DNA from: a virus
Virus genome (UHGV): UHGV-0324942
Reading direction: 5' to 3' (one strand)
Length of the DNA: 10,676 nucleotides
Part shown: in pieces, positions 1 through 10,676 of the stretch
Layout: each line of letters opens with the position of its first letter
Numbering within the stretch: the stretch's first letter is position 1
Made by a program: the position numbers and the translations under genes
Notes under the pieces: model-generated
Database searches by the model: none
What the model was told of the DNA's origin: nothing
The model's input: the letters and a program-made list of their open reading frames with translations, nothing else

Positions 1-756
1 CGGTTTGCGGCGTTTCACGCTGACTTTTTTCTTTTTCCCGTAATTAAGATCAAGCCAGTAAGCGCGTACCCCCGTATACGCTTCGCGGTCAGCAATGCGG
101 AACTGATGGCGATCGCCACTGCTGCGCGTGATGGCGAACGAGGGCAACGGCTGGCCCTGTGCGTTCACGCCACCGCCTGGCATGATGAATAACAGATTAC
201 CGCTTTTTACCGTAGTGATTGCGCCCAGCATTTCCGCTATGCGCGTAAGGAAGGACATGTCGCTTTCTTCGGTCTGGTCAGCGTGGTCGATTTCAATATC
301 CATCAGCATTTCGCTGATTTGTGGTTTCAGACCGTACCGATGAGCGATGGCGGATACCACGCGCTCAACGGTCACATCATGCCAGGACACCTCACGTTTA
401 ACGTTAAATTCATCCCGAAAATCTGCGCTTCTGGCTGAAACAGTCAGCCTGTCCGGCGGTCCTTCGTGAGCGATTTCATCAACAATGTAAGTGCCTTTTT
501 CTGTCAGCGGTTCTCCTTTCCAGCCAATGAGAACCGTCAGGCGCGCGCCCCGTGGCGGTAGCTGCAACTGACCATCCGCATCATCCAGCGTGATGGTGAG
601 CTGGTCCGCCTCAAATCCCCGGTTGTCGGTCAGTGACAGGCTCATCAGGCACTCTGCCACGCCTGACAGCGTTTTACCCTCCGCGAGAATATCAAAATCC
701 GGCATTTTCACGGGGTCTGTGCCCTGACTGAGCAATTGCATGGTGGTGTCGGTCAT
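1..756 (-). CDS. D: P2 gpD-like tail protein ('late control gene D' family), N-terminal 252 codons; 3' end runs off the window
   Basis: Absent from the ORF track because no stop lies in the window. Manual minus-strand translation from ATG (756-754) is open to position 1: MTDTTMQLLSQGTDPVKMPDFDILAEGKTLSGVAECLMSLSLTDNRGFEADQLTITLDDADGQ...SARSADFRDEF...SWHDV...ITRSSGDRHQFRIADREAYTGVRAYWL.... Strong SD (GGGAGGGAG, rc of 759-768) about 6 nt upstream. Family assignment from remembered gpD-like motifs, not a computed alignment. Confidence 0.7.
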   Translation of the reverse strand, partial: MTDTTMQLLSQGTDPVKMPDFDILAEGKTLSGVAECLMSLSLTDNRGFEADQLTITLDDADGQLQLPPRGARLTVLIGWKGEPLTEKGTYIVDEIAHEGPPDRLTVSARSADFRDEFNVKREVSWHDVTVERVVSAIAHRYGLKPQISEMLMDIEIDHADQTEESDMSFLTRIAEMLGAITTVKSGNLLFIMPGGGVNAQGQPLPSFAITRSSGDRHQFRIADREAYTGVRAYWLDLNYGKKKKVSVKRRKP

Positions 757-913
757 CTGCTCCCTCCCTGTGCGGCATGGTCGCATGTGCGTGCGGAGGG
801 GGTTACTGCTTTTTGTTGTCGCCGTGGCGGGAGAACGGCGCAGGGGTGAGATTACGCGCGTGGTGGGTGATGATTGTTGCCGAATCATTTAACGGATACA
901 AGGGGCTGAAGCT
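757..913. promoter_or_regulatory. Divergent intergenic region between D (minus) and the sheath gene (plus); presumed to hold the late promoter(s)
   Basis: 157-bp GC-rich spacer between two divergent starts. No convincing sigma70 -35/-10 pair and no clean TGT-N12-ACA dyad found by eye, consistent with an activator-dependent late promoter. Position inferred from gene arrangement only. Confidence 0.3.
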
Positions 914-2098
914 ATGAGTGAAACTCGTTTTCATGGTGCCCGTGTCACGGAAAGTACCGACCTGGTAACAGCGATTAATGATGTTGATTCCAGCGTTATC
1001 GGTATCGTGGCAACGGCGGATGATGCGGATGCGGAGCTGTTCCCGCTGAACAAGCCCACACTGCTGACCCGCGTCAATGACGTGCTGGGAAAATGCGGGA
1101 CTACGGGGACGCTTTATCGTGCGCTTAAGGCTATCGCAGACCAGGTGAGCACAAAGGTGATCGTCGTTCGCGTGGCTGAACACAAAGAAGAAAACGGAAA
1201 GACGCAGGATCAACTGGTTATCGGTGGTTCTGAATCTGACGGCAGCTATACGGGGATGTATGCGCTGCTTGTTGCAGAGCAGGATGAAAGCATCGGATAC
1301 CGTCCGCGTATTCTGGCCGCGCCGGAGCTGGACACGGAGGCGGTGACAAAATCCCTGTGCGTGATTGCGGGTAAACTGCGCGCGTTTGTGTATGCCACAT
1401 GTCATGGTTGTAACACGATGGCTGAGGCGATTACCTACCGCCAGAAATTCAACGAACGTGAGGTGATGCTCTTATGGCCTGACTTCATCGCCTACAACCC
1501 GAAAAGTGGCAAAAACGAAACGTTCCCCGCGCCTGCTTATGCGTGCGGCCTTCGTGCGTACATTGACCATGAGCAGGGCTGGCACAAATCGCTGTCCAAC
1601 GTTCCGGTTAAAAATGTGCTGGGGATGTCGAGGCATGTGTTCTGGTCGTTACAGGCCGAAGACAGTGATGCCAACAGCCTCAACAACAAAGAAATCACGA
1701 CCATTATTCGTCGTAACGGGTTCCGCTTCTGGGGCAACCGCACACCGGAAACGAACGCCTACATCTTTGAGGTGTATACCCGAACCGCACAGGTGCTGGC
1801 TGATTCAATTGCGGAAGCGCAGTTTGAAACCATCGACAGTCCACTGACACCTGCGAACGTGAAGGATGTTATCAGCGCCATCAGAGCAAAACTGGATTCG
1901 CTGGTTACTGTCGGGAAACTGATTGGTGCGGAGTGCTGGTATGACGTGGTGGATAACAGCACCACGGGTTTACGTCAGGGGCGTGTGCGTATTCGCTACA
2001 AATATACGCCCGTTCCTCCGCTGGAAGACATGGAGCTTTACCAGTCGTTTACTGATGAATTCTTTGGTCCCGCATTTGCGGTGCTGGGAGGTGCCTGA
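914..2098 (+). CDS. FI: Contractile tail sheath protein (P2 gpFI-like)
   Basis: 394-aa ORF; SD AGGGG 8 nt upstream of ATG; length and sequence (e.g. ...ADDADAELFPLNKP...) match the P2 FI sheath family; stop TGA overlaps the next ATG (TGATG). Confidence 0.9.
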   Translation: MSETRFHGARVTESTDLVTAINDVDSSVIGIVATADDADAELFPLNKPTLLTRVNDVLGKCGTTGTLYRALKAIADQVSTKVIVVRVAEHKEENGKTQDQLVIGGSESDGSYTGMYALLVAEQDESIGYRPRILAAPELDTEAVTKSLCVIAGKLRAFVYATCHGCNTMAEAITYRQKFNEREVMLLWPDFIAYNPKSGKNETFPAPAYACGLRAYIDHEQGWHKSLSNVPVKNVLGMSRHVFWSLQAEDSDANSLNNKEITTIIRRNGFRFWGNRTPETNAYIFEVYTRTAQVLADSIAEAQFETIDSPLTPANVKDVISAIRAKLDSLVTVGKLIGAECWYDVVDNSTTGLRQGRVRIRYKYTPVPPLEDMELYQSFTDEFFGPAFAVLGGA

Positions 2099-2610
2099 TG
2101 GCTGTACCAAAACATCTTCGCTTTTTTACGTTGTTTGTGGATGGTGAAAACGAAGTGGGTAAAGTGACATCCGTCACGCCACCCAAACTGACGCGCAAAA
2201 CCGACAGCTATCGTGGTGGTGGCATGATGGGGGCGGTAAGTATTGATCTCGGTCTGGACGACTCCGCGCTTGATGCGAGTTTTGTCATGGGGGGAGCTGT
2301 TCGTGCGCTGTTCCTTAAATATGGCGGCACGATTGACGGCACGCTGCTGCGTTTTGCGGGTGAATACTACACCGATGCAGAAAGCGATCTGTATGAAATC
2401 GAGATGCGCGGGCGTGTGACGGAAATTGATATGGGGGAGGCCAAACAGGGCGAAGCCACATCACACACTTACGCTGTCAAAAACACCTACTACAAGCTGA
2501 GCGTTAACGATCGCCCGCTGTGGGAAATCGACCTGTTGAACCACATCTACCGGAAGGACGGCAAGGACATTGTGCCTGACCGCATTCGTTCCGCGCTTGG
2601 GCTTGGCTGA
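2098..2610 (+). CDS. FII: Tail tube protein (P2 gpFII-like)
   Basis: 170-aa ORF directly after the sheath gene with overlapping stop/start; SD GGAGGTG upstream; size and position typical of FII; double stop TGA-TAA at 2608-2613. Confidence 0.88.
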   Translation: MAVPKHLRFFTLFVDGENEVGKVTSVTPPKLTRKTDSYRGGGMMGAVSIDLGLDDSALDASFVMGGAVRALFLKYGGTIDGTLLRFAGEYYTDAESDLYEIEMRGRVTEIDMGEAKQGEATSHTYAVKNTYYKLSVNDRPLWEIDLLNHIYRKDGKDIVPDRIRSALGLG

Positions 2611-2622
2611 TAAGTAATATGC

Positions 2623-2643
2623 AGGCGGCGCAGTGCGTCGCCT
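2623..2643 (+). other. GC-rich stem-loop between tube and chaperone genes (AGGCGGCGC-agt-GCGTCGCCT), no U-tract
   Basis: 9-bp stem (8 Watson-Crick pairs plus one G-U) with a 3-nt loop, 13 nt after the FII stop and 9 nt before the SD of E. Not a canonical intrinsic terminator. Confidence 0.3.
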
Positions 2644-2665
2644 CTGACTGAAAAGGAGACAACTG

Positions 2666-3040
2666 ATGAAAGATATCGATACTGAAACCCGGAATAACAC
2701 CGTAGCGGATGATGTGACGTCAGGTGAGGATATGGCTGTCGAACGTGGTGTAAAACTTTCCCGGCCAATTGAGCGTGGTGGCGAAAAAATCACGTATGTG
2801 GAGATCACCGGGGCTATTGAACAGGCTGGATCCCTGCGTGGTCTGTCTCTGTCTGATGTGCTGAATCTGAAAGCGGATACCATGTTCACGCTGTTGCCTC
2901 GCGTGACCTCGCCACGACTGGATGAAGTGATGATTAAAAAAATGTCGTCACGCGATTTTATTCAGTTGTGCGCTGTGGCTGTAAATTTTATGAGCGAGCC
3001 AGACTCTGGCGCGAAGAGCGTGCAGGAGACGGCAGCGTAA
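2666..3040 (+). CDS. E: Tail assembly chaperone (P2 gpE-like)
   Basis: 124-aa ORF with SD AAGGAG (2653-2658) 7 nt upstream of ATG; lies between the tube and tape-measure genes, the conserved chaperone position. Confidence 0.75.
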   Translation: MKDIDTETRNNTVADDVTSGEDMAVERGVKLSRPIERGGEKITYVEITGAIEQAGSLRGLSLSDVLNLKADTMFTLLPRVTSPRLDEVMIKKMSSRDFIQLCAVAVNFMSEPDSGAKSVQETAA

Positions 3041-3204
3041 TCACCCTGGTGTGCTTTGAGCACATCGAAGATCTGGTGGCGGATATTGCCGCCATTTTTA
3101 ACTGGTCGCCCGCCGAAATCTTCATGATGACGCCCGGCGAAGTGGTTAGCTGGCGCGAGCGGGCGGCACTTCGCAGCGGGAATGCAGACAATGAAGACTC
3201 TTGA
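2666..3204 (+). CDS. E+E': Predicted E+E' fusion chaperone made by programmed -1 ribosomal frameshift (slip site near 2983-2989 or 2936-2942)
   Basis: The -1 frame is open from 2938 to a TGA at 3202-3204 and overlaps the tape-measure start. A canonical X_XXY_YYZ heptamer A_AAT_TTT sits in the E frame at 2983-2989; an A7 run at 2936-2942 is an alternative. The arrangement matches the conserved chaperone frameshift of long-tailed phages. Confidence 0.5.
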
Positions 3205-5998
3205 TATCCGGGTCGCTTTCAGCGCCGTTGACAGGCTGACCCGGCCTGCCGAAAACGCCCGCCGCCTGATGGGGCAGTTTGGTGACTCCATCCAGCGAAC
3301 GCAGGGGGCGATCAAAAATCTCGAGCGTCAGGCGCGTTCATTTGAGCGCGCCCGTGACGCTGTCAGTAAAGCGGATGCGGGCATCGTGAAAGCACGACGC
3401 CAGCTTAACGCCCTTAATCAGTTACAACGCACGGGTACAGTGCTCAGCGAAAAACAACAAAAGCTGATGCAGCAGTTAAGCACCCGGCTTGAACGCCTGA
3501 ATGAATCGCGCACACGGGAAATTCAGAAAATGCGGGAACTTGGCGGAGAGCTGAAACGCCACGGCATTTCCCTGACAGGCAGCGATAACACCATCCAGCA
3601 GGCCATCAGACGCACCGAACAGTACAACAACCAGCTTGAACGCGAACGGCAGGCGCTTGCGCGTGTAACGCGGGCGCGTGAGCGGTATTCGCGCGCGCAG
3701 GAAACCGCGGGAAAACTGAAAACAGGTGGTGCGCTGACAATTGGTGCGGCAGCGGCTGGCGGCTATGCTGCCGGGCGTTTTTTGCAGCCTGCGATCGGGT
3801 TCGGGAAAGAGATGTCCCGCGTTCAGGCACTGACGCGAATCGACAAAAACAGCCCGCAGTTTAAGGCGCTGCGTGAGCAGGCGTTAAAACTTGGCTCTGA
3901 AACACAGTTTACTGCGAGTGATGCCGCCAGTGGACAGAGCTTTCTGGCAATGGCTGGTTTTACTCCGCAGGCCATTCAGGCCGCATTGCCCGGTGTTCTT
4001 AATATGGCGCTGGCAGGTGGCGTCGAACTCGGCGAGACGGCGGATATAGGCTCCAATATCCTCACACAGTTCAACCTGACAGCCGATCAAATGGACCGGG
4101 TTGGCGATACGCTGACAGCGGCATTCACCCGGACCAATACTGATTTACGCGCGCTGGGCGAAACCATGAAGTATACCGGTCCGGTTGCCGCAAAACTTGG
4201 TATCAGTCTTGAAGAAGCGGCAGCCATGGCCGGGATGCTTGCCAATAATGGTCTTCGTGGAAGCGATGCTGGTACGGCCATGCGCGCAAGTCTGTCCCGC
4301 CTTGCATCACCGCCAAAAGCTGCGGCTGATGCACTGAAAGAGCTGGGGGTGTCAGTTGCTGACGCCAGAGGCAAAATGCGCCCGATGGAGGATGTGCTGC
4401 TTGATCTCTATAAGGCGACACAAAAATACGGACAGGTGGACCAGATCTCCTTCTTCAAGGACATCGCCGGAGAAGAGGCGTTCGTTGGTTTGCAGACGCT
4501 TGTTGCGGCGGCTGGTTCAGGAGAGCTGCAAAAACTGACCAGAGAATTGCAGGGGGCAAGGGGAGAGGCCGATCGCGTTGCAAAAGTAATGGCCGATAAT
4601 CTTGATGGGGACCTGAAAAATCTCGACAGCGCATGGGAAGGTCTTCGTATTCGCATCAGTGATCTGGTTGACGGTCCGCTGCGTTCTGTCACGCAGTGGC
4701 TCACGCGGGTGCTTGAAAAAATCACCTCGCTGGCGCAGGCCCATCCGGTACTGACGCGCCAGCTACTGATAGCAGGCGGTGCGTTGCTGGCAATGACTGC
4801 AACGGTTGGCTCGTTGTCGCTGGCTATTGGTGTGCTTGCTGGCCCGCTGGCAAAACTGCGTCTTGGCTTTTCCCTCCTGACCGGTTCAATGAATGCTGTC
4901 AGACTCCTGCCAGCACTATGGGGAATGGTGACGGGTTCCGTTTCGTTACTGGGGGGCGCTATCGGGGCGTTGTTCAGTCCGGTCGGCCTTATCGTGGCTG
5001 CGCTTGCCGGAGCTGCCGTTCTCATCTGGAAATACTGGGATCCCATCAGGGCATTTTTTGCCGGGGTGTTCAGCGGGATTATGGAAAGGCTGACCCCGTT
5101 GCGCGAAACCTTTGAACGGTTTGGTCCTGTTTTTGACGCAATCGGAAGCGGGATCAGCCAGGTGTTTAACTGGTTTAAATCGCTGTTGTCACCGATGGAG
5201 TCCAGCAAGGAAACGCTGGATAAATGTACCAGTGCTGGCGAGATATTCGGTAACGTTCTTGGCGGTGCGTTACAACTTGTTCTGACGCCTGCAAAAATGT
5301 TGCTGGATACGCTGGCGTGGATACTTGAAAAACTTGGCGTCCTTCCGGATGAAGCGGAAAGGGCGCGCAAGAAAATCGAAGACGCACAGCGTGCGGCCAT
5401 TCTTCAGGACAAGGTTGCCTTACTTCAGGGGGACCTGGCGAAAATCAATCCGCCGAAGCCTGTGGAAAATGGCAATGGCACCGGAGGTGATAAACCCAAA
5501 GACAACAAACCGCTCACAGACAGCAATACCGGGACGCTGCGCAGACTCAGCAAAATTGCTGATAACACAGGTAAGCTGGTTGATGAGACGAAAAAACGCA
5601 TTGGCCCCGGCGATATTGTCTTTAAGAACCTGCCCCGCGCACTTGCTGTTCGTGGGGAGTGGCAGGAGCGGAAGATTGCGCAGGTCAGTAAGCCTGCCCC
5701 CGCAATTAATATCACACCCGTGGTCCCGGCTCCGCTGCCTCCGGCGCTGATCCCTGTTGTTGCGGCCAGCTCCCGCCCGGTGGCGGAGGCCATACAATCT
5801 CCAGTGGCATCAGTTCCTGTAACTTCCCGTAACCGGGAGCCTGTTGCCTCCGGATTTGGTGGTGAAATTCATGTTCATCTGCATAACGTTGTTACGCAGA
5901 ATCCCCGCGAACTGGCGAAACTGGTCGGTGAAATGGTCAGGGCAGAAATGGAACGGCGCGCCCGTGCCGGGCGTGGCAGTTTTTACGATAAAGATTGA
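3182..5998 (+). CDS. T: Tail tape measure protein (P2 gpT-like)
   Basis: 938-aa ORF; coiled-coil-like charged N-terminus, conserved tape-measure core (...ALGETMKYTGPVAAKLGISLEEAAAMAGMLANNGLRGSDAGTAMRASLSRL...), long hydrophobic Gly/Ala/Leu-rich central segment and Pro/Val-rich C-terminus. The true start may be the ATG at 3191. Confidence 0.9.
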   Translation: MQTMKTLDIRVAFSAVDRLTRPAENARRLMGQFGDSIQRTQGAIKNLERQARSFERARDAVSKADAGIVKARRQLNALNQLQRTGTVLSEKQQKLMQQLSTRLERLNESRTREIQKMRELGGELKRHGISLTGSDNTIQQAIRRTEQYNNQLERERQALARVTRARERYSRAQETAGKLKTGGALTIGAAAAGGYAAGRFLQPAIGFGKEMSRVQALTRIDKNSPQFKALREQALKLGSETQFTASDAASGQSFLAMAGFTPQAIQAALPGVLNMALAGGVELGETADIGSNILTQFNLTADQMDRVGDTLTAAFTRTNTDLRALGETMKYTGPVAAKLGISLEEAAAMAGMLANNGLRGSDAGTAMRASLSRLASPPKAAADALKELGVSVADARGKMRPMEDVLLDLYKATQKYGQVDQISFFKDIAGEEAFVGLQTLVAAAGSGELQKLTRELQGARGEADRVAKVMADNLDGDLKNLDSAWEGLRIRISDLVDGPLRSVTQWLTRVLEKITSLAQAHPVLTRQLLIAGGALLAMTATVGSLSLAIGVLAGPLAKLRLGFSLLTGSMNAVRLLPALWGMVTGSVSLLGGAIGALFSPVGLIVAALAGAAVLIWKYWDPIRAFFAGVFSGIMERLTPLRETFERFGPVFDAIGSGISQVFNWFKSLLSPMESSKETLDKCTSAGEIFGNVLGGALQLVLTPAKMLLDTLAWILEKLGVLPDEAERARKKIEDAQRAAILQDKVALLQGDLAKINPPKPVENGNGTGGDKPKDNKPLTDSNTGTLRRLSKIADNTGKLVDETKKRIGPGDIVFKNLPRALAVRGEWQERKIAQVSKPAPAINITPVVPAPLPPALIPVVAASSRPVAEAIQSPVASVPVTSRNREPVASGFGGEIHVHLHNVVTQNPRELAKLVGEMVRAEMERRARAGRGSFYDKD

Positions 5999-6010
5999 GG
6001 AGTCATGGCC

Positions 6011-6499
6011 ATGATGATGATCTACGGCATGTTTGTTTTTGAGCTGCGCACGTTGCCGCATCAGCAGTTACAGCAAAATAAAAGCTGGCGGCATGTGAAA
6101 AATGAACGCGTTAACCGTTCAGCAAGCTGGCAGTATATCGGGGCAGGCGATGATCGCATCGTTCTTTCTGGTGTGCTTTATCCTGAAATTACAGGTGGCG
6201 AAGTGTCGCTTTCGTTGCTGACCACGCAGGCATATACAGGACGCCCCTGGCCTCTGATTGATGGTGTCGGGCAGATTTACGGCATGTATGTACTGACTGA
6301 AACGAATACGACCCGCTCCGAGTTTGATCGCTACGGTAAGGCGAAAAAGATAGAATTTTCACTGACTCTTGAACGCTGTGATGAGGATTTGCGGGAGCGC
6401 CTGCAATCCTCATCGTTCAGCGATATGTTGTCCGGCTTCAAAGATAAGGTGACATCATCCCTTAATAGCGCGGCCAGCTCAGTTAAGGGGCTGCTCTGA
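6011..6499 (+). CDS. U: P2 gpU-like tail protein
   Basis: ORF track gives 6005-6499 (MAMMMIYGMFVFELRTLP...). SD GAGGAG (5997-6002) overlaps the T stop and is 8 nt from the ATG at 6011, giving an MMM N-terminus as in gpU; position immediately after the tape-measure gene. Confidence 0.8.
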   Translation: MMMIYGMFVFELRTLPHQQLQQNKSWRHVKNERVNRSASWQYIGAGDDRIVLSGVLYPEITGGEVSLSLLTTQAYTGRPWPLIDGVGQIYGMYVLTETNTTRSEFDRYGKAKKIEFSLTLERCDEDLRERLQSSSFSDMLSGFKDKVTSSLNSAASSVKGLL

Positions 6500-6575
6500 T
6501 TTAACGTATGTCGCCAATTTCCTGATGAAGGTGACTGGCGACTTGCTGTTGTATGTCCTTCTCAGAAAATTGTTT

Positions 6576-6604
6576 TTGAATAACAAACAACAGGATTTTA
6601 TAAT
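6576..6604 (+). promoter_or_regulatory. Candidate sigma70 promoter for the acetyltransferase gene: -35 TTGAAT (6576-6581), 17-bp spacer, -10 TATAAT (6599-6604)
   Basis: Hexamers and spacing read directly; perfect -10, 4/6 match at -35; about 50 nt upstream of the SD and GTG start. An imperfect palindrome TTGTTT-N9-AAACAA (6570-6590) overlaps the -35. Confidence 0.45.
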
Positions 6605-6655
6605 CTCTTAACCTTATAACATGTGTGGTCTGAAATAATAATTAAGGAGATTATC

Positions 6656-7228
6656 GTGCTGTCTTACCTAATGGCAATTCACTTTGTTTTATTTGGGAAC
6701 TCTACTAATTTAAAAAACTTCTGGAAACATGAAGTAATTCGGCGGAAACGTATGGATATCTGGAGGCTTTTAAGAGAGAAAAAGCAGCGTAACAGGAATT
6801 TCCTTTTCTGGTGGCGGTTGGCTAACGAAATGTATATTAATGGTAATAAATTACATAAGAAAGCAGCCAAGAAGTTAAACAGTAAAATAATTAACAAATT
6901 TGGTTGCGAAATTGGATTGGGCGCAAATATTGGAAAAGGGTTAACAATTCCCCATCATGCTGGAATTGTTGTTCATTTTGCTGTTGATGCTGGTGAAAAT
7001 CTGGTGTTACGACAGAATACGACCATTGGACAGATAGATGGTGACATACCTGGTTCAAGAGTAAAAATTGGTAGCAACGTTGATATCGGAGCTAATTGTT
7101 GCATCATTGGATTATCCCGTAAAATTGGGGATAATGTAAAAATAGGTGCAATGTCTTTTATAAATAAAGATATACCATCGAACTGCACATATATAACTAA
7201 AAAGAGCGGTGCTGTATTGTATAAATAG
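6656..7228 (+). CDS. Hexapeptide-repeat (left-handed beta-helix) acetyltransferase, serine-acetyltransferase/WcaB-like; AT-rich cargo gene
   Basis: ORF track 6623-7228; preferred start is GTG 6656, 6 nt after a perfect SD AAGGAG (6644-6649); ATG 6671 and 6752 are alternatives. Repeated [LIV]-G-x-x-x-x hexapeptide units (...IGLGANIGKGLTIPHHAGIVVHFAVDAGENLVL...VKIGSNVDIGANCCIIGL...IGDNVKIGAMSFI...). Composition is markedly more AT-rich than the flanking phage genes. Confidence 0.8.
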   Translation: MLSYLMAIHFVLFGNSTNLKNFWKHEVIRRKRMDIWRLLREKKQRNRNFLFWWRLANEMYINGNKLHKKAAKKLNSKIINKFGCEIGLGANIGKGLTIPHHAGIVVHFAVDAGENLVLRQNTTIGQIDGDIPGSRVKIGSNVDIGANCCIIGLSRKIGDNVKIGAMSFINKDIPSNCTYITKKSGAVLYK

Positions 7229-7235
7229 AGTACAT

Positions 7236-7273
7236 AAAGCCATCGATATTTCTATCGATGGCTTTTTCTTTTT
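7236..7273. terminator. Intrinsic terminator hairpin at the convergent junction (stem GCCATCGATA / TATCGATGGC, loop TTTC, then T5-C-T5)
   Basis: Perfect 10-bp stem (7239-7248 / 7253-7262), extendable by A:T pairs, followed by a T-tract on the plus strand; the minus-strand side has a weaker UUUAUG tail. Sits between the acetyltransferase stop (7228) and the G stop (7272-7274). Confidence 0.7.
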
Positions 7274-7850
7274 ATTGTGGGGCGACTGGCCACTCAATAT
7301 CTGCTGCTACTGTTGTATCAACACGATGCAACAATACTCGATATGTCTTCCATGCAGCCAGTAACGATGTCTCTTCCTCCGTCGCAATATCTAAATCTAT
7401 AGCATCCTGAAGTGGTGCAATATGCTCACTGGCTACCTGCATCAGGCTGTTTTTTGTTTCTTCCGCCTCCCTTATCCGAAATAGTTTTTCTGCTTCTGCA
7501 TCTTTCACCCAGGATGTGCCGTTCCACTTCTGATACTCTCCATACGGCGACAACCAGGTAACATTTTCCGGTAATGGACCGAGTTCAGAAATAAATAACG
7601 AGTCCCCTGATGCCACGTCATAAACCGTTTTACCCCGATGGTCTTCAACGAGATGCCACGATGCCTCATCACTGTTGAAAACGGCCACGAAGCCAGCCGG
7701 AATATCTGGCGGGGCAATATCGGTACTGTTTGCAGGCAGACCTGTATGAGGTGGAATGTATGCATCACCTTCACCAATAAACTCATTGGTTCCGGTCAGT
7801 AGATTATAAATTTTTATGGTCCGTGAGTGTTCACTCATTCTGAATGTCAT
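7272..7850 (-). CDS. G: Tail fibre assembly chaperone (lambda Tfa-like; occupies the P2 gpG position)
   Basis: 192-aa ORF; N-terminus [51 protein letters not shown]... closely matches the remembered lambda Tfa N-terminus; ATG overlaps the fibre stop (TAATG). Confidence 0.88.
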
Positions 7851-9976
7851 TATGCAAGCCTCACAATATAGTTAAATGCGATGTTTTTTACGGTGTTTTC
7901 TTTGTTACCCGTAGCGTTAACGGTGATGGTGTGTCCGTGGGGACCAATAATGACAGAATGGGCATGAGCACCAATGCCGATAGTGTGGTTATGGGCACCG
8001 ATATATACATTGTGAGCATGCCCGCCTGCGCTCGACGTGGTACCAGTACCTAACGCAGCGTTATAACCGGCTGATACACCATTCCCCGCGCCAGTGTGAC
8101 CAACAGGTATATTGTGTGAATGATTTCCAGCGCTATTCGTAGTTTTTGTGCCGTAATCAAATGAACTGGTCGTTTTAGTACCGTAATCAAACGACGATGT
8201 GGTTTTCGTCCCCAAATCCGTACTGGATGCGCTGGCGCTGTGGGTGTGCGATTTAATGCCGTCCTGTTCCTGAGACAATACGGCACGACCACTGCCGGGC
8301 TTGCCCTTAATCGTCCAGCCACGCATATCAGGAATAACGCCTGACGGATAAGCGACTGCAAGTTTCGGGTATGCAGATTTGTCAAAAGTCTGCCCCTGCA
8401 TCAGGGCATAGCCAGACGGAACGGTATCTGATGGCCACGGGATTGGTGCACCGACTGGATAAAACTCTGCAGGAGGATGAGCCGAGGTGTAAAGCTGCGC
8501 CCACGGCGACCAGTTTGCGTCGGTCGTATCCCGTCGTGAACGAATAAATGCCGGAGCATGAGCACCGCTTGTACCACTCCAGCCGATGAGTAACTCACCT
8601 TCGCCAACGGCTGTCATCCCTTTCAGGTGAATGATATTTCCATACGCTGTTGGATATCCGTTGTTATACACCTCGTATAACTCAAGACCTGTTGCCCCCT
8701 GCGTATTGTCTGTCAGCGCGGTTACCCGACCTTTTGAAGACAGATTAACTGATGATACTGCTGTTCCACCTGACGGTAATGCCCCGATCTCTGATGCCGT
8801 TGGCTTATTTCTGGAGTTATAGTCCCTTCGCCAGCCAGGTGAATAATCTGTTCCGTGATTAATATAGGTAAACTGGGCGTTAGTTGTTCCGCCACCAGTG
8901 GAGGTAGTCGGTGTGGTAATGCGGATCGTCATCGCTGACTTTATCCCCATTACTTCAATGACAGCTCCTGCGAGATGAATATTACCGCAGCCAGTATCAG
9001 TAATGATTTTATTATTGCCATAAGACCAGGAACCCTTGCACATCCAGTATGGATGGTTAAATGCTCCCTGAGAATCCAGCCACTCGATAAACTGTGCAGT
9101 CGTCCAGTCTCCTGTTGTTGTGCTTACTGACCCACCGAAGGCACGGCTGGCACCAATATTTTTCGTAAAGGTGTCTTTGCCAGGGATATCCGCACCGTTC
9201 TTATCTTTCTGCAGACGTTTCTCAGCATTGTCATTGGCTGCTTTTACTGCCTTTGGCGTTGCTGCCAGCGTTTCAGACGTGCTGTTGGTCGCGCTGCTTA
9301 GCTGGACTATCCCTTTCTGTGCTGTCGTTGCATCCTGTGCGGTGTATTTCCCGTCAGCCAGGTCATACGCGGCCTTAACTGCTTTTGGCGTTGCCGCCAG
9401 CGTTTCAGAATCGCTGTTAGTGGCGCTACTGAGTTGAACAAAGCCTTTTGCGGTCAGCGAGGCATCCGGGTGACATCGTGACTGTTCATGCTCTTTCAGT
9501 TTGTTATCCACGTAATCCACTGTGGCCATCACCATGGTGTTATCCACGGTAAGCGCCACAGTGGCAGTGCTGGATACGGTCAGAATGGTGCGAAATGTTT
9601 GTGCACGTCCGGACCCTTCGGCAACGGCTGGCTTGTAACTTTCGGCAGTATTGCCCACCGCGATTAAATCGCCGTGCTCATCAAACACACCAATTTCCCG
9701 GATCCAGAATCCGCCCGTTTCTGGAGGAATAACCAGCTCCGCAATAATGCGGTTCTGATGTGTTGCGTCCAGGATGACGCGATTAACAGTGTGTCGCCAC
9801 ACCTCATGCACCAGACGGGTCTGCTTACTGTCTGGTGTGGGCAACGCGCCGCCACCGTCGCCCACGGCCATATGAGTCAGGCGGACAGGCTTACCATCTG
9901 GCGCGGCTGCCTGAGCTAATTTTTTGGCACCTGTATCGGTGATAACGGTTTTAAATTTTCGTGTTGTGGTACTCAT
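7850..9976 (-). CDS. H: Tail fibre protein, mosaic: P2 gpH-like N-terminus with a lambda Stf/T4 gp37-like His-box distal tip
   Basis: 708-aa ORF; N-terminal region (...MAVGDGGG...HEVWRH...[10 protein letters not shown]...) and duplicated [21 protein letters not shown] motif are typical of gpH; C-terminus carries [10 protein letters not shown] tandem repeats and five HxH boxes (HSHN, HAHN, HNHT, HAHS, HGHT), ending ...[11 protein letters not shown]. Confidence 0.9.
8141..8233 (-). repeat. About three imperfect tandem copies of a 30-bp unit inside the fibre gene (encode [10 protein letters not shown] repeats)
   Basis: Plus-strand units tttgtgccgtaatcaaatgaactggtcg / tttagtaccgtaatcaaacgacgatgtgg / tttcgtccccaaatccgtactggatgcg read directly. 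Confidence 0.6.
9236..9445 (-). repeat. Two roughly 75-bp direct repeats with 132-bp period inside the fibre gene (encode the duplicated [23 protein letters not shown] motif)
   Basis: Near-identical stretches (...ctttggcgttgc[t/c]gccagcgtttcaga...) at about 9236-9313 and 9368-9445; they also create the spurious plus-strand ORF 9120-9437 with an internally repeated peptide. Confidence 0.6.
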
Positions 9977-9978
9977 GC

Positions 9979-10509
9979 TTAATCGTCCGGATAAATGGTA
10001 ATAACTTCACCGTCATGAGTTGCCGCCGCTGCAAAAATATCCCCCGGAATTTCCTGAATGATATTCAGCCCTGTCATGTGGCGGCTGACCGGACGGGCAT
10101 CAGCAATCAACCGCTCCATTTCCAGATACATTTCCTCCGTCACGCCACTGTCCAGTGTGCCGACTTCAACGGTAAATGTTCCCGGTTCTCCGCCGAACTC
10201 CCACCACTCAGACACGCGAATGAGGTATCCCAGCGGCTCAATGGCCCTGCGCAGTGCGCTGATGGTCCCTTTGTGTCGGTGTGTCAGCCATGCATCACGA
10301 ATCACCTGTCGTTTTGTCTCTTCCGGCCAGTTGCGATCCCAGCGGTCAACGGAAAATGCCCAGGCGAGATAAGGCAGCAGGTGCACCGGGCAGGTGTCCG
10401 GCGACCACAGCGTGTTGAGGTCTACCGGGATGTCTGTAATGCGCGTTCCGACAGCTTCGGCACAACGCATGAAACTGCTGGCTGATGGTGGTAACAGTGA
10501 ATTACTCAT
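9979..10509 (-). CDS. I: Baseplate protein (P2 gpI-like)
   Basis: ORF track gives a GTG start at 10542, but the ATG at 10509 yields [12 protein letters not shown]..., matching the gpI N-terminus, and the upstream codons belong to the J reading frame; internal ...[15 protein letters not shown]...ERLIADARP... resembles gpI. Confidence 0.85.
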
Positions 10510-10676
10510 TGCGCCCACCTTCGCTGATGGTGAACGACTCACAGCGCGCCGCCTGTATGTCGCTGATGGCCATATTCTGTGTGGGTTCGATTATCTCCAC
10601 GCGTTGCACACCGTGCACATGCAGTGCGGCAGCAATGGCGGACAACGCCACGTCCTGACCGATAAGCCCCTGCTCA
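10502..10676 (-). CDS. J: Baseplate assembly protein (P2 gpJ-like), C-terminal 57 codons; 5' end outside the window
   Basis: Minus-strand frame open from the window edge to TAA (10504-10502): ...[57 protein letters not shown]. Its last codons overlap the I start by 8 nt (ATGAGTAA). Identity inferred mainly from position upstream of I. Confidence 0.55.
   Translation of the reverse strand, partial: EQGLIGQDVALSAIAAALHVHGVQRVEIIEPTQNMAISDIQAARCESFTISEGGRNE

What the first reader, a model, noticed from the sequence alone, without database searches (positions are those of the whole stretch)
757..7271. Sheath-tube-chaperone-TMP-U block is inverted relative to D and J-I-H-G compared with collinear P2 order
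In P2 and its well-known relatives the late genes run V-W-J-I-H-G-(Z/fun)-FI-FII-E-T-U-D on one strand, with D the last gene of the F operon. Here D is divergent from FI, and J-I-H-G converges on the FI-U block. D is therefore uncoupled from the sheath operon and needs its own promoter. This is a genuine rearrangement (possibly marking a defective prophage or a distinct lineage) or an assembly artefact. No long inverted repeats were seen by eye at the junctions.
Basis: partly seen in the sequence, partly recalled or inferred. Interest (0 to 1): 0.5.

Follow-up and report, generated by a model that had tools for sequence, protein, structure and literature searches.

The report
Normal gene order of P88-like phages
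The flipped sheath-to-U tail-gene block is real, but it is the standard, long-fixed layout of a large branch of P2-related phages (phage P88 and relatives, carried by about a quarter of complete E. coli genomes), so it is ordinary and is neither an assembly error nor a sign of a broken prophage.

Summary
D (756..1, -), FI-FII-E/E'-T-U (914-6499, +) and G-H-I-J (7272..10676, -) lie as described, so FI-U is inverted relative to P2. No inverted repeats link the two junctions.

The layout is not unusual. The window is 92-95% identical to the Xuanwuvirus phages (P88 and others), whose annotated order is the same. The D|FI junction is intact in 1355 of 5426 complete E. coli genomes. The same order is annotated in Novemvirus, Reginaelenavirus, Reipivirus and Serratia KSP20. 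Of 80 GTDB loci, 61 have this order, all with a P88-like D; the 19 with a P2-like D are P2-type (collinear FI..U-D, or U-D where FI was not recovered). P88 and PhiSM form plaques (PMC5285337, PMC6456863).

Mechanism (inferred): the 157-bp D|FI spacer holds one Ogr-type box, TGT-N12-AGA, at 817-834. It is present in 55 of 58 distinct spacers. -10-like hexamers lie 46 bp to either side of it. This matches the P2 PP/PO bidirectional late promoter, so D gets its own Ogr-dependent promoter.

The U/G junction is a cargo hotspot. Here it holds an acetyltransferase moron where P88 has an invertase.

Verdict: already known, low interest.

The parts
1..756 (-). Gene D (late control D / tail baseplate hub protein). 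N-terminal 252 codons; the gene runs off the left edge of the window.
   Evidence: Open frame from the ATG at 756. Pfam Phage_GPD and phrog_52 tail protein. 55% identical to P2 D and 99% to P88 D. The full ORF of 369 codons is intact in the closest E. coli relative.
757..913 (.). Divergent D|FI intergenic region, proposed to be a bidirectional Ogr-dependent late promoter (PD leftwards, PF rightwards).
   Evidence: 98% identical to P88 across the junction. A motif-anchored alignment of 57 spacers, including the window's own, shows a conserved central box and symmetric -10-like hexamers. Function is inferred, not measured.
817..834 (.). Ogr/Delta-type activator box TGTCGCCGTGGCGGGAGA (TGT-N12-AGA, preceded by TTGT).
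   Evidence: A TGT-N12-A[CG]A box is present in 55 of 58 distinct D|FI spacers. The rate is 8.1% in control windows from the same loci and about 12% in shuffles. The half-sites are conserved and the spacer varies. The same TTGTTGT-N12-AGA occurs in the P88 O|P divergent region, and TGTTGT-type boxes occur in the annotated P2 activator sites. The box lies 88 nt upstream of FI here and 79-84 nt upstream in P2-type loci.
777..782 (-). Predicted -10 hexamer of PD (GACCAT on the D strand). Predicted transcription start near 770.
   Evidence: Conserved ATgaTT columns (AAtcAT on the D strand) lie 46 bp from the box centre in both subclades. This is an inference from the P2 architecture, where the box sits at about -55.
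869..874 (+). Predicted -10 hexamer of PF (GATGAT). Predicted transcription start near 881.
   Evidence: Conserved gA..AT columns lie 46 bp from the box centre, mirroring the D side. Inference.
914..2098 (+). FI, tail sheath.
   Evidence: Pfam Phage_sheath_1, Gp18_domIII_N and Phage_sheath_1C. 45% identical to P2 FI.
2098..2610 (+). FII, tail tube.
   Evidence: Pfam Phage_tube, E = 2e-45. 42% identical to P2 FII.
2666..3204 (+). E (2666-3040) and E+E' tail assembly chaperones. Candidate -1 slippery heptamer A_AAT_TTT at 2983-2989; the E' frame runs to 3204.
   Evidence: Pfam Phage_TAC_7 (below Pfam's cut-off, E = 2e-4) and phrog_103. A 'GpE family' CDS is annotated in relatives. The heptamer and frames were read from the sequence. 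The frameshift is inferred by analogy with P2.
3182..5998 (+). T, tape measure protein.
   Evidence: Pfam PhageMin_Tail, E = 9e-57. 33-41% identical to P2 T.
6005..6499 (+). U, tail protein and last gene of the inverted block.
   Evidence: Pfam Phage_P2_GpU, E = 6e-39. 46% identical to P2 U. Homology to P88 ends at 6505.
6576..7265 (+). Cargo (moron) at the convergent junction: a sigma-70-like promoter (6576-6604), a hexapeptide/serine acetyltransferase-like gene (6656-7228) and a hairpin terminator (7236-7265).
   Evidence: GC is 35% here against about 54% in the flanks. Promoter and terminator scan. Weak Pfam Hexapep hit and phrog_2154. RefSeq calls it 'serine O-acetyltransferase' in relatives. 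The same gene lies next to tail-fibre genes in unrelated phages (H21-H23).
7272..7850 (-). G-equivalent tail fibre assembly protein.
   Evidence: Pfam Caudo_TAP, E = 1e-40. The C-terminus is 46% identical to P2 G.
7850..9976 (-). H, tail fibre. The N-terminal part (to about 9224) is P88/P2-like. The C-terminal part belongs to an exchanged cassette.
   Evidence: Pfam Phage_tail_fib, Phage_fiber_2 and Collar. 72% identical to P2 H residues 4-251. The P88 homology boundary is at 9224. 93-94% identical to lambdoid side tail fibres over 7286-9439.
9979..10542 (-). I, baseplate protein. RefSeq relatives start it at the position equivalent to 10515.
   Evidence: Pfam Tail_P2_I, E = 3e-50. 61% identical to P2 I.
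10508..10676 (-). J, C-terminal end. The gene runs off the right edge of the window.
   Evidence: tblastn of P2 J residues 250-303. Annotation of relatives.

Best explanation
The window is the tail-gene region of a P88-like (Xuanwuvirus) P2-family prophage. In this whole clade of Peduoviridae the FI-FII-E/E'-T-U block is inverted relative to P2, while D-ogr keeps the strand of V-W-J-I-H-G. It is an old, fixed inversion that defines the lineage. It is neither a recent event nor a misassembly, and phages with this order are viable.

The proposed mechanism is as follows. The inversion carried the PF promoter, with its dyad-symmetric Ogr box, to a position back-to-back with D. The 157-bp D|FI spacer then works as a bidirectional late promoter. 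One Ogr/Delta-type box (TGT-N12-AGA, 817-834) sits about 55 bp upstream of two predicted start sites. PF fires rightwards (-10 at 869-874, start near 881) into FI...U. PD fires leftwards (-10 at 782-777, start near 770) into D and, beyond the window, ogr. This is the architecture annotated in the P2 reference record for PP/PO.

The other end of the block (U stop to G stop) is a convergent junction that collects cargo. Here it holds an acetyltransferase moron with its own promoter and terminator. P88 has a DNA invertase and an invertible fibre segment at the same place.

Shown: gene identities and orientations, the spread of this order, and the conservation and geometry of the box. Inferred: Ogr binding, the transcription start sites, and the direction and single origin of the inversion.
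For: **Order and identities.**

**Same order in characterised phages.** P88, phiT5282H (Novemvirus), 3LV2017 (Reginaelenavirus), ST16-OXA48phi5.4 (Reipivirus) and Serratia KSP20.

**Near-identity.** The window is 92-95% identical to P88 and relatives over 1-6505 and 9224-10676.

**Prevalence.** The whole window is collinear in 253 complete E. coli genomes. The D|FI junction is intact in 1355 of 5426.

**Clade signal.** Among 80 GTDB loci, all 61 whose D is closer to P88 have FI divergent from D. The 19 whose D is closer to P2 are P2-type: collinear FI..U-D where FI was recovered (13 loci), and U directly upstream of D on the same strand in the other 6, where no FI hit was found.

**Viability.** P88 is mitomycin-inducible and forms plaques (PMC5285337). 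PhiSM is a spontaneously released temperate phage (PMC6456863).

**Promoter.**
- A box is present in 55 of 58 distinct spacers, against 8% of control windows.
- The half-sites are conserved, the spacer is variable, and -10-like hexamers lie symmetrically at +/-46 bp.
- The P2 record annotates one activator site (3057-3087) between the PP and PO starts at 3016 and 3127.
- P88's own O|P spacer has the same TTGTTGT-N12-AGA.
- TGT-N12-ACA is the published P2 late-promoter consensus, and in Smp131 one palindromic site is assigned to both PP' and PO' (PMC3931495).
- ogr lies directly downstream of D in P88, in the O103 relative and in ST16phi5.4. In phiT5282H a small transcriptional regulator occupies that position.

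**Need for a separate promoter.** A hairpin terminator at 7236-7265 follows G, and 6 kb of opposite-strand genes separate G from D. D therefore cannot be read from the V-G transcript.
Against: - No transcription start, Ogr binding or expression data exist for any member of this clade in what I could search. The promoter model rests on conservation and analogy alone.
- The window's box is TGT-N12-AGA, one mismatch from the P2 consensus. The predicted -10 hexamers are weak (GACCAT, GATGAT), as in P2 late promoters.
- ogr itself is outside the window.
- The polarity of the inversion (P2 order ancestral) is only weakly established. For head and F-block genes P88 is as far from P2 as phiCTX is, so phiCTX is not a clean outgroup. 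The argument then rests on U-D adjacency in other contractile tails (Mu, R-pyocins), which comes from general knowledge and was not tested here.
- I found no paper that explicitly describes this inversion. 'Already known' here means documented in annotated public genomes and taxonomy, not discussed in print.
Confidence: 0.85

Rival explanations
1. Assembly artefact: a misjoin at 757-913 or 6500-7271 flipped the FI-U block in this assembly.
For: None found. The only support is the a priori argument that the order differs from P2.
Against: The identical junction occurs in 1355 complete, mostly long-read-finished, E. coli genomes. It also occurs in 13 phage records at 94-98% identity and in four other phage genera sequenced independently. 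The whole 10.7-kb window is collinear in 253 genomes.
Confidence: 0.01
2. A recent, strain-specific inversion that marks a decaying or defective prophage.
For: Some relatives are decaying. O157 genomes match only from window position 489 rightwards, so they lack the D sequence to its left. IS100 insertions occur in phages 520873 and 503458.
Against: - All tail ORFs in the window are intact, and the E/E' frameshift configuration is preserved.
- Viable phages P88 and PhiSM have the same order.
- The order tracks D phylogeny across about 27 genera.
- No inverted repeats lie at the junctions.
Confidence: 0.02
3. The layout arose by module replacement rather than in-situ inversion: the FI-U cassette came from a more distant myovirus and was inserted in the opposite orientation.
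For: FI is 45% and FII 42% identical to P2, while D is 55% and I 61%. In collinear lineages whose D is 50-53% identical to P2, FI stays at 64-69%. P2 and phiCTX FI are 66% identical, yet P88 FI is only 46-49% identical to either.
Against: - Head and packaging genes (Q, P, O, N, M) show the same pattern as the F block (P88-P2 is about equal to P88-CTX and lower than P2-CTX). The F block is therefore not the odd module. If anything, I, J, V and D are the genes unusually close to P2.
- The Ogr box sits at the same distance from FI in both arrangements (79-88 nt).
- Either history gives the same present-day structure.
Confidence: 0.12
4. D is expressed from an independent promoter, either constitutive sigma-70 or otherwise not sharing the PF Ogr box. 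The central box would then serve FI only.
For: The D-side -10 (GACCAT) is weak. The consensus scan found no sigma-70 promoter in 757-913 on either strand. Conserved GC-rich CGCGCG tracts on the D side have no assigned role.
Against: - The D-side hexamer is conserved at exactly the mirror distance (46 bp) from the box in both subclades of the P88-type group.
- The P2 record annotates one site for two divergent late promoters with starts 111 bp apart. That matches the predicted spacing of about 111 bp here.
- D is a virion protein that is needed late, together with the F-operon products.
Confidence: 0.2

Closest known systems
Escherichia phage P88 and the genus Xuanwuvirus (Peduoviridae): P884B11, 520873, 503458, 500465-2, Citrobacter Shae_phiSM, PhiR44_2, Chuche
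   Same: 92-95% nucleotide identity over 1-6505 and 9224-10676. The gene order and orientations are identical: D(-) | FI FII E E' T U(+) | ... G H I J(-). The D|FI spacer is almost identical.
   Different: Between U and the tail-fibre genes P88 carries a Cin/Gin-type DNA invertase plus an alternative fibre/tfa segment. This window has no invertase there. It has a low-GC acetyltransferase, a different tfa and a different H C-terminal domain (6506-9223).
Bacteriophage P2 (Peduovirus) tail late operons V-W-J-I-H-G and FI-FII-E-E'-T-U-D
   Same: The same gene set, with 33-72% protein identity. The E/E' frameshift arrangement is the same, as are the Ogr-type late-promoter box upstream of FI, D-ogr adjacency and a cargo slot after G (fun(Z) in P2).
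   Different: FI-U is inverted. D is no longer the last gene of the F operon and is divergent from FI. R-S-V are contiguous in P88-type phages, with no orf30/PV gap. For head and F-block genes the lineage is as far from P2 as Pseudomonas phiCTX is.
P2 PP/PO divergent late promoters (one Ogr site between two start sites)
   Same: One dyad-type box lies midway in a spacer of about 160 bp between two divergent late genes, with -10-like elements about 46 bp either side. This implies starts about 111 bp apart, as in P2 (3016 and 3127).
   Different: Here the arrangement drives D and FI rather than P and O. There is no experimental mapping, and the box reads AGA rather than ACA in the window.
Other Peduoviridae with the same order: Enterobacter phiT5282H (Novemvirus), Klebsiella 3LV2017 (Reginaelenavirus), Klebsiella ST16-OXA48phi5.4 (Reipivirus), Serratia KSP20
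   Same: D is divergent from FI, FI-U converges on the tail-fibre genes, and the Ogr-type box is conserved in the spacer.
   Different: Only 67-73% nucleotide identity at the junction. The cargo at the U/fibre junction differs: none in phiT5282H or 3LV2017, and DUF262 plus a hypothetical gene in ST16phi5.4.

Membership tests
Xuanwuvirus / P88-like Peduoviridae | High nucleotide identity to P88-type genomes. The ICTV genus level is about 70% over the genome (from general knowledge). | tested here: inconclusive
   92-95% identity, but only over the 74% of this 10.7-kb window that aligns. The rest of the prophage is outside the window.
Xuanwuvirus / P88-like Peduoviridae | Gene order D(-) | FI-FII-E-E'-T-U(+) | fibre region | G-H-I-J(-). 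| tested here: met
Xuanwuvirus / P88-like Peduoviridae | D protein falls in the P88-type group rather than the P2-type group. | tested here: met
   99% identical to P88 D and 51% to P2 D. Among the GTDB loci, every D at least 61% identical to P88 D has this order.
Peduovirus (P2 sensu stricto) tail-gene organisation | FI-FII-E-T-U-D collinear on the same strand as V-W-J-I-H-G, with D last in the F operon. | tested here: not met
   FI-U lies on the opposite strand to D and J-I-H-G.
P2-type Ogr/Delta-dependent late promoter | TGT-N12-ACA dyad centred near -55. | tested here: inconclusive
   TGT-N12-AGA at 817-834 has one mismatch. It is conserved in 55 of 58 spacers and lies 46 bp from -10-like hexamers on both sides. 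The positions relative to the transcription starts are predicted, not measured.
P2-type Ogr/Delta-dependent late promoter | A cognate Ogr/Delta zinc-finger activator is encoded by the phage. | not testable with these tools
   ogr is outside the window. It lies directly downstream of D in P88 and in the closest E. coli relative.
P2-type Ogr/Delta-dependent late promoter | Activator-dependent transcription in vivo or in vitro. | not testable with these tools
   Requires 5'-end mapping or reporter assays.
Invertible tail-fibre (Gin/Cin/Hin-type) switch, as in P88 | A serine invertase gene and inverted crossover sites flanking alternative fibre segments. | tested here: not met
   The window has no invertase ORF. 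P88's invertase region is replaced. No suitable inverted repeats were found.

The most novel reading that the evidence does not exclude
The D|FI spacer of the whole P88-type clade may be a bidirectional late promoter in which a single dyad-symmetric Ogr box activates both PF and a new PD that drives D-ogr. I found no description of this. If so, the inversion was tolerated because it delivered a ready-made, orientation-independent activator site to D. It would also have created an Ogr-activated D-ogr unit, that is, positive feedback on the activator. This would be a concrete case of a symmetric activator site buffering an operon-breaking rearrangement.
Probability: 0.55. Interest if true: 0.3.

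Novelty: already known. Interest (0 to 1): 0.12.

Why it matters
The finding has little weight as a discovery. This gene order is the norm for a recognised genus and several sister genera, and it sits in about a quarter of complete E. coli genomes.

It has some practical value:
- Annotators and prophage-calling tools should not treat departure from the P2 order as evidence of misassembly or decay.
- The RefSeq annotations of the two E. coli relatives examined shorten D at this junction, and other hit listings carry the same product names.
- The conserved single Ogr-type box between D and FI gives a simple, testable picture of how D stays co-regulated with the sheath operon after being cut out of it.

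Tried and rejected
1. **Inverted repeats at the two junctions as the cause or a trace of the inversion.** None were found beyond chance-level 15-28 nt matches.

2. **A strict TGT-N12-ACA search in the window.** It gave one hit, inside FI, at chance level. The real box has AGA, and I recognised it only by comparing spacers across genera.

3. **A generic sigma-70 scan of 757-913.** It found nothing, as expected for activator-dependent late promoters.

4. **F-block replacement from a foreign lineage.** The low FI and FII identity to P2 suggested it. It became unlikely once head genes showed the same divergence pattern against P2 and phiCTX.

5. **HP1 as an outgroup.** Its tail-gene layout is too different to polarise the inversion.

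6. **Literature searches for an explicit description of the inversion.** I searched for P88, Xuanwuvirus, KSP20, 'opposite orientation' and xenorhabdicin and found none. One search failed on term length.

7. **D truncation in relatives.** RefSeq calls D as 266 aa, but the ORF is intact, so this is an annotation quirk.

8. **An idea I could not test.** The Cin/Gin-type invertase that sits at one breakpoint in P88 might have caused the ancestral inversion through a pseudo-site. More distant members with the same order lack the invertase.

Full report

Yes. The ORF list, Pfam, PHROGs and tblastn of P2 proteins against the window give this map:

- D starts at 756 and reads leftwards. It is open for all 252 codons to the window edge.
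- A 157-bp spacer follows (757-913).
- On the + strand: FI 914-2098, FII 2098-2610, E 2666-3040 with an overlapping E' frame to 3204, T 3182-5998 and U 6005-6499.
- Next comes a low-GC (35%) hexapeptide acetyltransferase gene, 6656-7228 (+).
- On the - strand: G/tfa 7850-7272, H 9976-7850, I 10542-9979 and the end of J.

The P2 reference record has V-W-J-I-H-G-fun(Z)-FI-FII-E-E'-T-U-D-ogr, with every gene except fun(Z) on one strand. The repeat search found no inverted repeat linking the two junctions, only chance-level 15-28 nt pairs.

**2. What is it?**

It is the ordinary tail region of a P88-like prophage.

*Identity to known phages.* Megablast against phage records shows 92-95% identity to the Xuanwuvirus phages P88, P884B11, 520873, 503458, 500465-2, Citrobacter Shae_phiSM and PhiR44_2. 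The aligned segments are 1-6505 and 9224-10676. The annotated P88 genome has the same order and orientations: D(-), then sheath, tube, two chaperone CDSs, tape measure and U (+), then an invertase and fibre segment, then tfa, H, I, J, W, V, S, R and so on (-).

*Prevalence in E. coli.* The whole window is collinear in 253 complete genomes, at up to 97.1% identity. An 1101-bp probe across the D|FI junction is intact in 1355 of 5426 genomes, including UTI89 and O157 strains.

*Other genera.* The same divergent D|FI junction and convergent U/fibre junction are annotated in Enterobacter phage phiT5282H (Novemvirus), Klebsiella 3LV2017 (Reginaelenavirus) and Klebsiella ST16-OXA48phi5.4 (Reipivirus). 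The divergent D|FI junction is also annotated in the 6-kb Serratia KSP20 fragment, which labels orf2 as gpD-like divergent from orf3, gpFI-like.

*Wider sampling.* I scanned one genome per GTDB species with a D-protein alignment and classified the 80 best loci by tblastn.
- 61 loci have FI divergent from D. In all of them D is 61-99% identical to P88 D.
- They come from about 27 genera of Enterobacterales: Salmonella, Klebsiella, Enterobacter, Citrobacter, Serratia, Erwinia, Pantoea, Pectobacterium, Brenneria, Edwardsiella, Providencia, Morganella, Xenorhabdus, Photorhabdus, Yersinia, Hafnia and others.
- The 19 loci whose D is closer to P2 are P2-type. Thirteen show the full collinear FI...U-D order. 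In the other six no FI hit was recovered (three are too short on that side), but U lies directly upstream of D on the same strand.

Gene order therefore tracks D similarity without exception. This fits a single old inversion that defines a clade.

*Viability.* P88 is mitomycin-inducible and forms plaques (PMC5285337). PhiSM is a spontaneously released temperate phage that lysogenises K-12 (PMC6456863). The order is thus compatible with full function.

That condition is met.

**3. How does D get expressed?**

Six kilobases of opposite-strand genes and a strong hairpin terminator (7236-7265) separate D from the V-G transcript.

*The box.* Comparing the D|FI spacer across genera shows a conserved TTGTTGTC...A(G/C)A element. 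In the window it is TGTCGCCGTGGCGGGAGA at 817-834, that is TGT-N12-AGA.
- Among 58 distinct spacers from the GTDB loci, 55 carry a TGT-N12-A[CG]A box, nearly always a single one in mid-spacer.
- The rate is 8.1% in 3847 length-matched control windows from the same loci, and about 12% in shuffled spacers.
- The half-sites are conserved while the 12-nt spacer varies freely, as expected for a dimer-binding site.

TGT-N12-ACA is the published consensus of the four Ogr-dependent P2 late promoters (PMC3931495, citing Christie and Calendar 1985 and Julien and Calendar 1995).

*The geometry.* In the motif-anchored alignment, -10-like hexamers are conserved 46 bp from the box centre on both sides.
- On the FI side the consensus is gA..AT; the window has GATGAT at 869-874.
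- On the D side the consensus is ATgaTT, which reads AAtcAT on the D strand; the window has GACCAT, the complement of 777-782.

This puts the box near -55 of two predicted starts, about 881 (+) and 770 (-), roughly 111 bp apart.

*The precedent.* The P2 record annotates exactly this design for PP/PO: one activator site (3057-3087) between starts at 3016 and 3127. P88's own O|P spacer carries the same TTGTTGT-N12-AGA. In Smp131 one palindromic site is assigned to both PP' and PO'.

*The box travels with FI.* In P2-type loci the box lies 79-84 nt upstream of FI, and here it lies 88 nt upstream. An inversion with one breakpoint upstream of the PF box and the other at the U/D boundary would place a symmetric activator site directly in front of D.

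*ogr.* An Ogr-like gene follows D on the same strand in P88 (an unannotated 86-codon ORF with an N-terminal CxxC and a second cysteine pair, matching the transcription-regulator family phrog_603). The same is true in the closest E. coli relative and in ST16phi5.4; in phiT5282H a small transcriptional regulator occupies that position. PD would therefore drive D-ogr, much as the P2 F operon reads through into ogr.

All of this is inference from conservation and analogy. I had no transcript or binding data.

**4. The other junction**

Homology to P88 stops six bases after the U stop codon (6505) and resumes inside H at 9224. P88 has a Cin/Gin-type invertase and an alternative fibre/tfa segment in that interval.

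The window instead has an AT-rich cassette:
- a sigma-70-like promoter, TTGAAT-17-TATAAT, at 6576-6604;
- an acetyltransferase (phrog_2154, a weak Hexapep hit; RefSeq calls it 'serine O-acetyltransferase');
- a hairpin terminator;
- a different tfa and a different H C-terminal domain.

The cassette is 93-96% identical to sequences next to side-tail-fibre genes of lambdoid and other coliphages (H14-H23). Other members have nothing, or DUF262 genes, in this slot. P2 has fun(Z) after G. The 3' side of the fibre genes is thus a general cargo and fibre-exchange hotspot. This explains why the right-hand 'junction' looks different from P88.

**5. In-situ inversion or module replacement?**

FI and FII are only 45% and 42% identical to P2, whereas D and I are 55% and 61%. 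That hinted at a foreign F block.

A three-way comparison of P88, P2 and phiCTX shows the same pattern for Q, P, O, N and M. In each case P88-P2 is about equal to P88-CTX and lower than P2-CTX. The P88 lineage is simply a deep branch for most structural genes. I, J, V and D are the genes relatively close to P2.

I therefore see no specific support for replacement of the F block (rival, about 0.12). The polarity of the inversion is not rigorously rooted. I regard the P88 order as derived because U-D adjacency on one strand is shared by P2, phiCTX and, from general knowledge, Mu and the R-type pyocins.

**6. Comparison with the known, and novelty**

By gene order, D similarity and nucleotide identity the window belongs with Xuanwuvirus. 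Genus membership of the whole prophage cannot be settled from 10.7 kb. It fails the defining P2 (Peduovirus) tail-operon order. It does not contain the P88 invertase switch.

The arrangement is documented in annotated public genomes and in ICTV-classified genera. I found no paper in the held library that comments on the inversion itself.

The only modestly new element is the conserved single Ogr-type box with mirror-image -10 elements between D and FI. It predicts a PP/PO-like bidirectional late promoter.

**7. Verdict**

It is a distinct lineage, and it is neither an artefact nor a defect.
- Novelty: already known.
- Interest is low (0.12).
- The most novel reading still open is the shared-box PD/PF promoter, as the reason the inversion was tolerated. 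I put its probability at about 0.55 and its interest, if true, at about 0.3.

Noticed in passing
window 6506-9223: This interval is not homologous to P88, which has a DNA invertase plus an invertible fibre segment here. The window carries a low-GC acetyltransferase moron (6656-7228, with its own sigma-70-like promoter at 6576-6604 and a hairpin terminator at 7236-7265), a different tfa and a different H C-terminal domain. The cassette is 93-96% identical to regions next to side-tail-fibre genes of lambdoid and other coliphages (JL22, Ro157c2YLVW, mEp460). What the acetyltransferase does is unknown; LPS or O-antigen modification is a guess.
   Followed up: partly
window 2983-2989: Candidate -1 slippery heptamer A_AAT_TTT, in the 0-frame of E and inside the E/E' overlap. 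It would give the E+E' fusion that ends at 3204.
   Followed up: partly
L090 18647-19756; L002 17653-18500 (equivalent to window 1-756): RefSeq/PGAP annotates D in the two E. coli relatives examined as a short (264-266 aa) 'contractile injection system protein, VgrG/Pvc8 family' with an internal start, plus a spurious partial 'hypothetical protein' pseudogene on the other strand. Several other genomes in the junction-search listing carry the same pair of product names. In L090 the 369-codon D ORF is nonetheless intact. This looks like an annotation quirk at the divergent junction.
   Followed up: yes
L002 14091-17488 (E. coli O26:H11 11368): A His-Xaa-Ser radical-SAM cluster (hxsDBCA) is inserted between ogr and D of the homologous prophage. 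The D-ogr spacer is therefore another cargo slot.
   Followed up: no
L090 32452-34329 (E. coli O103:H2 FWSEC0007): A 625-aa DUF6645 gene sits between lysC and the tail gene R of the homologous prophage. It is absent from P88 and from the O26 copy.
   Followed up: no
L008 (NZ_JBQPOM010000071.1, 'Vagococcus sp. WN89Y'): A contig labelled as a Gram-positive Vagococcus carries a D gene 99% identical, and an FI gene 97% identical, to the E. coli phage versions. It is probably contamination or a mislabelled assembly.
   Followed up: no
Citrobacter phage Shae_phiSM (OR565851.1) vs PMC6456863: The paper describes PhiSM by electron microscopy as having a long non-contractile, siphovirus-type tail. The deposited genome nonetheless matches this D/tape-measure/tail-protein region at about 95% identity over the same aligned segments as P88, which include the sheath and tube genes. 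The morphology assignment and the genome seem inconsistent.
   Followed up: no
L001 (P88) vs L003 (P2) vs L088 (phiCTX): For Q, P, O, N, M, FI, FII, E and U, P2 is closer to Pseudomonas phiCTX than to coliphage P88. For I, J, V and D, P88 is as close or closer to P2. This points to a mosaic history of the baseplate, fibre and D genes among enterobacterial phages.
   Followed up: partly
window 9222-9448 and 8139-8198: There are internal direct repeats in H: two 95-nt units at 77% identity (the Phage_fiber_2 repeats, near the P88 homology boundary at 9224), and two 30-nt units encoding [10 protein letters not shown]. The first pair is a likely recombination site for fibre-domain swapping.
   Followed up: no
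window 790-800 and equivalents in L010-L067: A conserved CGCGCGCG-rich tract lies between the predicted PD -10 and the Ogr box on the D side of the spacer. It has no counterpart on the FI side, and its role is unknown.
   Followed up: no

What the first reader, a model, noticed from the sequence alone, without database searches (positions are those of the whole stretch)
2936..2989. Predicted programmed -1 frameshift producing an E+E' chaperone
The -1 frame is open from 2938 and ends at 3204, overlapping the tape-measure start. A canonical heptamer A_AAT_TTT (2983-2989) lies in the E frame; an A7 run (2936-2942) is a second candidate. E continues 16-33 codons past either site before its own stop, so the exact site is uncertain. 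The fusion would be about 178 aa from the 2983-2989 site.
Basis: partly seen in the sequence, partly recalled or inferred. Interest (0 to 1): 0.45.

Follow-up and report, generated by a model that had tools for sequence, protein, structure and literature searches.

The report
P2-type tail chaperone E/E' frameshift
This is the well-known programmed -1 ribosomal frameshift that lets P2-like phages make two tail-assembly chaperones (E and E+E') from one start codon; it is ordinary, except that this common E. coli prophage lineage has lost the family's usual TTTTTTG slip site and keeps only AAATTTT one codon upstream.

Summary
The window is the tail module of a P88-like (Xuanwuvirus, Peduoviridae) prophage: sheath, tube, E (2666-3040), tape measure, gpU. 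The -1 frame is open 2938-3204, carries Pfam Phage_P2_GpE (E=2.9e-12), and overlaps the tape-measure start.

A_AAT_TTT (2983-2989) is the only in-frame canonical heptamer in E. It abuts the position where 86 of 95 relatives have P2's T_TTT_TTN. Here the homologous bases read TTTTATG (A at 2990), so only the upstream heptamer survives. This allele was identical in 78 of 78 close relatives. It is also present in phage PhiSM, which the literature describes as fully functional.

The A7 run is rejected as the conserved site. A -1-frame TGA lies between it and the heptamer in 112 of 119 P88-allele loci and in 3 of 78 window-allele loci. No conserved stimulatory RNA structure was found, as reported for P2.

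The predicted product is 179 aa with junction ...AVAVNF|YERARLW. Public records split it into a "tail protein" and a 51-aa "GpE family" ORF. The exact fusion is absent from a 15-billion-protein collection.

Verdict: a new, unannotated member of a known kind with a variant slip site. No experiment shows the shift here. Low to moderate interest.

The parts
2653..2658 (+). Shine-Dalgarno sequence AAGGAG of gene E, 7 nt before the ATG
   Evidence: Read directly from the sequence.
2666..3040 (+). Gene E, the zero-frame tail assembly chaperone (124 aa)
   Evidence: ORF, translation. PHROG 103 'tail protein' E=2.2e-36. Pfam Phage_TAC_7 E=2e-4, 21.7 bits, below the 25-bit cutoff. 35% identity to Wphi gpE, E=1e-15. 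Lies between the tube gene (2098-2610, PF04985) and the tape measure gene.
2983..2989 (+). Slippery heptamer A_AAT_TTT, the proposed -1 frameshift site (Asn107 in the P site, Phe108 in the A site)
   Evidence: Only in-frame canonical heptamer in E. Conserved in P88 and Chuche and in 78 of 78 close IMG/VR relatives. Overlaps the homologous position of the P2-family T_TTT_TTN site by one codon. H_HH.U_UU.Y motifs are among the most efficient in E. coli (PMC4066793).
2986..2992 (+). Position homologous to the P2-family T_TTT_TTG site. It reads TTTTATG here; the A at 2990 breaks the consensus.
   Evidence: Alignment with P88 and Chuche, which have AAATTTTTTG. BLASTP aligns window NFM with Wphi GFL. 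86 of 95 surveyed loci have T_TTT_TTN here.
2989..3204 (+). E' extension read in the -1 frame after the slip (71 aa, YERARLW...NEDS, stop TGA 3202-3204). The full product is join(2666..2989, 2989..3204) = 179 aa.
   Evidence: The -1-frame amino-acid sequence is conserved immediately after the site (G.W..ER.GD) with no stops in 38 non-redundant loci. The 71-aa extension is intact in 103 of 117 window-allele hits.
3076..3183 (+). Phage_P2_GpE domain (PF06528) within E'
   Evidence: Pfam E=2.9e-12, 46.3 bits against a cutoff of 23. 48% identity to Wphi E', E=8e-17. All 13 modelled fusions match PF06528.
2936..2942 (+). Rejected as the conserved shift site.
   Evidence: A -1-frame TGA lies between it and the heptamer in P88 and Chuche, in 112 of 119 P88-allele loci and in 3 of 78 window-allele loci. 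It is not a canonical heptamer in the E frame (T_AAA_AAA). A product made from it would replace the conserved E residues D97, L101 and F108.
3191..5998 (+). Tape measure gene T. An alternative in-frame ATG lies at 3182. The start of T overlaps the end of E'.
   Evidence: ORF. PF10145 E=8.6e-57. The start equivalent to 3191 is the one annotated in relatives.

Best explanation
Genes E and E' encode the two tail assembly chaperones of a P88-like, P2-family myovirus prophage.

Most ribosomes translate E from ATG 2666 to TAA 3040 and make the 124-aa gpE. A minority slip back one base, with tRNA-Asn on AAU (2984-2986) in the P site and tRNA-Phe on UUU (2987-2989) in the A site. The two tRNAs re-pair with AAA and UUU, and the next codon read is UAU (2989-2991).

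Translation then continues in the -1 frame to TGA 3204. The result is a 179-aa gpE+E' that shares 108 N-terminal residues with gpE and ends in the conserved GpE domain.

The site works without a dedicated RNA stimulator, as reported for P2, so the shift is expected to be infrequent. This fixes a high E to E+E' ratio.

By analogy with lambda G/GT, the shared E part would bind the tape measure protein and the E' part would recruit the tube subunit. Neither protein would end up in the virion.

Shown here: the reading-frame anatomy, the homology, the conservation of the site and of the -1-frame protein, and the exclusion of the A7 run in relatives.

Inferred: that the slip happens at all, its efficiency, and the protein roles.
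For: Synteny is tube, E, tape measure, gpU.

The -1 frame carries PF06528 (E=2.9e-12). E and E' are homologous to Wphi gpE and E', and the Wphi record annotates a -1 frameshift join. Burkholderia phage Musica does the same.

A tblastn search with the modelled fusion finds 405 phage records, almost all as two pieces in two frames.

Modelled fusions from 13 phages align with the junction Phe in one nearly invariant column.

In a survey of 95 loci, 86 have T_TTT_TTN at the homologous spot. In 6 of them the -1 frame opens exactly at the heptamer.

Upstream of the site the E frame is the conserved one: 0.47 mean pairwise identity against 0.28, with -1-frame stops in 17 of 38 loci. Downstream the -1 frame is the conserved one: 0.49 against 0.39, with no stops.

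AAATTTT is invariant in both Xuanwuvirus alleles. Klebsiella Reipivirus-type loci have independently lost T6G and retain C_CCT_TTC at the same upstream position.

H_HH.U_UU.Y heptamers are among the most efficient in E. coli, and R_RR.U_UU.Y is named as frameshift-prone. U_UUG is only 1.8-3.6 fold above background (PMC4066793).

PhiSM carries the identical site and is described as a fully functional temperate phage (PMC6456863).
Against: There is no experimental evidence for this locus.

The family's consensus T_TTT_TTG is broken here, so efficiency could differ from P2.

A heptamer in the overlap would occur by chance in about 9% of codon shuffles.

No stimulatory hairpin or Shine-Dalgarno-like element was found. 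This fits P2 but gives no independent support.

GTG codons in the -1 frame at 2968 and 3049 could in principle start E' independently, and public annotation uses 3049.

I did not check the site itself in the roughly 600 E. coli genomes that hold the window-type prophage at 95% identity or more; only one was read.
Confidence: 0.85

Rival explanations
1. The shift, or RNA-polymerase slippage, occurs at the A7 run (2936-2942). The ribosome enters the -1 frame at 2938 or 2941 and produces ...VMIKK-NVVTRFYSVVRCGCKFYERARLW..., also 179 aa.
For: In the window the -1 frame is open from 2938. In 107 of 117 window-allele hits it stays open back to the run. Homopolymeric A runs can support A-site slippage; the A_AAA tetramer is weakly shifty (PMC4066793). 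The A7 run is conserved in both Xuanwuvirus alleles.
Against: In the E frame the run reads T_AAA_AAA, which is not a canonical heptamer.

P88, Chuche and 112 of 119 P88-allele loci have a -1-frame TGA between the run and the E' domain. So do 3 of 78 window-allele loci, which nevertheless keep E' intact. That stop toggles through a CGC/CGT change that is synonymous in E, which indicates no constraint on the -1 frame there.

Outside Xuanwuvirus the run is absent: the residues are INEM instead of IKKM. 17 of 38 loci have -1-frame stops in this stretch.

The product would also replace invariant E residues (D97).
Confidence: 0.04
2. There is no frameshift. E' is a separate small gene translated from its own start: GTG 3049 (51 aa, as in RefSeq and GenBank) or GTG 2968 (78 aa, as in PHROG 1756).
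For: Public records annotate a separate 51-aa 'GpE family phage tail protein'. PHROG 1756 matches the 78-aa ORF end to end. P88 has an ATG at the position of GTG 2968.
Against: There is no Shine-Dalgarno sequence at a useful distance. The nearest AGGAG (3024-3028) is 20 nt before GTG 3049, and it is conserved because it encodes Gly-Asp-Gly in the -1 frame. Nothing purine-rich precedes 2968.

The -1-frame protein sequence is conserved from the slip site onward, upstream of 3049.

The GTG at 3049 is not conserved outside Xuanwuvirus.

In several genera the last -1-frame stop lies 0-4 codons before the heptamer. In the loci read, no start codon lies between it and the heptamer.

In P2, E' is reported to lack a ribosome binding site, and E+E' is the reported product (PMC3931495; PMC3091744).
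Confidence: 0.06
3. In this allele the frameshift is a decaying relic. The T-to-A change at 2990 destroyed the functional T6G site, and E' is no longer made or needed.
For: TTTTATG replaces TTTTTTG at the homologous position. 86 of 95 family loci keep T6N.
Against: The E' extension is intact and nearly invariant in 103 of 117 window-allele hits; 91 are identical at the protein level. The allele is fixed in 78 of 78 close relatives. It is present in PhiSM, described as a fully functional phage. The upstream A_AAT_TTT heptamer remains. Klebsiella phages show a parallel loss of T6G with C_CCT_TTC retained.
Confidence: 0.03

Closest known systems
Bacteriophage P2 E / E+E' (Christie et al. 2002, J Bacteriol 184:6522), annotated in the P2-like phages Wphi and L-413C
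   Same: Same gene position, between FII (tube) and T (tape measure). Homologous E (35% identity) and E' (48% identity, PF06528). E' is in the -1 frame, overlapping the end of E and the start of T. The slip occurs at the same Phe codon. No stimulatory RNA structure (PMC3091744).
   Different: P2 uses T_TTT_TTG; here that heptamer reads TTTTATG and the only canonical heptamer is A_AAT_TTT, one codon upstream. E is 124 aa rather than 91, with a longer N-terminus. E continues 16 codons past the site rather than 7. E' has a 14-residue insertion after the junction (LWREERAGDGSV...) shared with Reipi-, Novem- and Reginaelenavirus-type phages. The fusion is 179 aa rather than 142.
Phage lambda G / GT and the conserved tail-chaperone frameshift of long-tailed phages (Levin 1993; Xu, Hendrix and Duda 2004, 2013, 2014)
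   Same: Two proteins from one start through a low-frequency -1 shift, encoded between the major tail gene and the tape measure gene. The presumed roles are the same: the shared part binds the tape measure, the extension recruits the tube, and neither is in the virion (summarised in PMC5009743).
   Different: To my knowledge there is no detectable sequence similarity to lambda G/GT; this was not tested here. Lambda is a siphovirus with a different heptamer. The functional transfer to this locus is by analogy only.
Escherichia phage P88 and Chuche (Xuanwuvirus, the other allele)
   Same: About 84-85% DNA identity, the same E/E' architecture, and the same AAATTTT.
   Different: P88 has AAATTTTTTG, which offers both A_AAT_TTT and T_TTT_TTG, and has a -1-frame TGA upstream that closes the frame between the A7 run and the site.
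Klebsiella phage Kp4846-1 (Reipivirus) and a Klebsiella michiganensis prophage (L114)
   Same: Independent loss of T6G (CCCTTTCTTG), with a canonical X_XXT_TTY heptamer (C_CCT_TTC) kept one codon upstream, as in the window.
   Different: C rather than A in the first triplet; about 50% protein identity. Neither is annotated or tested.
Mannheimia and Haemophilus P2-like phages with G_GGA_AAG
   Same: The same E/E' pair, with a non-T6G heptamer annotated as the slippery sequence.
   Different: A different heptamer class (X_XXA_AAG) at a different distance from the GpE domain.

Membership tests
P2-type gpE / gpE+E' frameshifted tail assembly chaperone | Located between the tail tube gene and the tape measure gene | tested here: met
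   Tube 2098-2610 (PF04985, E=2e-45), E 2666-3040, tape measure 3182/3191-5998 (PF10145, E=9e-57), gpU 6005-6499.
P2-type gpE / gpE+E' frameshifted tail assembly chaperone | The zero-frame protein is homologous to gpE (Phage_TAC_7 / PHROG 103) | tested here: met
   BLASTP against Wphi gpE gives E=1e-15 and 35% identity. PHROG 103 E=2.2e-36. Pfam PF10109 scores only 21.7 bits, below the 25-bit cutoff, although 11 of 13 aligned family members match it.
P2-type gpE / gpE+E' frameshifted tail assembly chaperone | The -1 frame overlaps the 3' end of E and the start of T and encodes the GpE domain (PF06528) | tested here: met
   Open 2938-3204. PF06528 E=2.9e-12, 46.3 bits against a cutoff of 23, at 3076-3183.
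P2-type gpE / gpE+E' frameshifted tail assembly chaperone | E' has no ribosome binding site or conserved start codon of its own | tested here: met
   No Shine-Dalgarno sequence within 5-12 nt of GTG 2968 or GTG 3049. GTG 3049 is not conserved outside the genus. The -1-frame protein is conserved upstream of 3049. In relatives the -1 frame opens 0-4 codons before the heptamer. Caveat: GTG codons do exist in the window, so initiation there is not formally excluded.
P2-type gpE / gpE+E' frameshifted tail assembly chaperone | An in-frame canonical X_XXY_YYZ heptamer lies in the overlap at the conserved junction | tested here: met
   A_AAT_TTT at 2983-2989 is the only such heptamer in E. The junction Phe column is nearly invariant across 13 phages.
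P2-type gpE / gpE+E' frameshifted tail assembly chaperone | The family's own slip motif, T_TTT_TTG (T6G or T6N) | tested here: not met
   The homologous bases 2986-2992 read TTTTATG. 86 of 95 surveyed loci have T6N. The motif sequence differs, but the mechanism class and the position do not.
P2-type gpE / gpE+E' frameshifted tail assembly chaperone | A fusion protein is actually produced, and both E and E+E' are required | not testable with these tools
   Needs protein analysis or a reporter assay. The only indirect support is the intact E' in 103 of 117 window-allele hits and the reported viability of PhiSM, which carries the same site.
Frameshift sites with a 3' RNA stimulator (IS3/IS911 or dnaX type) | A conserved downstream hairpin or pseudoknot, or an upstream Shine-Dalgarno-like element | tested here: not met
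   Folding z-scores of -1.37, -0.34 and -0.14. RNAalifold on 14 homologues predicts 0 pairs. No Shine-Dalgarno-like sequence lies 6-17 nt upstream.

The most novel reading that the evidence does not exclude
The window-type allele acts as a natural knockout of P2's T6G motif. If E+E' is still made, then A_AAU_UUU, one codon upstream, is the operative heptamer in Xuanwuvirus. X_XXU_UUY may then be the real site in the whole subgroup that reads CCCTTTTTTG or AAATTTTTTG. The two widespread E. coli prophage alleles (ATG and TTG at 2990-2992) might set different E to E+E' ratios.
Probability: 0.3. Interest if true: 0.35.

Novelty: new member of a known kind. Interest (0 to 1): 0.25.

Why it matters
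It matters mainly for annotation. This prophage family matched 1,370 of 5,426 complete E. coli genomes. In the RefSeq and GenBank records I read, the chaperone is split into a "tail protein" and a spurious 51-aa "GpE family" ORF. The exact 179-aa product is absent from a 15-billion-protein collection.

There is also a small mechanistic point. The lineage shows that the P2-family T6G motif is dispensable when an X_XXU_UUY heptamer sits one codon upstream. This agrees with the measured motif hierarchy in E. coli (PMC4066793) and provides two natural alleles for comparing frameshift efficiency.

It does not open a new question about tail assembly.

Tried and rejected
- **A7 run as the site.** Rejected on -1-frame stops in relatives.
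- **Other T-rich spots.** CGATTTT (2953-2959) and TGTAAAT (2980-2986) are slippery in the A site only and are not canonical. The first is not conserved in P88, which has GACTTT.
- **Downstream stimulatory structure.** Single-sequence folds of 2983-3080, of 2990-3050 and of the P88 equivalent are not better than shuffles. RNAalifold on 14 homologues gives no pairs. A 5-bp GCCAG/CTGGC hairpin at 2998-3010, seen by eye, is not in the minimum-free-energy fold and is not conserved in P88.
- **Terminator-like hairpin at 3074-3094.** One site found against 0.7 expected from shuffles. By eye the stem is weaker in P88. Treated as a by-product of the ADIAAIF coding sequence.
- **NCBIfam.** No hits for E or E'.
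- **Solved structures.** A profile search found nothing below E=0.2.
- **Literature.** Christie et al. 2002 (PMC135442) is not held, so the P2 facts are taken from papers that cite it. My recollection that both products are essential in P2 could not be checked.
- **Automatic ORF logic.** It failed on high-GC loci (L012, L014) and on degraded Symbiopectobacterium loci. It was replaced by domain-anchored logic.
- **Structure prediction.** Not run, because it would not bear on the frameshift question.

Full report
**1. What is in the window**

The + strand carries a P2-type tail module:
- sheath, 914-2098 (PF04984 and related domains);
- tube, 2098-2610 (PF04985, E=2e-45);
- a 124-aa ORF, 2666-3040;
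- a 938-aa tape measure protein, 3182-5998 (PF10145, E=9e-57);
- gpU, 6005-6499 (PF06995).

The DNA is 98% identical to Citrobacter phage Shae_phiSM and to Xuanwuvirus P88_4B11, and about 84-85% identical to Escherichia phage P88. Similar DNA was found in 1,370 of 5,426 complete E. coli genomes: 594 records at 95% identity or more and 739 at 80-90%.

**2. Check of the observation**

All stated coordinates hold.
- E runs from ATG 2666 (AAGGAG at 2653-2658) to TAA 3038-3040.
- The -1 frame has TAA at 2935-2937, is open from 2938, and ends at TGA 3202-3204. It therefore overlaps the tape measure start at 3182, or at 3191 as annotated in relatives.
- Bases 2983-2989 are AAATTTT, read GTA|AAT|TTT in the E frame.
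- The A7 run is at 2936-2942.
- The fusion made at 2983-2989 is 179 aa, with junction ...AVAVNF|YERARLW....
- AAATTTT is the only in-frame X_XXY_YYZ heptamer in E.
- Such a heptamer falls in the overlap in 9% of codon shuffles, so the motif alone proves little.

**3. What the two frames encode**

- The -1 frame contains Pfam Phage_P2_GpE (PF06528; E=2.9e-12, 46.3 bits, cutoff 23) at 3076-3183.
- E matches PHROG 103 (E=2e-36). It matches Pfam Phage_TAC_7 only weakly, at 21.7 bits, below the cutoff.
- Against the P2-like phage Wphi, E is 35% identical (E=1e-15), with window ...VAVNFMS aligned to ...KVVGFLS. E' is 48% identical (E=8e-17).
- The Wphi record annotates gpE+E' as a joined CDS with a "-1 translational frameshift". 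Burkholderia phage Musica does likewise.
- A tblastn search with the modelled fusion finds 405 phage records, nearly all as two pieces in two frames.

**4. Where the shift occurs**

I compared the window with 14 phages and with 80 genomic loci fetched from the one-genome-per-species collection.

Heptamer at the homologous position:

| Heptamer | Loci (of 95) |
|---|---|
| T_TTT_TTN (G most often, also A, T or C) | 86 |
| None scored; E is degraded, though two of these loci still carry T6G (Symbiopectobacterium) | 4 |
| G_GGA_AAG (Pasteurellaceae) | 2 |
| C_CCT_TTC only, one codon upstream (Klebsiella) | 2 |
| A_AAT_TTT only, one codon upstream (the window) | 1 |

- T_TTT_TTN is the motif at which P2 shifts (PMC3091744; PMC3931495).
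- In 6 loci the -1 frame opens exactly at the heptamer, and in many others 3-4 codons before it. This pins the family's site to that spot.
- P88 and Chuche read GTA AAT TTT TTG, so they have both A_AAT_TTT and T_TTT_TTG. The window reads GTA AAT TTT ATG, and the A at 2990 breaks T6G.
- The Klebsiella sequence, GTC CCT TTC TTG, was read directly.
- Modelled fusions from 13 phages align with the junction Phe in one nearly invariant column.
- Around that Phe, upstream, the E frame is the conserved one: 0.47 mean pairwise identity against 0.28, with -1-frame stops in 17 of 38 non-redundant loci.
- Downstream, the -1 frame is the conserved one: 0.49 against 0.39, no stops, and a G.W..ER.GD motif. 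That set includes four mis-anchored or frameshifted loci, which only dilute the contrast.

**5. The A7 run**

- In the E frame it reads T_AAA_AAA, which is not canonical.
- P88 and Chuche have TGA in the -1 frame between the run and the heptamer. So do 112 of 119 P88-allele IMG/VR hits and 3 of 78 window-allele loci that otherwise keep E' intact.
- The stop toggles through a CGC/CGT change that is synonymous in E. The -1 frame is therefore unconstrained there.
- A product made from the A7 run would also replace invariant E residues such as D97.
- It can be at most a minor adventitious site.

**6. Is the variant site plausible?**

- The systematic E. coli study lists H_HH.U_UU.Y among the most efficient heptamers. 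It names R_RR.U_UU.Y as frameshift-prone despite the heterogeneous P-site codon. Its rule is that the best motifs allow cognate A-site re-pairing, which holds for UUU to UUU (PMC4066793).
- In the same study the U_UUG tetramer was only 1.8-3.6 fold above background.
- A_AAU_UUU should therefore be at least as shift-prone in E. coli as P2's U_UUU_UUG.
- The window allele AAATTTTATG is invariant in 78 of 78 close IMG/VR relatives.
- Each allele has at least 120 exact 16-mer matches in IMG/VR.
- The 71-aa E' extension is intact in 103 of 117 window-allele hits.
- PhiSM carries the identical site and is described as a fully functional, spontaneously active temperate phage (PMC6456863).
- A P-site-only slip of tRNA-Phe on U_UUU_A would give the same protein, so the junction prediction does not depend on which of these two mechanisms operates.

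**7. Stimulators**

- Folds of 2983-3080, of 2990-3050 and of the P88 equivalent are no better than shuffles (z = -1.37, -0.34, -0.14).
- RNAalifold on 14 homologues predicts no pairs.
- No Shine-Dalgarno-like element lies 6-17 nt upstream.
- This matches the absence of such structures reported for P2 and the Burkholderia P2-like phages (PMC3091744). It suggests a low, unstimulated shift frequency, which is an inference.

**8. Rival: independent initiation of E'**

- RefSeq and GenBank records annotate a separate 51-aa "GpE family phage tail protein" from the GTG equivalent to 3049.
- The nearest AGGAG (3024-3028) is 20 nt upstream of that GTG, and it is conserved as Gly-Asp-Gly coding sequence in the -1 frame.
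- The GTG is not conserved outside the genus.
- The -1-frame protein is conserved upstream of it.
- Relatives offer no start between the last -1-frame stop and the heptamer.
- In P2, E' is reported to lack a ribosome binding site (PMC3931495).
- I consider the separate ORF an annotation artefact.
- The exact 179-aa fusion, and both possible P88 fusions, are absent from the 15-billion-protein collection. The 124-aa E is present only as "phage tail protein".

**9. Function**

By homology with P2 E/E+E' and by analogy with lambda G/GT (PMC5009743), the two proteins are tail assembly chaperones. The shared part would coat the tape measure protein and the extension would recruit the tube subunit. 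This step is inferred and was not tested here. I recall that both products are essential in P2 (Christie et al. 2002), but that paper is not held and I could not verify it.

**10. Verdict**

The finding is real and correctly interpreted. It is a new, unannotated member of a well-known kind. The modest twist is that the family's T6G motif is lost and a canonical A_AAT_TTT heptamer one codon upstream remains, paralleled independently in Klebsiella phages.

Confidence that E+E' is made by a -1 shift at 2983-2989 is about 0.85. Interest is low to moderate.

Noticed in passing
window 6623-7228 (+): A 201-aa ORF lies between gpU and the tail-fibre assembly gene. It has sub-threshold hexapeptide-repeat hits (Pfam) and matches PHROG 2154 (E=4e-86, unknown function). 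RefSeq annotates it as 'serine acetyltransferase'. In the closely related phage Shae_phiSM the same slot holds a DNA invertase on the opposite strand. The segment occurs in 530 E. coli genomes, with 66 places on plasmids. It may be a cargo gene unrelated to tail assembly.
   Followed up: partly
window 7272-10542 (-): Tail-fibre assembly (PF02413), tail fibre (708 aa; PF12571, PF03406, Collar) and gpI (PF09684) genes lie on the minus strand, convergent with the FI-FII-E-T-U operon. No gpD homologue follows gpU in the window, unlike the P2 FETUD order.
   Followed up: partly
window 3074-3094 (+), then TTTTT 3095-3099: An intrinsic-terminator-like hairpin (9 pairs, 5 of them G-C) followed by T5 sits inside the GpE-domain coding sequence (ADIAAIF). 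One site was found against 0.7 expected from shuffles, and by eye the stem is weaker in P88. It is probably a by-product of the coding sequence.
   Followed up: partly
L006 628-637 (Klebsiella phage Kp4846-1) and L114 928-937 (Klebsiella michiganensis): An independent loss of the T6G motif (CCCTTTCTTG), leaving only C_CCT_TTC one codon upstream. This is the same solution as in the window.
   Followed up: partly
window 2998-3048 (E' residues after the junction); alignment A2 columns 115-128: A 14-residue insertion after the junction (ARLWREERAGDGSV, with a conserved W..ER.GDG motif) is shared by Xuanwu-, Reipi-, Novem- and Reginaelenavirus-type phages and many enterobacterial prophages. It is absent from P2, Wphi and the Burkholderia phages. 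Its role is unknown.
   Followed up: no
L097, L100, L101, L120 (Symbiopectobacterium genomes): The E reading frame is interrupted or frameshifted in these loci. L101 and L120 still carry the T6G motif and a recognisable E'. They look like decaying prophages in a host-restricted symbiont.
   Followed up: no
L001/L178 (OR565851.1) and the RefSeq phage records NC_049391 and NC_026014: Mislabelled products in public records. The sheath gene is called 'late control gene D protein' in Shae_phiSM, and the tube gene (PF04985) is called 'head closure' in several RefSeq phage records.
   Followed up: no
window 3182 vs 3191: Two in-frame ATGs could start the tape measure gene. Relatives annotate the second one. 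By eye, GGGA at 3178-3181 is better spaced for 3191.
   Followed up: no

What the first reader, a model, noticed from the sequence alone, without database searches (positions are those of the whole stretch)
6500..7275. AT-rich single-gene island encoding a hexapeptide-repeat acetyltransferase at the tail-fibre/sheath junction
A compact unit of promoter, strong SD, one 190-aa ORF and hairpin terminator sits between the end of the tape-measure/U operon and the convergent fibre genes. It is far more AT-rich than the flanking structural genes, suggesting recent horizontal acquisition. The position next to G matches the P2 Z/fun locus, a recognised accessory and anti-phage gene hotspot. The protein has a serine-acetyltransferase-like beta-helix (compare CysE, WcaB, NodL, NeuO). 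It could O-acetylate a surface polysaccharide, giving lysogenic conversion or receptor masking, or act on another substrate as a defence or toxin-like function. This is the strongest candidate for an uncharacterised accessory system in the window.
Basis: partly seen in the sequence, partly recalled or inferred. Interest (0 to 1): 0.65.

Follow-up and report, generated by a model that had tools for sequence, protein, structure and literature searches.

The report
Prophage acetyltransferase paired with tail-fibre chaperone
A real, well-conserved but uncharacterised single-gene insert in an E. coli P2-family prophage encodes a sugar-type acetyltransferase that travels with the phage's tail-fibre genes. 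It most likely acetylates the cell-surface lipopolysaccharide so that the lysogen's phage receptor is masked.

Summary
Window 6500-7271 is a 35% GC island in a roughly 54% GC tail region. It carries a promoter-like site, an AAGGAG ribosome-binding site, one 190-aa ORF (GTG 6656-7228) and a strong terminator hairpin, between gpU and the convergent tail-fibre-assembly gene (tfa).

The protein is a left-handed beta-helix acetyltransferase with a serine-acetyltransferase-like fold. It fails every CysE, WcaB and EpsC equivalog threshold and lacks the serine-binding motif. It is under purifying selection (dN/dS 0.04-0.17) and stays intact in the decayed O157:H7 copy of this prophage.

- **Position:** the phage is P88-like, not P2-ordered. 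Relatives carry a DNA invertase plus an alternative fibre cassette in this slot, so the Z/fun analogy is loose.
- **Linkage:** the gene sits immediately before a convergent tfa in 60 of 69 viral contigs, on at least three phage backbones (P88-like, P1-like and long side-tail-fibre phages). The two proteins co-diverge (100/98% down to 46/39%), so acquisition is not recent.
- **Relatives:** one lies in an LPS-core (waa) cluster next to WaaZ. Others sit beside GT25 or GT9 LPS glycosyltransferases in prophages.

Best reading: an envelope-glycan, probably LPS-core, O-acetyltransferase causing lysogenic conversion or receptor masking. Function is untested and no PADLOC 2.0 (2023) defence model matches.

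The parts
6510..6542 (+). Hairpin just after the gpU stop; probable end or insulator of the FI-U late operon
   Evidence: Folds at -22 kcal/mol with z = -4.9. A hairpin of different sequence occupies the same place in the 70%-allele locus L024. Homology with P88-like phages ends at 6505.
6576..6604 (+). Sigma-70-like promoter TTGAAT-17-TATAAT for the acetyltransferase gene (predicted)
   Evidence: Matches 10 of 12 positions. It is identical in the O157 copy and in L021/L024, whose coding sequence is only about 70% identical at protein level. Not tested experimentally.
6644..6649 (+). Shine-Dalgarno AAGGAG, 6 nt upstream of the GTG start
   Evidence: Read directly from the sequence; conserved in L020, L021 and L024.
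6656..7228 (+). 190-aa SAT-like left-handed beta-helix acetyltransferase (phrog_2154; RefSeq 'serine acetyltransferase' WP_000954200)
   Evidence: H100 is the putative catalytic His, E85 the acidic partner, and residues 126-135 form a hypervariable loop.
7236..7265 (.). 13-bp-stem hairpin between the two convergent genes. It is an intrinsic terminator with a U-run on the + strand and has a weaker tail on the - strand.
   Evidence: z = -7.9 on + and -7.75 on -. It is 97% conserved against L024.
7272..7850 (-). Tail-fibre assembly chaperone (gpG/Tfa, Caudo_TAP), the conserved convergent partner of the acetyltransferase gene
   Evidence: Pfam E = 1.1e-40. It is the immediate convergent neighbour in 60 of 69 viral contigs, and its identity co-varies with that of the acetyltransferase.
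7850..9223 (-). C-terminal (receptor-binding) part of tail fibre H. It belongs to the same exchanged module as tfa and the acetyltransferase.
   Evidence: Homology with P88-like phages breaks at 6505 and resumes at 9224. P1-like phage-plasmids share 6664-8493 at 94% identity.

Best explanation
The gene encodes a soluble, acetyl-CoA-dependent O-acetyltransferase. It has a trimeric-type left-handed beta-helix with a short helical N-domain. It is expressed from its own promoter in the lysogen.

It most likely acetylates an envelope glycan while that glycan is still being built at the cytoplasmic face of the inner membrane. The most likely acceptor is the LPS core oligosaccharide. The acetyl group would change the surface that the linked fibre/Tfa module, and similar phages, recognise. 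That would give lysogenic conversion: superinfection exclusion, and less loss of progeny on cell debris.

**Shown**
- The gene is real, selected and mobile.
- It has the SAT-like fold, with the catalytic His and the acidic residue kept.
- It lacks the CysE serine-binding motif.
- It is tightly and anciently linked to tfa and the fibre tip.
- Some relatives lie in LPS-core gene contexts.

**Inferred**
- The acceptor.
- Expression in the lysogen.
- The receptor-masking consequence.
For: **1. Enzyme class.**
- NCBIfam best hits are polysaccharide-type and serine acetyltransferases: EpsC 6e-21, CysE 1e-16, WcaB 2.5e-14.
- The closest solved structures are serine acetyltransferases, at 2e-24 with a family profile.
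- The AF2 model (pLDDT 83.8) has five N-terminal helices plus a beta-helix. Foldseek gives TM 0.6-0.7 to serine acetyltransferases.
- The host's own WcaB is 35% identical over the beta-helix and shares the E...HH motif.

**2. Catalytic residues.** H100 aligns with CysE His158 and is kept in 50 of 51 family members. Position 85 is D or E in all 51.

**3. Not serine-specific.** The CysE D-R-H-P loop is replaced by the most variable stretch of the family (residues 126-135), Asp157 is Pro, and no SATase_N domain is found.

**4. Selection.** dN/dS is 0.042 against the O157:H7 copy and 0.15-0.17 against P1-like copies. The ORF is intact in O157:H7 although D, T and the fibre genes there are broken by IS elements or a frameshift.

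**5. Linkage to the receptor-binding module.**
- The module exchanged against P88-like phages is acetyltransferase + tfa + fibre tip, 6506-9223.
- The same block lies inside the invertible C-segment of P1-like phage-plasmids.
- A convergent tfa follows immediately in 60 of 69 viral contigs, with co-varying identity.
- A Buttiauxella homologue is convergent with a different fibre type.

**6. LPS link through relatives at 45-52% identity that nest inside the family tree.**
- Leminorella: RfaP-WaaB-WaaI-RfaY-WaaZ-[homologue]-RfaL.
- Halomonas: WaaZ + homologue.
- Xenorhabdus prophage: homologue + GT25, convergent with the tail fibre.
- Morganella prophage: homologue + GT9 in the same position.
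- Pseudomonas: GT2-homologue-membrane protein-UDP-sugar dehydrogenase.

**7. Compatibility with a soluble enzyme.** LPS core is assembled on the cytoplasmic side, so a soluble CoA-dependent enzyme can reach it (established knowledge of the Waa pathway).
Against: - No experiment exists. The one paper that discusses the gene says its role is unknown.
- The LPS-context relatives are in a different subclade, at 45-52% identity, and the acceptor loop is hypervariable. Specificity may therefore differ.
- In the window there is no glycosyltransferase partner.
- Many family members are orphan single-gene islands among housekeeping genes, or sit on plasmids. That pattern fits any universally available acceptor, including a small metabolite.
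- The 70% allele sits beside a 90-97% identical tfa, so allele and chaperone are not strictly matched.
- Linkage to tfa could be partly hitch-hiking, because tfa is a known recombination joint.
- Promoter activity is only predicted, and AT-rich DNA in E. coli is often silenced by H-NS.
Confidence: 0.5

Rival explanations
1. It acetylates a different envelope glycan, such as an O-antigen repeat unit, enterobacterial common antigen, colanic acid or capsule. It would act on the undecaprenyl-linked intermediate or the nucleotide sugar rather than on LPS core. The outcome is the same: lysogenic conversion.
For: The best family hits are EPS and colanic-acid enzymes: EpsC at 74.8 bits, WcaB at 53 bits, and 35% identity to the host WcaB. 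The Pseudomonas homologue lies in a GT2/UDP-sugar-dehydrogenase operon. The hypervariable acceptor loop suggests varied glycan acceptors.
Against: The gene occurs in E. coli of many O-types, including O157, O26, O111, O103, O55 and the O104-type 55989. It also occurs as an orphan in several genera. Both facts favour a conserved acceptor. The clearest chromosomal contexts are waa/WaaZ, GT25 and GT9, which are all core-related.
Confidence: 0.2
2. It is a genuine, feedback-insensitive serine O-acetyltransferase. It would make O-acetylserine and so rewire the host cysteine/CysB regulon for the benefit of prophage or host.
For: RefSeq names it so. The nearest solved structures are all CysE. The catalytic His and acidic residue are kept. 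Orphan single-gene islands would work anywhere with a universal substrate.
Against: It scores 61 bits against a TIGR01172 cutoff of 210.65, and 36 against 397 for PRK11132. There is no SATase_N hit. Asp157 is Pro, and the DRHP serine-binding loop is absent and hypervariable. The C-terminus ends in Lys, not the CysK-binding Ile. Homologues inside a waa cluster or beside LPS glycosyltransferases make no sense for cysteine synthesis.
Confidence: 0.08
3. It is an intracellular anti-phage or toxin-like function. It would acetylate a protein, nucleic acid or small molecule of an invader, or an antibiotic in the manner of a xenobiotic acetyltransferase.
For: It is an accessory gene in a variable phage slot, and the analogous P2 Z/fun locus is a recognised defence locus. 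Copies lie next to hok/gef, HicAB or VapBC-like genes in some elements.
Against: There is no PADLOC match even at E up to 1. No CatB/Vat-type family appears among the NCBIfam hits. Known acetyltransferase toxins are GNAT enzymes, not beta-helix enzymes (established knowledge). The tight pairing with tfa and fibre, and the LPS contexts, point to the surface instead.
Confidence: 0.1
4. It serves the phage's own morphogenesis, for example by acetylating the fibre or Tfa, or it is merely a hitch-hiker at a recombination joint with no present function.
For: The stop-to-stop spacing to tfa is conserved at 43-54 nt, and the two genes co-diverge.
Against: Close P88-like phages make fibres without it. 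Lambdoid phages share the tfa and fibre but lack it. It is kept intact where the fibre gene is deleted, in O157:H7. dN/dS of 0.04-0.17 excludes a functionless passenger. Homologues also occur far from any phage.
Confidence: 0.05

Closest known systems
WcaB (colanic acid) and EpsC-type short SAT-like polysaccharide O-acetyltransferases
   Same: Length of about 160-200 aa. A short helical N-terminus followed by a left-handed beta-helix. Glu/Asp plus His-His active-site motif. 35% identity to E. coli WcaB over 103 aa.
   Different: It scores far below both equivalog cutoffs: 53 against 196, and 74.8 against 150. It has a longer N-terminal helical region and family-specific motifs (FWWRLANE, RQNTTIG, GAMSF). 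It is carried by phages and plasmids as a lone gene rather than in a polysaccharide operon.
Serine O-acetyltransferase CysE
   Same: Overall fold and catalytic His/acidic pair. CysE proteins are the closest solved structures.
   Different: About 90 residues shorter. No SATase_N domain hit, no serine-binding Asp157/Arg192-His193 motif and no C-terminal Ile tail. It scores 61 bits against a cutoff of 210.65.
NeuO of E. coli K1 prophage CUS-3 (a phage-borne beta-helix O-acetyltransferase of polysialic acid; recalled from the literature, not re-read here)
   Same: A soluble hexapeptide-repeat acetyltransferase carried by a prophage next to the receptor-binding tail protein gene, and modifying a surface glycan of the lysogen.
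   Different: NeuO belongs to a different beta-helix subfamily and is phase-variable through 5' heptanucleotide repeats. No tandem repeat is present here, and the acceptor here is unknown.
Oac/OacB-type seroconverting acetyltransferases of Sf6, Sf101 and D3 (acyltransferase-3 family)
   Same: The proposed biological role: a prophage-encoded O-acetylation of LPS that changes phage and antibody recognition (background).
   Different: Those are integral membrane proteins acting after export. This protein is predicted soluble and all helix/beta-helix, with no AT3 match.
Receptor-blocking exclusion genes placed next to receptor-binding genes (T5 llp, phi80/N15 cor; recalled from the literature)
   Same: The genetic logic: the masking function is linked to the adsorption module and moves with it.
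   Different: Those are small lipoproteins that block an outer-membrane protein. This would be an enzyme that chemically alters a glycan.
P2 Z/fun accessory locus
   Same: A variable cargo slot downstream of, and convergent with, the fibre-assembly gene G (for its status as a defence locus).
   Different: Here the other flank is gpU, not FI, because the FI-U block is inverted as in P88-like phages. Relatives hold an invertase and fibre cassette there. No sequence relation to Z/fun was tested.

Membership tests
Serine O-acetyltransferase CysE (EC 2.3.1.30) | Score at or above the curated equivalog cutoff (TIGR01172 210.65; PRK11132 397) | tested here: not met
   61.1 and 36.1 bits.
Serine O-acetyltransferase CysE (EC 2.3.1.30) | Catalytic His158 with Asp143 in the beta-helix domain | tested here: met
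   H100 is kept in 50 of 51 members and position 85 is D or E in all 51. Both align to the DIHP and DHATG motifs of solved serine acetyltransferases.
Serine O-acetyltransferase CysE (EC 2.3.1.30) | Serine/cysteine-binding residues Asp157, Arg192 and His193 (the G-D-R-H-P loop) and the N-domain Asp92 | tested here: not met
   Asp157 aligns to Pro99. The DRHP loop aligns to residues 126-135, the most variable stretch of the family, where Arg135 is present in only 11 of 51 members. The N-domain cannot be aligned. Residue roles are taken from the CysE structural literature, from memory.
Serine O-acetyltransferase CysE (EC 2.3.1.30) | N-terminal SATase_N helical domain of about 140 aa, and a C-terminal tail ending in Ile that binds CysK | tested here: not met
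   No SATase_N Pfam hit at E up to 0.01. The model has only 82 helical residues. The protein ends ...AVLYK.
Serine O-acetyltransferase CysE (EC 2.3.1.30) | Acetylation of L-serine in vitro, or complementation of cysE | not testable with these tools
   Needs an enzyme assay or genetics.
WcaB / EpsC polysaccharide acetyltransferases | Equivalog HMM score (WcaB 196 or 194.65; EpsC 150) | tested here: not met
   53, 51.9 and 74.8 bits. BLASTP against the host WcaB gives 35% identity over 103 aa, E = 3e-15.
WcaB / EpsC polysaccharide acetyltransferases | Gene located in a polysaccharide biosynthesis cluster | tested here: inconclusive
   Not so in the window, where it is a lone gene in a prophage. 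It is so for relatives in the Leminorella waa cluster, beside Halomonas WaaZ and in a Pseudomonas GT2 operon.
Hexapeptide-repeat (left-handed beta-helix) acyltransferase superfamily | Hexapeptide repeats, beta-helix fold | tested here: met
   Pfam Hexapep at E = 3e-05, just under the gathering score (23.9 against 27). Profile matches to many beta-helix transferases. AF2 model and Foldseek hits agree.
PHROG phrog_2154 (phage protein family, function unknown) | Profile match over the full length | tested here: met
   E = 3.3e-86, residues 13-190 against profile positions 3-181 of 185.
Phage seroconverting O-acetyltransferases of the Oac / acyltransferase-3 type | Multi-pass membrane acyltransferase-3 domain | tested here: not met
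   No such Pfam hit. The model is a soluble helical bundle plus beta-helix.
NeuO-type phase-variable prophage acetyltransferase | Beta-helix enzyme next to the receptor-binding gene, with 5' heptanucleotide repeats that give phase variation | tested here: inconclusive
   Enzyme class and placement are similar. No tandem repeats are found in 6400-7400. Direct sequence comparison with NeuO was not done.
Known anti-phage defence systems (PADLOC-DB 2.0) | Match to any defence-system protein model | tested here: not met
   0 families at E up to 1.
Phage 'moron' (autonomous accessory unit) | Own promoter and terminator, deviant base composition, absent from close relatives | tested here: met
   Searches cover the signals and GC. 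Searches show its absence in P88-like relatives. Promoter and terminator activity are predicted, not measured.
P2 Z/fun locus | Cargo slot between G and FI of a P2-ordered genome | tested here: not met
   The flanks are gpU and G, and FI-U is inverted relative to P2. The resemblance is positional only, on the G side.

The most novel reading that the evidence does not exclude
Acetyltransferase, Tfa and fibre tip form a co-evolving 'adsorb-and-mask' cassette that moves among P2-like, P1-like and lambdoid phages. The enzyme would be a soluble SAT-like O-acetyltransferase of the LPS core (inner-core/Kdo region, by analogy with the WaaZ-linked relatives). As far as the papers searched here show, no phage-borne enzyme of that kind has been described. 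It would match receptor masking to each receptor-binding module, and the hypervariable loop 126-135 would set acceptor specificity.
Probability: 0.25. Interest if true: 0.65.

Novelty: new member of a known kind. Interest (0 to 1): 0.42.

Why it matters
The gene sits in about a tenth of complete E. coli genomes (513 of 5,426, though the collection over-samples EHEC). These include O157:H7, O26, O111, O103, O55:H7 and the O104-type strain 55989. It is also found in P1-like phage-plasmids. Public annotation calls it 'serine acetyltransferase', which is probably wrong.

If it acetylates LPS core or another envelope glycan, it would alter phage susceptibility. That matters for phage therapy, biocontrol and phage typing of EHEC. 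It might also alter LPS antigenicity. It would add a soluble SAT-like enzyme class to the known repertoire of lysogenic conversion.

The conserved pairing with the fibre chaperone gene gives a simple, testable rule: the masking gene travels with the adsorption module. It is also a useful marker for annotating tail-fibre cassettes.

Tried and rejected
- **Defence system:** PADLOC finds nothing.
- **Known RNA element in the island:** Rfam finds none there. The only hit in the window, IS009, lies inside tfa.
- **Phase-variation repeats as in neuO:** none found.
- **An inversion or rearrangement peculiar to this prophage:** rejected. The FI-U orientation is native to P88-like phages, and gene D is intact in the window.
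- **Literature:** ten full-text searches found no functional study. The gene is mentioned only as unexplained cargo in JL22, and a 'serine acetyltransferase' is listed as cargo of C. rodentium phiNP. The hotspot papers do not mention acetyltransferases.
- **Proteomics of O157:H7:** could not be mapped to this gene.
- **Further homologue contexts (Orbus, Scandinavium, Obesumbacterium):** orphan islands that add nothing on function.
- **Association with E. coli core type (R1-R4, K-12):** not attempted, because the tools do not return full genome lists.
Full report
**1. What the window is**

The window is the tail region of a P2-family prophage of E. coli.
- Positions 6400-7400 match E. coli 55989 at 99.9%. 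There the element lies between yecA and the tRNA-Gly-Cys-Leu cluster.
- Pfam identifies gpU (6005-6499, +), a Caudo_TAP tail-fibre assembly protein (7272-7850, -), the fibre H (7850-9976, -) and gpI (9979-10542, -).
- Sheath, tube, E and tape measure lie upstream on the + strand.
- The gene order is not that of P2. The FI-U block points towards the fibre genes, and D lies on the other strand to its left.
- This order is native to P88-like phages (Xuanwuvirus, Gemsvirus), which match 1-6505 and 9224-10676 at 92-96%.
- Gene D reads through intact within the window.

**2. Check of the observation**

The island is real.
- GC is 0.350 over 6500-7271 and 0.356 in the ORF (GC3 0.325). FI-U is at 0.545, and no other 772-nt window outside the region falls below 0.464.
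- The ORF runs from GTG 6656 to 7228 (190 aa), preceded by AAGGAG.
- RefSeq makes the same call. P1-like copies have ATG at the same codon.
- A TTGAAT-17-TATAAT site lies at 6576-6604. A 13-bp hairpin with a U-run lies at 7236-7265, with folding z = -7.9.
- The promoter scan alone is not above chance. However, promoter, leader and SD are 90-93% conserved in loci whose coding region is only about 70% identical at protein level.
- A second hairpin follows the gpU stop (z = -4.9). A hairpin of different sequence sits at the same place in the diverged locus.
- The title's 'fibre/sheath junction' is wrong. The junction is gpU/tfa.

**3. The protein**

- Pfam Hexapep is just below threshold.
- NCBIfam gives EpsC 6e-21, CysE 1e-16 and WcaB 2.5e-14. 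All are far below their equivalog cutoffs.
- PHROGs places it in phrog_2154, function unknown, at 3e-86. PADLOC gives nothing.
- The closest solved structures are CysE enzymes, at 1e-12 for the single sequence and 2e-24 for the family profile.
- An AlphaFold model built on 51 homologues has pLDDT 83.8 and pTM 0.81. It shows five helices (residues 2-82) followed by a beta-helix, and matches serine acetyltransferases at TM 0.6-0.7 and 19-28% identity.
- The catalytic His is kept (H100, 50 of 51 members), as is the acidic partner (position 85, D or E in all 51).
- CysE Asp157 is Pro here. The G-D-R-H-P serine-binding loop corresponds to residues 126-135, the most variable part of the family.
- There is no SATase_N hit, and the C-terminus ends in Lys rather than Ile.
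- The host's own WcaB is 35% identical over the beta-helix and shares the Glu...His-His motif.
- The protein is therefore an SAT-like acetyltransferase but not a CysE, WcaB or EpsC orthologue.

**4. It is a functional gene**

- dN/dS is 0.042 against the O157:H7 copy (dS 0.16) and 0.15-0.17 against P1-like copies (dS 0.31-0.38).
- In O157:H7 the same prophage at the same site is decayed. D is cut by IS30, the tape measure is frameshifted, and the fibre and head genes are replaced by an IS3 remnant. The acetyltransferase ORF is nonetheless intact.

**5. Distribution and mobility**

- The full island is present in 513 of 5,426 complete E. coli genomes. These include O157:H7, O55:H7, O26:H11, O111:H8, O103:H2 and 55989. 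There are 66 places on plasmids.
- Close P88-like phages lack it. After gpU they carry a DNA invertase and an alternative fibre tip with its tfa.
- Against those phages, the replaced block is 6506-9223: acetyltransferase, tfa and the C-terminal part of the fibre.
- P1-like phage-plasmids (JL22, Ro157c2YLVW) share 6664-8493 at about 94%. There the gene lies between the two tfa genes, inside the inverted repeats of the C-segment.
- The JL22 authors state that the reason for its presence is unknown.
- Several lambdoid phages share the tfa and fibre but not the acetyltransferase.

**6. A conserved gene pair**

- Of 80 IMG/VR contigs encoding relatives, 69 hold at least 700 nt downstream. In 60 of these the next gene is a convergent tfa, usually 43-54 nt away stop to stop.
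- The pair is found on at least three backbones. These are P88-like (gpU upstream, gpI beyond the fibre), P1-like, and contigs with long Stf-type fibres. It also occurs on contigs with unrelated upstream genes.
- Identities to the window's two proteins fall together (acetyltransferase/Tfa): 100/98, 87/92, 85/68, 65/45, 63/42, 46/39%.
- In five further contigs the gene follows fibre and tfa on the same strand.
- A 67% homologue in Buttiauxella is convergent with a phage_tail_N fibre at a prophage end.
- The linkage is therefore old. This contradicts 'recent acquisition'. Low GC relative to the flanks is a family-wide trait.

**7. An allelic pattern**

A 70% allele (P0008) occupies the same slot in a more distant P88-like prophage. 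Against it:
- the promoter and first 25 codons (6545-6724) are 90-93% identical;
- the 3' end, terminator and tfa (7145-7900) are 90-98% identical;
- the centre of the gene is only 47-78% identical, lowest around the variable loop.

This looks like cassette exchange, or diversifying pressure on the acceptor-binding part. I did not test selection on the loop.

**8. Clues to the acceptor**

Relatives at 45-52% identity nest inside the family in a neighbour-joining tree.
- In Leminorella grimontii the homologue lies in the LPS core cluster: RfaP, WaaB, WaaI, RfaY, WaaZ, homologue, then RfaL on the other strand. All neighbours score above their NCBIfam equivalog cutoffs except WaaZ on one of its two models.
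- In a Halomonas genome it again follows a WaaZ gene.
- In a Xenorhabdus prophage it is followed by a GT25 LPS glycosyltransferase (123 bits). In the matching Morganella prophage it is followed by a GT9 heptosyltransferase-family gene (32.6 bits against a cutoff of 22). In both cases it is convergent with the tail fibre.
- A Pseudomonas homologue sits between a GT2 gene and a UDP-sugar dehydrogenase.
- Other members are orphan low-GC islands among housekeeping genes, or lie on plasmids such as EPEC bfp plasmids.

**9. Interpretation**

The best-supported model is a soluble O-acetyltransferase of an envelope glycan, most likely LPS core.
- LPS core is built on the cytoplasmic side, where an acetyl-CoA enzyme can act.
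- LPS core is also the classical receptor of P1-, P2- and Mu-type fibres (established knowledge).
- Linkage to the fibre tip and its chaperone fits a receptor-masking or exclusion role that moves with the adsorption module. T5 llp and phi80 cor do this by other means. NeuO does it next to the CUS-3 tailspike.

The steps from context to acceptor, and from acetylation to exclusion, are inferences.

**10. Rivals**

- Another glycan as acceptor.
- A true serine acetyltransferase. The motif and HMM tests and the waa contexts argue against this.
- An intracellular defence or toxin. There is no supporting evidence.
- A role in fibre assembly, or mere hitch-hiking. Phages that do without the gene, its retention where the fibre is lost, and low dN/dS all argue against this.

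**11. Novelty and verdict**

The enzyme class and the idea of phage-borne acetylation are known, and the gene is already annotated, probably misleadingly. What is new here:
- the demonstration that it is not a CysE;
- the conserved pairing with tfa across phage types;
- the LPS-core context of relatives.

I rate it a new member of a known kind, of moderate interest, with a clear experimental path.

Noticed in passing
window 7309-7507 (-): Rfam family RF02111 'IS009' matches at 177 bits (gathering score 117) over its full length. The match lies entirely inside the tfa/gpG coding sequence. This 'sRNA' family therefore appears to be a conserved piece of tail-fibre-assembly genes.
   Followed up: partly
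window 1-6499 versus 7272-10676: The FI-FII-E-T-U block is inverted relative to canonical P2 order. D is on the opposite strand (756 to the window start, intact). This arrangement is native to P88-like phages.
   Followed up: yes
L004 8251-10955 (P88); L005 9525-11546: In close relatives the slot after gpU holds a DNA invertase plus an alternative fibre tip and tfa, that is, an invertible host-range segment. In the window this is replaced by the acetyltransferase and a single fixed fibre tip.
   Followed up: yes
window 6545-7900 versus L024 4900-6250: Mosaic identity to a 70% allele in the same slot. The promoter and 5' end, and the 3' end, terminator and tfa, are 90-98% identical. The middle of the acetyltransferase gene is 47-78% identical, lowest at the variable loop.
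   Followed up: partly
L021-L023 5617-6605: In three loci with the 70% allele, a tfa fragment (87 aa) and a SAM-dependent methyltransferase gene (222 aa) are inserted between the acetyltransferase and the full tfa. This is a second cargo gene at the same joint.
   Followed up: no
L020 (E. coli O157:H7 ATCC 43894) 6800-16300: The O157:H7 copy of this prophage is decayed. IS30 cuts D, the tape measure is frameshifted, and the fibre and head genes are replaced by an IS3 remnant. The acetyltransferase ORF is intact.
   Followed up: yes
L028 3469-9815 (Leminorella grimontii): The waa LPS-core cluster carries a family member between waaZ and waaL. From memory, waaK sits in that position in the Salmonella-type cluster; this was not checked here. 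A Halomonas MAG (L036) also has WaaZ followed by the homologue.
   Followed up: partly
L011-L014: A 50%-identical homologue lies on EPEC plasmids about 2.3 kb downstream of the bfp pilus genes (prepilin peptidase, SLT and neighbours), among IS66 and other transposase remnants.
   Followed up: no
L006-L010: A 57% homologue sits at the edge of another E. coli prophage next to copA. It lies after the fibre genes, an HP1_ORF34-like gene and a hok/gef toxin gene.
   Followed up: no
window 6510-6542 (+): A stable hairpin lies directly after the gpU stop (z = -4.9). A hairpin of unrelated sequence occupies the same position in L024, which suggests a conserved operon end.
   Followed up: partly
window 7850-8300 (-), C-terminus of fibre H: The fibre tip contains tandem [10 protein letters not shown] repeats and a run of H-x-H motifs ([32 protein letters not shown]), seen in the translation.
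   Followed up: no
window 2666-3204 (+): gpE (2666-3040) is followed by an overlapping ORF (2968-3204). E. coli 55989 annotates a separate 'GpE family' protein there. This is presumably the usual P2 E/E' frameshift pair.
   Followed up: no
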